54,965 bases of DNA from a virus (taxonomy: Duplodnaviria; Caudoviricetes). The DNA is taken from IMG/VR virus record IMGVR_UViG_3300036832_000602, positions 1 through 54,965 of that record; one strand, written 5' to 3'. Position numbers and translations under genes: made by a program. The notes below the pieces were generated by a model. The model had not been told where the DNA came from. It searched no databases and saw only the letters and a list, made by a program, of their open reading frames with translations. The first letter of the stretch is position 1. Each line of letters opens with the position of its first letter. Positions 1 to 54,965 of this stretch are shown in pieces.

Positions 1-153
1 AGACCCCGGCGAGCCACACTCTCGGCGTCGGCGGCGAGTGAATCCTTGTCTGAAGGTCAGGGCTTGATAAAGCGACTGCCGGCACCCAGGCCGGCAGAGA
101 AAGCGCTGTAAGAGCGCCTATGGCTAGTGCGATGCGTTTCATCAGTCTCACTC
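1..153. repeat. Terminal overlap, copy 1 (circular assembly or terminal redundancy)
   Basis: 1-126 is identical to 54813-54938; 127-153 matches 54939-54965 with 6 mismatches. Confidence 0.95.
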
Positions 154-208
154 CTTAGCAAGCTAAGAGAGAATCGGTGCGGCGGCTCCTTTCAGGTGGG
201 ATTGCGCA

Positions 209-238
209 ACCCTAGCTGGGGAAGAAGTGAAGGGTCAA
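209..238 (-). promoter_or_regulatory. sigma70-type promoter for the Rpf-like gene across the circular junction
   Basis: Minus strand TTGACC-18nt-TAGGGT, directly downstream of a terminator-like hairpin and ~60 nt upstream of an AAGGAG Shine-Dalgarno. Confidence 0.6.
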
Positions 239-246
239 TGACGCGA

Positions 247-272
247 GAGAGCGGCCCCGAGGGGCCGCTCTC
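247..272 (-). terminator. Conserved GC-rich hairpin, copy 1
   Basis: GAGAGCGGCCCC-GA-GGGGCCGCTCTC, 20 nt after the stop of 293..853; near-identical copies at 1345 and 54268. Confidence 0.7.
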
Positions 273-292
273 CTAACCTTTCGCCGGAGAGA

Positions 293-853
293 TCAGCCGA
301 CGAAGGGCGTTGGCGGGCACATCTGGCCGGGAGCGCCGCACTGGATCTCGAAGTGTCCCTTCGGTCCGAGCGGGGTACCACCGACGAACTGCCCGTTGTG
401 GGCGATCCAGACGAGCACCGTGATGCCGGTCCCGACGACGTTCGCACCACCGGCCGTGGCCGTGAAGGGACAGCCCATCGGGTCGCCGACGGGCGCCTGC
501 CCGTTCCACAGCACGCCGGCAGACGGCGTGTTGACGGCGATGGTGTTGGTGCCGCACGTCGTCGTGAAGCTGTCGTCGTTGGAAATGCTGCCAGCACTGC
601 AGGCCGTCTGACCCTGGCCGATGAAGGACCAGAAGATGGACGTGCTGCCGGTCCGCTGGTAGAGGACCGTCAGCCCCGACAGCCCGAAGGCAGCAGCAGG
701 TGGGCAACCAGGAGGCGGAGGTGGCGGCGGAGGCGGCGGACCGGACGCGGCAGCCGCTCTCGTGGTGAAGCTCTCGATGACGGGAGCCACCCACACGGTG
801 CCACCGACGATGGCGCCGCCCTTCAGGAGCTGACGCCTTGAGATCGCGCTCAC
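293..853 (-). CDS. Tat-exported Cys-rich secreted protein (paralog 3) with poly-Pro linker
   Basis: SRRQLLK twin-arginine motif, hydrophobic stretch, WVAPVIESF, AAAASG cleavage site, 6 Cys in mature part. Confidence 0.8.
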   Translation of the reverse strand: MSAISRRQLLKGGAIVGGTVWVAPVIESFTTRAAAASGPPPPPPPPPPGCPPAAAFGLSGLTVLYQRTGSTSIFWSFIGQGQTACSAGSISNDDSFTTTCGTNTIAVNTPSAGVLWNGQAPVGDPMGCPFTATAGGANVVGTGITVLVWIAHNGQFVGGTPLGPKGHFEIQCGAPGQMCPPTPFVG

Positions 854-1254
854 GTCGGGAAGGTGCCAGCGGTGCAGGTGACGCCGGCCGGCAGGATTCC
901 GGGGCAGGACTGGTTGGCACCGAGGTACGTGCCGGCGAACGAGCAGCCGGTGGGAGGCACTGCCGAGCTTGAGAACACCTGCTGCGAGTTGGCAGAGAAG
1001 AAGACGAAGTGTCCGTGGTCGGCGATGCCGGGGTTGACGTTGTCACAGAACGTCCGGCAGGTGGAGACAGTGAAGTCGTCCTGCCCGGCGCCCAGGAAAG
1101 CACCCGTTGTCGTGAAGCACTGGCAACAGGTCGTCGGCGCCCCGGAAGCCGCTGCGGCCTTCGTAGTGAAGGATTCGATCACCGGTGCCACCCAGGCAGC
1201 ACCAGCAGTGGCTGCCGCTCCCTTTAGAAGCGTTCTTCGACTGACTGTACTCAC
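850..1254 (-). CDS. Tat-exported Cys-rich secreted protein (paralog 2)
   Basis: SRRTLLK, WVAPVIESFTTKAAAASG, CCQC...CxxxC; GTGA overlap with the next gene. Confidence 0.8.
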   Translation of the reverse strand: MSTVSRRTLLKGAAATAGAAWVAPVIESFTTKAAAASGAPTTCCQCFTTTGAFLGAGQDDFTVSTCRTFCDNVNPGIADHGHFVFFSANSQQVFSSSAVPPTGCSFAGTYLGANQSCPGILPAGVTCTAGTFPT

Positions 1255-1344
1255 TTGGTCACCTTTCGTGTTTTCCCTCAGTGTGCGCCCGTGGCGCGCA
1301 CGATGCGTACGGCGAATGAGTGAGGAATCCTACGCTGACGCGGA

Positions 1345-1368
1345 AGAGCGGCCCCGAAGGGCCGCTCT
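1345..1368 (-). terminator. Conserved GC-rich hairpin, copy 2 (UUCG loop on minus strand)
   Basis: AGAGCGGCCC-CGAA-GGGCCGCTCT just after the stop of 1391..1861. Confidence 0.7.
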
Positions 1369-1390
1369 CTCCTCCGCTGGGAACGGATCT

Positions 1391-1861
1391 CTAGGTGTGC
1401 CAGTAGCCGCGGTCGCACTTCACGCCGAGTGGCTTCAGCTCGCTCGGCGGCGGGCAGTGGCTGTGGTAGCCGGGACCGTCCGGTGGTCCGGGTGGCACGA
1501 CGACGCGGTTGAGCCAGTGGTTCTCGATGTGGCAGCCGGGTTGTGGATGACCGGCGCTCACCCCGGCGAAGGGCGTCGTCGGGTTGGACGTGAAGTGCAG
1601 CACGACGCCGTGCGTTCCTTTCGGGGCCGCAGCCTCGCAGGCTGCCACGCACCCCGCCTTCGTGTAGTGGTCCACAGCCACAGCCACGAACGCTCCCGGC
1701 TTGCCGGGAGGGTCGCCGAAGTAGCAGGCGCAGCAGGCGTGTGCCGATCCCGTCTGCGCCGAGGCCACCGTGTCGATCTCGGGCGCGACCCAACCGAGGC
1801 CGACCAATCCGGTGCCTATTGCCGCCTTCTTGAGCAACTCCCTCCGGTCCATGGTCTTCAC
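1391..1861 (-). CDS. Tat-exported Cys/His-rich secreted protein (paralog 1)
   Basis: MDRRELLKK, WVAPEI, ASA cleavage site, CCAC...CxxxC similar to paralog 2. Confidence 0.8.
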   Translation of the reverse strand: MKTMDRRELLKKAAIGTGLVGLGWVAPEIDTVASAQTGSAHACCACYFGDPPGKPGAFVAVAVDHYTKAGCVAACEAAAPKGTHGVVLHFTSNPTTPFAGVSAGHPQPGCHIENHWLNRVVVPPGPPDGPGYHSHCPPPSELKPLGVKCDRGYWHT

Positions 1862-2433
1862 GCCGGACTCACACCAATGTCCGAGGTGACCTCAACGACG
1901 TAAGCGGTCGAGTCGGTAAAGACGACCAGGTTTTCGCCGACAGTCAGGTTCATCGAGTTGGCGTAGTTCGATGCCGCAGCATCTTCGCTGTCAGCAACCA
2001 CCCACATGCACGGCTGCCCTGGCGACATCACCCAGTAACCAGTAGCTGGGTCCGGCATCGGGATGTCCGGCTTCGATGGCGGTGGCAGCACGATCGGGTG
2101 CGATGGACGGTACCCAGGCACTCCGTAGCCGGGATCGACTGGAGGCCGAGGCCAGGCGATCGGATGCGAGGGCCAACCGGGCACGCCGTAGCCGGGGTCG
2201 ATCGGGCTGTAGATCGGAGGCATGACGTTGACGGGTGGCATGTAGATCGGAGGCGTCGGCATGGGGACGTTGCCACCGCCCCAGATCCCCGGTGGCTGGT
2301 AGATGGGAGGCATGACGCTGACTGGCGGGTAGTAGATCGGCGGTGTGACGGTCGGCGGATAGTAGATCGGCGGTGTGACCTGTGGTGGCTGTTGGATCGG
2401 CTGCTCCGGCTTCGGAGCGTCTGGATCTGACAT
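1858..2433 (-). CDS. Proline-rich repeat protein (VTPPIYYPP, DPGYGVPG, PSHPI repeats)
   Basis: AAGGAG SD before MSDPDAP; tandem PPIY repeats; stop overlaps next start. Confidence 0.75.
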   Translation of the reverse strand: MSDPDAPKPEQPIQQPPQVTPPIYYPPTVTPPIYYPPVSVMPPIYQPPGIWGGGNVPMPTPPIYMPPVNVMPPIYSPIDPGYGVPGWPSHPIAWPRPPVDPGYGVPGYRPSHPIVLPPPSKPDIPMPDPATGYWVMSPGQPCMWVVADSEDAAASNYANSMNLTVGENLVVFTDSTAYVVEVTSDIGVSPA

Positions 2434-2502
2434 GGGCTGCTTCTCCTTATTTGGTTGAGAGAACGACATAGATGACGAACACTGCGCCGATGGTCATCCA
2501 GA

Positions 2503-2700
2503 TCAATGCGAAGGTGGCGAACTGGCGTTTCCGTTCTCTGGCAGAGAGATCAGGATCATGGCTGCTCCCGCTACCAGTGCAACTGCCGCCAGCAGGTCGG
2601 TGGCGATGTCGCGGTTGAGGGCAAGCACGACGGCGCCGAGGACGAGGGACGCGACGCCGAAGAGGATCAGCAAGATCGTCCTCCGTAAGCGCCACGGCAT
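2503..2700 (-). CDS. Putative holin (2 TM helices)
   Basis: Directly after endolysin; two hydrophobic segments (ILLILFGVASLVLGAVVLAL; LLAAVALVAGAAMILISL). Confidence 0.6.
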   Translation of the reverse strand: MPWRLRRTILLILFGVASLVLGAVVLALNRDIATDLLAAVALVAGAAMILISLPENGNASSPPSH

Positions 2701-2704
2701 CGTC

Positions 2705-3442
2705 TTACTTGACTGCGTTCTCGGCGATCGGGAACTTGGCGATCCTGTCGTCCGGCCAGGTGCCGACATCCTTTGCCCCAGCCTTCTTGTAATCGTTCAC
2801 TTCATCAGGGTTCTTGACTGGGGTGCGGAAGCTGCCCCAAATGAGCCAAATCCCCCCGGCCTTGTTGTGAACAATGAGCATCGGGCAATCCTCCTCTTCT
2901 TCTGGCGTTGGCGTGGTCGGCCCTGACGGTTTGCCCTGAGCTATATCGAGCACACGGGTCCAAGGGAAGCCGTCGCCCACGTCCCAGTGTCCCCCACCCC
3001 AGGTGCCGAGGTCGCCGTGGTCGCAGACACCACGGCTCCCTCCCTGTGCCTGCTCTGCCGACAGCCTGACGATCGGGATCCCGAAGCGCGATGCTTCCTC
3101 GGCGATCCACTGTGCGATGTTCTCCAGCATCTGCGGGTGCCTGTCCCATTCGCCTGCTGACCATCCTGCGAAGGCGCAGGTCTCAGCCTGGATCGCCACC
3201 GGGTTCGCATTCGCCGCTGTCCAGGCTTTGTTTCCAGGCTTCACGTATTCGCCGATTTCGTTTGGCGTGTCGTCTATCCCGACGTGCGAAGATACCTGGC
3301 TGCTTGAACTGGCGAAGTAGTTCCCCAGCGACTGATAGGTCAGTGCTCCTTCGGCGGTGTGCAGCACGATCAGCCTTACTGCGGAGCCACCACGGCTTGA
3401 GTAATTTGGGCTGGCGATGAACACCCGTCTCAGTGCTGGCAT
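2705..3442 (-). CDS. Endolysin, N-acetylmuramoyl-L-alanine amidase (Amidase_2-like)
   Basis: SPNYSSR, IVLHTAEG, SSHVGID, KAWTA, IQAE, DHGD...HWDVG zinc-amidase motifs. Confidence 0.9.
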   Translation of the reverse strand: MPALRRVFIASPNYSSRGGSAVRLIVLHTAEGALTYQSLGNYFASSSSQVSSHVGIDDTPNEIGEYVKPGNKAWTAANANPVAIQAETCAFAGWSAGEWDRHPQMLENIAQWIAEEASRFGIPIVRLSAEQAQGGSRGVCDHGDLGTWGGGHWDVGDGFPWTRVLDIAQGKPSGPTTPTPEEEEDCPMLIVHNKAGGIWLIWGSFRTPVKNPDEVNDYKKAGAKDVGTWPDDRIAKFPIAENAVK

Positions 3443-3558
3443 CAGGATGCTGCGGGGGTTGTATCTCCGTGGGACGGCTCCTCTGGTGGCTCGGGTGTTG
3501 GCTCAGGCTCCTCGTCCTCGCGCTCTTCCTCTGTCTCTTCAGTTTCGGGATCACTCAT
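3442..3558 (-). CDS. Small highly acidic protein (38 aa; not in ORF track)
   Basis: MSDPETEETEEEREDEEPEPTPEPPEEPSHGDTTPAAS; GAGGAGG SD; TGATG coupling to endolysin start. Confidence 0.6.
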   Translation of the reverse strand: MSDPETEETEEEREDEEPEPTPEPPEEPSHGDTTPAAS

Positions 3559-3560
3559 AA

Positions 3561-3887
3561 CTACCTCCTCTTGGGTGCAATCATCTTGGCCGGTGCCTTC
3601 TTGGCCGGCACTTTCTTCGCAGGCGCTTTCTTCGCAGGCGCTTTCTTACCGTGCTGACACAGTGCGTGCTGCGCATGGGTTTTGCTGGCGTGACTGGTGT
3701 GCCTGGTCCCCTTGGAATGGTTGGCACGCCGAGCTGCAGCCGACTGGCCGGTCTGCTTGGCAGCGGCGCGCTTGGCGACGGGGTGCTTCTTGGCAGGGTG
3801 CTTGGCTCCCTGCTTGGTGCTGCCTGCCTGCCCACTGCGGTGCGCGGCAGGATGGCCGTGTGTCGGGCATTTCGCCAAATCGGCCAT
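3561..3887 (-). CDS. Basic Lys/Ala/His-rich protein with PAKK repeats (histone H1/HupB-tail-like)
   Basis: KKAPAKKAPAKKVPAKKAPAK; in operon orientation. Confidence 0.65.
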   Translation of the reverse strand: MADLAKCPTHGHPAAHRSGQAGSTKQGAKHPAKKHPVAKRAAAKQTGQSAAARRANHSKGTRHTSHASKTHAQHALCQHGKKAPAKKAPAKKVPAKKAPAKMIAPKRR

Positions 3888-3895
3888 GTCACATC

Positions 3896-5110
3896 CTATG
3901 TGGCGTTCTTGGTGATCCGGGTGATGACCTTCTCGTGGCGGAGGATCCGGTGGAGCAGGTTCGAGTACTTCGGCCCGACCGTCACCTGAACCACTTCCTC
4001 GCCCGACACGTCACCGACGAAGATGTCCATCTGCGTGACGCGGGTCTGGATCGAGTCGTTGATGCGCCCGTGGTTCACGGTCACGGTCACGATGTCGCCG
4101 AGCCACAGGGCACTCGGATCCCACCAGCCCTGCTTCAAGGTCAACACATACGACGGCGTCAGGTTCGAGTCGCGCACCAGCTCGTAGATGGCGGCGTCCT
4201 CAACCGCTGGGGTCGAGGTCAGGTCGCCGTTCCCCGCCTGGAACTCCCAGCGCCCGGCAGCTTCCAGCAGCGGGTCCGTCTTCCAGCCGGTGGACAGGGC
4301 TTCGTCTACGACGTTCTTCCGCTGCGACGTGGTGCCGGGAGTGGTGCTCCCGGATATGCGCACGACGTTGGCGTAGGGCTGGCCTGTGGAGGCGTTCATC
4401 GCCCGCTGCACGTTGGTGACGTTGTCGCCGTAGGTCAGCTTCATGCCGATGTTCTGCCCACGGCCCTGCTGGTTCAGTCCGTGCGGGGGCTGTGGCCAGG
4501 TGTTGAAGGCCATTGTCGGGCTGATCTCCCACTCGAAGCCGGAGTTCAGCGTGGCGATGTTGTCGATGGCCTGGTCGATGTAAGTACCCTCCGCAGGCTC
4601 CTGTCTGCGCAGTTGAGCCGACGAAGACGCCGGGGTGAACAGCCCTTTATGGATGCCCCAGTCGCCGCCAGGCTGATCCTGGCTCCGGTCGATGATGTCC
4701 CAGGCGATCGAGCACTGGTCCACCGGTGGCTCTGGAGCCTTCCCATAGTGGAAGGTCGGCCACGGGACCATCCGGTGGGCGAGCATCCCGCGGTAGTCGG
4801 TAGCCGTGAAGTCCACCGTATGCACGTCGGGCGACGTACCGCCAGCCACGTTGCCGGCCTGCTCACCGATCGTGTCCTGGCTCGACATGAAGCGCCCGCG
4901 GAACATGAGGTGGTTGTCCCGGTAGCACATCAGGTCGGAGGTGACCTCCTGCACGTAACTGGCGTCAGCCTCCATCGCGTCCATCGTGAACGCTGCCGTG
5001 CAGGCTTCGGTCAGCATCCATGTCATCTGGCGGGAGATCGCCGTGTTCAGCTCTCCCTGCGTGACGCCCTTGGTAGTGGCCACCACGAAGTGCCAGTCAG
5101 GTCCAGGCAT
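3896..5110 (-). CDS. Minor tail / baseplate hub protein (siphovirus Gp37-like)
   Basis: Position after tail fibres; LMCYRD..LMFRGR N-terminal and LGDIVTV C-terminal motifs; TGATG-coupled start at MPGPDW. Confidence 0.7.
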   Translation of the reverse strand: MPGPDWHFVVATTKGVTQGELNTAISRQMTWMLTEACTAAFTMDAMEADASYVQEVTSDLMCYRDNHLMFRGRFMSSQDTIGEQAGNVAGGTSPDVHTVDFTATDYRGMLAHRMVPWPTFHYGKAPEPPVDQCSIAWDIIDRSQDQPGGDWGIHKGLFTPASSSAQLRRQEPAEGTYIDQAIDNIATLNSGFEWEISPTMAFNTWPQPPHGLNQQGRGQNIGMKLTYGDNVTNVQRAMNASTGQPYANVVRISGSTTPGTTSQRKNVVDEALSTGWKTDPLLEAAGRWEFQAGNGDLTSTPAVEDAAIYELVRDSNLTPSYVLTLKQGWWDPSALWLGDIVTVTVNHGRINDSIQTRVTQMDIFVGDVSGEEVVQVTVGPKYSNLLHRILRHEKVITRITKNAT

Positions 5111-6375
5111 CAGCCCGTCCCCAGGTAGTCGGCCTGGAAGAAACATGTATAAGCAAGGCCAACTGAGTAAGCGAGGCTTGCTGTACTAGACCAGGACCAT
5201 AGCTGAAGGAAATCGTTGGCTGCAGCACGTACGACTACTGTGCCGTTCGCGTACAAAACAGGTGGCATAGCAGACCCTGCAGAAGCGACCTGAGTATTGA
5301 ACTTCCTAAATCCGCTGTCAGCTAAGGCTACATTCAACCACTGACTAGCTGCCGTAGGTGCGAAAGCCATCTGCCCAGTGAGCCGCCAGAACCCTGCGAC
5401 TAATGTAATGAACCCTGGGTTCGGTGTAGCAGACCACAGACCGTAGTCGTCCCACTGCATGGCGTCGAAGGTTATCGCGGTGTTCGCTGCCGTAACTGTC
5501 GTCAATGCTGCGGAGCGAGCGTAGTAACCGTGCAGTACGTCACGAGCTTTATTCCAGACTCCAGCCTTGACGCCACCCTTGGCGACCCAAATCTCACCCA
5601 TCGAATCAGTGAACGTCGTGAACCCAGCACCTGACGCAAGCGCAGCAGGGAGGTTCATGCCGACTGTCGGGTTGGGGTAAGTACCAGCAAGATCGCCACC
5701 CGAAGCGCCAGAGGGTGGACCACCTGGAGCAGCGGGAACCCACGATGATCCGTTCCAGGTGAGCCTCTGTCCACTTGCTGCGCCGGTCGTGGTACCAAGT
5801 GGCGACCCGTTGATCCTGGCCACTGTCGGGTTCGGTAGGTTACCTGACAGGTCTCCACCAGCCGCTGTGCTCAAAATGGGACGGCGATCGGTGAGGTTCG
5901 CGTTCACGATCGACGTGACGTTGGGTCCAATGAGAACGTTGCAGATCGCGAACTGGTTGGTACCCAGTGCCGGAGCGACCTGGCTACCAGTGGTAGCGGG
6001 TGTGCCCACGACAGTTGTGAAGATGAAGTCGCTGTTCGATCCTGTATCCACGTACTGATTCCGTACCTGAGCCACGACGACATCAATACGTGACTGGCCA
6101 GCGCCAGGAGCCGTCGATATCACAACGTTCTCTACTGCATCTGAGAAGAGGTAGTACGACCCTTCATTGGTCGTGTAGTTTCCGAGTAGCATCGCACGTC
6201 CAGGCTGAATGTCAACTGACATGTTGGCACCAGCAGCGCGTTGGCTGGCAGACATCGACCCGGTAGTGAACCTCACGTTCGAGGCATTACTAGTAGCTAG
6301 GTCGCCGCGGTTCATACGATCTATGTTGGCGTTGTACTGACCCCAGTCCAGGGACAGCGGTGCATAACGTGTCAT
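5110..6375 (-). CDS. Tail fibre / minor tail protein paralog D (MTRY family; GGDLxGxxPNPTV repeats; C1q-like C-terminus)
   Basis: N-terminal ~170 aa shared with three neighbours; ends FFQADYLGTG. Confidence 0.75.
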   Translation of the reverse strand: MTRYAPLSLDWGQYNANIDRMNRGDLATSNASNVRFTTGSMSASQRAAGANMSVDIQPGRAMLLGNYTTNEGSYYLFSDAVENVVISTAPGAGQSRIDVVVAQVRNQYVDTGSNSDFIFTTVVGTPATTGSQVAPALGTNQFAICNVLIGPNVTSIVNANLTDRRPILSTAAGGDLSGNLPNPTVARINGSPLGTTTGAASGQRLTWNGSSWVPAAPGGPPSGASGGDLAGTYPNPTVGMNLPAALASGAGFTTFTDSMGEIWVAKGGVKAGVWNKARDVLHGYYARSAALTTVTAANTAITFDAMQWDDYGLWSATPNPGFITLVAGFWRLTGQMAFAPTAASQWLNVALADSGFRKFNTQVASAGSAMPPVLYANGTVVVRAAANDFLQLWSWSSTASLAYSVGLAYTCFFQADYLGTG

Positions 6376-8003
6376 CAGCCAGTCCCCATGTAGTCAACCT
6401 GGAAGAAGCAGGAGTAAGCCAGACCTACAGAATAGGGGATGCCTGCTGTATTGGACCAGGACCACAACTGTAGGTAATCGTTGGCATTGCACCGAAAGCT
6501 CACTGCACCTCCGGCACACATGGCGGCTCCAGCCACCACCGCTGATGACAGCACGACATTATTGAGCTTCCTGAACCCACTCACAGCCAAACCTACATTC
6601 AAGGTTTGACCAGCAGCAGTAGGTAGGAAATACATCTGACCTGTCAGACGCCACATACCAGCGATCGGTACTATAAACCCTACAGTCGGAGTACTCTGCC
6701 AAATACCGTAATCGTCGTACTGAACGGCATCGAAGACGATCGGCGTATTTACCGTCGTCACTGTCGATAGGGCTGCGACGCGTGCAGAGTATGCATGTAG
6801 CACGTCCTTCGCACGCTTGTAAGCACCACCGTTGACGCCACCCTTCGCCACCCATACCTCGCCTGTGGTGTCGGTGAACGTGGTGAACGGTGCAGCCGAA
6901 CCGAGCGCAGCAGGTACATTCATGCCGACAGTCGGGTTCGGGTACGTGCCTGCGAGATCGCCGCCCGCAGCACCAGTAGGTGGACCACCACCAGTAGTTA
7001 CCGTCTGCGGCACCCACGCCGAACCGTTCCAGCCGAGCTTCTGGTTGACCGCAGCGCCAGTCAGCGTGCCGAGCGCGGTGCCGTTGATGGCATCAACGAT
7101 CGGGTTCGGGTAGCTGCCTCCGAGATCACCGCCTGCTGCACCGCTCGGTGGGAGGGTGGTGGCTGATGTCTGCGGTACCCATGCCGTACCGTTCCAGCCA
7201 AGCCTCTGGTTGGTCACAGCACCGGTCAGCGTGCCGAGCGCAGTTCCGTTGATCTTGGCGACAGTCGGGCCGGGATAGGAGCCAGAGAGGTCGCCGCTGG
7301 CCGGTCCTGTCGATGGACCAGCAGGACCGGTCGCGCCTGTAGGACCCTGAGGACCAGTAGCGCCGGTGGCACCGGTGTTGCCCTGTGGTCCTTGAGGTCC
7401 AGTCGCGCCTGTAGTGCCGGGAGGTCCCTGAGAGCCAGTGGCGCCGGTCGGTCCCGTAGGACCAGCGGGTCCGGTAGGACCAGGAGGACCAGGAGTGCCA
7501 GCGGGCGAGTACACCGGAGGGAGCACGTTGGTGATGTTCGTCGTCAGGATCTGGGTGACGTTGGCCGCAACGGCCACCTGCGCCAGAGCGAGCTGGTTCG
7601 GCCCCACCGTAGGTACCACAGGGGCACCGGAAGCAGTGCCGGTCAGCACGACGAGGACGAAGTCGTTGTGCCCACTGCTGTCCAGGTAGTCGTTGTCCAC
7701 CTGCGCCACGATCAGGTCGATTCGAGGATAGACAGGATCGGCAGTCGCGAGCGGGACGTTCTCCGGCGCGTCGGAGTACAGGTAGTACGAACCCTCGCCG
7801 AGCACGAGGTTGCCGGGGAAGGCAACCCGGCCCGGCTGCACGTCCACCGACATCGAGCCAGGGAAGAACGCGGACGGCGTGACCTGGAAGGCGTTCGCCG
7901 TTAGGACGGCGAGGTTGGCCCCGTAGATGTCCCCGTAGGCCATCCGGTCGATCTGTGCAGTATCGGCGTAGTTCTGCACATAGAACGGGGTGTAACGGGT
8001 CAT
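6375..8003 (-). CDS. Tail fibre paralog C with collagen-like G-X-Y repeats and C1q-like C-terminus
   Basis: MTRYTP N-domain, [10 protein letters not shown] repeats, 3x GDLxGxYP module, ends [10 protein letters not shown]. Confidence 0.75.
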
Positions 8004-9706
8004 CAGTTCGGGATCAGGATCACTGTGCCATTGGAGCCTGGACTTGGATTGGGCAGGCTGGCGCCACCGTTGAAGCCAGCCGCACCACCATTGGCATCGA
8101 TCGTTATGCCGGGGATGTTGTTGGGAGAGCCAATCGTTACCGAGCCACTGACTACCACCACAATGCCACCCCCACCCCCACCACCGCCTGCCGCGGCGCT
8201 CGTTGGGGAGCCTCCAGTGCCGCCCCTGGCCTGGATTGCACCAGTGCCAGCGAACGTACGGATCGCGAGCATCACGGTCCCACCCCCAGAGCCACCACCA
8301 CCACCAGGGCTGCCGGTTACGCCACCACCAGAACCACCTCCAGCACCACCGCCAACTACGACAGAGTTACCGAGGGAATACGGGTCAGGATAAGTACCAG
8401 CCATAACTGCTAGAGAGGTACGTGGTCGTGCCGAGCTGCCGGTTACGCCACCAGCTACGCCTCCACTTCCACCGTTGAAGCCGCTAGAAGAGCCGCCAGC
8501 ACCACCGGAAGCTCCAGAAGTGTTGTACAGCGAGGCGCCATTGTTACCGAGTGTGCCGGAGGCACCAGCGGCGCCAGCGGCACCGAAGGTAACTTGACTG
8601 CCAGTACCACCGCTCAGAGTGCCACCCGAAGTGAGTGCAGCGCCAGCCCCACCACCATTGGCGCCGTTACTGCCATTCCATTGGATGGTGCCGTTGTGGG
8701 TGAGGACGCCAGAGCAGAAGATGCGGTAGCCAGCCGTGCGGATGCTCACTCCAGAGTTGATGGTGCCGCCCGACAGGAACAGGTCGCGGGTCAGCGTGTA
8801 GACGTTCGAGGACGGCGCCATCCCGAGGATGGTCGAAGAGCCGTTGAAGGTCGGAGCACCATCCGAGCCGTCACCGAAGACACCCAATCCACCACCGGAT
8901 GCCACTACGTTCCCCGGCACCCAGGCTGAACCGTTCCACGTCAGCACCTGGCCGGTGGTCGGCGCGAGAGTGCCCAAGGGAGATCCGTTGATCTTCGCCA
9001 CGGCCGGATTCGGGTAGGTGCCAGAAAGGTCACCGGCAGCCGTGCCGCTCGGTGTGCCTGACGGCCCTTGTGGTCCAGTAGGACCTGTCGGTCCGGCAGG
9101 CCCAGTGGTACCGGCAGGTCCCTGTGGCCCAGGCGCCCCAGGATTTCCCGGCGGTCCAGGCGGCCCCTGTGGTCCAGTCCCACCGCCACCGCCGCCGCTC
9201 CCCGGTGAGTACATCGGTGGCCGTAGGTCCGTGATGACCGTGTTGCTGATTCCAGTGACGCTGTCACCGATGTACACCTGGGCCAGGGCAAGCTGGTTCG
9301 ATCCGAGTGGAGGCGCCACAGCACCGCCGACAACTGCAGGCTGACCTTGTACCGTCGTAAAGATGAAGTCGTTGTTGGCCCCACCATCCACGAAGCCGTT
9401 GCGTACCTGCAGTACGACGATGTCGTAGCGCTCGACCCCGGCGCCCGAGACTGCGATCGGCACAGTCTCGACGGCGTCCGACCATACCCAGTATAGACCC
9501 TCGCTCTGGACGAAGTTCCCGACGACCGTGGCCCTTCCCGGCTGGACAGTGACGTTCATGTCGGAGCCGGTGTTCTGACTAACAGTAAGGTCGGTGGAAG
9601 TACCCATCAGCGCAGCCTGCTGACCGAGGATGTCGCCGTGGAACATACGGTCGAGCTGCGCAGGGTATGAACCCAACTGCTCGTACATCGGTGTGTAGCG
9701 AGTCAT
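8003..9706 (-). CDS. Tail fibre paralog B with collagen repeats and Gly-rich C-terminal domain
   Basis: MTRYTP N-domain, G-X-Y repeats, FGDGSDG motif followed by poly-Gly domain. Confidence 0.75.
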
Positions 9707-10149
9707 TGGCTAATCCTACCTAACACACGCATCTTCCGACACTCATGGCATTCCCGATGACCTCGCTTGGTTATGTAGGTATTCTCGGGCGTGAACTCAT
9801 GCCCTCGCTTGCAGTGCGTCTTCTCTCCGTTCCAACTTCGGTAATAACCATGAGCTACTACGTCCCTTGCATTATCTTGGGGAGTGCCCAAATAGAGATG
9901 GTCAAGAAGTACACAAGGTGGATTATCACAAAGATGAAGCACGTGTTTTCTGTCAGTGATCGGCCCACGAAGCAATATCCACCCTGCCCTATGAGCATTC
10001 ATCACTCTGCCCTGATAATGAAAGGCTCCATATAAACCCAAACGACCGCCTGTCCACTCCCGGCATCCAGTTACCGGATCTGCCTTTCCTACGTACGACC
10101 ACCACCTCTCCTCAGGTGTGGCACCTCTTAGAAATACTCCTCTCGTCAT
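9703..10149 (-). CDS. HNH homing endonuclease
   Basis: GCREWTG, AHRAGW, VLHLCDNPPC..DHLYLGTPQDN, KTHCKRGH...CHEC; lower GC. Confidence 0.9.
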   Translation of the reverse strand: MTRGVFLRGATPEERWWSYVGKADPVTGCREWTGGRLGLYGAFHYQGRVMNAHRAGWILLRGPITDRKHVLHLCDNPPCVLLDHLYLGTPQDNARDVVAHGYYRSWNGEKTHCKRGHEFTPENTYITKRGHRECHECRKMRVLGRISQ

Positions 10150-11192
10150 CACCCTGTCCCCAAGTAGTCGCACTCCACGGCAGTTGTATAGGCAAACCCA
10201 ACGGTGTAGGCCAGGCTGCCTGGGGTGGTAAGACCACCTACCTGCAGGTTGTCCCCTATCACGCACCTCATAACTGCTACTGCAGTAACAGAAACAGTCG
10301 AAGCTGTAGGTGCTGTTATACGGTGCTCCACTTTCCTAAATCCTGTCTGCCAGAGGTCTATGAGCGACACCTGGTTGACTGCCGTGGTGGTGCAGGTCAG
10401 CAAGCCCATCAGCCGCCATATACCTGGTACCGGGAGTATGAATCCGGTAGACGCTCCTACATACAGGCTGTAATCATCGAACTCTTTGCCATCCCAGGCA
10501 ATGTTGAGATTGCTCGCCTGCGAGGTGAGCGCGCCGTTACGATGCCACCTGGCATGGAGCACTTCGGTAGCACGCCTCCACGCGCCGCCGTTGATGCCAC
10601 CCTTGGCACACCACACTTCGTTGTTGGAGTCGGTGTAGTACTGGAATCCCGCGCCGGACGCCAGCGGCGGCGGCTGGACCTGATTCCACAGGACAGGACG
10701 GAAGTCCGTGATCTTGGCGTTCAGGATCGACGTGACCTGCGCGCTGACGAGGACCTGCGCCAGCTTGAGTTGGTTGGTCCCGATGGCGGGCACGCTGGCG
10801 GAGCCTGTGGCTGCCGCTGTGCCCTGGATCTTGGTGAACAGGAAGTCGTTGTTCTGCCCGCCGTCGATGAAGCCGTTGCGTACCTGCGCGACGATCACGT
10901 CGTAGCGCTCCTGGCCGGCGCCCGGCGCAGCCGAGATGATGACGTTCTCGACGGCATCCGACCAGAGGTAGTACGTCCCCTCGTTGGCCTGGAAGTTGCC
11001 CTGCAGAGCAGCGCGACCTGGCTGCACGTCCACCGACATGTTGGCGCCGGTCCCGCACTGCGTCACCTGGAAGGCGCCGTAGGAGAGCAGCAAGGAACTG
11101 ACGTTCGCCCCGAGGATGTCGCCGTGGAACATGCGGTCTGCGACCGCTGTGTAGGTCCCGAGCTGCTCGTACATCGGCGTGTAGCGTGTCAT
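10149..11192 (-). CDS. Tail fibre / minor tail paralog A (MTRY family, C1q-like C-terminus)
   Basis: [13 protein letters not shown]-domain; ends ECDYLGTG. Confidence 0.75.
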   Translation of the reverse strand: MTRYTPMYEQLGTYTAVADRMFHGDILGANVSSLLLSYGAFQVTQCGTGANMSVDVQPGRAALQGNFQANEGTYYLWSDAVENVIISAAPGAGQERYDVIVAQVRNGFIDGGQNNDFLFTKIQGTAAATGSASVPAIGTNQLKLAQVLVSAQVTSILNAKITDFRPVLWNQVQPPPLASGAGFQYYTDSNNEVWCAKGGINGGAWRRATEVLHARWHRNGALTSQASNLNIAWDGKEFDDYSLYVGASTGFILPVPGIWRLMGLLTCTTTAVNQVSLIDLWQTGFRKVEHRITAPTASTVSVTAVAVMRCVIGDNLQVGGLTTPGSLAYTVGFAYTTAVECDYLGTG

Positions 11193-11207
11193 TGCACGGT
11201 CCTTGCA

Positions 11208-12575
11208 CTAATATAAGAATGAATCATTCCATACGACCTGGCAGTGCGAGCCCGCTGACACCGAAGCTCCTGTGTACTTCAACCAGTTGTTCCCCGGCTT
11301 GATCGGGACCCATGACGACTTCGAGAGGTCGATGGTGTGGTAGGCGTCGGTGGTGCCGTCGATCGTGATCGTGCGCGCTCGTGCGTTGATCGTGACGTAG
11401 TGCCCACCAGCGAGTCCCATCGAGAGAGCGATCTGGCCGAGCACGAAGACACCGGTGGAATCCGTCAGGGCGATGACCGGGTTGGTGCAGGGTCCGTAGA
11501 TCGTGTAGATAGGCCACGCCGGGATCAGCCCGCTCGACCACACGTTGACCGTGCCTGATCCAGACGGGTACATCAGACCGTAGATACGCGGGTAGGTGCG
11601 GCCACCGGCACCCGTCGCGCTGGCGATGTCCGCGACGCTCTCGGACAGCGCCTGTGAGATCGGGTCAGCCGCCCACTGGATCTGGAAGCCGAAGGTCGAA
11701 GGTGAGTTCGCCGTGCGCTGGACGGCAGCCAGGCGCAGGTTGGTCAGCTTGCGCGCCCCCACGTCGAGGTCGATGGCGTACGAGAGCGTGCTGCGGATGC
11801 CGGGGTCGAGGAACGGCGCCAGCCGCTCCCAGGCCACTGACCTTGACTGGCTGCCGATACCGAAGCAGGTGCCGGTGATGTTGACGACACGCTGGCTGAA
11901 GAAGCGAGTGAGGTCGTCGGCACCGTTCATCTGGCTGTGGTCGTAGACGACCTCTCGCACGGTCGGACCACCGAGGTCCTTCGTGGCTATGGCGATGCCG
12001 TTCTCCCAGGTCCTGGCGGGACTCATGTCGAGCGTGATGGTGCCGGAGCTGATCTGGAACAACTGGCTGGCGACCATGCCGGCGCCCTGGCCGGTGGCAG
12101 GCGGCTGCGCTCCCTGGCTGACGCTGGCGTAGTCGAGGTAGTGGACCTCGTTGGCGGCGGCGCTCGGGATGGTGACGACCACTCGCACGTAGGCGGCGTT
12201 GCCGGGGGAGAGGTCCAGCAGCAGCAGCTCCGCCCACTGGCCGGAGCGCTCCGGCGCTGCGACCTGGTCGCTGGAGCTGATGTAAGTGTTGCTGATGTCG
12301 TAGTACAGGGCGTACATGCTCACGGTGCGCAGCGGCTGGCCCGACGCCCCGAGCACCCACAGGGCGAAGCTGTAGTACGTGCTCCCGAGGACACCACCCT
12401 GGCCGGACTCGACCTGCACCTCGCCGTTGGCGATCGCCGAGTACTGCAGGCAGTGCGAGCCGTCGTAGGCGATCCCGGCCCGATTGGCGATGGCAGCGTT
12501 GGTCATCGGCACCCAGGAGCCTGTGGTCCCGCCCTCGAAGGAGGAGTTCTCCGCCGACATCAGGTTCGTGCCCAT
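11208..12575 (-). CDS. Distal tail (Dit-like) protein with N-terminal carbohydrate-binding-like domain
   Basis: Follows tape measure; NLMSAENSSFEGGT..W (CBM4/9-like) N-domain; PIYTIYGPCTNP..IKPGNN Dit-type C-domain. Confidence 0.7.
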   Translation of the reverse strand: MGTNLMSAENSSFEGGTTGSWVPMTNAAIANRAGIAYDGSHCLQYSAIANGEVQVESGQGGVLGSTYYSFALWVLGASGQPLRTVSMYALYYDISNTYISSSDQVAAPERSGQWAELLLLDLSPGNAAYVRVVVTIPSAAANEVHYLDYASVSQGAQPPATGQGAGMVASQLFQISSGTITLDMSPARTWENGIAIATKDLGGPTVREVVYDHSQMNGADDLTRFFSQRVVNITGTCFGIGSQSRSVAWERLAPFLDPGIRSTLSYAIDLDVGARKLTNLRLAAVQRTANSPSTFGFQIQWAADPISQALSESVADIASATGAGGRTYPRIYGLMYPSGSGTVNVWSSGLIPAWPIYTIYGPCTNPVIALTDSTGVFVLGQIALSMGLAGGHYVTINARARTITIDGTTDAYHTIDLSKSSWVPIKPGNNWLKYTGASVSAGSHCQVVWNDSFLY

Positions 12576-15500
12576 CAGCCTGCCGTTCTACCAGACTGGA
12601 GTAGGAAGTCAGCCTGATTCATCAGCGTCTTCAAGTTAGCCTGGTTGTTGAAGTGCGCTGTGTTGATATGGACCGCAGGGACCTGCCGAGCGGAAGCGTT
12701 GGAAGCAGATATAGACTGAGCCGAAGCCTTGGCTGCAGCCGCACTCTGTCCGATGCTGGCTGCCTGATTGGAAGCATTGGTAGCAGCGGCATTGATCTGT
12801 GCTGACAAGTTGCTGACCTGATTCGCTACACCCTGGATGATGCTGATGACCTGTGAAGCCCACGACTGGATGAGGCTGACGCCACTCTCCAGACCGTTGT
12901 AGAGCCCGGTCACGATCGCAGTGCCTGCCGCGGTAAGCCAACCGCTGGCGCTGGCGAAATATCCCTTGACCTTCGTCGGCACGCTTGTGAGCCAGGGCAC
13001 GACGTTCGCTGACCAGCTCGCCGTTACCCCCGTGTAAAAGCCGTGTATGACGTTGTGCCCGGCAGGAGTCAACCACTGACCGGCGCCACCGGTTGTGAAG
13101 TGCTGGGTCACCTTCGACTTCACGCTATCGAGCCAAGGAACCACGCTACTGGTCCAGCCTGTCGCCAGACCCCTGTGGAAGCCTTCGATGACGTGGTGCC
13201 CCACGGGGGTCAGCCATTGCCCGGCGCCACCGGCTGTGAAGTGCTGGGTGACCTTGCTCTTGATGCTCGTCAGCCAGGGGACGACGCTCGAAGTCCAGCC
13301 GGTGGTGAGTCCCTTGTGGAAGCCTTCGATGACGTGGTGGGCCACAGGGGTGAGCCACTGGCCGGCGCCATGGACGTGGCTGGAGACCTTACTCTTGATC
13401 GATTGCAGCCAGGGGACCACGTTGCTGCTCCAGCCTGTGGTCAAGCCCTTCGTGAACCCCCGCACCGCGTCGTGGCCGGCAGGGGTCAGCCAGTTCTTAC
13501 CGATGTTCGGCGGCGTCTTCATGTGTGTCGTGAGCGCGCTCGTCACGAGGTGCCAGTTCGAGCTAACCCCGTGCGCTACCCCGGCCACCATCGCCTTGCC
13601 CATGGCGGCGTACGACGGAGCACCCTTGACCCCGGCAGTTACTGCTCCTGGGACGCCATGGATATGTGGCAAACCTGCTATACCAGGATGTGTACGTAGG
13701 TAGTTTGCAGCCCACTCCTGCCCGGTCGGGGGAGTTTTGCCTATCCGCTTGTCATGGGCAACCAGAGCGTCATACATTCTCTTCGCCGCTGCATCCCGCT
13801 TAGTGTTCTCAGCAGCGCTCGCTGTCCCGCCCCAGGCTGGGCCACGCCCCTTGTTGATCTCGTTCCAGAGCCAGGAGAAGGGGTCCATCCCACCGCGGGT
13901 AGCCGAGAGGTCGGGTCCAGGAAGCTGACCCTTCAACCCCAACAGGCGTCTGTCCCTGGCGATTGCCCGCAATATAGACGCAGAATAGGTCGGTATAGTA
14001 CCGCCTCCTGCAGCTATTGCAGTCGGCTCAGCGGCAGGACCGAAGCCATACATGGAGTGCCACAAGGCGAGGTTAGACCTATAGGACTGGAACATTGGGT
14101 TGTTTGTCAGCTTGCCCAACTGATACTGCAATCCAGCACGTGAAAGCAGAGGCTTTTCCCTGGGAAGACCACCGGGGGCACCGAGGCTGAATACGGCAGC
14201 GTTCCACAAACGCTGGAACTCCGACTTGTAAGCCGGAATGAGCGGAGGCGCACCCTGTAGGTACCCCAGAGCAGGATCAATAGCCTTACGGATTTTGGCA
14301 TACTGCGTGGGATGCCTCATCTCGTAGCGGAGTGCGTATATATCTTCGAGCACTGATCTCTGCGCAGAATCTGAGAGGCCACTGCTCTTCTGGAGATCCT
14401 TTATTTGCGTCTGCATGGCTTTCTGCCATGCGTTCAATCCGCTAGCTTGTATTTGCCCATGCGGACCCCTTATAGCCAGTGGACCTTTCGCCGGTGGGGA
14501 GATGTCGGGAACAGCGGAGGCAGCATTGATGGCTGCCATGTCCTGGTTGACTCCGGTGATGTAGCCAACTACATGTCTTGCCCACTTCCCGACAGCAGTA
14601 TCCTTGTAGAGATAAGTGCCAAAAGAATAACCAGCGAGAAAAGCAGTTATGCCAGCCCCCAGCGCCGCAGCGAATCTAGCTGCCATAAGGCGACCAGAGA
14701 CTCTAGCTACCGCAACATCTGCTACGCCAAGGTTGCCGGCGATGCCAGTTGCTGCCGTTCCTGCTGCTCCTCTTGCCGCCGCCGCTGTCGCCGCCGCCTT
14801 GCCAGGGAAGAGTAAGCCGCCAATAGCGCCCTCGCCCCTCAATAACTTCAATCCTGCCGCCGCGAGGGTAAAGGCACCCATCTGCTTGGCGAAGAACGCC
14901 AGCGTACCTGCAGCAATTAGCAACTTCCCGAAAGGAAGATCAAGAAGCGTCTTGAGGAGGCCGATGACAGTCGTGAGTGCCCTCGTAAGCGTGGGACCTA
15001 CGGCAAGCTCGAACTTCACAAAGCCTGCAGCCAACTGTGGTATCAAGCCAAGGAGCGCAAGAACCTCGGCTTTGTGTGCCACCAAGAAGTCGTGGATGGC
15101 CTTGAAGCCAGCAGGAGACTTCAGGTAGGTATGTAGCTTTTGCAGCTCACTGGTCATCCATGCAATGATCCCCCGGCCAGTGTGCGGATCAGCCCTGAAC
15201 AGCAGGGCGAGGTCCTCGATCGCCACCTTGACCAAGCCAGCCACCTGGTGAAACATGTCCAGAAGATGTTGTAACTTAGTCTCAAACCAAGAAGTTCCCT
15301 GTGGAGTATTCAGCCACTTGACCCACTTGTTGAGCGTGTTGAGGACGCCGCCCGTGTGCGTGGCGAGGAAATCGAGAGCCTTGATGAGAACCTCGATACC
15401 GTTGGTGAAGATGCTCATCGAAGTCGGTAGCTGCTTCTGGAAATGCTGTTCGAGCTGGGTGAAGATCGCCAGTCCCGGACCAGATATCCACTTGAGCAAC

Positions 15501-16744
15501 GGCTGCAAAGCCGTCTGGATGATCTTCATGTTCTGGGCAGCGAACCTGCCGATAGTCGGCAGGAATCCCTCGCCGACCTTGACAAGCTGGTTGATGATCT
15601 GGGCGCCAGTTTTCTCGGCTGGCCCTGTGACCTGATCGAATATTCGCTTGAACGTTTGGATCTGGTTCGCCGCAGCCAGCACGGCTCCCCTGGCAACCGG
15701 GCTGAACGACTTCAGGTCTGCGGTGAGTTGCGCCTGCGCGTGCGCCGCCTGCAGGGAGTTCTTGCCATAGACGGCGTTCGCCTGGCTCAGAGCAGTCATG
15801 TCTGCGGTGACCATGCGGATGTCACCCGACGCCTGCCCGATGCCGGCGAGGTCGGTGCCCATCCCCACAGCAGCAGTCGTGAGCATCCCCAGACCGGCGA
15901 GGGCACCACCGAGCAACCCGCCTCCGAACGTAGCCAAAACAGCCGTGGAGGTTATGAGCAGGTGCTCCATACTGATACCCGCGAGGGCTGCCAGAGACCC
16001 GAAGTGGCCCATGGCACTGGCCATGCCGCCGATTATTGGTATGCCAGCTCCCCACGCTGGCGTAGCTCCTCCCCTCAAAAAGCTCGCCAGGCCACCAAAG
16101 GCGCCACCCTGGCCACCGGTGACGCCGCCTGCGCCTGCGCCGAACAAGGTGGTGGTCAGTGGCACGCCAACGGCGAAGCGGCTGATGTCCCTGCCTGCGG
16201 AAGCGCCAACTCCAAGGATCTGGCGGAGAATGCCTGGCCTTGCTGCTGCCCCAACAGCCGGTGTCACCACCGGGACGACAGGGACAGTGATCGGGCGCGA
16301 CTGTGCCCTGCGGAACGCGCTCAGGGTCGCACCGGCGAAGGTGAGCCCGGTGATGTTGAGGTTGAGGTCGAGCGGCTTCGCTCTCAGCTCGCTCCTGAGA
16401 GCATCGAGCACGGCCTTGGCGCGAGCTATGTCGGCAGCGATGACCTCTGGAGAGACTGGAACATGGACAGCCTCACCAAGAGCGTTGACAGCAAAATGCG
16501 ACTCAGCATGAGCCGTCCTGTCAACGGTCGGCTCGATAATGACGGGGATATCCTCGCCAATGGTGTTCAGAAAACGGCGAGTTTCCTCGCTCATCTTCTG
16601 GTCTACACTGATCTCGACCTTTTTGACGATCGGGTCGCGCTCAAACGCCTCTGCGCGGCGCTGTGCATCGCGCAGGCCCGCGATGAATGGATCCTCGTTG
16701 AGGATGAGTGTGGCTTCGATCGAGCCTGCGTCAAACTGAGCCAT
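12575..16744 (-). CDS. Tape measure protein
   Basis: 1389 aa, Ala/Gly-rich and helical, FDAGSIEATL start, ~44-aa W-spaced repeats, follows the chaperone genes. Confidence 0.9.
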   Translation of the reverse strand: MAQFDAGSIEATLILNEDPFIAGLRDAQRRAEAFERDPIVKKVEISVDQKMSEETRRFLNTIGEDIPVIIEPTVDRTAHAESHFAVNALGEAVHVPVSPEVIAADIARAKAVLDALRSELRAKPLDLNLNITGLTFAGATLSAFRRAQSRPITVPVVPVVTPAVGAAARPGILRQILGVGASAGRDISRFAVGVPLTTTLFGAGAGGVTGGQGGAFGGLASFLRGGATPAWGAGIPIIGGMASAMGHFGSLAALAGISMEHLLITSTAVLATFGGGLLGGALAGLGMLTTAAVGMGTDLAGIGQASGDIRMVTADMTALSQANAVYGKNSLQAAHAQAQLTADLKSFSPVARGAVLAAANQIQTFKRIFDQVTGPAEKTGAQIINQLVKVGEGFLPTIGRFAAQNMKIIQTALQPLLKWISGPGLAIFTQLEQHFQKQLPTSMSIFTNGIEVLIKALDFLATHTGGVLNTLNKWVKWLNTPQGTSWFETKLQHLLDMFHQVAGLVKVAIEDLALLFRADPHTGRGIIAWMTSELQKLHTYLKSPAGFKAIHDFLVAHKAEVLALLGLIPQLAAGFVKFELAVGPTLTRALTTVIGLLKTLLDLPFGKLLIAAGTLAFFAKQMGAFTLAAAGLKLLRGEGAIGGLLFPGKAAATAAAARGAAGTAATGIAGNLGVADVAVARVSGRLMAARFAAALGAGITAFLAGYSFGTYLYKDTAVGKWARHVVGYITGVNQDMAAINAASAVPDISPPAKGPLAIRGPHGQIQASGLNAWQKAMQTQIKDLQKSSGLSDSAQRSVLEDIYALRYEMRHPTQYAKIRKAIDPALGYLQGAPPLIPAYKSEFQRLWNAAVFSLGAPGGLPREKPLLSRAGLQYQLGKLTNNPMFQSYRSNLALWHSMYGFGPAAEPTAIAAGGGTIPTYSASILRAIARDRRLLGLKGQLPGPDLSATRGGMDPFSWLWNEINKGRGPAWGGTASAAENTKRDAAAKRMYDALVAHDKRIGKTPPTGQEWAANYLRTHPGIAGLPHIHGVPGAVTAGVKGAPSYAAMGKAMVAGVAHGVSSNWHLVTSALTTHMKTPPNIGKNWLTPAGHDAVRGFTKGLTTGWSSNVVPWLQSIKSKVSSHVHGAGQWLTPVAHHVIEGFHKGLTTGWTSSVVPWLTSIKSKVTQHFTAGGAGQWLTPVGHHVIEGFHRGLATGWTSSVVPWLDSVKSKVTQHFTTGGAGQWLTPAGHNVIHGFYTGVTASWSANVVPWLTSVPTKVKGYFASASGWLTAAGTAIVTGLYNGLESGVSLIQSWASQVISIIQGVANQVSNLSAQINAAATNASNQAASIGQSAAAAKASAQSISASNASARQVPAVHINTAHFNNQANLKTLMNQADFLLQSGRTAG
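12935..13500 (-). repeat. ~44-aa tandem repeats in tape measure (WLTPxGHxVIxGFxxGLxTGWxSxVVPWLxSxKSKV), 4-5 copies
   Basis: Visible in protein and DNA. Confidence 0.85.
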
Positions 16745-17003
16745 CGATCACCCTCAATCCCATTGCTGCATACTGCCTGGAATCAGCCCCTAGAGGATCG
16801 TCCTCCCAACCGCCTTGCTGCTTCTCGCCGTAGGTGAGCACCCCTTCCTGCTCCAGCCCATCGACGTAGGCGCGTTGCACCCACCAGGGAGTGTCACGCC
16901 ACTCCTGGTACGACATCTTGAGGTACCGTCTCGCCAGGTACAGCAAGACACGCTCGGACGGCCCGCCACTCAGTTGTTCGTAACGGGCCTCGGTGCTTCC
17001 GGG
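16731..17003 (-). CDS. Tail assembly chaperone, -1 frameshift extension (GT-like)
   Basis: Open -1 frame overlapping the chaperone 3' end, with LYLARRYLKMSYQEWRDTPWW. Confidence 0.65.
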   Translation of the reverse strand, partial: PGSTEARYEQLSGGPSERVLLYLARRYLKMSYQEWRDTPWWVQRAYVDGLEQEGVLTYGEKQQGGWEDDPLGADSRQYAAMGLRVIDGSV

Positions 17004-17365
17004 GTTATGAGGCTCCCGAGGATCCAGCCGAGGAAGGCTTGCCTGGCGCGGAACGGGAGCGCGGACAGGTCGTCGTAGGACGGTTGGCCGGTACACACGT
17101 CTGCGATCATGTGCAGCACCTTCTCGTCCTGCTCGGTGGTGTCCTCGGAGAGCAGGCCCGACAACCGCTTGGCGTATTCCTTCGGCGGGAGCTTGTCTAG
17201 GTCGATCTCCTCGTTCTCGGCCATGCGCTCAACGAGCTGGGCCAGACCCTGCTTGAAGACCTGGATCTGGTACGCGGACGGCTCAGGGATCGTTCCCGAG
17301 CTGGCGTACGGCTCGAAGTTGTAGTCGAGAGTGGTGACCTCTTCTGAGAGTATGAAGCTGCCCAT
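16970..17365 (-). CDS. Tail assembly chaperone (G-like)
   Basis: Between major tail and tape measure; AGGAGG SD; ends ...TPEA... Confidence 0.75.
   Translation of the reverse strand: MGSFILSEEVTTLDYNFEPYASSGTIPEPSAYQIQVFKQGLAQLVERMAENEEIDLDKLPPKEYAKRLSGLLSEDTTEQDEKVLHMIADVCTGQPSYDDLSALPFRARQAFLGWILGSLITPEAPRPVTNN
16997..17003 (-). promoter_or_regulatory. Candidate -1 programmed frameshift site C-CCG-GAA
   Basis: CCCGGAA at Pro-Glu near the chaperone end links both frames. Confidence 0.55.
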
Positions 17366-17372
17366 GACCCTC

Positions 17373-18392
17373 CTACAGCGGGTTCGGCTTGTCGAAGTTG
17401 TAGATGGCGATCTGGCCGATCGGGCACACCGAAGAGAAGTCCACGGTGTACATGCGTTTCGCCGTCGCACGCCGGAACGCAGCCGTTGCGTTGGCGAGAC
17501 ATGTCGCCTGCGGTATGTAGAGCCATCGTGGGACATTCCCGTACTTGGGGTTGACAGGGTTAGCCATGATGAGCGCCACCGCGTACAGAATCGGTGTGTC
17601 TGTGGGGGTCAACAGGTGGTAACCAGGCAAGGCTGCAGCCGAAGCAGTCGCTGTCGCTGCTTGGTTGAAGCCCGCGTTCATGTTGTAGGCCATAGCGAGG
17701 GTGCTGGTGATATCCTCGGCCATATCTCCCTGTACCGATAGTGTCTGTGTGGAGATCGTGGTCGCCACCGGAGTGGACTGCTCTTCGATGTTGATCTCCT
17801 GCGTCGTCTTGTTCGACACGAACGACCAGCCAGCGTCGGTGGAACCGATCGGGTGCCACCTGGCGTACGTGACAGTGACCTGAGTAGGAGCCGGAAGTAC
17901 TCCTACTTGCGCCCCCACAAACCATGCAATCGGCTGAACAACTTCCGAAAGGGTGATCGTGAACGGCTTGCTCTGTGAAGTAAGCAGACCGCCAGTGACC
18001 GAAATGTCGGTGATCTGAACCGGGAGCGCTGGCCCAATCGGATTGGTACCGTCCGCTGTCGGAGTAGTTAGGGCGTTGAAGATCGTCTGGTTGATGCCGA
18101 GAGGCGAGGCGGCTGGGGCGCTGGTGGCCGGTGCATTCCATGGTATTGGCGCCGTAGGGTACCAGTACCCGTTGTGGAGCATCCTGAGTATGTAAGTGCC
18201 TGCCGTGAGCGGCTTGACCGCAGATACGACAGCACCAGTCCACGGCGTCAGGGAGAACGGCTCCAAGAACCCAGCCGGATTGTTGCCGTTCAAGGCGGTG
18301 CTGGGCAGTGGAGCGGGAGTGTTAGCAGGAGCGATCATGCAAGCTGCCTGACCGACAACCACGTTATTTGTGCTGTAAAGCTGTCCTATCAT
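17373..18392 (-). CDS. Major tail (tube) protein with inserted domain
   Basis: VVVGQA..APA N-terminus, W..IGST..GW...EINIEEQ tube motif, synteny. Confidence 0.75.
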   Translation of the reverse strand: MIGQLYSTNNVVVGQAACMIAPANTPAPLPSTALNGNNPAGFLEPFSLTPWTGAVVSAVKPLTAGTYILRMLHNGYWYPTAPIPWNAPATSAPAASPLGINQTIFNALTTPTADGTNPIGPALPVQITDISVTGGLLTSQSKPFTITLSEVVQPIAWFVGAQVGVLPAPTQVTVTYARWHPIGSTDAGWSFVSNKTTQEINIEEQSTPVATTISTQTLSVQGDMAEDITSTLAMAYNMNAGFNQAATATASAAALPGYHLLTPTDTPILYAVALIMANPVNPKYGNVPRWLYIPQATCLANATAAFRRATAKRMYTVDFSSVCPIGQIAIYNFDKPNPL

Positions 18393-18655
18393 ACCGGCGG
18401 CCCCTGATTCACGAGAACGTTCAACGACGTGGCGTAAGTGTTCATGGCGGCAACGTTCGCTGCCAGAACGTCAGACGGAACTGTCGTTATGGTCACGGGC
18501 TGAGCTGTCGTCGCGTCGGGGATCGTCAGCGACACGATGTTCGGCAGATTTGTGGAGTCGATCCACATCGCCGCATCGCCAACGGCCTGCTGCTCCGGCG
18601 CTTCACCAGCGCGCTGCTCCGGGCCGTTCCTGGCCTTCTGCTCCTCGTTAGACAT
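18389..18655 (-). CDS. Hypothetical virion-module protein
   Basis: Coupled overlaps with both neighbours. Confidence 0.65.
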   Translation of the reverse strand: MSNEEQKARNGPEQRAGEAPEQQAVGDAAMWIDSTNLPNIVSLTIPDATTAQPVTITTVPSDVLAANVAAMNTYATSLNVLVNQGPPV

Positions 18656-19083
18656 CAGTATTCCACCTCCCAGATGTAGTTACAGAAGAAGTGATAGCGA
18701 TCACCATCATCCTTTAGGATCAGGGACGGACCTCCGCCCGCCCTCCATATATCTAATGTCCACTTGCCATTTATGAGCTGCGATATGTCAATCGACATCA
18801 TGGCTTTGTCGCAGTCCTGTGATAACTGCTCGCCGCTCTTGTAGTCCATCTGCACACCAACGGTGCGTATCTGCACGTTGGCCCTGTCGAAGAGCTGCTC
18901 GGCATCAAGCTGCGCCCCGAACATCGTGATGATGATGAGTTGCTGGGGCGAGATGTCGTTGGCGTCGACGGTAGGACCAGGACCAGGTACGAAGACCGGC
19001 ATCGGGTCGTAGCCGGCTTCTTGCAGGTAGCCAGTCAGCAGGAACACGACATCGTCGTAGCTAAGCACCGGGCCGCTTCCCAA
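18655..19083 (-). CDS. Tail terminator / minor capsid-like protein
   Basis: DRANVQIRTVG and DDGDRYHFFCNY motifs; synteny. Confidence 0.7.
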   Translation of the reverse strand: MGSGPVLSYDDVVFLLTGYLQEAGYDPMPVFVPGPGPTVDANDISPQQLIIITMFGAQLDAEQLFDRANVQIRTVGVQMDYKSGEQLSQDCDKAMMSIDISQLINGKWTLDIWRAGGGPSLILKDDGDRYHFFCNYIWEVEY

Positions 19084-19561
19084 AGGGGTTCCCGAACGGG
19101 ATCTTCGAGACGTGCGTCCACGGCACCGGGAACAGATCCTCCCAAGCCTCGTGGAGAGCGTCCAGCTCGGCGTCCGTCAGCCGCGGCATGTGCGGCGGTC
19201 GGTCGAAGACGGTCGTCCCGTTGTGAGTGACCCACGGGTGTGGGGACATCCGCAGGTTGCCCCACATGATCGGGGCGAGGGATGCCGAGTTGGTGGACAG
19301 CGCCTCGACAGCCTGGATCATCCCGGCTGTGGGGCCGGAACCGGAGAGCACAGTGGCAGAAACCATGCTCCAGTACGCATCCTCGCCACCCTTCAGCGCG
19401 ATGGTGAGGTAGAAAGCCTTTCCTCCCCGCGGGTGCCGGTAACGAGTATTGACGTGCTGGATATGGGCGTATACCTGGTTGAACTCGACATGGCCGACGA
19501 TCTGCCCGGTGCCGACCTCGTTGATGAGTTCCTCGATGCGCATGACGAAGGTGCCGGCCAT
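19061..19561 (-). CDS. Head-tail completion protein (HK97 gp10-like)
   Basis: VYAHIQH...HPRGGKAFYL motif; TGATG-coupled start MAGTF. Confidence 0.65.
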   Translation of the reverse strand: MAGTFVMRIEELINEVGTGQIVGHVEFNQVYAHIQHVNTRYRHPRGGKAFYLTIALKGGEDAYWSMVSATVLSGSGPTAGMIQAVEALSTNSASLAPIMWGNLRMSPHPWVTHNGTTVFDRPPHMPRLTDAELDALHEAWEDLFPVPWTHVSKIPFGNPFGKRPGA

Positions 19562-20073
19562 CAGTACATGTACCCCGGCCACTGGTTCTGGTACGGCCAG
19601 CCGGTCATGGTGCCGCCGCTTACGCCAGAGGAAATGGAATTGCCGTAGAGGTCGAACTGATAGGGGAAGATCAACTGACCCGCGTACAGGTTGTAGACGG
19701 CCCCGGTGAAGATGTCGGACGTAGGCATCTGGCTGCTCGGCATCGCCGTGGTGCCGTCGAAGAGTCCCGCCAGCCGCGCCACAGCCTGCTGGTAGCGCAG
19801 GAGGACGGGATCGAGAGTCTCGAAGTCCTTTGATCTGCGCCAGACACACGTCGCCAGGAAGGCGGCGATGTCCCGCGTCCAGTAGATGACCATTCCCGGA
19901 ACGGAGTCCGCGGGGCTGTACGGGCCACCGACGTAGGTGTCTACGACGGAGGATGCCTCGGCGATCGAGTCGGTGAGGGTGGAGTCGTCCATGTCCGCGG
20001 CGGTGTTGGTGCCGGACGTTTGACCGTCAGCCGCCAGCGCGTTGCGGACATCGACCACCGAGCAGTAGTTCAT
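19561..20073 (-). CDS. Head-to-tail adaptor (Mu gp36-like)
   Basis: YCSVVDV...IAEASSVVDTYV...RYQQAVARL pattern. Confidence 0.75.
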   Translation of the reverse strand: MNYCSVVDVRNALAADGQTSGTNTAADMDDSTLTDSIAEASSVVDTYVGGPYSPADSVPGMVIYWTRDIAAFLATCVWRRSKDFETLDPVLLRYQQAVARLAGLFDGTTAMPSSQMPTSDIFTGAVYNLYAGQLIFPYQFDLYGNSISSGVSGGTMTGWPYQNQWPGYMY

Positions 20074-20081
20074 GGCCTGTC

Positions 20082-20456
20082 CTACCGGCGACCCTCGTGC
20101 TGGTTGGGCTGGTTGTGCTGGTCGGGCTGGTCGCCACCCTCCCTGGTCGTCGCAGCCTTCAACTGGGCCTCACGAGCCTTCGCCTGCGATTCCTGGGCCT
20201 CCTTTTCGAGCTTCTGCGCCTCTTCCTCGGCCTTCTGCTCCTTCCTGGCCTGCGCAATCGGGACGACCGCCCCGGCGTCCTCAAGCTCCTGGACGCGCTC
20301 GGGTGGCATCTGAGCCAGGTCGACCTCGTCGCCCTCGTGGTACTCGGTGGTGTCCACCTTGACAGGCACCTCGTTGATGGTTTGGGAGTTCGTCGGCACG
20401 TCGAGATAGTCAGTCTTGACAACGTGTGTTGCCGTGCCTCCGTTGGTCATGTTCAC
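20082..20456 (-). CDS. Hypothetical protein after major capsid
   Basis: GGAGG SD; EGDEVDL...LEDAGAV motif plus coiled coil. Confidence 0.7.
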   Translation of the reverse strand: MNMTNGGTATHVVKTDYLDVPTNSQTINEVPVKVDTTEYHEGDEVDLAQMPPERVQELEDAGAVVPIAQARKEQKAEEEAQKLEKEAQESQAKAREAQLKAATTREGGDQPDQHNQPNQHEGRR

Positions 20457-20495
20457 CTCCTATTGGTAAGTAAGATCGGTGTGTTATCTCAGCAA

Positions 20496-21416
20496 TCAGC
20501 AGGCGGTGAGGATGACCGCAGCCAGCGGCTGGTCGAGGCCCATCGCAGACCTTCTATTTACATCAGACCGCCAGGTGCGGCGGGGCTGGTCGCGATACAG
20601 CGGGGTCGCCTGCAGCGGTTCCTCGTCGGAGTAGAAGCCCACAGTGCCCCGCTCCATGATGAGGACGCTGGAGTCGGGCAGCACGCCACCGGACTTCGTC
20701 ACGAGCACGTCCAGGTTCAGCACCTTCTGCGGCATGACGCCTGTGTAGAGAAGGTTCTCATCGGCCAGGTTGCCCTGGAAGATGTTGTTGAACTGGGTGC
20801 TGGACAGCAGGTTGTACTTCTGCACCTCCGTGATGACCATAGTGTCAGCGAAGAAGTTCAGGTAGTTCAACGGCTGCTGGCCGGTAACGGCGTTGTTGAC
20901 GATCTTCACGCCCTTCAGGACATCCTGACGGATATTCGTGGAGGTCGCCCAGGCCGTCGCGACTGCGAAGGTGGGGACGGACGGGTTCGCCAGGAACAAC
21001 TGGAAGAACGACTGATCCCAGTCGCGCCGCATAGTGTTGCGCACCTGGTTCATCTGGATGTTCACCATGTCGATCTTGTTCCGCATCCGCATCTCGTCAG
21101 AGATAAGGATTGACAGACCGCGGTCGATAGTGTTGGCAACGGTCGGGATGCCCAATGATGTTTGGGCGTACATGTATTCGGCGAACTCGGCCCTGACGGC
21201 AGCAGTCGTGTTCGCAAACAGAGGCGTCGACTGGTAGAACTCAACGAGTCCCGAGTCGTTTGATCCTGCATTACGGAGAATCGAATCCGAGATGAACTGG
21301 TTCTCTGCAATTTCGAGGATACGCCGTGGAACAACAGTCGGGTTACGGATAAGGTCGTTTACGACTACCCGTGGACCATCGGTTACCGACTGGATTGGCA
21401 TGATTGCGTTAGACAT
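20496..21416 (-). CDS. Major capsid protein
   Basis: 306 aa after decoration protein; strong AGGAGGAGG SD; GFYSDEEPL...LDQPLAA C-terminus. Confidence 0.85.
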   Translation of the reverse strand: MSNAIMPIQSVTDGPRVVVNDLIRNPTVVPRRILEIAENQFISDSILRNAGSNDSGLVEFYQSTPLFANTTAAVRAEFAEYMYAQTSLGIPTVANTIDRGLSILISDEMRMRNKIDMVNIQMNQVRNTMRRDWDQSFFQLFLANPSVPTFAVATAWATSTNIRQDVLKGVKIVNNAVTGQQPLNYLNFFADTMVITEVQKYNLLSSTQFNNIFQGNLADENLLYTGVMPQKVLNLDVLVTKSGGVLPDSSVLIMERGTVGFYSDEEPLQATPLYRDQPRRTWRSDVNRRSAMGLDQPLAAVILTAC

Positions 21417-21430
21417 TTCTCACCTCCTCC

Positions 21431-21871
21431 TTATGAAATCGACAGCGACATGGCGCCGACAGCTCCGAGCGCAACGCCTGCTGGTTCGTAACAGATTCCG
21501 ACGACCTGACGTGCGTCAGGGGTTGCACCTGCCGGTGTGACCTGCCCGTTCGCTGCCGTGATGAGCCGCTGGCCGAACGTGGCGGCAGCGGCATAGGTCA
21601 CCGGGTAGACGCCTTCCGATGCCACGCCCACCGTGTTCGGGAACGGCGCCAGGTTGACGGCGACCGGTGCACCTGGAACGGTGGGGGTCTGGGCGACCGT
21701 GGCTCCGAGCGCGTCCGTGACGGCCACGCCGAGGCAGACGTTGCTGGCGGCTCCTGCCGGCTGCACGCCGGTAGCGGTCGCATCGACAAGCTGCCCGCCG
21801 ACGATCGACGCTGTCGGGACGACGGTAAAGGTTACTGGTCCACGGTCGAACCGTGGGGTTACTCCAGGCAC
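21431..21871 (-). CDS. Capsid decoration / cement protein (DUF2190-like)
   Basis: Ala/Gly/Val-rich; GVAVTDA, AATFGQRLITAANGQV, VVGIC. Confidence 0.75.
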   Translation of the reverse strand: MPGVTPRFDRGPVTFTVVPTASIVGGQLVDATATGVQPAGAASNVCLGVAVTDALGATVAQTPTVPGAPVAVNLAPFPNTVGVASEGVYPVTYAAAATFGQRLITAANGQVTPAGATPDARQVVGICYEPAGVALGAVGAMSLSIS

Positions 21872-21888
21872 TGGCTAGCTCACCTCCC

Positions 21889-22938
21889 TCACTGCTTGGC
21901 CCAGGCGTCGAGCAGAGCGTCGACGCGCTGGTCTTCGTTGGCCTCGTTGTCGAAGGCTTCGGCCGATCCACGCATTGTGGTCAGCTCGATGAAGCCTTCG
22001 GTCTCGTGCAGCATGTTGCGGATCACCTGGGCCACGTCGATGTTGTCGCCACCGTGATTGCTCAGGTCGATAACTGGTGCCTGTGGTAGCTCCAGGATCG
22101 GCTTGGCCAGGAGCACGATCGCGGGCGGAACGCCCTTGTCCACCCACGTCCGCATCTCGTTGGCGAACTTCTGCCTAGCGAGATCCAGTTCCAGCGTCTC
22201 GATCCGGTGCTGCATCGCCAGATCGACCGCAGCCTCCCCGACCAAGTCCACGGGGGGTCTGGTTGCCTTACGGGACAAGCTGGCTGCTGCTTTCTCCAGC
22301 TCCTCCTCGTCCTCCTTGGCGTCTGCTTCGAGACCATCGATCTCTTCCTGAGTCGGCGCTCCCGGCACCGTGTTCGGTGGGGGAGCGTCGGTTACTATTG
22401 CTGGTGTTGGCACTTTCACCTCCTCATTGGTTACGTCAATGGTGTTCGCTACCTCTTCGGACAGCGACACCTCCTGCCAGGACGCCATCCCCGTGACACG
22501 GGGATCGAGCGTTCCAAGCACATGTTGGATGGCGCGGGGGAACTTTTTCCCGTCCGAGCGCTCCAGGCTTTCGATGATGCGGGCAGAAACGCCCAGTTTG
22601 GGGTTCTTGCGCACGAGGTCCGAAGCGTCCGGGGTGAGGTCGAGCAGCACGTCCAAACCGAGGGGGGTCAGTTCGACGCCTCGTACCTCACCCCGGAAGC
22701 GCTCCGGATCCATCGTATGGCTGTTGTCGTCTTTCGCCAGCAAGAACGCAACTTGATCGAACGCTTGACCGCGGAACGACTCAGCCAGATCCGCCAGGTA
22801 ACGCTCATCGAACGTGATCTTCCGACCCTTGTAGTCGATGGTTCCTTTGGGCAGCAACTGCTTTCGCCACAAGGTCTTCGACAGTTCGACGGCGTCGTTG
22901 CGGTCGAGCGGCGCCAGGAGTGCGTACTCGCCGGTCAT
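21889..22938 (-). CDS. Prohead protease / scaffold (Mu gpI-like)
   Basis: LLPKGTIDYKG, H..DPE..RGEV, GVSARI, HVLGTLDPRVTGM followed by acidic helical scaffold. Confidence 0.8.
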   Translation of the reverse strand: MTGEYALLAPLDRNDAVELSKTLWRKQLLPKGTIDYKGRKITFDERYLADLAESFRGQAFDQVAFLLAKDDNSHTMDPERFRGEVRGVELTPLGLDVLLDLTPDASDLVRKNPKLGVSARIIESLERSDGKKFPRAIQHVLGTLDPRVTGMASWQEVSLSEEVANTIDVTNEEVKVPTPAIVTDAPPPNTVPGAPTQEEIDGLEADAKEDEEELEKAAASLSRKATRPPVDLVGEAAVDLAMQHRIETLELDLARQKFANEMRTWVDKGVPPAIVLLAKPILELPQAPVIDLSNHGGDNIDVAQVIRNMLHETEGFIELTTMRGSAEAFDNEANEDQRVDALLDAWAKQ

Positions 22939-22950
22939 TTCGTCACCTCC

Positions 22951-23283
22951 TTATGCCGTAGGGAAGAACAGGTTTGCGACGTAAGGCCACTCACCCTGCA
23001 CTGCTGACATAATCTGACCATCAGCGATGCGATTGGAGTCGAACTCTTCTGGCGGGGTGCCTGCAGCGTCATCGGCTAAACCAGGCGCCGTGCCGACCAA
23101 GCTGTAGAAGGTGTTGAGAGAAACACCTCCGCCAGAGTTCTTGATGATGTCGTTGGCAAGCGCGACGTACGACGGGTCAGCGGCATTACGGTAGTTGTCA
23201 GTCGCCTGCTCGATCAGGCACGCCTGTATACGCATCTGGAAGGCCAGGTCATTCGTCAACCGGTTCTGTTCCTCGTATCCCAT
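22951..23283 (-). CDS. Hypothetical phage protein
   Basis: AGGAGG SD, intact ORF within operon. Confidence 0.7.
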   Translation of the reverse strand: MGYEEQNRLTNDLAFQMRIQACLIEQATDNYRNAADPSYVALANDIIKNSGGGVSLNTFYSLVGTAPGLADDAAGTPPEEFDSNRIADGQIMSAVQGEWPYVANLFFPTA

Positions 23284-23293
23284 TACATGCCTC

Positions 23294-23698
23294 CTAAGCC
23301 ATCTTGGGTGACACGACCCAGTGCTCCTGAGCCGAGCGTCCCTGGCCGGCGCCGGTCGTCGCCGCCTCGACGGTCCACTCGCCTGGGAAGCTTGTGGTGT
23401 CGAGCCAGGTCTGGTAGACGCCTTGACCGGTACGGGCCAGTGTGCCGACGCTCACCTTCTCCGGGACCGTGACTCCGTCCCAGTTGGCGTAGAGCCAGGT
23501 GATCTCCGGCTGATCCGTCGTCCCGACCTCCGAGTAGATGGTCAGGGACTCAGGGTCGAGTGCGCTCTGCATGGTCTCGGCGTCCACGATCTCGACCGTG
23601 AGGATGGCGATGTCACCTTCCTCGAAGGTGTGGATCGCATCGAGCCAGTCGACGGTGAGTGTCACCACCCCCGGCTGGACTACAGAAGGGGTGGTCAC
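23294..23698 (-). CDS. Hypothetical beta-rich (Ig/BppU-like) virion protein
   Basis: DPESLTI...GVYQ...DT...GEW pattern; GTGA coupling. Confidence 0.6.
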   Translation of the reverse strand: MTTPSVVQPGVVTLTVDWLDAIHTFEEGDIAILTVEIVDAETMQSALDPESLTIYSEVGTTDQPEITWLYANWDGVTVPEKVSVGTLARTGQGVYQTWLDTTSFPGEWTVEAATTGAGQGRSAQEHWVVSPKMA

Positions 23699-25236
23699 TT
23701 CGACGTACCCTCCGAGGTCCAGTTATCGGGGATCAGGTCAGCCCAGCCCTTCTTGCGCAACACCCGCATGATGTAGCGCCGGACCTGGGCCTGATCGCCC
23801 TTGGCGAACTGCACCATCTTGGTAGCACGGGAAGCGAGGGTGCGGTTGGTGAGCGGGAACCGCGCACCTCCCGCACCCCCGCCGCCCTTAGGTGGCAACG
23901 CCTCGCCCTTGGCGAGCGCCGCCTTACGCGTGGCCGCGGTCGGGCTAGGTACCGTGGCCAGCTCAATGATCTGCCCGAAGGCGTCGTACACGGAGGAGTA
24001 GCTGTGCGTGGTGATCGTGCGCCCCGCCTTGCGGGCCTGCGCGGCCGTGCGGACGGCTGCCGGTGGTGCTTGCGCGCCCGTGATCTGTCCTACAGACGGC
24101 GTCGCCTTCTCGACCAGCAGGTTGGTGTTGTTCGAGCGGGTCTGGCGGCTGGCCCCCGTCTGCTTGCCGGAGTGGATGGCGCTGTCCATGTCGCGGTCGG
24201 CTCCCCCTGAAGGAGATCCCGGCTGGCGGTCGGCACCGGATGTCCTGCGTGGGCGGGATGTCTGGTGGTGCTCCGGTGGCGGGCGCTCAAGGCCGGTGAC
24301 GTTCGGGCCGGAAGGCGCGGTATGCGTGCCTCCTGTGGTCTTGGGGCCTGGGTCCGGGGCGGTGTAGTGCTCGGTGCCCATGACCGAGTCCGAAGGTGCG
24401 TCGGAGCGGGTCGGGTCCGGCGTCGTCGGGTAACCGGTGTTGGCCTTGCCGGTGCCGACACCCCCGGAGCCAGGACCCCCGCGGGTGTCGGCAGTCGGCG
24501 CCTTCGGCTTGTTCTTGCTGCCGAGTGGGCGACCCGGACGGCGCTTCTTGGACGAGGACATGGACCCGTTGTCGCGGGCGGGCGGGTTGTCGGTGGCCGG
24601 CTTGTGCAGGCTGTTGTGCTTGACCAGCAGCGTCTGGTCCTTGACGCCGTCCACGTCCTGGGCGTGCATAGTCGCGAGGTGATGCCTCACTTCCTTGCCC
24701 GTCATCTGGTCAATCGGCTTCAGTCCGCCGTGGGACGGCTGATCGGAAGGGCGATGGACATGTTCACGGCTTTGGCGGGAGACCGGCGCGTAGCCCGAGC
24801 TGGCTCCGTATGTAGGCGTGGCGCCGGCAAGGTCCACGACCTGATCCTCGGTGACTGTCATGGAATGCTCCGATCTCGATGCGGCCTGTGCGTGCGCGAT
24901 CGCCCGCTTCTGGTTCCACTCACGGATCGCCTTGCGGGCCGCGGCCCTCACATCAGGGTGAATCTTCCCAGGATGCTTCGGGTGACCCACTTTGGTTTCA
25001 CCACCAACTGGAACACCAGCAGCCCATTTCTTGACAATTCCAACTGCAAGCTGAATAGCTTGGGATACAGAGTGGGCACTACCTTGCTCCAGTAAGTCGT
25101 GAGCAACGTGCTGGATATACGCGGGAAGCATCATGCCTTTTACGTGCCATAAGCCAGGGCCACCAGGCCGACCAAAAGGCTCAGGGACCGTGCTAGCAGT
25201 CGGCGTCTCGGCAGTAAAGTCCATGAGATCAGTCAT
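23695..25236 (-). CDS. Head-module protein with conserved N- and C-terminal domains and a long disordered middle
   Basis: GLWHVKG..LPAYIQHVA N-domain; RFPL...VRRYI...LIPDNW C-domain; start at MTDL or MDF, since the upstream extension overlaps the HNH gene. Confidence 0.7.
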   Translation of the reverse strand: MTDLMDFTAETPTASTVPEPFGRPGGPGLWHVKGMMLPAYIQHVAHDLLEQGSAHSVSQAIQLAVGIVKKWAAGVPVGGETKVGHPKHPGKIHPDVRAAARKAIREWNQKRAIAHAQAASRSEHSMTVTEDQVVDLAGATPTYGASSGYAPVSRQSREHVHRPSDQPSHGGLKPIDQMTGKEVRHHLATMHAQDVDGVKDQTLLVKHNSLHKPATDNPPARDNGSMSSSKKRRPGRPLGSKNKPKAPTADTRGGPGSGGVGTGKANTGYPTTPDPTRSDAPSDSVMGTEHYTAPDPGPKTTGGTHTAPSGPNVTGLERPPPEHHQTSRPRRTSGADRQPGSPSGGADRDMDSAIHSGKQTGASRQTRSNNTNLLVEKATPSVGQITGAQAPPAAVRTAAQARKAGRTITTHSYSSVYDAFGQIIELATVPSPTAATRKAALAKGEALPPKGGGGAGGARFPLTNRTLASRATKMVQFAKGDQAQVRRYIMRVLRKKGWADLIPDNWTSEGTSK

Positions 25237-25666
25237 AGCGAATATACACTTGCCAGTTTCTGATCCTAGAAATTGTGGCCTGACCCACACCATAATCTTC
25301 GGCCAGCTTCTTCTGGTGCACCCCAGCGTCGAGGGCAGCACGTATTTCTACGACCTGCTCCCATGTGAGCTTTGCACCTGGTCGAACAAATACCTGCCTA
25401 CCCTTAGCCCTTGAATCCCTTATATTATCTGACTGCGAACCAAGTCTGAGGTGCTCATAGAGGAAGCACGCAGGCTTATCGCACAAATGCATGACGACCA
25501 TCCCTTTCGGGATCGGACCGTTTATCTGCTCCCAAACCCACCTATGAAGAAGGATAACCTTTCCATCACGCGAAATTGCTCCATATCCCCTACCAGTACG
25601 AGGACCTCTATATTCGCGGCATGGTGTCGTAGGCTTGGTACCTGGCTCCCAGTCAGTGATAGTCAT
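25229..25666 (-). CDS. HNH endonuclease with C-terminal HTH
   Basis: GYG, HRWVWEQINGPIP..VMHLCDKPAC..HLRLGSQSDN, AKLT..V.EIR. Confidence 0.9.
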   Translation of the reverse strand: MTITDWEPGTKPTTPCREYRGPRTGRGYGAISRDGKVILLHRWVWEQINGPIPKGMVVMHLCDKPACFLYEHLRLGSQSDNIRDSRAKGRQVFVRPGAKLTWEQVVEIRAALDAGVHQKKLAEDYGVGQATISRIRNWQVYIRYD

Positions 25667-25827
25667 GGAACAAATCTATCAACAAGCAAGCCGACAGCGA
25701 GTGCGATGATCGCCCAGCAAATCTCTGCGATGTGGGTGCCGGGGGAGGATGCGAGCACGATGCCTGCGAGCACGATCGCCGCCGCGATCCCGAGCAGCAG
25801 GATAATTCTTTGCACGGTGATTGTCAT
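25663..25827 (-). CDS. Small 2-TM membrane protein (54 aa; not in ORF track)
   Basis: MTITVQRIILLLGIAAAIVLAGIVLASSPGTHIAEICWAIIALAVGLLVDRFVP; ATGA overlaps at both ends. Confidence 0.7.
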   Translation of the reverse strand: MTITVQRIILLLGIAAAIVLAGIVLASSPGTHIAEICWAIIALAVGLLVDRFVP

Positions 25828-27461
25828 GAACTGGTCGTCCTTGGTGCGGTGCGGCCCGAGACCGCCTGGCGCGCACGCTGTCTGGCAGGGGACGGCTTGC
25901 CGGTCGCTGTGTTCGTCTGCCCGACTCCGGCCCTGGAAGTACCGCTCGCCTGCTTCGGCTTCGGCACCTTGGGGCTGGGGGCTCCCTGGTTGGCCATCTG
26001 CTGCTGTGCGCTTTGCGCAACCTGCGCGCCCTGCTCGGTTACGGTCGTGATCTGCTGCAGGGAACCCTGCGGCTTGAAGCGTGAGAAGCCCTGCTCGATC
26101 TGGTCGGTGTTCATGCCCATCTGGTCAGCGATGTCGAGCGTCAGCTCCTTGATGAACTCGATCGGGACCTGGATGTTCGGGGCGGAGGCGAGTGCCTGCA
26201 GCATCGCCCAGGACTGCTGCACGTCCTGTGCCTGCATCGGGCCGACCTCGAAGCGGGGGATCTGGGTGTCGCGGCCCTTGTTCCAGCGCACCAGGTCCTT
26301 GACGACCTGATCGGACACTGTGTCGCCCAGCTCGCCGGCGTAGGCCCGCATCATCGTCATAAAGAAGGCGATCTGGGACTCGCTGAGGCCATAGCTGCCT
26401 CTGGAGCCACCGCCGCCTCCGGTGCTGACCGTGCCCATCGCACGAGATGGCAGGTCCGTGAAGCCTGCAAGCAAGCTGAGTGCGCTTTCCATATCGAGGT
26501 AGCCGATCGCCTCCTGGAAGGAGCGAGCGCTGTTCGTGTTGTACGGGAGTGGCATGATCTCCGACACCCACTCCTTCGGGATACCCGCTACGCCGGCATT
26601 TTTCAGTGCTGCGATCGCCTGCGCCGCTTTCTTTGCGGCTGAGTCGCTGTTGGCCAGGACCACGGTGCGGGGGAGGGACATGACCTCGCAGTACGTGTAC
26701 CACAGGAACTTCAGCTTTTCCTTGGTGCGATAGTTGCGGTAGCAGACCTGAAGGTCGGAGATGCCCTTGACAGGGTTACGGTGTTGTCCATGTACATAGA
26801 CAAGGGCATAGGGTAGCACAATGGACACCTGTATCGGCTTACCAAAGACCCATTGATTGAATCCCATGAGGTCTCCGGTACGCTTGTCACGTAGCATTGT
26901 GCATGTGTCAGTGGGGCGATAGGCGATCTTGTCATAGACAACCTGTCCCTTGTCGTCCTGCTTGAATACTTTTTCGTGGTAGGTGCGCCGCATGACGAAA
27001 GCAGAGGTCATCTGCGCCAGGGTGTACTCTATTGATCCCTGCATCCCGCCGTTCGGCGTGTCTTTACGCAGGATGTCCTCGACCCACTGGGCTGTTTTGT
27101 GGTCATTGTTGCCTTCACCGGGGGTCACACGCCAGCCGGCGCCGATGATCGGCATACTGAGGACCTGCTCCAGCGAGCGGGCCTTGCCGTCGTTGTCGAG
27201 CATCTCCTGCAGTTGACCCACGGTCGGCTCGCGGTAGTCGTAGACGAGGCCCACGTTGGCCGGAAGGCCAGGTTGATATGTGAAAACGAGGTCCCCAGCC
27301 GTGTAGTCAAACTGTGTGCCCAATTCCTGCTCAAAGACAGGCGTGGCATCGGGGTCGATCGGAGGGGCGCTGGACGCTGCCTGGCCTACCGAGGAGTTTG
27401 GCAACAATGGGGAGCGTGATCCTCCTGTATAAGCCGGTGAGGGCGGTACGTAATCACTCAT
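25824..27461 (-). CDS. Portal protein (Mu gp29 / DUF935-like)
   Basis: Follows terminase; ELGT, NPVKGISDL, GSYGLSESQ..FF, LVRWN motifs. Confidence 0.85.
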   Translation of the reverse strand: MSDYVPPSPAYTGGSRSPLLPNSSVGQAASSAPPIDPDATPVFEQELGTQFDYTAGDLVFTYQPGLPANVGLVYDYREPTVGQLQEMLDNDGKARSLEQVLSMPIIGAGWRVTPGEGNNDHKTAQWVEDILRKDTPNGGMQGSIEYTLAQMTSAFVMRRTYHEKVFKQDDKGQVVYDKIAYRPTDTCTMLRDKRTGDLMGFNQWVFGKPIQVSIVLPYALVYVHGQHRNPVKGISDLQVCYRNYRTKEKLKFLWYTYCEVMSLPRTVVLANSDSAAKKAAQAIAALKNAGVAGIPKEWVSEIMPLPYNTNSARSFQEAIGYLDMESALSLLAGFTDLPSRAMGTVSTGGGGGSRGSYGLSESQIAFFMTMMRAYAGELGDTVSDQVVKDLVRWNKGRDTQIPRFEVGPMQAQDVQQSWAMLQALASAPNIQVPIEFIKELTLDIADQMGMNTDQIEQGFSRFKPQGSLQQITTVTEQGAQVAQSAQQQMANQGAPSPKVPKPKQASGTSRAGVGQTNTATGKPSPARQRARQAVSGRTAPRTTSS

Positions 27462-27473
27462 ACTTCACCTGAA

Positions 27474-29162
27474 TTACCGCCATTCCTCAACGTATGGGCT
27501 CTCGCCACCGTAATCGAAAACGAAAGCATTGCCGGAATCGACCCCGAAGTAGAACAGGGACATCACCACGGCATCAGCGGAGTCAGGGGAGCGGCGGATG
27601 CGCTTACGGGTGTCATCTTTCGGCTCCACCTGGATCTTGGCACCTGCGAGAACGCGCCAGCGAGGAGCCGACAACTCGGCTGCCAACTGCTCGTCATCGG
27701 GGAGGGTGAGGGGGTCCGGGTTATCGGGGTCGAGAAGCTCACGCAGGTTCCACCAGGCGGCGCTGCGCTGGTTCGGAAAGGTGAACTCGCCGTGGGAGTC
27801 GTGCATATCGGTGCGGGCGGCGCTGTTGAAGCTGATGGTCTCCCGCTCGAGTTCCTGCAACCGGTCCACCACTCCGGCACCGAGGCCGATCACGTCCACG
27901 ACAGCTATCGAGGCAGGGTGCTCGCTCATGCGGCTGTTGATACGCAGGGCGGTGGTCTGGGTGTCCTGGTTGGCAAAGCGCTCAATCCTGAGCACGTTGC
28001 GCCCGCGGCGCGTGGAAAGGACGGTCTCATCGCTGCCGTAGCGCGCTACGTCGCAGCCGTACACGTAGGATCCCAGCAATTCTTCCTCGAGGTGGGGGTC
28101 TTCGGCAAGTTGTTTGGCCAGGATCCTGCCGCGCTCCTGTGCGGCTCGTATCCAGGGGAGGGGGATCACGCCGTTGGCCCCCGAGTCCTCCGGGAAAACG
28201 GCCCTTACCTTTGATTGCCACAGGGGGGTTTCAGTCCATGTGCCGTCGGCATCCCGGAGGACACCCCAGGCCAGCATGCGCTCTGCAACCCACAGGGGGG
28301 ACAGCAGCATCTGGGTCAGATCGTAGGGTATCTGCTCCTGTGAAAAGGGAATGTCGTGGTCCAGGAAGTACTGGTAAAGGTCACCTGTCTGGCGCTGGAT
28401 GGCGCTGACGGCTTTTACCTCGTCACGGCTGAAATTGGGGGATAGCAGCCCGTCCAGGCGGATGGTGTGCCAGCCCGATCCCGGTATGCACATGGCGCGG
28501 AAGCGGGAGTGGGCGGTATCCGGGTTGCCGATGGCCAGAACGCGTGCGTGCTCGTTGGTGGCGAGGGCGTCGACTGCGGTCCACAACTGCTCGGGGATAC
28601 CGGAGGCTTCATCAATTATGATCAGCACGTGCTTCTGGTGGATGCCCTGAAAGCCCGACTCGTCATAGTCGGCCGGCTTGCGGCCGTAGCCGACCAGTTC
28701 CTTCCCGATCTTCCACTCCGGCACCCGGCCCATGTTGATTTGTCCGGGGAGGTGTAATCTTCTATGAAGCTTCTCTATCTCACGCCACAGGATGGCACTG
28801 ACCTGACTGGAGGTGGGCGCCGTCGATACCACGAAGGCATCGCCCTGGGGATGGGTGTCTATCCACGCGCATGCGCTGGCTGCCGCCAGGAAACTTTTAC
28901 CTACATCATGGGCGCTGGGGACCACCGTGTACCTGTTTTTGGCAAGGGATGCCAAGACATGTCGCTGGCCCAGGGTTAGATGGATGCGATGGTTTTTGTA
29001 CCAGTCGCCGGCATGCGGTTGTGGGGCGAAGTAGGCATCGGCCACCTGCCGCGCCTGGGCCTCGAGGCGGATGGGTTCTTGTTCGGGTGGTCGTCTGCCG
29101 TGCGCGGTGCGCCGCAACCCCAGGCGTTCCTCGAGGCTGAGCCGCGCCTCAGGCTGATCCAC
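27474..29162 (-). CDS. terL: Terminase large subunit
   Basis: Walker A SAHDVGKS, Walker B IIIDEA, IGNP, nuclease GCDVARYGSD and SPDSADA. Confidence 0.93.
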   Translation of the reverse strand: MDQPEARLSLEERLGLRRTAHGRRPPEQEPIRLEAQARQVADAYFAPQPHAGDWYKNHRIHLTLGQRHVLASLAKNRYTVVPSAHDVGKSFLAAASACAWIDTHPQGDAFVVSTAPTSSQVSAILWREIEKLHRRLHLPGQINMGRVPEWKIGKELVGYGRKPADYDESGFQGIHQKHVLIIIDEASGIPEQLWTAVDALATNEHARVLAIGNPDTAHSRFRAMCIPGSGWHTIRLDGLLSPNFSRDEVKAVSAIQRQTGDLYQYFLDHDIPFSQEQIPYDLTQMLLSPLWVAERMLAWGVLRDADGTWTETPLWQSKVRAVFPEDSGANGVIPLPWIRAAQERGRILAKQLAEDPHLEEELLGSYVYGCDVARYGSDETVLSTRRGRNVLRIERFANQDTQTTALRINSRMSEHPASIAVVDVIGLGAGVVDRLQELERETISFNSAARTDMHDSHGEFTFPNQRSAAWWNLRELLDPDNPDPLTLPDDEQLAAELSAPRWRVLAGAKIQVEPKDDTRKRIRRSPDSADAVVMSLFYFGVDSGNAFVFDYGGESPYVEEWR

Positions 29163-29164
29163 GG

Positions 29165-29188
29165 CTATTCAGACACCTATTCAGACAC
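29165..29188. repeat. 12-bp tandem duplication CTATTCAGACAC x2, duplicating the stop region
   Basis: Seen directly in the sequence. Confidence 0.85.
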
Positions 29189-29698
29189 CACAGGGCCACC
29201 GTGGGCCGTTTGTGGGATATCGGGCGTAGGGGCCGGGCCTGAGAGGGCGGAGTATGTGATCTGGCGGACTTGCGGATCATTGGGATCGAAGCCGTAACGC
29301 AGGCCGAGGTTCCGAACTGCTTGGCTGAGGGCGTTGCCGATGAACTGGACCTGTTCCTGGCGCAGCCGGACGTCGTAATCGTTGCTGTAAGTGTTGCTGT
29401 GGTGCAGCGCGTTGGTCACCACGAACTGCGCGGCCTGCAGCCGGGTGCGCTCGCTTTGGGCGTGAACGGCCAGGTGACAGATGCTGGCGGCGGAGATCAG
29501 CGCATGCTCACGGAGGATGCGCGACGTCGCAGCCCGCTGGTCATGGTCGTCCAGGGCACTCTCCAACACCAGGTCCTGCAGGGCTGCTTGTGGGTTCCAG
29601 TGCGCGTCGGGCACGCGGACTGTTTCCTGGTAAGTGTTGTCTGACTGCTGCTGAGGGTGACCCTCCACCTCATGTTCAGATATCTGCTCAGGGTCCAT
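29177..29698 (-). CDS. Putative terminase small subunit
   Basis: First gene of the structural operon; helical SERTRLQAAQFVV motif; TACTTT -10 6 nt upstream (possibly leaderless). Confidence 0.6.
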   Translation of the reverse strand: MDPEQISEHEVEGHPQQQSDNTYQETVRVPDAHWNPQAALQDLVLESALDDHDQRAATSRILREHALISAASICHLAVHAQSERTRLQAAQFVVTNALHHSNTYSNDYDVRLRQEQVQFIGNALSQAVRNLGLRYGFDPNDPQVRQITYSALSGPAPTPDIPQTAHGGPVVSE

Positions 29699-29759
29699 GT
29701 GCGTAAAGTACAACGATCTGCACCAAAAAGCGAGCTTATACAGCCTGGGGTTGCATATA

Positions 29760-29771
29760 GAACGTATGTTC
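29760..29771. promoter_or_regulatory. LexA-type SOS box candidate GAAC-GTAT-GTTC
   Basis: Matches the Gram-positive GAAC-N4-GTTC core, ~60 nt upstream of the structural operon. Confidence 0.45.
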
Positions 29772-29940
29772 CCCTGTGCTTTTGGCCGATTATTTTGCGC
29801 GGGGGCAGTCATCCGAGAATACGCTGCGTGGTCTTTGTGTGCGCCGGCGCCACGCAGCGTGGGAGTGGTCGGGTGTGGTTGCCCGGTCACTTTGGAGGTC
29901 ACACTTACACCGTACGAAGTTGAGTGTACCATGCTCAAGT

Positions 29941-30169
29941 ACATGAAAGTACACGTATTTCCTAACCCAGTGTGCCAGTGATAACCGCTGTTAGTAACTG
30001 ACCGTATGCACAAATTAGGTAATACACATCTACGGAAGCGACCCTCAGCGTATACATGGCATGATATGACAATAGACATACTTCCTAATTGTGTGTGTAG
30101 GTGTATAGCTAAGTACCACGGAGAGTGGCGTAAGGTTCACAAAATCCGCCAAAACATGAAAGTACACGT
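29941..30169. repeat. 16-bp direct repeat ACATGAAAGTACACGT at 29941 and 30154, in an AT-rich tract
   Basis: Exact match seen. Confidence 0.85.
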
Positions 30170-30274
30170 TACCAAAGGACCTGGTCAGGGGCTCGACCAC
30201 AAAAGTGGCTGTAAAACTCACTCAACCACAATTGTTTCACAGGCCGTTGACCTGCTGCCTTCCTGTGAAACATC

Positions 30275-30287
30275 CGAACATATGTTC
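30275..30287. promoter_or_regulatory. LexA-type SOS box candidate CGAAC-ATAT-GTTC
   Basis: Perfect palindromic core GAACATATGTTC. Confidence 0.5.
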
Positions 30288-30310
30288 AACCACACAGATG
30301 GTCACCGGTC

Positions 30311-30567
30311 ACCGGGGCACCGTGCCATAAGGTGCCCCTAGGTGCCCACGTGCCCCCACCCGCGCCCACGTGCCCCCTAGGTGCCCGTGTGCCGGCTACG
30401 GGCACCGTGGTGGGCCTGTGGTGCCCACCACGGCCGCTACGGGGCACCCGGCTACCCCACACGCACGGGCGCGTTGTAGGGCACGGTGCGTACACCGTGC
30501 CCTACGGATCCCTACGGGGGGCTGTGGTAGCCGTACCCGTACCGGGCCGGCTACCGTGCCCTACCCC
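30311..30567. repeat. Cluster of palindromes and GTGCCC/GGCAC repeats
   Basis: Perfect stems at 30405-30433 (11 bp), 30476-30505 (13 bp) and 30526-30555 (8 bp); CCCTAGGTGCCC x2. Confidence 0.8.
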
Positions 30568-30912
30568 CTAGAACAGCCGCGTGCCGGGCCGGCAGTTGGA
30601 GCAATCGCACTCGGGACCTCCCTCGATCCGCGGCGTCGGCCTGCCGCGGCCGCGGCGCGCCGCACACATGCCGTGCGCGCCGTCCGCGTTGAACGCCCGC
30701 TTGAGGCTGCGGCCACCGCACAACGAGCACACGGCGCTCGTTTCCCCGCTCTCGTAGCGATCAACGTTGACCAGGTAGGCCGCGTGCCAGATGCACACCT
30801 GCTCGGCATGTGCCCTCGCGCCGACCGCTTCCGCATAATCCCGCGGGCTGCAGGTCGTGCGTGCGTGGTTCACCGCGTGGTCCAGATCGCGCCAGATCGG
30901 TACGTTGCTCAT
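30568..30912 (-). CDS. Early hypothetical protein, Cys-rich (zinc-binding)
   Basis: Preceded by conserved promoter and AAACGG leader; CSLCG, CDCSNC. Confidence 0.7.
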   Translation of the reverse strand: MSNVPIWRDLDHAVNHARTTCSPRDYAEAVGARAHAEQVCIWHAAYLVNVDRYESGETSAVCSLCGGRSLKRAFNADGAHGMCAARRGRGRPTPRIEGGPECDCSNCRPGTRLF

Positions 30913-30954
30913 TTTCGTTACCCCGTTTCCGTTTCGTGTGTTCGTCATGCCCTC

Positions 30955-30983
30955 ACCTTACACCCGTTACTACCCGTTGTCAA
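30955..30983 (-). promoter_or_regulatory. Repeated early promoter P1 with operator-like spacer
   Basis: TTGACA-acgggtagtaacgggtg-TAAGGT. Confidence 0.8.
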
Positions 30984-31017
30984 CCCACTACGGGCACATT
31001 TTCCAGATTTCTTTTGC

Positions 31018-31311
31018 CTACCCGTGTACCCGTAGGGTGTGTACCGGGTGCGTGCGGTTGTAGCCGCACGTGGCACATTCCCCGTCCAGGTTTTGCTCGA
31101 ACCCGTGCAACGGGTTACCCTCGAACCCGACCGCGTCGGCTAGTTGCTCGAGCAAATATTCGATTTCCGCTTCATACTCGGAAATCGAAGCTTCCTGGTG
31201 CTCCTGCTCGGCCTCCATGCCCAGGGCCACCGCTACCCCGTGCAATGCCCGGTGCCCGCTAACCATCCGCTGTGCCGCTTTGACCTGGTGCTCGATCCCA
31301 CCTGCGTTCAT
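31018..31311 (-). CDS. Early hypothetical protein (H..F...CxxC...HxxH zinc motif)
   Basis: Cassette promoter and leader upstream. Confidence 0.75.
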   Translation of the reverse strand: MNAGGIEHQVKAAQRMVSGHRALHGVAVALGMEAEQEHQEASISEYEAEIEYLLEQLADAVGFEGNPLHGFEQNLDGECATCGYNRTHPVHTLRVHG

Positions 31312-31343
31312 TTCGTTACCCCGTTTCCGTTTGCCGTTACCTA

Positions 31344-31372
31344 ACTATACACCCGGTACTACCCGTTGTCAA
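31344..31372 (-). promoter_or_regulatory. Repeated early promoter P2
   Basis: TTGACA-acgggtagtaccgggtg-TATAGT. Confidence 0.85.
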
Positions 31373-31428
31373 GCGGCTACGGCACATTTCCCAGATTTCT
31401 TTTCCCCGTACCGTGCCCCGGTGTGCCC

Positions 31429-31764
31429 CTACTCGGCCTCGTACGTGAACGCCTGTAGCCGCTCGTAGATCCGCGCCAACGGGGTATCGTACCGTCCGTA
31501 GTAATCGGCCTCCCCTTCTGCCATCGCGAAGTTGGCAAACGTGATTGCCATTTCAGCGTGTGTAGCGGCAATCATGCTGGAGCGTAGATCGGTGCCCTCC
31601 TGAATGATTGCGCCGTCAACCTCGAGCGCGTAGTGCCAGCGATTGTTGCGGTAGCCGCGCCCTACGGTGCCACCCCCTACCGCCGAAATCATGATCCGCA
31701 CCTTGGGATCGCCGGTAACGTATTGCTCCGGCACCTCCACCGTGTATTCCCAGTCGCTGCTCAT
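31429..31764 (-). CDS. Early hypothetical protein
   Basis: ISAVGGGTVGRGY...WHY; alternative leaderless start at 31803. Confidence 0.75.
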   Translation of the reverse strand: MSSDWEYTVEVPEQYVTGDPKVRIMISAVGGGTVGRGYRNNRWHYALEVDGAIIQEGTDLRSSMIAATHAEMAITFANFAMAEGEADYYGRYDTPLARIYERLQAFTYEAE

Positions 31765-31809
31765 TGCCGCCCCGTTTCCGTTTGTGTGCTCCGTTGTTGT
31801 CATACCCCT

Positions 31810-31838
31810 ACTATAGCACGGGTACTACCCCATGTCAA
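31810..31838 (-). promoter_or_regulatory. Repeated early promoter P3 (divergent from P4)
   Basis: TTGACA-tggggtagtacccgtgc-TATAGT. Confidence 0.85.
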
Positions 31839-31899
31839 CCCCTACGGGCAACATTTCCTAGATTTTCCAGAAATATGCAAAAGCCCTGGTCAAACCCCC

Positions 31900-31928
31900 T
31901 TGACAAGGGGTTAGTACCGTGCTATAGT
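31900..31928 (+). promoter_or_regulatory. Repeated early promoter P4
   Basis: TTGACA-aggggttagtaccgtgc-TATAGT; spacer motif is inverted. Confidence 0.85.
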
Positions 31929-31966
31929 AACCCCTACACAACGGAAACGGCAAAAGGAGCAAAACA

Positions 31967-32482
31967 ATGGAAGCCGAAACAATGAGCACCACCGAGCGGC
32001 TGGATCGGGCGGGGCACCGGGGTCGCATAGCCGGCAAGGCCGATGCGGACAACTACATCGATGCTACCCCGGTGGCATTGCGTAGCCGCAACGATTGCCC
32101 CAGCCCGCTCAGCGGAGAATGGGCCGGCGAGTCGATCAAGGAGCTGCTCGGTGACCTGTTTGGGGAGCGGCCCGCGATCCGTGCCGGCAACGACGAGGTG
32201 CTCAACGCCTACGACGACCTGCAGTACCGGATCGAGAACGCCTACGAGAACGCCTACACCGAGTCCTGGTTTGCGGTGCTCGAGGAAGCTGAGGAAGCCG
32301 AGGGCACGACCGAGGCCGAGTTTGGTGACCTGCTAGCTACCCTGCTAGCCGACTCCGACGAAATCGAAGGCGTGAGCACGTTCAGCGATGTCGGGGTTAT
32401 GACGATGAACGAGGGGCTGGTTGTTCGCCTGTATAACGGCACCGAGTTTCAGGTCACCATCGTTCAGTCCCGTACCCCGTAA
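31967..32482 (+). CDS. Early acidic hypothetical protein (possible two-domain fusion)
   Basis: AAGGAG SD; PLSGEWAGES and TF..GV.T.NEGLVVR...EFQVTIVQSR motifs. Confidence 0.8.
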   Translation: MEAETMSTTERLDRAGHRGRIAGKADADNYIDATPVALRSRNDCPSPLSGEWAGESIKELLGDLFGERPAIRAGNDEVLNAYDDLQYRIENAYENAYTESWFAVLEEAEEAEGTTEAEFGDLLATLLADSDEIEGVSTFSDVGVMTMNEGLVVRLYNGTEFQVTIVQSRTP

Positions 32483-32536
32483 CGGGTACCCGGCACGGCA
32501 CCCGGCACATTTTCTGAAAAAGATTGTGCCGGGTGC

Positions 32537-32565
32537 TTGACACCGGGTAGTAACCATGCTATACT
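32537..32565 (+). promoter_or_regulatory. Repeated early promoter P5, preceded by a 12-bp inverted repeat (32498-32536)
   Basis: TTGACA-ccgggtagtaaccatgc-TATACT. Confidence 0.85.
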
Positions 32566-32599
32566 AGACACATAACGGCAAACGGAAAAGGAGAACAAA

Positions 32600-32974
32600 A
32601 TGGGAGATCGAGCGCAGGTTTTCATTCACAACGGTGGGCACGCAGCACCGGTGGCGCTGTACACACATTCAGCCGGCGGTACGCTGGCGAGCACCGTAGC
32701 ACGAGCACTCGCTCGCAAGCAGCGGTGGGACGATCCGGAGTACCTGGCGAGGATCATCTTCTGCGAGATGGTGCGGGGCGACGAGGCCGGAGATGTTGAT
32801 TTCGGAATCGGCACGGCTCAGCATTTTGACCTCCAGCACGATCCGATCCACGTACACTCAGGGGGTGGCATCATGGACCCCACCGAGCCGCACGTGTTCT
32901 ACAACGGGGAGCGGTTCAGCTTCGAGCGGTTCATCGACCGCTACGCAGGTCGGGGTCGGAGTTTCTACCGATGA
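32600..32974 (+). CDS. Conserved early phage hypothetical protein (MGDRA...LYTH...RWDDPEYLARI)
   Basis: AAGGAG SD; recognisable phage family motif. Confidence 0.8.
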   Translation: MGDRAQVFIHNGGHAAPVALYTHSAGGTLASTVARALARKQRWDDPEYLARIIFCEMVRGDEAGDVDFGIGTAQHFDLQHDPIHVHSGGGIMDPTEPHVFYNGERFSFERFIDRYAGRGRSFYR

Positions 32975-33297
32975 ACGCCTACAACCCCGTGTCATCGGCG
33001 GCACGGCAGGCGTGGATCGACGGGGAGAATGATCCCCTCGAGCTGTGCCGGATCGACACCGAGCACGGGGTGGTGGCACAGGTGCCGGCGTGCGAGCTGG
33101 TCGGTCGGGAGGGTACGTTTCGCCTCCCGGCCGGCAGGGCAACCTACGAGGCCGTGATGTACGACTGCGGTCGTGCCCGTAGCGATCGGATCCGGCTGGC
33201 TCGCATCGAGACCAGGGACGGTGGGTTGTACCAGGTCAACCGCTACGTCGACTGGGAACAGCCGATTGAGGTGCTCCAGTTGTTCGAGTACCCGTGA
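32971..33297 (+). CDS. Hypothetical protein
   Basis: ATGA coupling. Confidence 0.7.
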   Translation: MNAYNPVSSAARQAWIDGENDPLELCRIDTEHGVVAQVPACELVGREGTFRLPAGRATYEAVMYDCGRARSDRIRLARIETRDGGLYQVNRYVDWEQPIEVLQLFEYP

Positions 33298-33327
33298 AAA
33301 AGTTTCTGAGAAATACCCCCTAGTGGG

Positions 33328-33356
33328 TTGACATACGGTACTAACCGTGCTATACT
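33328..33356 (+). promoter_or_regulatory. Repeated early promoter P6
   Basis: TTGACA-tacggtactaaccgtgc-TATACT. Confidence 0.85.
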
Positions 33357-33390
33357 AAAGGTACAAGGCAAACGGGAAAGGGGAAACGAG

Positions 33391-33606
33391 ATGGGAATCA
33401 GCAGACGGGAGCGGGAGGAGGCACAGGCAGCAGGGTACGTCGAGTGCTCCGAGTGCGGGCACCCGGTCGAGGAGCATGACAACGATGGGTGCTCCCACGT
33501 TGACGACGACTACCACTGCCCGTGCGACGAGCGCTTGACCATCAGCGACATCGACCGGATCCGCGCCGACTACGGCCTCGAGCCGACCGGCAATGCGGCG
33601 CCGTAG
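33391..33606 (+). CDS. Small zinc-finger protein (CSECGH...H...C...CPC)
   Basis: After promoter and leader. Confidence 0.75.
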   Translation: MGISRREREEAQAAGYVECSECGHPVEEHDNDGCSHVDDDYHCPCDERLTISDIDRIRADYGLEPTGNAAP

Positions 33607-33619
33607 GGGAGACGGAGCG

Positions 33620-33916
33620 ATGATTAGGAATCGGTGCCCTGGCTCGAGGGAGCCAGGGCTGGACGGCAGGTTCCCCGGTGACAGCGACCGGTGCTCGCGT
33701 TGCTCGCGCAACCACGTTCGGGTGCTGGCAGATTGCACATTGGCCACGCACCCACGCGGTAACGGCAAGCCACGCGCTGGGAAACAACCGGCGCCAGGTG
33801 AGAAGCTGGGAACCATCCTGGCCCGCGAATGGCTGAGCGTGGGACTTGACCCGCGCAGCCTTCGCCAAAAGGCTGACGGAGACTGGGAGTACTACATACC
33901 AGAGGGGAAAGCATGA
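33620..33916 (+). CDS. Hypothetical protein (CPGS...CxxC...H zinc motif)
   Basis: GGAG SD; coupled to the next gene. Confidence 0.6.
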   Translation: MIRNRCPGSREPGLDGRFPGDSDRCSRCSRNHVRVLADCTLATHPRGNGKPRAGKQPAPGEKLGTILAREWLSVGLDPRSLRQKADGDWEYYIPEGKA

Positions 33917-34152
33917 TGGGATACGACCGGGCACGGGATCCGCAGTTGTGGGACGACCCGCCAGACGAGGACGAGGCCGAGGAGGACGACTACGAGGTTG
34001 TCCACCTTGAGGCCACAAGGGACGAGGACGAGTACACACTCGAGGACTTCGAGGCCGACCGCGCCGACCGCATCCTGGCCGAGCGTAAGGAGATGGACCC
34101 GTCCGAATACTCAGAGGGTCCGTACGTGCCGGCACACAGGCAGGGACCATGA
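33913..34152 (+). CDS. Very acidic small protein (possible DNA mimic)
   Basis: D/E-rich; ATGA coupling. Confidence 0.65.
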   Translation: MMGYDRARDPQLWDDPPDEDEAEEDDYEVVHLEATRDEDEYTLEDFEADRADRILAERKEMDPSEYSEGPYVPAHRQGP

Positions 34153-34370
34153 CCGCCTACTACGTCAGCACCCCACAGGGGCAACTACACCTGACGGACG
34201 CCGGCAGCGACGACAGCCACACATATTGCGGCGAGATCATCGGCATCGACTGGCTAGCCGGCACCGAGACGGTAGTCGGCTCGAGGGCGTGCGGGATCTG
34301 CTACCGGGGCTTCAAGGCGGCGCAGGGCAAGCAGGGCACCATCGACCGGGCACACGAGGGGCGATCCTGA
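34149..34370 (+). CDS. Small zinc-binding protein (H...TYCG...CxxC)
   Basis: ATGA coupling. Confidence 0.65.
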   Translation: MTAYYVSTPQGQLHLTDAGSDDSHTYCGEIIGIDWLAGTETVVGSRACGICYRGFKAAQGKQGTIDRAHEGRS

Positions 34371-34389
34371 GAAAAACCGGCTAGGTGCC

Positions 34390-34419
34390 TTGACAACGGG
34401 TACTAACCCATGCTATAAT
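34390..34419 (+). promoter_or_regulatory. Repeated early promoter P7 (consensus -35 and -10)
   Basis: TTGACA-acgggtactaacccatgc-TATAAT. Confidence 0.85.
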
Positions 34420-34425
34420 AGCTTT

Positions 34426-34580
34426 ATGTTCACCGGATCCCCGCAACGTCCCTGCCCGCAAAGGCGAGCATACGGGGTCGGCATTCAGGCAAGGTACCGC
34501 TCCAACGGGTTTTCAGGTTCGTCCGACTCCCAGGAGCACCGCTAAGGCCTTACCCCTCCCACAGGGGATCCGGTGGACAT
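34426..34580 (+). ncRNA. Candidate structured RNA / structured 5' leader
   Basis: Begins at the predicted TSS; 17-bp closing stem ATGTTCACCGGATCCCC/GGGGATCCGGTGGACAT with one G-U; inner stem GGGGTCGG/CCGACTCC; no ORF of 60 aa or more on this strand. Confidence 0.55.
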
Positions 34581-34622
34581 ACCAGACAAACGGCAAACGG
34601 GAAACGGAAAGGGAAACGGGAA

Positions 34623-35498
34623 ATGGCATACGCGAAGAAGAGCAAGGAAGAGAAGATCGAGGAGGTCAAGGCGGCGCAGGAGAAGCTGACGGCGGCGCTG
34701 GAAGAGATGGTCACCGGGGAGGATTGGATCCGGTGGCTGAACTACCAGACCAAGTTTCACAAGTACTCGGCTAACAACTGCATGCTCATCGTGCTTCAGA
34801 ACCCCAACGCTACGCAGGTAGCCGGCTACGAGACCTGGAAGAAATTGGGCCGGCAGGTCATGAAAGACGAGAAGTCGATCCGCATCTTCGCTCCGATCAA
34901 GGGGGCGCGCACCGAGCAGGATCCGGCTACCGGCGAGGATGTCACCCGCACCTGGCTGCGCTTCATGCTGGTGGGTGTGTTCGATGTGAGCCAGACAACC
35001 GGCGATCCGCTCCCCGAGGCGCAGCATCCGGTCCTGCTCGACGGGGAGGCGCCCGAGGGGCTGTACGACGCCCTAGCGGCGCAGGTAGCCGCGGCCGGCT
35101 ACGCGCTCCACAGGGGGGACTGCCGCGGAGCCAACGGCTACACCGACTACCTGGCTCGCGTGGTCAAGGTGCGCGACGACGTTTCCGAGGCGCAGGCGTG
35201 CAAGACGCTGGCGCACGAGCTGGCCCATGTGCTGCTCGATCACGAGCACCGCGGCCACGGCGCCGAGGCGACCATCACGCGGGACCGGATGGAGGTCGAA
35301 GCCGAGTCGGTCGCCTACATCGTGTGCAGCTTGCACGGGCTGGACTCGAGCGGCTACACGCTCGGGTACGTTGCCCACTGGGCCGATGGCAGCCTCGCCA
35401 AGGTACGCGAGACCACCGCCAAGGTTGCCGAGGTCGCCAAGCGGATCCTGGACACTACCGAGGTGCCCGCCGCCGACCGTGAGCTGGTGGCGGCATGA
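34623..35498 (+). CDS. ardC: ArdC-like ssDNA-binding antirestriction protein with HExxH metallopeptidase-like domain
   Basis: FHKYSANN.MLI..Q, VAGY.TWKKLGRQV.K.EK.I.I.AP, VFDVSQT.G, TLAHELAH, EVEAESVAY. Confidence 0.85.
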   Translation: MAYAKKSKEEKIEEVKAAQEKLTAALEEMVTGEDWIRWLNYQTKFHKYSANNCMLIVLQNPNATQVAGYETWKKLGRQVMKDEKSIRIFAPIKGARTEQDPATGEDVTRTWLRFMLVGVFDVSQTTGDPLPEAQHPVLLDGEAPEGLYDALAAQVAAAGYALHRGDCRGANGYTDYLARVVKVRDDVSEAQACKTLAHELAHVLLDHEHRGHGAEATITRDRMEVEAESVAYIVCSLHGLDSSGYTLGYVAHWADGSLAKVRETTAKVAEVAKRILDTTEVPAADRELVAA

Positions 35499-35746
35499 AG
35501 CGGCTCGTGACGGGGGCAGCCTTCGCCGGGTTGCTCTCGTTCGGGCTGGTCGGGTGGACCAGTATGCACCACATGGCAGACCCAGACCCAGCGCCCAGCT
35601 TCCGACCGACGTGGTTGGACTGCGCCGGCTACCAAGGCGACAAGTACATCACTTACTCGCTGATGCAACCCGGCGACCGGCAGTATTACCGGATCTGCCG
35701 GCACTGGCTCGCAGTCGAGAACTCGCATACGGAGGATGATCGGTAA
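35495..35746 (+). CDS. Small protein with N-terminal signal/TM segment
   Basis: Hydrophobic N-terminus; ATGA coupling. Confidence 0.6.
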   Translation: MKRLVTGAAFAGLLSFGLVGWTSMHHMADPDPAPSFRPTWLDCAGYQGDKYITYSLMQPGDRQYYRICRHWLAVENSHTEDDR

Positions 35747-36033
35747 TGCCGACTCCTACCGGGCTGCCGAAGCCAGGCGAGGTCTGGCGCCGGACGTACA
35801 GCCTGCCGCCCGACTGGATACCGGAGACGGTCACGTTCATCGTGATCCGACGTGGCCGCGGCGACTACTTCGCCCTGTGGGTACACGTCCACTCCGTCAA
35901 CGGGGAACCGGTGGCGCCGGCACAGCAACAGAAACTCTGGGTTGATGCCGCCTACTGGCACAGCCGGGGCGAGCTGGCCTACGTCGGCAAAGCCGGACCC
36001 GAGACTCGCAAGCGCATCGGACTACCCGCCTAG
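35746..36033 (+). CDS. Hypothetical protein
   Basis: TAATG coupling; PKPGEVW motif. Confidence 0.65.
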   Translation: MPTPTGLPKPGEVWRRTYSLPPDWIPETVTFIVIRRGRGDYFALWVHVHSVNGEPVAPAQQQKLWVDAAYWHSRGELAYVGKAGPETRKRIGLPA

Positions 36034-36051
36034 AAATTATCCGCCAGTGAC

Positions 36052-36079
36052 TTGATAATGGGTACTAACCTGCTATACT
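36052..36079 (+). promoter_or_regulatory. Repeated early promoter P8
   Basis: TTGATA-atgggtactaacctgc-TATACT. Confidence 0.75.
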
Positions 36080-36127
36080 AAACCTAACGGCAAACATACA
36101 AACAACCAAACGGAAAGGGAAACGGAA

Positions 36128-36598
36128 ATGGCAAACGACATCAACGACAACGAGGCACCCAACCTGGAGGAGCTGGAGCGAGTGCAGCGGTACATCAGCG
36201 GGCTGCGCCAGATGGCAGACTTCCTGAACGAGCACCCGGAACTGTGCCCGCTGGACTCCGACGCTACCTACAACCCGCACTCGCAGTACGTGCGGTCGGA
36301 CGAGGCCAAGGCGAAGCTGGCGCACGCGGTACGCACCGGTGGCACCTGGAACAAGGTCAGCAGCGACATCTTCTTCAAGGTCGAGCGCAGCTTCGGCCCG
36401 CACCTGCTGCGAGTCATGGCCTACCGCCAGGACGTATGCGAAAAGGTCAAGACGGGCGAGCGGGAGGAAGAGGCCATCAGCCCACTGGTCGAGAAGCAGA
36501 TCGCGGCCATCCGCGAGAATGCGCCGAAGCACAAGCGGATGGTCGAGACCTTCGAGTGGAAGTGCCCGCCGTCCCTGCTGGACACCGGGGAGGCGTGA
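36128..36598 (+). CDS. Conserved actinophage-type hypothetical protein (GLRQMADFL.EHPEL...R..VCE...EWKCP.SLL)
   Basis: AAACGG leader upstream; recognisable motif. Confidence 0.8.
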   Translation: MANDINDNEAPNLEELERVQRYISGLRQMADFLNEHPELCPLDSDATYNPHSQYVRSDEAKAKLAHAVRTGGTWNKVSSDIFFKVERSFGPHLLRVMAYRQDVCEKVKTGEREEEAISPLVEKQIAAIRENAPKHKRMVETFEWKCPPSLLDTGEA

Positions 36599-36702
36599 TG
36601 TTCGAGGTATGGCTCACGACCATGATCGCTGTCTCGATCGTGGGGGTCGGGCTCTGGCTCCTGTCTCGCTGGCATGGCAAGCAGAAAGCAGGCAAGTCGT
36701 GA
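36598..36702 (+). CDS. Small single-TM protein
   Basis: TGATG coupling; MFEVWLTTMIAVSIVGVGLWLLSRW. Confidence 0.55.
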   Translation: MFEVWLTTMIAVSIVGVGLWLLSRWHGKQKAGKS

Positions 36703-37076
36703 TCCAGCTCTGCTTTGGCGCCTTCCTCACCTACGCCGGCATCCTGGGGCTGAGCAACCACACCGGCAGCGGCAGCGTCGACGGCATCATGATCGTGCTC
36801 GGTCTGGCGTTCGTCGCGGGTGGGCTCGCCAAGCGCATCAACAAGAAGACCAGGCGGCTCGGTGGCCAGACACCGGACAAGTCGTTGGGCGGCGCGCTGC
36901 TACAACGCCAGCAGCTACAGCAGCAACAACAGCCAGCACCACAGCAACCAGCCGCCTGGTACCCCAATCCTGACGGCTCCGGTGACTGGCGCTGGTGGGA
37001 CGGCAAGCAGTGGACGGTCGCACACACGAGCGACCCTGAGTTTGGAGGGAACGGGAATGCCAACAAAGACCAATGA
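36699..37076 (+). CDS. Membrane protein with DUF2510-like C-terminus
   Basis: 2 TM segments followed by PAAWYPNPDGSGDWRWWDGKQWT. Confidence 0.75.
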   Translation: MIQLCFGAFLTYAGILGLSNHTGSGSVDGIMIVLGLAFVAGGLAKRINKKTRRLGGQTPDKSLGGALLQRQQLQQQQQPAPQQPAAWYPNPDGSGDWRWWDGKQWTVAHTSDPEFGGNGNANKDQ

Positions 37077-37278
37077 GGAGATCCTCGAGAAGGCAGTCAC
37101 CGAGGTCGCCACCGCTCGAGAGCGGCTCGAGGAGGTGCTGCTCAAGCGGGACCGCACCATGCAGGTCATGCACCAGGGCGGCATGGGCTACGAGCAGATC
37201 GGGCGCATAGCCGACCTGAGCCACATCGGAGTGCTGCGGGCCATCAAGCGGCTGGCACAGAAGGAGAGCGCAGCATGA
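37057..37278 (+). CDS. Small HTH DNA-binding protein
   Basis: RD...GMGYEQIGRIADLSHIGV. Confidence 0.7.
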   Translation: MPTKTNEEILEKAVTEVATARERLEEVLLKRDRTMQVMHQGGMGYEQIGRIADLSHIGVLRAIKRLAQKESAA

Positions 37279-37529
37279 TGATTACCGAGGCGATCCAACA
37301 ACTAGCCAACGAGGGCGATCCGTTCACGGCCGACGACGTGGTCGCCCTGTGCGGGTCGCCGGACGACGAGCACCGGCCCAACGGGCGGAATAGCAGCATC
37401 GGTGCGGCTTTTCGCACGGCGCGCAGTCAGGGTGTCATCTGTCAGACGGGCAACTACGTCCGCTCCACCCAGCCGCATCGCAAGGGCGGGGCGATTGCTG
37501 TGTGGGTCGGGAGAGTGCATAACCTATAG
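37275..37529 (+). CDS. Winged-helix-like hypothetical protein
   Basis: PFTADDV...N..GAAF..A...GVI...S....H......W. Confidence 0.7.
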   Translation: MMITEAIQQLANEGDPFTADDVVALCGSPDDEHRPNGRNSSIGAAFRTARSQGVICQTGNYVRSTQPHRKGGAIAVWVGRVHNL

Positions 37530-37598
37530 TAGTAACCATCCGTTCAAATAAAAATCGGGGTTTTATTCTCAGACGGGAATCGAAAGGAGAAACGGAAA

Positions 37599-38972
37599 AT
37601 GAGCATCGGACAACGGCCAGGGTCGGTACGGGACGAGGTGAAGGAAAAGGAGATGGCGGCAGCGATCACGGGGGAGCCGACCAACGCACAGGCACCGAAC
37701 CCTCCCATCTGCCCGCGCTGTCTCGGGCTGATACCGAGCAACGAGAACCCTGGCGCCTACCCAGGGGCATGGAGCCGGCGCTACCGCAAGCAGGAACTGG
37801 GGCGCTCCATCAACGACTCGACGCAGGTGTGCTCTGCGTGCGGCGACGAGGAGGCCATGCTGGAGGCGGCACTGATGATGAGCGAGCACGGGCAAACCAC
37901 CGGCCACAAGCTGGTGGACGAGCGCTGGCCGGTCGATACCGGTCGTGCCCCGGCACGTCGCATGGCAGCACACGGCAAAGGCGTCAGCCACAGGATCGGC
38001 AAGGCCATCCACCAGGATGGTGTCCTAGAAGTCAAGGAAACCAAGCGCTGGCCGCACCCACCTCACCCACGCGACGTTGCCGAGTGGCGCAACGATTTGA
38101 TGCATGCCTGGGCACCGGGAGGCATCCTCGCTGAGATCACGCCGGCACTGGCAACGTCAACCGGGCAGCATTTCGACCCTCAGTGGGAGTTCCACTCGCT
38201 CAAGGATGCCAGCCTGTGGTTTGTCGGCAAGGATATGTGCGACCTGCTGGACGGCGCCGCACCACAGCTACCCAACACTCCGCTTACCGACGACATCTGT
38301 CCGTTCCCCGAGGGGCTCGTCGTGTTCGAGAAGCCTCTCTTCGGCATCGATGCTCAGGGATCGGACCACGAGGTGGCGGTCGGTGCCTACCTGTGGGGGC
38401 GTTCGCTCTGGTCCGGCGACTACTCCCGCATGATCGGGATCACCGTCTACGGTCCGAACCCTTCTGCCCACCAGCGTCATCTAGTGCTCCCGCTGGGGCA
38501 ACTCATCTGGCCGTACGGGCACGGACCGGACGACGGGCTCGACTGGATGGTTGACAGGGATAGTCGTCCCGCCAACCTGACGCCGGCACAGAAAGCATCG
38601 ATGGCCGAGGATAGGCGGCGCCTGATGGCTCTGTGGTTGTTGTCTAGCCAGCCGGGGATCGCTCAGCATAGGGACTACATCGACCGGGCCACTGCCAAGC
38701 GGGAGCTACGCGCCGCAGAGAAGGCACGGCGCCGGCCGCTCGACAGCCGGGTACGGATCATCACACTGCGCCGGCCACCGCAACCGTCGTCGGACGCAGC
38801 CGGCAACCACGTCGATTGGCAGCATCACTGGATGGTTTCCGGGCACTGGCGCAAGCAGCCCTACGGTCCCGACCGCAGCCTGCGCCGGCCCAAGTACATC
38901 AACCCATACGTGAAGGGGGATCCAGACAAACCCTTCCTAGGAGGAGCAACAGTAAGGAGCTGGACCCGATGA
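37599..38972 (+). CDS. Hypothetical fusion: N-terminal zinc finger plus actinophage domain ending HW.VSGHWRKQ..G...R..YINPYVKG
   Basis: CPRC...CSAC; conserved C-terminal motif. Confidence 0.75.
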   Translation: MSIGQRPGSVRDEVKEKEMAAAITGEPTNAQAPNPPICPRCLGLIPSNENPGAYPGAWSRRYRKQELGRSINDSTQVCSACGDEEAMLEAALMMSEHGQTTGHKLVDERWPVDTGRAPARRMAAHGKGVSHRIGKAIHQDGVLEVKETKRWPHPPHPRDVAEWRNDLMHAWAPGGILAEITPALATSTGQHFDPQWEFHSLKDASLWFVGKDMCDLLDGAAPQLPNTPLTDDICPFPEGLVVFEKPLFGIDAQGSDHEVAVGAYLWGRSLWSGDYSRMIGITVYGPNPSAHQRHLVLPLGQLIWPYGHGPDDGLDWMVDRDSRPANLTPAQKASMAEDRRRLMALWLLSSQPGIAQHRDYIDRATAKRELRAAEKARRRPLDSRVRIITLRRPPQPSSDAAGNHVDWQHHWMVSGHWRKQPYGPDRSLRRPKYINPYVKGDPDKPFLGGATVRSWTR

Positions 38973-39241
38973 CGGCACACGATGACTACAACGAGGCGCT
39001 CGAGGAGCTGCACGAGGCAGAGGTTGCGTTAGCCAAGGCAATCGAGGACGAGGAGCCATCCCGAGAGCGAGCCGAGGAGGCGGAGAGGAAGCTGCGGGAG
39101 TACTACGAGGAGACAAGCGAGACCTTGAGCGAGTGGCGCGAGTACGAGCAGCAGCGTGTCCGAGCCAAGGGCAGGGTTACCAAGCTCAAGAAGAAGCTGG
39201 ACAGACTCGCACACGAGGCACTGGCTGAAAGTGCAGGATAG
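38969..39241 (+). CDS. Coiled-coil hypothetical protein
   Basis: ATGA coupling, AAGGAG SD. Confidence 0.7.
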   Translation: MTAHDDYNEALEELHEAEVALAKAIEDEEPSRERAEEAERKLREYYEETSETLSEWREYEQQRVRAKGRVTKLKKKLDRLAHEALAESAG

Positions 39242-39506
39242 CTGGTGGGATCGGATGAGGTGCTGGAACGGGCTCAGCGAATGCCAGCAGGAGAAGCTGG
39301 TCACCGTGGGCACGCTCGAGTTTGGCTACACACCAGAGGGCTGGTGCTCCAACAGAGCACAGGTGGGGATCGAGACCCGCTCCGACGAGGCGCCGGCTCC
39401 CCGGTTCTACTGCTACCCCTGTGGGATCGAGTACCTGCAGCGGAAGGCCAACCCGGCAGCGCCTACGTTTGTTGGCAGGGTCATGCAGTATCTAGGGCTG
39501 CGCTGA
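39231..39506 (+). CDS. Hypothetical Cys-containing protein
   Basis: ORF in operon; start uncertain. Confidence 0.55.
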   Translation: MQDSWWDRMRCWNGLSECQQEKLVTVGTLEFGYTPEGWCSNRAQVGIETRSDEAPAPRFYCYPCGIEYLQRKANPAAPTFVGRVMQYLGLR

Positions 39507-39541
39507 ACAGTTACAATCTAAGCAACCACGAAAGGGAGGAA

Positions 39542-39748
39542 ATGAAACTACCTACATGGGTACACAGGCGCGGACGGGAACTGGCAGCCGAGGTCGCGAA
39601 GTCAAGCGGCTTCGATACCTTTCAAAGCCCGGACGACGAGGAGCATGGAGTGTTCATACTCCGTGACGCCAACGCCAGCTACGGGAGATCGCAGGGGCTG
39701 GTAGCGATCGTCCCCATCGCCTACTTAAAAGCACTGGAAGAGAAGTAA
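39542..39748 (+). CDS. Hypothetical protein
   Basis: GGAGG SD. Confidence 0.65.
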   Translation: MKLPTWVHRRGRELAAEVAKSSGFDTFQSPDDEEHGVFILRDANASYGRSQGLVAIVPIAYLKALEEK

Positions 39749-39802
39749 CCAAACCAAACGGAGCCGAGATGGAAAAGGAAACTGAAATGGGAACAGAAAC
39801 TG

Positions 39803-40015
39803 ATGACAAGCAACCACCGCCCAAGCATGAGTGCAACGACCCAGGCTGCCCTGTCTGCCGTGGATTCCCGCCTCGAGGCCGAACCGTCTGAACTCGACAT
39901 CGCCATCCAGCGACTGGTGGACCAGGACCGGGTGCTGCGCTGGCGGGTACAACAACTGACCAGTGAGGTCCGTTACCTACGGGCGCAGCTCGCTGCGCTC
40001 GAGGCGGGACCATGA
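39803..40015 (+). CDS. Small coiled-coil protein
   Basis: A-rich leader upstream. Confidence 0.6.
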   Translation: MTSNHRPSMSATTQAALSAVDSRLEAEPSELDIAIQRLVDQDRVLRWRVQQLTSEVRYLRAQLAALEAGP

Positions 40016-40037
40016 GCAAACAACCAAAGGAGAAAAG

Positions 40038-40745
40038 ATGCTGAACTGGACAGATATATCAGAGAAGGACAAAAAACTAAGAGAAACGGAGGGTAAAGCA
40101 GCGGAAGCACTCTGCAAGCTGCGCTACGACAACACCATTGGACTCCGCGATCCAAAGCCTGGCTTCGCCCGCTATTCAAAGGAATGTGGCGTCACCCTTC
40201 AGCGGGTCCGTTCCGATGCCCTGGCGTGGGAGCTGAAAAGTAACTCCCGGGAGTTACTTTCGATCGGTGAGGCACGGCTACGAGTGAGCGCGAGTGCCGA
40301 ACAGGCAGACGTTATCGATGTCGTCGCCAAGGCGAAGGGGATCGCCCCGAAGACGGTGCAGAACTGGCACCGTGACGAGGTGAGCGCAGTACGAATGGTC
40401 GCACGCGAGCGAGCCGAGAAGTCTGGGAGGTCCGTCCGCGACGAGGCCGAGGACGTTGTCGCCTTCGGACAGAAGAAAGCACGCTCGGATGCCGAGCGGC
40501 GGGAGCGAGACCGTGCTGCGCGCACCTGGCAGTGGATCGAACTTGAAGGCTGCCTCGCTAATGCAAAGCGTTATCTGCAAAAGGCGGCGAGGGTGGATGC
40601 CGACTGGAAAGAGGATGACCGAGAAATGATCTCGCATTCTCTTGAGCAGCTTGAGTCGCTTATCAAGCTCATCAGGGCACACGTCATGGGTGCCGAGAAC
40701 ATCGACTGGGACGCCGAACTCGCGAAGCTCGGAGGGGAAGCATGA
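40038..40745 (+). CDS. Hypothetical helical protein with HTH-like segments
   Basis: AAGGAG SD; coupled to the next gene. Confidence 0.75.
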   Translation: MLNWTDISEKDKKLRETEGKAAEALCKLRYDNTIGLRDPKPGFARYSKECGVTLQRVRSDALAWELKSNSRELLSIGEARLRVSASAEQADVIDVVAKAKGIAPKTVQNWHRDEVSAVRMVARERAEKSGRSVRDEAEDVVAFGQKKARSDAERRERDRAARTWQWIELEGCLANAKRYLQKAARVDADWKEDDREMISHSLEQLESLIKLIRAHVMGAENIDWDAELAKLGGEA

Positions 40746-41182
40746 ATCGCGAACAGCAGCAGAAGCTGCAAAACAGGCGCATCACCCAACTCGTCACTTA
40801 CATATCCGACAATCCTGACGGTGTTACAGTTGATGGAATGCAAGCAGAGTTGGGACTCGATTACAGTACGACTCGCAAGCTGATTCATGCCGTACGGATA
40901 TATCTGCGAGACAGTGGCTTCGACCTTTGCTGCAATCCTTCGACTATACGGCGTGGCCGTTGGATCTACTACTTCACTGGCGATTGGCAGGAAGGAAATC
41001 AGTGGCTCTCCTTCCGTCTACGAGACACACAGGGACGAATCAAAACTGTCGAGGCCGTCATGACGGCGTTATTTTCAAAGCTCGACGGACGCTCATCCGA
41101 GGGGAGAGCAGCGAAGCGATGCCTTATAAGCGTACGTCACCTCGAAGAGAATCTTGACGTTCTGGTCGAAGAGTTCGTCTAA
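40742..41182 (+). CDS. Winged-helix-like hypothetical protein
   Basis: PDGVTVDGMQAELGLDYSTTRKLI; ATGA coupling; lower GC. Confidence 0.7.
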   Translation: MNREQQQKLQNRRITQLVTYISDNPDGVTVDGMQAELGLDYSTTRKLIHAVRIYLRDSGFDLCCNPSTIRRGRWIYYFTGDWQEGNQWLSFRLRDTQGRIKTVEAVMTALFSKLDGRSSEGRAAKRCLISVRHLEENLDVLVEEFV

Positions 41183-41205
41183 GCCGAGCCGAGATTCCTA
41201 GCGTG

Positions 41206-41238
41206 AGCCACCCTCCGGCTGGGAACCGGAGGGTGGCT
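41206..41238 (+). terminator. Hairpin / putative terminator
   Basis: 13-bp perfect stem AGCCACCCTCCGG/CCGGAGGGTGGCT. Confidence 0.65.
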
Positions 41239-41266
41239 GCGACTGCCTAACAAGGAGGCCAGTCAC

Positions 41267-41497
41267 GTGAAACAGTCTGCCACCACTACACCTAGCGTTG
41301 CCACCAAAGCAGTCGCGCTCACCCACGTCAAGGACACGGCCCGCGCTGCACACGAGGCACAGCAGATCTATGACTCGCTACTGGAGCGGCGCAACGAGGC
41401 GATCCGCAAGGCAGCCGAGGCAGGACTCAGCACTGCTGCCATCGCCAAGGCTGCCAAGATGTCCACCACCCGAGTGAACGGAATCATTCACGGATGA
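41267..41497 (+). CDS. Small HTH DNA-binding protein
   Basis: RNEAIRKAAEAGLSTAAIAKAAKMSTTRV; AAGGAGG SD. Confidence 0.75.
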   Translation: MKQSATTTPSVATKAVALTHVKDTARAAHEAQQIYDSLLERRNEAIRKAAEAGLSTAAIAKAAKMSTTRVNGIIHG

Positions 41498-41883
41498 TCC
41501 TGATAACCACGGGTAGTTACCAAGCGAAGATCAGGTTTGCCTACGACCCCGAGGTAGTCGCCCTTGTCAAAGCCGTCCCTGACAGGAGCTGGCATCCTGA
41601 CGGCAAATACTGGACGATCGATGTCGACCTTGTCCGTGCCCTGGCTGCCAGCCTGTACAAGGCCGGACGGCAAGTGTTCATCGACGGGGAACTGTTCGAG
41701 CTGAAGCAGGCAGCAGTAGCGCCGGAAGGCATCGGAAATATCCTCATCGCCCTGTTTGATGAGGTACCTGATGATCTGCGGGTTGGCACCTTCCGCGCCC
41801 TGGCACGTGCCTGGCACCCCGACGTCGGAGGCGACACGGTGCTCATGCAGCAACTCAACCTCGCCGTCGAGTCAACCAAATGA
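41494..41883 (+). CDS. HARP-like domain plus minimal J-domain protein
   Basis: FAYDPEVVALVKAVPDRSWHPDGKYW; FRALARAWHPDVGGD..LMQQLN. Confidence 0.7.
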   Translation: MILITTGSYQAKIRFAYDPEVVALVKAVPDRSWHPDGKYWTIDVDLVRALAASLYKAGRQVFIDGELFELKQAAVAPEGIGNILIALFDEVPDDLRVGTFRALARAWHPDVGGDTVLMQQLNLAVESTK

Positions 41884-42260
41884 GCCGGGGGCTGGGCCGG
41901 CGCGAGCAGCAGATCCTGCGAGCCTGCCGACACGCTGCCACCGAGCAAACCATTGAGTCCTGGTGGGTGTCGATCCGTGAGCTTGTGGTTGCGGAAGATC
42001 AACACTTACGGCACACGCAGTACGTGTCGTTCCTGCGTGCGGCGCGCTCGCTCGTTGCCAAGGGCTGGGTCGAGGAGGGCGAGGTCTGGGCCACGATCCC
42101 CGTTGTCGGCTTGGTCGGCGCAGTCTCACGGGAACGCAAGCTGCTCGCAGTCCGCTCCGTGCTGACGCCGGAGCAGCAGGAGATCGAGGACGCCCACAAA
42201 GCCGAGCTGGCCGAGCGTCGGCGCCGTATCGTTGCCGAGCTGAAAGCTAAGGCAGTTTAG
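41880..42260 (+). CDS. Hypothetical protein (wHTH-like)
   Basis: MSRGLGR..Q.IL...RA.RSL..KG.V. Confidence 0.7.
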   Translation: MSRGLGRREQQILRACRHAATEQTIESWWVSIRELVVAEDQHLRHTQYVSFLRAARSLVAKGWVEEGEVWATIPVVGLVGAVSRERKLLAVRSVLTPEQQEIEDAHKAELAERRRRIVAELKAKAV

Positions 42261-42269
42261 GGCTGGAGG

Positions 42270-42530
42270 GTGAAGGTGTTGTTCAGAAGGGAGGACGTAC
42301 AGGCGTTCATCAGGATCTTGGCTGAGCAAGACAAGCGCATCGCCAAGCTGGAAGAAGTTGTCAACAGCCTATTGACGACCGGATATCAGCGTTGGGCACC
42401 TCCAGCGCAGTACGCTCCCCAGCAGCCGGTGCTGTTCGACCAGGAGCTGGAGGACCCCGATGCAGAAGGTGAGGCGCAGCCCAGAGGAATTGAAGATGGC
42501 AGTCCAGCAACTGGAGAGCCTGGGTTATAG
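42270..42530 (+). CDS. Hypothetical protein
   Basis: GGAGG SD. Confidence 0.55.
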   Translation: MKVLFRREDVQAFIRILAEQDKRIAKLEEVVNSLLTTGYQRWAPPAQYAPQQPVLFDQELEDPDAEGEAQPRGIEDGSPATGEPGL

Positions 42531-42750
42531 GGTAACTGACGACTGGAAGCGGGGGCTGACGGCACTCGAAGGGCTGGACGTGCTCGTGTCGGGATCCCTC
42601 GGTACAGCCACCTACTATGCAGCATCACTGTTCGACTGGGCCGAGATTTCGCACACCAGGGACAGGGTAGAGGGTGTAGTGCAGTACAAAGGCAGCCCAT
42701 TGCTGCTAACCTTTTGGAAAGACAAAAGCGGAAAAGAGAAACGGGAATGA
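42460..42750 (+). CDS. Hypothetical protein
   Basis: GGAGG SD; stop overlaps next start. Confidence 0.55.
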   Translation: MQKVRRSPEELKMAVQQLESLGYRVTDDWKRGLTALEGLDVLVSGSLGTATYYAASLFDWAEISHTRDRVEGVVQYKGSPLLLTFWKDKSGKEKRE

Positions 42751-43208
42751 GATTGAACTTCAACGAGGAACAGGGTACAACTGAGTTCATAGACGAGGCG
42801 ATCGTCTACAGAACGGAGAGCAAGAGCGAGCCTGGTTACTACCACTACACACTCAGGTTCCGCAACGGCGACATCGTATGTTCATGCAAAGGCTTCCAGT
42901 ATGGTGAGAAGTGCTGGCACATGGACCGCTTCGAGATGGACGGCAACGGCTACCGCATCCTGCAGGGCTGGGAAGGACCTACTACCAGGAACCAGGCGCT
43001 CGTGCTGGGGGTGCTGAGCAAGCACCCAGCAACCGCACGGGACAAGGACTTCTGGCCGCTCAACTACAACCAGGTACGCGGACTGCTAACCCGGCTGCGC
43101 GCTCGAGAGTTCGTAACGCAGACCGGCTTCTCCCACTCGAGCCACATCTACTCGATCACACCGCAGGGGATGGAGGCGCTCCGTGCCTACGGAGTAACGG
43201 ACAAGTGA
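42747..43208 (+). CDS. SWIM zinc finger plus winged-helix protein
   Basis: CSCKGFQYGEKCWH; LTRLRAREFV...YSITPQG. Confidence 0.8.
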   Translation: MRLNFNEEQGTTEFIDEAIVYRTESKSEPGYYHYTLRFRNGDIVCSCKGFQYGEKCWHMDRFEMDGNGYRILQGWEGPTTRNQALVLGVLSKHPATARDKDFWPLNYNQVRGLLTRLRAREFVTQTGFSHSSHIYSITPQGMEALRAYGVTDK

Positions 43209-44569
43209 GCCTCTACCCGTTCCAGCAGGAGGACGTCAGTTACCTACAGGATCAGGCGAGCGCTCTGATTGCCAACGAGATGGGCACCGGCAAAACTTTC
43301 GAGGCCATCGCCCGTGACGCCGAGCTACGCAGGCCGTTCGGGTTCTCAGCCCCGACGCTGGTCGTGGCCCCGCTGGTCACGCTCGAGTCCGTGTGGCAGC
43401 GGCACTTCGAGGAGCTGACCAGCCTGTCGGTGGTGGCGCTCGATCCCCGCAGCCGTAACCAAACGTGGAACGACTGGAAGGAGGCCGGAGGCGACGTCTT
43501 CCTGGCGCACTGGGAGGCACTCCGCTTGATGCCGCAGCTAACGGAGATCAAGTGGGGGCACATCATCGCTGACGAGTGCCACCGGATGAAGAACCGGCGC
43601 GCCCAGCAGACACGGGCGCTGAAGGCGATCCCCGCCTACAACAAGACTGCCATGTCCGGCACCCCTGTGGTCAACCGGCCCGACGAGCTATGGAGCATCC
43701 TCAACTGGCTGTGGCCACGTGAGTACTCGTCGTACTGGCGCTTCTTCAACAGATACGTCGCCACTGAGGTTGACTTCGCAGCCGGCCGGCAGTTCCGCAA
43801 GGTGATTGGTCCGAAGAACGTGGACAAGCTGCAAGCAGCAGTCAAGCCATTCTACGTGCGCCGGTTGAAGACGGAGGTGCTGCCCGAGCTACCGGAGAAG
43901 TACCACACCGAGATCCGGGTCACCCTCACACCGCAGCAACGCAAAGCCTACAACACCATGCGCGACGAGATGATCGCCTGGATCGGGGAGCAGGAGGAGG
44001 ACGTGCTGCCCGCCCCTGTGGTTGTAGCGCAGTTGACCCGCCTGCAGCAGTTCGCCTGCGCCTACGCCGAGATGGACGACCAGGGACGGGTCCGGCTGTC
44101 GGAACCATCGTCCAAGCTCGACGCGCTCATGGATGTGCTGGACGAGGCCGGCAGCGAGTCGGTGGTTGTATTCTCCCGGTTCCGCAGCCTGATCGACCTG
44201 CTCGTAGTGCGGCTGACGAAGGCTGGCATCAGCCACGTCGCCTTCACAGGCGACACACCACAGGCCCACCGTGCCCACCTGGTAGACCAGTTCCAGGACG
44301 GGCACGCACGCGTGTTCGCCGGCACCATCGGAGCCGGTGGCGTAGGTCTGACGCTTACCGCCGCCAGTACGGTCGTGTTCATCGACCGGGAATGGTCGCC
44401 GGCTGCGAACGGGCAGGCCGAGGACCGACTCCACAGGATCGGCCAGCAGAACGCCGTCAACGTCATCGACGTCATCGCCCGCAACACCGTGGAACCGAAG
44501 AAGATGCGAACACTGGAAACCAAACGGGACTGGATCCGGCGCATGCTGGGAGATCAGTATGAGGGATGA
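43205..44569 (+). CDS. SNF2-family (SF2) helicase/ATPase
   Basis: LYPFQ, NEMGTGKT, DECH, SGTP..N, GVGLTLT, QAEDRLHRIGQ. Confidence 0.93.
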   Translation: MSLYPFQQEDVSYLQDQASALIANEMGTGKTFEAIARDAELRRPFGFSAPTLVVAPLVTLESVWQRHFEELTSLSVVALDPRSRNQTWNDWKEAGGDVFLAHWEALRLMPQLTEIKWGHIIADECHRMKNRRAQQTRALKAIPAYNKTAMSGTPVVNRPDELWSILNWLWPREYSSYWRFFNRYVATEVDFAAGRQFRKVIGPKNVDKLQAAVKPFYVRRLKTEVLPELPEKYHTEIRVTLTPQQRKAYNTMRDEMIAWIGEQEEDVLPAPVVVAQLTRLQQFACAYAEMDDQGRVRLSEPSSKLDALMDVLDEAGSESVVVFSRFRSLIDLLVVRLTKAGISHVAFTGDTPQAHRAHLVDQFQDGHARVFAGTIGAGGVGLTLTAASTVVFIDREWSPAANGQAEDRLHRIGQQNAVNVIDVIARNTVEPKKMRTLETKRDWIRRMLGDQYEG

Positions 44570-45044
44570 TCTCATAGAGTTGTCATTCGGCAGCATTCGC
44601 CGGTCTCTCTTTGAGGAGAAGGTGCGCCACGAACCGTCAGGATGCCACCGGTGGACTGCGGCCATGGATAATACCGGTTATGGTCGGATAAGGCTCAGTC
44701 AACCTCGCAAGGCTGGGCTCGCTCATAGAGTTTCATATGAGCTGTACAAGGGTCCTATACCTGAAGGTAAGGAGCTTGACCACCTGTGCCACAACCGCTG
44801 GTGTGTCAATCCAGAACACCTGGACCTTGTAACTCATGCAGAAAATATGCATAGGTACGCTCTATTGTGTAAGAGAAAAGAAGCCTGTAAGCATGGGCAC
44901 CGGCTCTCCGATAAGAACCGCTACAACAGAGGTAGAGCCTGCAAATACTGCATGTACGTGAGGGGTGCTTTACGTGATGGACATGCCTGTAAGTCGTTCG
45001 AGGACTGGCTACTGATGCAAGGGGGTGGTGATGCAGACGATTAG
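44559..45044 (+). CDS. HNH homing endonuclease
   Basis: GCHRWT, AHRVSY...GPIP..LDHLCHNRWCVNPEHL..VT..EN, CKHGH. Confidence 0.9.
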   Translation: MRDDLIELSFGSIRRSLFEEKVRHEPSGCHRWTAAMDNTGYGRIRLSQPRKAGLAHRVSYELYKGPIPEGKELDHLCHNRWCVNPEHLDLVTHAENMHRYALLCKRKEACKHGHRLSDKNRYNRGRACKYCMYVRGALRDGHACKSFEDWLLMQGGGDADD

Positions 45045-46023
45045 GACTAGCGACCGCGGCTACTTCAAGCGCTGCCGGCAGCTCTGGAACTGGACATCAG
45101 TACTACGGGAGAACCTCGAGCCGTACCAGCGGGTGGAGGCTCTCGACTTAGGCACCGCCATCCACGCTGCGCTCGAGTCGTACTACAACCCGGACCGCTG
45201 GGGAGACTACGCCGCCATGGAGCAGGAGGCTACCAACGCCTTCCTGGCGTTCGTTGCCGAGGTCGAGGAACTGGTGCAGGAGGCGCCGATAGACATCGAG
45301 ATCGACTTCGAGGCACAGAAGGAACTGGGCCTGGGAATGCTTCACCACTACTTCCGCTGGGCACCGAACCACGACGACTTCACGCCGGTACGGGTCGAGG
45401 TGGAGTTCGAGGTGCCAATCCCCGCACTGCCGGAAGCCGTCTACCAGGGACGGGTCGACCTGCTAGCTGAAGATGAGCACGGCCTGTGGATCGTGGACCA
45501 CAAGACGGCCGGGCAGTTCGGCGCTACCGAGTGGCTCGTGCTCGATGACCAGTGCAGCAGCTACGCGTGGGCACTGCGCAAGCAGCTCGGGTTGGAGGTG
45601 CGCGGCGTGATCTACAACGAGCTACGCAAGAAGGCTCCGCACAAACCGCTGATCCTGAAGAACGGCACGCTGTCGTTGAACAAGAGTCAAGAGACAACCT
45701 ATGAGCTGTACATGGAGATGATCAGCGAACTGGGACTCAGCATCGGGGACTACGACGGCATACTCGAGTACCTGCTGTCGCAGAACGACCGTTACTTCAG
45801 GCGTACACGGGTCACTTTCAACCCACAGATGCTGCAACTGGTAGAGCAGCGGATCCTCTTAGAGGCCCACGAGATGATCGATGACCCCGCCATTTACCCT
45901 ACACCTTCCCGGTTCAACTGCACCGGCTGTCGCTTCTTTGCCCCTTGCGTTGCGTTGCAGGAAGGTGCAGACTACACGGCAATCCTTAATGAAAACTACG
46001 AACGGAGAACTGGAAATGGCTGA
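45031..46023 (+). CDS. Cas4/RecB-like PD-(D/E)xK exonuclease
   Basis: FKRCR, GTAIH, GRVDLL, IVDHKT, CTGC.F..PC. Confidence 0.88.
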   Translation: MQTIRTSDRGYFKRCRQLWNWTSVLRENLEPYQRVEALDLGTAIHAALESYYNPDRWGDYAAMEQEATNAFLAFVAEVEELVQEAPIDIEIDFEAQKELGLGMLHHYFRWAPNHDDFTPVRVEVEFEVPIPALPEAVYQGRVDLLAEDEHGLWIVDHKTAGQFGATEWLVLDDQCSSYAWALRKQLGLEVRGVIYNELRKKAPHKPLILKNGTLSLNKSQETTYELYMEMISELGLSIGDYDGILEYLLSQNDRYFRRTRVTFNPQMLQLVEQRILLEAHEMIDDPAIYPTPSRFNCTGCRFFAPCVALQEGADYTAILNENYERRTGNG

Positions 46024-46831
46024 TATAGAGACGCTAGTCGTAGTGCCACCAGCAGCGAACCCACCACTCACGGCGCGAACCATCGCCGGCCTGCGGGTCG
46101 GAGCACCAGGCGAGTTCGACTGGCTCAACCTGCTGGTCTACGGCGAGCCGGGCGTGGGCAAGACCCGCCTGGCTGGCTCGAGCGTGCTCGTGCCTGAGAT
46201 GTGCCCGGTGCTGCTGATCGACGCCGAGGCGGGAGCGCTCTCCCTGGCCGGGGACATGCGGGAAGTGGACGTGGTACGGGTCACGGGCTGGGAGCAGATC
46301 GACCGGATCTACGGTAACCTGTTCGATTCCAACCCTTACCGCACCGTGGTGGTGGACAGCCTCAGCGAGCTGCAGAAGCAGTCGATGCGGGGCATCATGA
46401 ACGCCGTCGTGCTCAAGGACCCGGACCGGGACGCCGACGTAGCTGGGCTGCGGGAGTGGGGCAAGAACGGCGAGCAGGTACGCCGAGCCGTGCGTGCCTT
46501 CCGTGACCTGCCCTGCAACACGATATTCACAGCCCTTGTGGACGAAACCCGTGACGAGCGTACCGGTATCACCAGGCTGCGGCCTGGGCTGCCGGGCAAG
46601 CTGAAGGGTGAGGTCGCCGGTTACGTCGACATCGTCCTGTACATGTACCAGAAGGAGGTGCTGACAACGGCAAAGGAAAGGGAAACAAAGACCTTGGTAT
46701 TGACACAGGGAACGGAAAGGCAGGTGGCAAAGGACAGAAGCGGAACCCTACCAATAACAATGGAAGCTCCAACCATGAAAACGATATTTGACAACGTGAA
46801 AGGTACAAAAAATGAGAATCAATCTGACTGA
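46016..46831 (+). CDS. AAA_24 / Sak4-like ATPase (recombinase/annealase)
   Basis: VYGEPGVGKT, IDAEAG, VVVDSLS, AKDR. Confidence 0.88.
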   Translation: MADIETLVVVPPAANPPLTARTIAGLRVGAPGEFDWLNLLVYGEPGVGKTRLAGSSVLVPEMCPVLLIDAEAGALSLAGDMREVDVVRVTGWEQIDRIYGNLFDSNPYRTVVVDSLSELQKQSMRGIMNAVVLKDPDRDADVAGLREWGKNGEQVRRAVRAFRDLPCNTIFTALVDETRDERTGITRLRPGLPGKLKGEVAGYVDIVLYMYQKEVLTTAKERETKTLVLTQGTERQVAKDRSGTLPITMEAPTMKTIFDNVKGTKNENQSD

Positions 46832-47258
46832 GGTCGAGGACCGGTCATTCGAAGCCATACCGGCAGGTCGATACCATCTCGCGCTCGTGAACTTCGAGAT
46901 GCGCGAGGTCAAAGGTGGCGGCAAGGTTCCAGCCGGGACGCCCATGATCAATTGGGAGTTCAACGTGGTCTCGGACGCCAAGACCGGCGACACCAAGTAC
47001 CAGAACCGCAAGGTCTGGATGAACACGGTGCTCACCGACTCCGCGCTGTTCAACCTGAAGGCGCTGCTACGCGCCACCGGCAAGTACTCCGACGAGGATC
47101 TGTCCTCCGAGATCGACTTCGATCCCGAGGACATCATGGATACACAGATGGTCGGTGTCATCAGCCAGCGTGAGTACAACGGCGACACCGTCAACGACAT
47201 CAAGCGAGTGCTCCCGCTCTCCGACAAGGCGATCGAGGAGTCATCGTTGCTTCCGTAG
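46812..47258 (+). CDS. DUF669-like ssDNA-binding protein
   Basis: FEAIPAGRY...PMINWEF...EYNG...N.IK; next to Sak4. Confidence 0.8.
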   Translation: MRINLTEVEDRSFEAIPAGRYHLALVNFEMREVKGGGKVPAGTPMINWEFNVVSDAKTGDTKYQNRKVWMNTVLTDSALFNLKALLRATGKYSDEDLSSEIDFDPEDIMDTQMVGVISQREYNGDTVNDIKRVLPLSDKAIEESSLLP

Positions 47259-47271
47259 ACCGCCTGCAGGC

Positions 47272-47308
47272 AAAAAGAATCCCCCCTGGTGACAGCCAGG
47301 GGGGATTC
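47272..47308 (-). terminator. Intrinsic terminator-like hairpin (U-tract on minus strand)
   Basis: AAAAA-GAATCCCCCCTGG-tgacag-CCAGGGGGGATTC. Confidence 0.7.
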
Positions 47309-47334
47309 ACTACCACAAAGCAAAGTAGGTTCCG

Positions 47335-49557
47335 TTGCCCATTGTAGTCCCACACTCAGAAGATGCGTCAAACAAGCGAGAGACCTTCTTCAGGGTGATC
47401 TTCGACAAGGTCCAAGTCGAGGGGCGCGAGAGGTTCGTCTGCATAGCCCGTAAGGCACAGGGCCGCAACGGCAGGTTCCAAGAGCACTTCTTCCGGTGGC
47501 CACTGGAACTGGACGCTCTAACACGCTACGTGGACGAAGGTGTCGCCGGACACAACGTTTACTTTGCCCCGATGCTCTTCGACGGGCCAACACGTACGAA
47601 GGAACACTGCGTTTCGTGCCCGGTGGTGTGGGCAGACCTCGACACCTGCGATCCATCGAACCTCCTCGTGCCGGCGTCGGTGTCGATCGAGTCAAGCTCA
47701 GGCCGCTGGCAAGCCCTGTGGATATTCAACCAGGAGGAGGACCCAGGGGAGGTCGAGGACCTCGCTCGCAAGATCGCCTACGCGCACTCCGAGGAGGGCG
47801 CCGACAAAAGCGGCTGGGACCTCACCCAGCTACTGCGGGTGCCGTTCACCTACAACTGGAAGTACGAACCTGCTTCCGTAGTGATGATCCGGTCGGCCAG
47901 TTCCGAGACGACACTCCGAGACATGGACGGGATCTACCCCAGCACCGAGAGCCATGAGCAGTCTTCCTGGCCGTTCCCCGAGGAGATACCGAACGCCCAA
48001 TGGGTATTGGAACAGCACGAGGCCCATATGCGGCCGCTGGTGTTCCGGCTCATCGAGGACGAGCCGGCGAACGACTGGTCGGGCGCCCTGTGGAACCTCG
48101 AGATGCTGCTGTGCGAGGAAGGGCTCAGTCGTGAGGAAGTGTTCGCCATCGCTTCCATTGCCGCCTGCAACAAGTATGCCCGCGACGGGCGCTCACAGCA
48201 TGCGCTGTGGGCCGAGGTCTGCAAGGCATGGTCTACTACCCACGAGCAAACCGGCATCATTCCCAGCGTTGAGGATGTTGCCAACCTCGAAGATCTGCTA
48301 AGCGATGAGAACATGCGGTCGGCTGAAGCCGACCACACCTTCATCGATGACTACATCGACTGGGGACAGGCCGCTTCAGACGCTGCCCCGGAGTACCACG
48401 AGGCCGGAGCATTCGTAGCCCTTAGCTCGATACTGTCGGGATACCTGCGCTTGATGACGTCGATCGGGCCGTTCCGATTCAACCTGTGGTTCATGCTGTT
48501 GGGTGACTCCACGCTCACCCGCAAGACCACCGCCATGAGGCTGTCTACCCAAATGGTGATGGACGTCGAGAAGGAAATAGTACTGGCGACAGATGGCTCA
48601 TGGGAGGGATTGCTCACAGGGATAAGCAAGCGCGACGGGAGAGCCACCCTCTACCGGTCCGACGAGTTCAGCGGCACGCTGGCGACGATGACGAAACGCG
48701 AGTACATGGTCGGGTCAACGGAGATGTTCACCCAGCTCTACGACGGTAGCTTTGTGAAGCGCCTGCTGCGCAAGGAAACGATAACGATCGATGAGCCGAT
48801 CTTCATCTTCTTCGTTGGTGGAATCCGGGAGCGCGTACAAAGCCTGCTAGGACCAGAGCATGTGACCTCCGGGTTCGTGGCGAGGTTCGTTCTCATCAAC
48901 GGGAACGTCGACATGAACAGGCTGCGCTCGATACATGCCTCGAACGCAGCCAGTGAGGCAAGTGAAGATCAAAGAATCGCATTGGTGAACCGCCTGCGCC
49001 AGATGCAGGAGCTGTATCGTAGTAACTTCACTGTCAGCTCGAACGGTAACCATGCTGTTGTGCAGAACAAACCCCATGTAACCCTGACCCAGGACGCTTG
49101 GGACCTGTACAACAGCCTCGAGATGAAGCTCATAAAAGCTGTCTATAACACTGCCAGCCAGGAAATGCTGCTTCCCACCATGGATCGGCTTGCTAAAGGT
49201 GGGTTGAAAGCGTCGGTGCTGATAGCAGCTAGCCGCATGAAGAGTGAACATGTGACGGTCGAGGAAGGAGACGTACTCAAGGCCTTCCAGTACATCAGCA
49301 AATGGAGGCAGAATGCCATCGAAGTGCTGGCAAATATAGGCGTGTCCGCTACCGAGAGACGCATCCAGCAAGTCGAGAGGGCCATCTACCGCAGGAGGAC
49401 AGGGCTATCCCGCAGCGAACTGATGCGGAACTTCCACCTAAACGCGTTCGAAGCGCAGTTGATCCTCGACACGCTGGTACAGCGCGGTCTGATCAAGCGC
49501 ACTCCTGGGAGGAGGGGGAGCATATCCGAGATGTGGTTCCCCACTCAGGACACATGA
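47335..49557 (+). CDS. Primase (RepB-like) fused to DUF3987-like helicase/ATPase
   Basis: VYFAP, WADLD, ESSSGRWQALW, DLTQLLRVP.TYN.K; G.STLTRKTT, SDEF, LYDG, GFVARF. Confidence 0.85.
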   Translation: MPIVVPHSEDASNKRETFFRVIFDKVQVEGRERFVCIARKAQGRNGRFQEHFFRWPLELDALTRYVDEGVAGHNVYFAPMLFDGPTRTKEHCVSCPVVWADLDTCDPSNLLVPASVSIESSSGRWQALWIFNQEEDPGEVEDLARKIAYAHSEEGADKSGWDLTQLLRVPFTYNWKYEPASVVMIRSASSETTLRDMDGIYPSTESHEQSSWPFPEEIPNAQWVLEQHEAHMRPLVFRLIEDEPANDWSGALWNLEMLLCEEGLSREEVFAIASIAACNKYARDGRSQHALWAEVCKAWSTTHEQTGIIPSVEDVANLEDLLSDENMRSAEADHTFIDDYIDWGQAASDAAPEYHEAGAFVALSSILSGYLRLMTSIGPFRFNLWFMLLGDSTLTRKTTAMRLSTQMVMDVEKEIVLATDGSWEGLLTGISKRDGRATLYRSDEFSGTLATMTKREYMVGSTEMFTQLYDGSFVKRLLRKETITIDEPIFIFFVGGIRERVQSLLGPEHVTSGFVARFVLINGNVDMNRLRSIHASNAASEASEDQRIALVNRLRQMQELYRSNFTVSSNGNHAVVQNKPHVTLTQDAWDLYNSLEMKLIKAVYNTASQEMLLPTMDRLAKGGLKASVLIAASRMKSEHVTVEEGDVLKAFQYISKWRQNAIEVLANIGVSATERRIQQVERAIYRRRTGLSRSELMRNFHLNAFEAQLILDTLVQRGLIKRTPGRRGSISEMWFPTQDT

Positions 49558-49745
49558 TGGCCAGAGTCAAGCGCTGCGATCAGTGCGGCAACAGCATCTG
49601 CCTATCGTCCTCGGCTGACGACTTCTGCGATGCAGCCTGCTACATCCGCTGGCTGGTCGTCACGGGCCGGGTCACCCGACGTCGTGCCATCGGGTACGTG
49701 AAGTGCCGACTGCAAGGCCTGCCGACCGCCGCTCTCATACCGTGA
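49554..49745 (+). CDS. Small zinc-finger protein (CxxCG...FCxxxC)
   Basis: Coupled overlaps on both sides. Confidence 0.6.
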   Translation: MMARVKRCDQCGNSICLSSSADDFCDAACYIRWLVVTGRVTRRRAIGYVKCRLQGLPTAALIP

Positions 49746-52700
49746 CCGCTACCTACATCGTCGGCGACGTGTTCCAGGGACTGGCAACCCTCGAGCCAGG
49801 GAGCGTTGACCTGGTCGTCACGAGTCCACCCTTCCTGGCTGTCCGCACCTACCTTCCGGTGGACGATCCTTTGAAGCACAAGGAGATCGGCTCCGAGCCG
49901 AACCCTGCCGTGTTCATCGACGTCATGCTCGACCTAGTCGAGGCCATCGCGCCGGCACTCGCCCCGCACGGATCGATGTGCCTGGAGTTTGGGGACACCT
50001 ACGCCGGCTCGAGCGGCACCAACGTCAGCGAGCGCCGCAAGATCGGCGCGCAGGAGCTGGCTACCGATGAGGAGTACAAGCAGATCTACGAGCGGGATAT
50101 CCCCTACCGGCGCGCCGGCTACCGCGAGTTCGCAACCTCCAGCTCCAAACCACGCACTGTCGAAGGCTGGCCGCTCGACAAGTCGAAGTGCATGATCCCT
50201 GAACTGATAGCCATCGCGCTCGCCTACGGCTTCAACCCGCTCACCGGCCGCACCACCGACCGCTGGCGTATCCGCAATCTCGTGACGTGGTGCCGACCCA
50301 ACCCTCCCATCGGAGCGGACGGCGACAAGTTCCGCCCAGCTTCCACCCGTATCATCGTTGCCACCAAGGCGAAGGACCGCTACTTCGACGGGTTCGGGGT
50401 ACGTGTGCCGTCCCTGACCCCGCCTCGAGAGGGCTACCCGGTGACCCCAGACCAGAAGATGGCAACGGCTACAGGGGGCTCCTGGCACATGGACCGCAGC
50501 GCCATGAACGGGGAAACCCGTCCCCTCTACGACTGGTGGGAGATCCCGACAGAGAGCTTCAAGGGCAGCCACTACGCCACCTATCCGCGCAGCCTGGTGG
50601 AACCGCTCATCGTAGCCATGTGCCCCGAGCGCGTCTGCGGCACCTGCGGACAGCCCAGCCTGCGGGTCATGGGGGATACGAAGTACCTGAACTCCCGCAA
50701 CGAGGAAGCCTCGTACCTCGCCATGAACGATTCCAAGGCGAGGATGGCCCCTGGTGTGAACCAGTTCAAGCACGACACCGTCCACCACATCGTGCAGGAG
50801 TCGGTCGGCTGGTCGGACTGCGGTCACGACAACTGGCGCCTCGGACGGGTGCTCGACCCTTTCGCCGGGTCCGGCACCACCCTCCTCGTCACCTGCGGAC
50901 TAGGACGTGAGAGCATTGGGATCGACCTCGACCACCGCAACCTCACCCTGGCGCAGAACCGCATCGGCATGTTCCTCCAGAACGTGATCGAGCTACCGCT
51001 GGACACGCCGCTGCCGCTTCAGACACCACAGGTAGAGCCTGAGCCTGTGGTGCAGGCGCCAGAACCGGTGGTGCTGGAGGTGCCAAAACCGACACCACAG
51101 CCCCAGCCAGCGGTCACCGAGCCGCTATGGAGGGAACTGCCGAAGCTCATCGAACTGCCAGACGAGTTCGAGGTAGTGCGCCGGCACCCGCTCGCCAAGT
51201 GCGAGGAGTGCCCGCTGGCGAACGAGCAATCGATCTTCGTGCCGTCCAAGCAGGTCGAGGACCCGCACATCGTCATCGTGGGTGAGGCTCCGGGCGCACA
51301 GGAAGCAAAGCACGGTATCCCGTTCGTCGGTCCGTCCGGCAAGATACTCGACGCAGTGCTAGCGGGTCAGCGGCTGCAGCGAAAAGAAGCCTTCATCACC
51401 AACGCCTGTCTATGCCGGCCGAAGGACAACGCCACGCCCACCGCCAAGGCCGTGCGGGCATGCGCGCCGCGCCTGCTCGAGGAAGTCACTGAGGCGACCA
51501 AGGGCGGCGCCCCGATTGTGGCTATGGGAAACGTGGCTGCCTCCGCCATCCTCGACTACAAGGTGTCCATCCTCGAGCACCGCATGGGGCTGCCGAAGGA
51601 ATCGCACCTCTACCCAGGCGTGCCGGTCATTCCGACCATCCACCCTGCCTACGCGCTACGCGTGCCCGAGGCGCTGCCGCTGCTGGTGGACGACATCGCC
51701 AAGATCAACGGCGACGTCGGCATGGGCTGGGAGGAACCGCAGTACCGTACCTTCGAGGTTGCACTGCAGGCCCGCCAGGCACTCCAGCAGCTACGCAAGC
51801 TGGCCCCAGCCTCGGTGGTGGTCGACATCGAGGTCGGCGCCGAGAAGGACGAGACGTTCATCCGGCCCGACAAGCTGCGGCTGCTCTGCGTGGGGCTGGC
51901 CTATGCCCCCGGCAAGGCGATCGTGATCGGTGAGCAGGCCCTGCACGACCTCGGTGTGCAGCACGAGCTATCAGCCCTACTGCGCTCATCGAGGGTGGTC
52001 GCGCACAACGGCAAGTTCGACCTCGCCGGCTTGAGACACATCACCACAGGGGCACGACTGGGCTTCGACACGATGCTAGCGAGCTACGTCTGCGACGAGC
52101 GGAAGGGTACCCACGGGCTGAAGTACCTGGCGATGGAACGGCTCGGTGCTCCAAACTACGCAACCCTGATCCACAAGTACATCTCCAGCAAAGGTGAAAA
52201 CTTCGCTCACGTTCCGACTGAAGTCCTGCACAAGTACAACGCTTACGATGTGGTGTGTACCTGGAGCCTCATGGAGTTGTACGAGGAACGGATGCGTCGG
52301 GAGGATCTGACCAAGGTACACGACATGCTCGTGCGCGGCTCGAACATGCTGCTCCCTGTGGAGCAGAAGGGACTGCGGGTCGACCTCGAGTACATGCACA
52401 AGCTCGACACCGAGTTCAGCGACCAGATCGAGGGCCTTGACCGCAGCATAAGGAAATGGGTGGAGAACGCCCGTTCTCCCCAGCAGATCACCAACGCCCT
52501 GCGCAAGCTGGGGATGAACGCGCCGTCCACCGGCATCGAGGTCCTGCAGAAGCTGGTTGAGACAGCAACCGGGCCGGCGCTCGAGTTCCTTACCCAGCTA
52601 ATGGAGCACCGACGCCTGTCCAAGCTGCACGGTACCTATGTGAAGGGCATTGAGGACCGACTCGAGAACGGTTACGTACACCCGACCTTCCTACTGCACG

Positions 52701-53461
52701 GCACCACGACCGGGCGTCTGTCATGCCGCAACCCAAACCTGCAGAACATCCCACGGGAATCGGCTATCAAGCGCATGTTCGTGCCTGACCCCGGCAAGGT
52801 GTTCGTGCAGGCCGACTACAAGGCCATTGAGTTGCGCGTGATCACCTGCGAGTCACGCGACGAGTATTTGAGGAGCATGTTTGCGGAGGATCGTGACATC
52901 CACTCGGAGGTGGCTGAGAGGTTCTTCGGGCCGGGCTTCACCAAGGAGCAGCGTGTCTGGGCTAAGGGCGTTGTATACGGACTCAGCTACGGACGTGAGG
53001 CGTACGCTCTCGGCCAGGCTGCCGGCATTCCGACAGCGGAGGCGCAGACCTACATCGACACGTTTCTGGGGATGATCCCCGGCGCCATGGCCTGGCGTGA
53101 CCGGATCGCTCACCAGGTACTCGAGACGGACCAGGACCTGACTACCGTCTACGGGCGCCACCGGCGCGTGCTGCTGCTCACCGACGAGAACAAGAAGGAC
53201 ACCTTGAAGGAGTCCTACGCCTTCATTCCACAGAGCACCGCCAGCGACATCTGCCTGTCGGCTGCGATCGAGCTACACGAGAAGCACGGACTCGACATCC
53301 GGCTTCTCGTACATGACTCGATCCTGGTCGAGACGGACGAGCCCGACGAGGTGGCGACGCTGATGCACGAGGTCATGCCGAGGGTCGCCGCCGAGACCTA
53401 CAGTTCCTTCGTCCCCTTCCCAGTTGAGACTGCAGTGGGCACGAACTGGTCGGAGGTGTAG
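49742..53461 (+). CDS. Fusion: N4/N6 DNA methyltransferase + family-4 uracil-DNA glycosylase + 3'-5' exonuclease / DNA polymerase A
   Basis: VTSPPF, HYATYP, DPFAGSGTT; CEECPL, GEAPG, PFVG.SG, CRP, HPAY; DIE, HNGKFD, YNAYD; TGRLS..PNLQNIP, ADYKAIELR, RVWAKGVVYGLSYG, VHDS; one uninterrupted frame. Confidence 0.92.
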   Translation: MTATYIVGDVFQGLATLEPGSVDLVVTSPPFLAVRTYLPVDDPLKHKEIGSEPNPAVFIDVMLDLVEAIAPALAPHGSMCLEFGDTYAGSSGTNVSERRKIGAQELATDEEYKQIYERDIPYRRAGYREFATSSSKPRTVEGWPLDKSKCMIPELIAIALAYGFNPLTGRTTDRWRIRNLVTWCRPNPPIGADGDKFRPASTRIIVATKAKDRYFDGFGVRVPSLTPPREGYPVTPDQKMATATGGSWHMDRSAMNGETRPLYDWWEIPTESFKGSHYATYPRSLVEPLIVAMCPERVCGTCGQPSLRVMGDTKYLNSRNEEASYLAMNDSKARMAPGVNQFKHDTVHHIVQESVGWSDCGHDNWRLGRVLDPFAGSGTTLLVTCGLGRESIGIDLDHRNLTLAQNRIGMFLQNVIELPLDTPLPLQTPQVEPEPVVQAPEPVVLEVPKPTPQPQPAVTEPLWRELPKLIELPDEFEVVRRHPLAKCEECPLANEQSIFVPSKQVEDPHIVIVGEAPGAQEAKHGIPFVGPSGKILDAVLAGQRLQRKEAFITNACLCRPKDNATPTAKAVRACAPRLLEEVTEATKGGAPIVAMGNVAASAILDYKVSILEHRMGLPKESHLYPGVPVIPTIHPAYALRVPEALPLLVDDIAKINGDVGMGWEEPQYRTFEVALQARQALQQLRKLAPASVVVDIEVGAEKDETFIRPDKLRLLCVGLAYAPGKAIVIGEQALHDLGVQHELSALLRSSRVVAHNGKFDLAGLRHITTGARLGFDTMLASYVCDERKGTHGLKYLAMERLGAPNYATLIHKYISSKGENFAHVPTEVLHKYNAYDVVCTWSLMELYEERMRREDLTKVHDMLVRGSNMLLPVEQKGLRVDLEYMHKLDTEFSDQIEGLDRSIRKWVENARSPQQITNALRKLGMNAPSTGIEVLQKLVETATGPALEFLTQLMEHRRLSKLHGTYVKGIEDRLENGYVHPTFLLHGTTTGRLSCRNPNLQNIPRESAIKRMFVPDPGKVFVQADYKAIELRVITCESRDEYLRSMFAEDRDIHSEVAERFFGPGFTKEQRVWAKGVVYGLSYGREAYALGQAAGIPTAEAQTYIDTFLGMIPGAMAWRDRIAHQVLETDQDLTTVYGRHRRVLLLTDENKKDTLKESYAFIPQSTASDICLSAAIELHEKHGLDIRLLVHDSILVETDEPDEVATLMHEVMPRVAAETYSSFVPFPVETAVGTNWSEV

Positions 53462-53592
53462 GATCATGACGTTCACGGTACCGGCGACCTTCTGGTCTAG
53501 CCCGTTAGGTGACGAATGACCGGCGTATGTCACCTCTCCAATCGGTCGGGGCAACTAGTCCGCTGGGATCGGGCAAGAGCCGGTTATATCCC

Positions 53593-53847
53593 ATGAAACC
53601 ATCCGATGCTGTCAAGCGCGGACTCTGCCCGAGCTGTCTCGGGAAGGGGACCGTCACGGTCCTCGTGCCATACGAGGACGACGCTGCCGAGTGCTTGACC
53701 TGCGCGGGTACCGGCATGTTCCCGGTCCGCTGCACCCGCTGCGACGGCGAGCTGCACCTGAACGTGATGAGTGACTGGGTGCACGTCGATTACGACCAGC
53801 ACAACCACATACCGCGGCTACCACCAAAGGCAGAGCCGCTCTCCTAG
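53593..53847 (+). CDS. Zinc-ribbon protein (CxxCxGxG x2)
   Basis: CPSCLGKG, CLTCAGTG, CTRC; start uncertain. Confidence 0.65.
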   Translation: MKPSDAVKRGLCPSCLGKGTVTVLVPYEDDAAECLTCAGTGMFPVRCTRCDGELHLNVMSDWVHVDYDQHNHIPRLPPKAEPLS

Positions 53848-53848
53848 C

Positions 53849-54313
53849 GTGTACTGCGTCGCGCTCGACCCAGGTGGCACCACAGGGGTAGCCACCGTCC
53901 CGAATGCCGACGAGCCGTGGGTGATCGAGCCGCGCCAGTTCGAGGGCGAGCACCACGCTACCCTGCTGAGCTACCTGGAGTTCAGCCGACCGGAGACGAT
54001 CATCGCAGAATCCTTTTACCGCACGGCCAACGAGGCGGCGCGGCTGGCGTCGAGCGAGATCATCGGCGTCGTCAAGGCGTATGCGCAGGCGACGGCTACT
54101 CCTGTGGTCTGGCAGTCCCCCTCCACAGGGAAGGGCTTCTGGTCCGATCTCCGGCTCAAGAAGTGCGGGCTCTATGTCGTCGGCAAGCCGCACGCTCGCG
54201 ACGCGATCCGACACTACGCCTACTGGCGCACCTTCACGCTGAAGGATTCCTCACTCCTGGCGAAGACAGGGGAGAGCGGCCCCGAAGGGCCGCACCCCTT
54301 TCTTGACGACTAG
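53849..54313 (+). CDS. RuvC-like Holliday junction resolvase
   Basis: ALDPGGTTGVA, IIAESF, HARDAIRH. Confidence 0.8.
   Translation: MYCVALDPGGTTGVATVPNADEPWVIEPRQFEGEHHATLLSYLEFSRPETIIAESFYRTANEAARLASSEIIGVVKAYAQATATPVVWQSPSTGKGFWSDLRLKKCGLYVVGKPHARDAIRHYAYWRTFTLKDSSLLAKTGESGPEGPHPFLDD
54268..54299. terminator. Conserved hairpin, copy 3, at the convergent gene junction
   Basis: AGGGGAGAGCGGCCC-CGAA-GGGCCGCACCCCT. Confidence 0.65.
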
Positions 54314-54954
54314 CAGCCGTCCTGCCAGGCAGGGTACAGACCGCCCTGCTGGTCGTACAGGGTCCAGAACGCATTGAGCTGCGTCTGCCACGAGTACATC
54401 GTGGCGGGAGCAGCCAGCCCGGTCACGTTCGTCCACGTCGTCGGCTCGAACTGGAAGTAGCCGCCGCCGTCGCCGCCGGGGTTGTTGGTGCCTCCTGACT
54501 CGACCCCGAGGATGCAGCCCACCGGCCACGGCTGGCTCGACGGGGCGACGTAGGGGTCACCGTACCCATAGCTCGCCGCCGCCGCGGTGGTCGTCGTGAC
54601 CGGCGCCACGTAGACGTAGGGCTGCGTCGTGGTCGTGACAGGCGGCACGTACGGCTGCGTGGTCGTTGTCGTTGACTCGTATAGTTGCCATGCCTTGAGC
54701 TGTGCAGCAGCCCTCGCTTCGGCGAGGCTTCGTTTGGTTGCGAGAAACCGTTTCCGTAGAAGGAAGCGGTGCCTTTGCTGCCAGTGCTCGGTCGGGAGTG
54801 TGCTCGTCGGATAGACCCCGGCGAGCCACACTCTCGGCGTCGGCGGCGAGTGAATCCTTGTCTGAAGGTCAGGGCTTGATAAAGCGACTGCCGGCACCCA
54901 GGCCGGCAGAGAAAGCGCTGTAAGAGCGCCTATGGCTATGGCTAAGCGTTTCAT
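54310..54954 (-). CDS. Secreted Rpf-like lytic transglycosylase
   Basis: Signal peptide MKRLAIAIG..., Thr/Pro linker, CILGVESGG...GGYFQFEPTTW...Q...AW..C. Confidence 0.8.
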   Translation of the reverse strand: MKRLAIAIGALTALSLPAWVPAVALSSPDLQTRIHSPPTPRVWLAGVYPTSTLPTEHWQQRHRFLLRKRFLATKRSLAEARAAAQLKAWQLYESTTTTTQPYVPPVTTTTQPYVYVAPVTTTTAAAASYGYGDPYVAPSSQPWPVGCILGVESGGTNNPGGDGGGYFQFEPTTWTNVTGLAAPATMYSWQTQLNAFWTLYDQQGGLYPAWQDGC

Positions 54955-54965
54955 TCGTCTCACTC
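54813..54965. repeat. Terminal overlap, copy 2
   Basis: Matches 1-153 (exact to 54938). Confidence 0.95.

Follow-up and report, generated by a model that had tools for sequence, protein, structure and literature searches.

[quoted passage not shown] As far as these groups are treated in PMC10201439, the N4-like representatives have lost the catalytic residues of the UDG, while the SP15-like ones carry large inserts. A further known system is the 7-deazaguanine DNA modification cluster of phages, described to comprise FolE, QueD, QueE and QueC plus DpdA (Hutinet et al. 2019, PMC6884629). The DNA analyzed here, the window, is a stretch of 54,965 nucleotides (IMG/VR record IMGVR_UViG_3300036832_000602) from an uncultured soil tailed phage, whose terminase is closest to those of Streptomyces phages. 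One of its genes encodes, in this order, a methylase, a linker, a family-4 UDG, a 3'-5' exonuclease and a family A polymerase. Its C-terminal part follows the published definition of UDG-PolAs and, like the non-N4 members, retains the UDG catalytic motifs. It differs from the described UDG-PolAs by an extra methylase of 415 residues and a linker of 63 residues ahead of the UDG (Table 1).

Table 1. Positions of the fusion gene, its parts and its upstream neighbours in the window.
Feature	Residues	Positions	Strand	Basis
Primase/helicase gene (DUF3987, phrog_10514)		47335..49557	+	profile matches
Small Cys-rich ORF	63 aa	49554..49745	+	sequence and translation
Whole fusion gene	1239 codons plus stop	49742..53461	+	
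Beta-class N6_N4 DNA methyltransferase module	1-415	49742..50986	+	Pfam PF01555, phrog_67
Methylase motif IV, SPPF	28-31	49823..49834	+	motif and alignment
Methylase Cys-rich element, C299-x2-C302 ... C360-x-H362		50636..50827	+	motif and alignment
Methylase motif I, DPFAGSG, SAM-binding loop	372-378	50855..50875	+	aligned with 2zie and 8s9m
Linker	416-478 (63 aa)	50987..51175	+	composition; sole open frame
In-frame GTG at ancestral polymerase start position	V479	51176..51178	+	alignment
Family-4 uracil-DNA glycosylase domain		51176..51721	+	Pfam, PDB alignment, motifs
3'-5' exonuclease domain		51803..52273	+	Pfam, motifs
Family A polymerase domain		52388..53458	+	Pfam, Klenow alignment, motifs

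The in-frame gene fusion is genuine. A sequence-only reading of the window had proposed a three-part protein in one uninterrupted frame of about 1240 codons, joined by a Pro/Glu/Val-rich linker at about 50990-51170, and had noted that UDG-PolA fusions exist. All of this held: the ORF is stop-free from 49703 to 53461 on the plus strand, four Pfam domains score above their cut-offs, contigs from two soil runs span the architecture, and the literature cited above describes such polymerases. The likely start codon is GTG 49742. It shares bases with the TGA of a small upstream ORF (GTGA), and the N-termini of stand-alone methylase homologues align with it. The ATG of this small ORF in turn overlaps the stop of the primase/helicase gene (ATGA), while its product matched no Pfam or PHROG family. 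The primase/helicase gene itself forms the upstream border of a variable primase-to-polymerase interval. The fusion gene would be translated as one chain.

In the likely source run (X1), a Logan contig of 7046 b is identical to the window over 48901-54500, so that two assemblers differ at no position over 5.6 kb, and the unitig break at 48901 lies away from the domain borders. A second run (X2), from another sample and another study, contains a strain that is about 96-97% identical. Its contig of 579 b covers 50800-51375 with 17 substitutions and no gaps, joining methylase, linker and UDG, and other pieces represent the methylase over 49851-50557 and 50624-50774. Forty of the 110 differences between the window and X2 are listed; among the 34 that fall within the ORF, no stop arises, 24 leave the amino acid unchanged and 23 affect codon position 3. 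The stop or frameshift in the linker that would have spoken against the sequence-only reading was sought and is absent from the contigs of both runs, a comparison at contig level in which minority variants with a stop are possible. Both runs are soil metagenomes from 2020 and could share one campaign.

The methylase module matches N6_N4_Mtase (PF01555) with 66.3 bits (cut-off 26.7), over residues 22-295 plus a second stretch; the DNA-level search gave 36.2 and 32.4 bits for the same family. SPPF precedes DPFAGSG, which is the beta-class order, as the sequence-only reading had stated, and this order is kept in 74 relatives. In the family alignments, S28 and P30 of motif IV do not vary among 16 sequences and hardly vary among 74, and the conserved positions of the 74-sequence alignment, including S28, P30, D372, P373, F374, G376 and G378, are retained. 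The Cys-rich element, which the sequence-only reading had taken for an insert, is present but no peculiarity of one protein: C299, C302 and C360 show little or no variation among the 74 family members. It is probably a zinc site throughout the family, where these residues would bind the metal. Stand-alone methylases of 400-450 aa, mostly viral, match residues 1 to about 415 end to end at 38-53% identity and stop 5-25 aa past GMFL (409-412). Judged by sequence, the module is a complete copy of this mostly viral stand-alone beta-class family, and activity on DNA would be expected. Regarding its target base, motif IV contains Asp in the adenine methylase CcrM and Ser in the N4-cytosine enzyme N4CMT, as described in PMC10406627. 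Because SPPF has Ser in motif IV, we lean toward N4-cytosine. The PDB matches, including the N4-cytosine methylase 8s9m, are weak and at motif level (E 5e-9 to 1e-6), and one cluster of look-alike proteins is automatically named cytosine-N4-specific.

The UDG domain was recognized by the Pfam superfamily at residues 507-644 (91.9 bits, cut-off 24.3), while NCBIfam TIGR00758 (UDG_fam4) scored 115.7, under its cut-off of 125.3. Thermotoga maritima TM0511 (1l9g) matches across the whole domain (E 3.9e-24), and C487, C490, C558 and C574, together with GEAPG 514-518 and HPAY 634-637, align with it; relatives keep these cysteines and motifs with few or no exceptions. The motifs of family 4 and all four Fe-S cysteines were thereby borne out. 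DNA_pol_A_exo1 covers residues 688-844 (44.7 bits, cut-off 23.6), with canonical motifs I-III (DIEV 695-698, HNGKFD 755-760, YNAYD 832-836), and DNA_pol_A covers residues 883-1238 (226.8 bits, cut-off 34.3), with a match to the Klenow fragment at E 8.8e-44. Polymerase motifs A (QADYKAIELR 1023-1032) and B (1071-1084) are canonical. Motif C (1190-1193), in contrast, is VHDS instead of the canonical HDE; the exonuclease motifs and motifs A and B are intact as previously read, whereas motif C departs from the canonical sequence. Glu883 of the Klenow fragment has a functional role in motif C, and its position is occupied by Ser here. Since this Ser is invariant in 10 aligned relatives, it is a trait of the clade. 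The profile phrog_17 covers residues 504-1238, and the polymerase can be assigned as a phage PolA. Stand-alone UDG-PolAs of 700-823 aa start opposite residues 472-480 or so, with 43-74% identity. Residues 479-1239 are, by these alignments, a complete UDG-PolA of an already known kind. In a separate comparison, an orthologue of bacterial DNA polymerase I was ruled out, with 290 bits against 720 for NF004397 and 249 against 600 for TIGR00593.

The combination of both parts was found only here. No second protein with methylase and polymerase was detected in targeted searches of 5.8 billion proteins, among 1.84 billion representatives, or in GenBank phages, IMG/VR, JGI metagenomes and GTDB genomes. 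Within the 120 matches listed in each search, only the protein itself (1/120) unites PF01555 with polymerase domains. The best 150 of 16,656 methylase relatives are all no longer than 923 aa, and not one GenBank phage record, among at least 5000, covers 80% or more of the protein. In IMG/VR, 0 of 80 related polymerase loci contain the methylase and 0 of 80 methylase-family loci have a related polymerase within 5 kb, while the junction as query led to 22 loci in JGI metagenomes, every one of which matches the methylase part alone. We found no methylase-polymerase fusion in the literature, and the word 'methyltransferase' occurs 0 times in the PolA reclassification paper. The sequence-only reading had named no described tether of this kind and had suggested looking for the architecture in relatives; within the collections searched, the fusion is known from one lineage, consisting of the window and the strain of X2. 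It may hence be of recent origin, with selection yet to act on it. The linker (16 Pro, 10 Glu, 9 Leu and 8 Val) has no homologue either, with no significant tblastn match among 80 related loci. The other two frames contain 4 and 3 stops over 50900-51300, and the five linker substitutions listed for X2 include I416V, V436G and Q453R.

The methylase resides where relatives carry a different set of genes upstream of their polymerase. Upstream sequence of 3 kb or more is available for 57 related loci; 46 of these possess at least three of FolE, QueD, QueE and QueC, and in 45 a DpdA-like ORF ends at the polymerase start; such an ORF is present in all 24 closest loci. The DpdA-like profile matches a single PDB entry, 7ui4, a DNA-guanine transglycosylase (E 0.0048). 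The window lacks all five genes; its record is 86% complete, so that a cassette elsewhere in the genome is still conceivable. In the polymerase tree, the polymerase of the window falls within clades of 11, 13 and 20 rows (SH-aLRT 100, 96 and 100), whose other members all bear the cassette. Consequently, the methylase replaced the 7-deazaguanine cassette upstream of the polymerase. Because the methylase occupies this slot and an ArdC-like gene is present at 34623-35498, an anti-restriction role of the methylase fits the genomic context.

Other explanations have to be weighed against a working fusion. The methylase stop might have been lost recently upstream of the polymerase by a neutral or slightly harmful accident, after which both halves work as if separate and the tether is useless. 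The restriction to a single lineage, the unfused state of the nearer polymerase relatives (68-74% identity) and the unique, low-complexity, fast-changing linker all speak for such an accident, and since the upstream stop of relatives overlaps the polymerase start, roughly a single mutation would suffice for a fusion. However, the frame is intact and free of indels over roughly 3-4% DNA divergence, substitutions on either side of the linker are mostly synonymous, and the 63-residue Pro/Glu-rich spacer resembles working interdomain linkers, in which such compositions are seen. We consider the accident unlikely, yet it deserves attention. A hidden stop or frameshift from sequencing or assembly error, or a chimeric contig of methylase and polymerase, is hardly credible. 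Although the window is a metagenome-assembled record examined at contig level, the two assemblers agree on X1, with the unitig break placed elsewhere, the diverged X2 strain spans the junction without gaps, the codon-position bias of its differences follows the fusion frame, and composition is uniform across the parts (GC3 0.846 in the methylase, 0.843 in the UDG and 0.823 in the polymerase).

One ORF might furthermore give two proteins, if ribosomes also or mainly initiate at GTG 51176 to release a free UDG-PolA, leaving the long product minor or a mere delivery form of the methylase. This codon aligns with the first residue of the stand-alone relative P0005 and with the ATG or GTG starts of L007, L009 and L025, which overlap the stop of the upstream gene. 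It is preceded by GAGG with a duplex energy of -7.3 kcal/mol, within the range of other gene starts in the window (+0.6 to -8.7 kcal/mol). As the ancestral start is kept as GTG with a GAGG-like site, a separate UDG-PolA could still be made. On the other hand, the spacer between GAGG and GTG measures just 2 nt, a weak scan returned no promoter-like site on the plus strand inside the fusion gene, and the X2 strain has GTT, no start codon, at this position (G>T at 51178). The internal start is thus not conserved between the two known strains, and we regard this scenario as rather improbable. Finally, a catalytically dead methylase could serve the polymerase as a domain for double-strand DNA binding and processivity, in line with the proposal in PMC10201439 that UDG domains without catalytic residues are processivity modules of N4-like UDG-PolAs. 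The replication module showed no obvious clamp gene, which would suit such a role, but the conserved positions of motifs IV and I are all present, and this idea is very improbable.

Taken together, we favour a real fusion that works as a tethered methylase, and hold this whole account to be moderately probable. The methylase gene took the place of the preQ0 plus DpdA-like cassette that ancestors carried directly 5' of the polymerase gene, and its stop codon would have been lost afterwards. A complete, phage-type orphan beta-class methylase, probably N4-cytosine-specific, is thereby attached, through a flexible linker of some 60 residues, to the N-terminus of the replicative UDG-exonuclease-PolA, and both enzymes would be made simultaneously and in equal amounts. 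The phage would methylate its own DNA and escape host restriction, the tether would hold the methylase near freshly made duplex DNA, from which a benefit may arise, and the UDG domain would remove template uracil as in other UDG-PolAs. Regarding the replisome the sequence-only reading had envisioned, its anti-restriction part is supported by the cassette slot and the ArdC-like gene, while methylation as DNA is made, cooperation of methylation with uracil removal and a role against deaminase- or dUTP-based defences found no support. One might speculate further that an N4-cytosine methylase rides the polymerase in a chain of about 137 kDa, methylates the daughter duplex within seconds and never leaves phage DNA exposed unmethylated, having taken over the DpdA-type slot together with its translational coupling. 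This is a tentative and rather doubtful extension.

Should the full-length chain be produced with both ends active, it would represent the first case of a replicative polymerase carrying its own DNA methylase, and one could test directly whether modification coupled physically to synthesis protects new DNA better than a free methylase does. An enzyme that copies DNA and methylates the copy might also be useful as a reagent. If the fusion is a recent accident, it would still be a clean natural case of translationally coupled neighbours merging into one gene. The slot 5' of the polymerase also stands out as a site where anti-restriction DNA chemistry is exchanged: most relatives have a 7-deazaguanine cassette there, this phage a methylase.

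Compared with known systems, residues 479-1239 resemble the hundreds of metagenomic UDG-PolAs, at the identities given above, and match the solved polymerase chain 9qhs (1142 aa) only weakly, with E 2e-4 on the UDG part. The clade found here is linked with 7-deazaguanine genes and not with thymine hypermodification. The methylase shares motif order, conserved residues, Cys-rich element and length with stand-alone SPP(Y/F) phage methylases (solved relatives TTHA0409, 2zie, and 8s9m), which end after GMFL, whereas the fusion reads on into the polymerase. It shares with the 7-deazaguanine clusters of relatives the primase-polymerase slot and the presumed purpose of protecting phage DNA from restriction. 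However, these systems exchange the base for a modified guanine, while the fused enzyme would transfer a methyl group, and in relatives the DNA-acting enzyme has a gene of its own, with a stop that overlaps the start of the polymerase gene. DarB-type proteins of phage P1 combine methylase and helicase in one chain and serve a mobile element in anti-restriction. Their partner is a helicase moving along DNA, in contrast to the replicative polymerase here; PHROG 11801 ('DNA methyltransferase', 2269 positions) matched the SNF2 helicase of the window. In eukaryotic maintenance methylation, PCNA recruits DNMT1 non-covalently for C5-cytosine methylation and epigenetic inheritance. The likeness, a methylase held at the replication machinery for prompt marking, is one of analogy and not homology. 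If the reading of a methylase riding the polymerase is true, the protein would parallel clamp-recruited maintenance methylation in a virus, with a covalent link.

[quoted passage not shown] The sequence-only reading had proposed an uninterrupted frame of about 1240 codons, and this was borne out: the frame is open without a stop from 49703 to 53461, and all four Pfam domains of its product (N6_N4_Mtase, UDG, DNA_pol_A_exo1 and DNA_pol_A) score over the cut-off, with which PHROGs concurs. The start codon is likely GTG 49742, since it overlaps the stop of the small ORF upstream (GTGA) and matches the first residue of stand-alone methylases. The full-length UDG domain aligns with the T. maritima family-4 enzyme, including CxxC, GE(G/A)PG, the CRP...C cysteines and HP(S/A)Y, and the polymerase part aligns with the Klenow fragment across motifs A, B and C. 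All motifs named from the sequence were located at their places in the translation, while two of the claims attached to them need qualification. The CxxC...CxH insert of the methylase is present, but it is conserved across the methylase family as a whole and not peculiar to this protein. Polymerase motifs A and B are present as well, whereas motif C, said to be intact, reads VHDS (53309-53320, residues 1190-1193) instead of the canonical HDE, with Ser replacing Glu. Since this Ser is invariant among 10 aligned relatives, VHDS appears to be a clade-wide trait, and the active site would be slightly unlike that of Klenow.

That the fusion merely reflects an assembly or sequencing error is very improbable, even though the evidence consists of contigs rather than reads. 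Two public runs contain a matching stretch, both from soil and neither from RNA. In the probable source run (X1), an independently assembled contig of 7046 b is identical to the window over 48901-54500, and its sole break, at 48901, is distant from every domain border. The second run (X2) stems from a different sample and study and holds a diverged strain; both runs could belong to one sampling campaign, because both are soil metagenomes from 2020. A 579-b contig of X2 spans 50800-51375, and thus methylase motif I, the entire linker and the beginning of the UDG, with 17 substitutions and no gaps, while further X2 pieces cover methylase and polymerase. A stop or frameshift in the linker, which the sequence-only reading had named as evidence against a fusion, is found at contig level neither in the X1 contig nor in this one. 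The contig-level comparison of X2 with the window itemises 40 of 110 differences, and the other 70 leave some room for error; of the 34 itemised within the ORF, however, 24 are silent, 23 sit at the third codon position and not one introduces a stop. Furthermore, only the fusion frame is open over 50900-51300, and GC3 is alike in the methylase, UDG and polymerase parts. An apparent joint from 50185 to 54054, flanked by 20-letter sides and present in both runs, was considered as a deletion form and rejected. We read it as foreign high-GC contigs that resemble the window at 90% in two short places; one of these codes for GWPLDKS, a conserved methylase motif.

The main uncertainty concerns a free UDG-PolA, which may additionally be made from a retained GTG at 51176. 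GAGG lies immediately 5' of this codon, yet the spacer is 2 nt only, and strain X2 has GTT in place of the GTG. A scan for sigma-70-like promoters found none on the plus strand inside the fusion gene, although such a scan says little for a phage of this kind. A TAG in another frame overlaps the same GTG (TAGTG, 51174-51178) and resembles a stop-start overlap. This may be chance, since the TAG frame is open for just 138 nt upstream and its translation is noise-like; on the same grounds the idea that the linker is left over from a frameshifted upstream ORF was rejected.

Both halves of the fusion protein have stand-alone counterparts. Residues 1-470, searched against 1.84 billion representative proteins, retrieved 16,656 methylase relatives. 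Stand-alone proteins of 400-450 aa are frequent among the best 150 of these and align over their whole length with residues 1 to about 415, at 40-50% identity; the longest of the 150 has at most 923 aa. Stand-alone methylase homologues end 5-25 residues past GMFL (residues 409-412), and stand-alone UDG-PolAs (700-823 aa, 43-74% identity) start at residues 472-480, so that residues 416-478 join two proteins that are each complete. The 63 linker residues include 16 Pro, 10 Glu, 9 Leu and 8 Val; 80 related loci contain nothing that matches them significantly, and the linker DNA contains no tandem repeat.

Many of the long methylase relatives (about 700-970 aa; P0123, P0127, P0145 and others from the protein collections) carry LAGLIDADG or intein-splicing domains, and intein domains also occur in a few UDG-PolA relatives of more than 1000 aa (P0425, P0437, P0471). 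Both halves thus seem to come from families often invaded by inteins; the fusion protein is without an intein domain. In the best long methylase relative, P0122 (795 aa), the methylase is C-terminal (residues 380-790) and preceded by about 380 residues without clear family, which looks like a different fusion within the same methylase family. In P0003, the nearest relative by polymerase (74% identity), the predicted protein begins with 'VFVPS...' and the CxxC portion of the UDG Fe-S site is missing, owing either to a start placed too far downstream or to a disrupted gene.

The window is the entire IMG/VR virus record, linear, 54,965 b long and 86% complete by CheckV, with a GC content of about 0.61. 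Structural genes lie on the minus strand and the replication module on the plus strand (see table). The HNH gene is probably a homing-type insertion within this module. For the small Cys-rich ORF no family match was found, and a homologue is absent from the 80 related loci. No tRNA genes were found in the window. With 44% identity, the large terminase is nearest to those of Streptomyces phages, so that the host may be an actinobacterium, which we regard only as a lead. A WhiB match in one primase-to-polymerase interval ORF of a relative (among 150 scanned) agrees with this hint, as WhiB proteins are characteristic of actinobacteria and of their phages. A scan of GTDB genomes gave neither a prophage copy nor a host; its matches, all from residue 622 onward, are cellular and Pol I-like.

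Features of the phage and of related IMG/VR polymerase loci (L003-L082)
Feature	Position	Strand	Remark
SNF2 helicase	42911	+	first of replication module
HNH endonuclease (HNH_3)	44559-45044	+	between SNF2 helicase and PD-(D/E)XK exonuclease genes
PD-(D/E)XK exonuclease	45025	+	replication module
Sak4-like AAA_24 protein	45881	+	replication module
DUF669 protein	46812	+	replication module
Primase/helicase	47335-49557	+	last of module before small ORF and fusion gene
Small Cys-rich ORF, 63 aa (CxxC...C...C...C)	49554-49745	+	ATGA overlap with primase stop, GTGA overlap with fusion-gene start
ArdC-like anti-restriction protein	34623-35498	+	ArdC N-terminal domain and M78/IrrE-type metallopeptidase domain; phrog_7245
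7-deazaguanine (preQ0) cassette and phrog_20335 ORF	L003:2290-6040; L009:2186-6004; most of L003-L082		between primase and polymerase

In relatives, the primase-to-polymerase interval measures 0.2 to 5.9 kb. A Pfam scan took in the first 150 of 221 interval ORFs with 100 aa or more; these 150 represent 29 of the 41 non-duplicate loci. It matched QueC in 24, QueD/PTPS in 19, QueE-like radical-SAM proteins in 16-18 and GTP cyclohydrolase I in 16, and no methylase family is among the 15 families matched. Among the 57 loci with 3 kb or more of upstream sequence, tblastn finds at least three of the four preQ0 genes (FolE, QueD, QueE, QueC) in 46 and a conserved ORF (phrog_20335, about 235 aa), ending where the polymerase starts, in 45; this ORF is present in all 24 closest loci and in 63 of 80 overall. 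In three loci (L007, L009, L025) the polymerase start codon overlaps its stop (ATGA or GTGA). The sole PDB match of its profile, a weak one, is the DNA-guanine transglycosylase DpdA (7ui4; E 0.0048, 19.4 bits); Pfam returned nothing for the ORF, and TGT/DpdA Pfam searches of five relatives were empty. A DpdA-like protein would fit this match and agrees with the neighbouring preQ0 genes. These gene contents suggest a large soil-phage clade in which UDG-PolA goes together with predicted 7-deazaguanine DNA.

The window contains none of these five genes, and conversely the PF01555 methylase is absent from five near-complete relatives. In a tree of 71 polymerases (10 of the 80 loci were left out owing to stops, lengths below 700 aa or duplication), the window polymerase nests in clades of 11, 13 and 20 rows whose other members all bear the cassette (SH-aLRT 100, 96 and 100). 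The simplest history would be that the cassette immediately 5' of the polymerase gave way to a methylase gene, whose stop was lost afterwards. The anti-restriction role proposed from the sequence is likely, with the methylase in the slot of the relatives' 7-deazaguanine cassette and an ArdC-like gene in the same phage. The sequence-only interpretation is supported in part, in its architecture and in this likely role, whereas methylation of DNA by the replisome as it is made is a hypothesis.

Judged from its family, an orphan phage methylase would shield phage DNA from restriction. Fusion would give equal and simultaneous expression of methylase and polymerase and would hold the methylase close to the new duplex. 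Motif IV of the methylase is SPPF, a motif that M.PvuII has as well. It points to N4-cytosine as target, because its Ser resembles the SPPY of N4CMT and not the DPPY of CcrM (excerpt of PMC10406627). As shown for SP15-like UDG-PolAs (PMC13697223), the UDG domain would remove uracil from the template ahead of synthesis.

Three targeted searches of a 5.8-billion-protein collection (whole protein, methylase region and junction region, with 120 proteins listed each) found PF01555 and polymerase domains together, among the matches listed, in the fusion protein itself only. None of at least 5000 matching GenBank phage records spans 80% or more of the protein. All 80 IMG/VR polymerase loci match from residue 454 onward only, with the methylase absent within 6 kb, and none of 80 IMG/VR methylase loci has this polymerase, the primase or their neighbours within 5 kb. 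With the junction query, 22 of 22 loci in JGI metagenomes match the methylase part alone. ESM Atlas look-alikes of the whole protein are UDG-PolA clusters, those of the N-terminal part viral methylase clusters. In the literature, a methylase-polymerase fusion was not found in main texts, and the PolA reclassification paper (PMC10201439) nowhere mentions a methyltransferase. The sequence-only reading, which knew of no described methylase tethered to a UDG-PolA, therefore holds across the protein, phage, IMG/VR, JGI, GTDB and literature searches. Polymerase fusions with methylases of other subfamilies may exist beyond the matches listed, since each search lists best matches only. Taken together, UDG-PolAs and orphan phage methylases are each already known, while their fusion is new and so far confined to one lineage.
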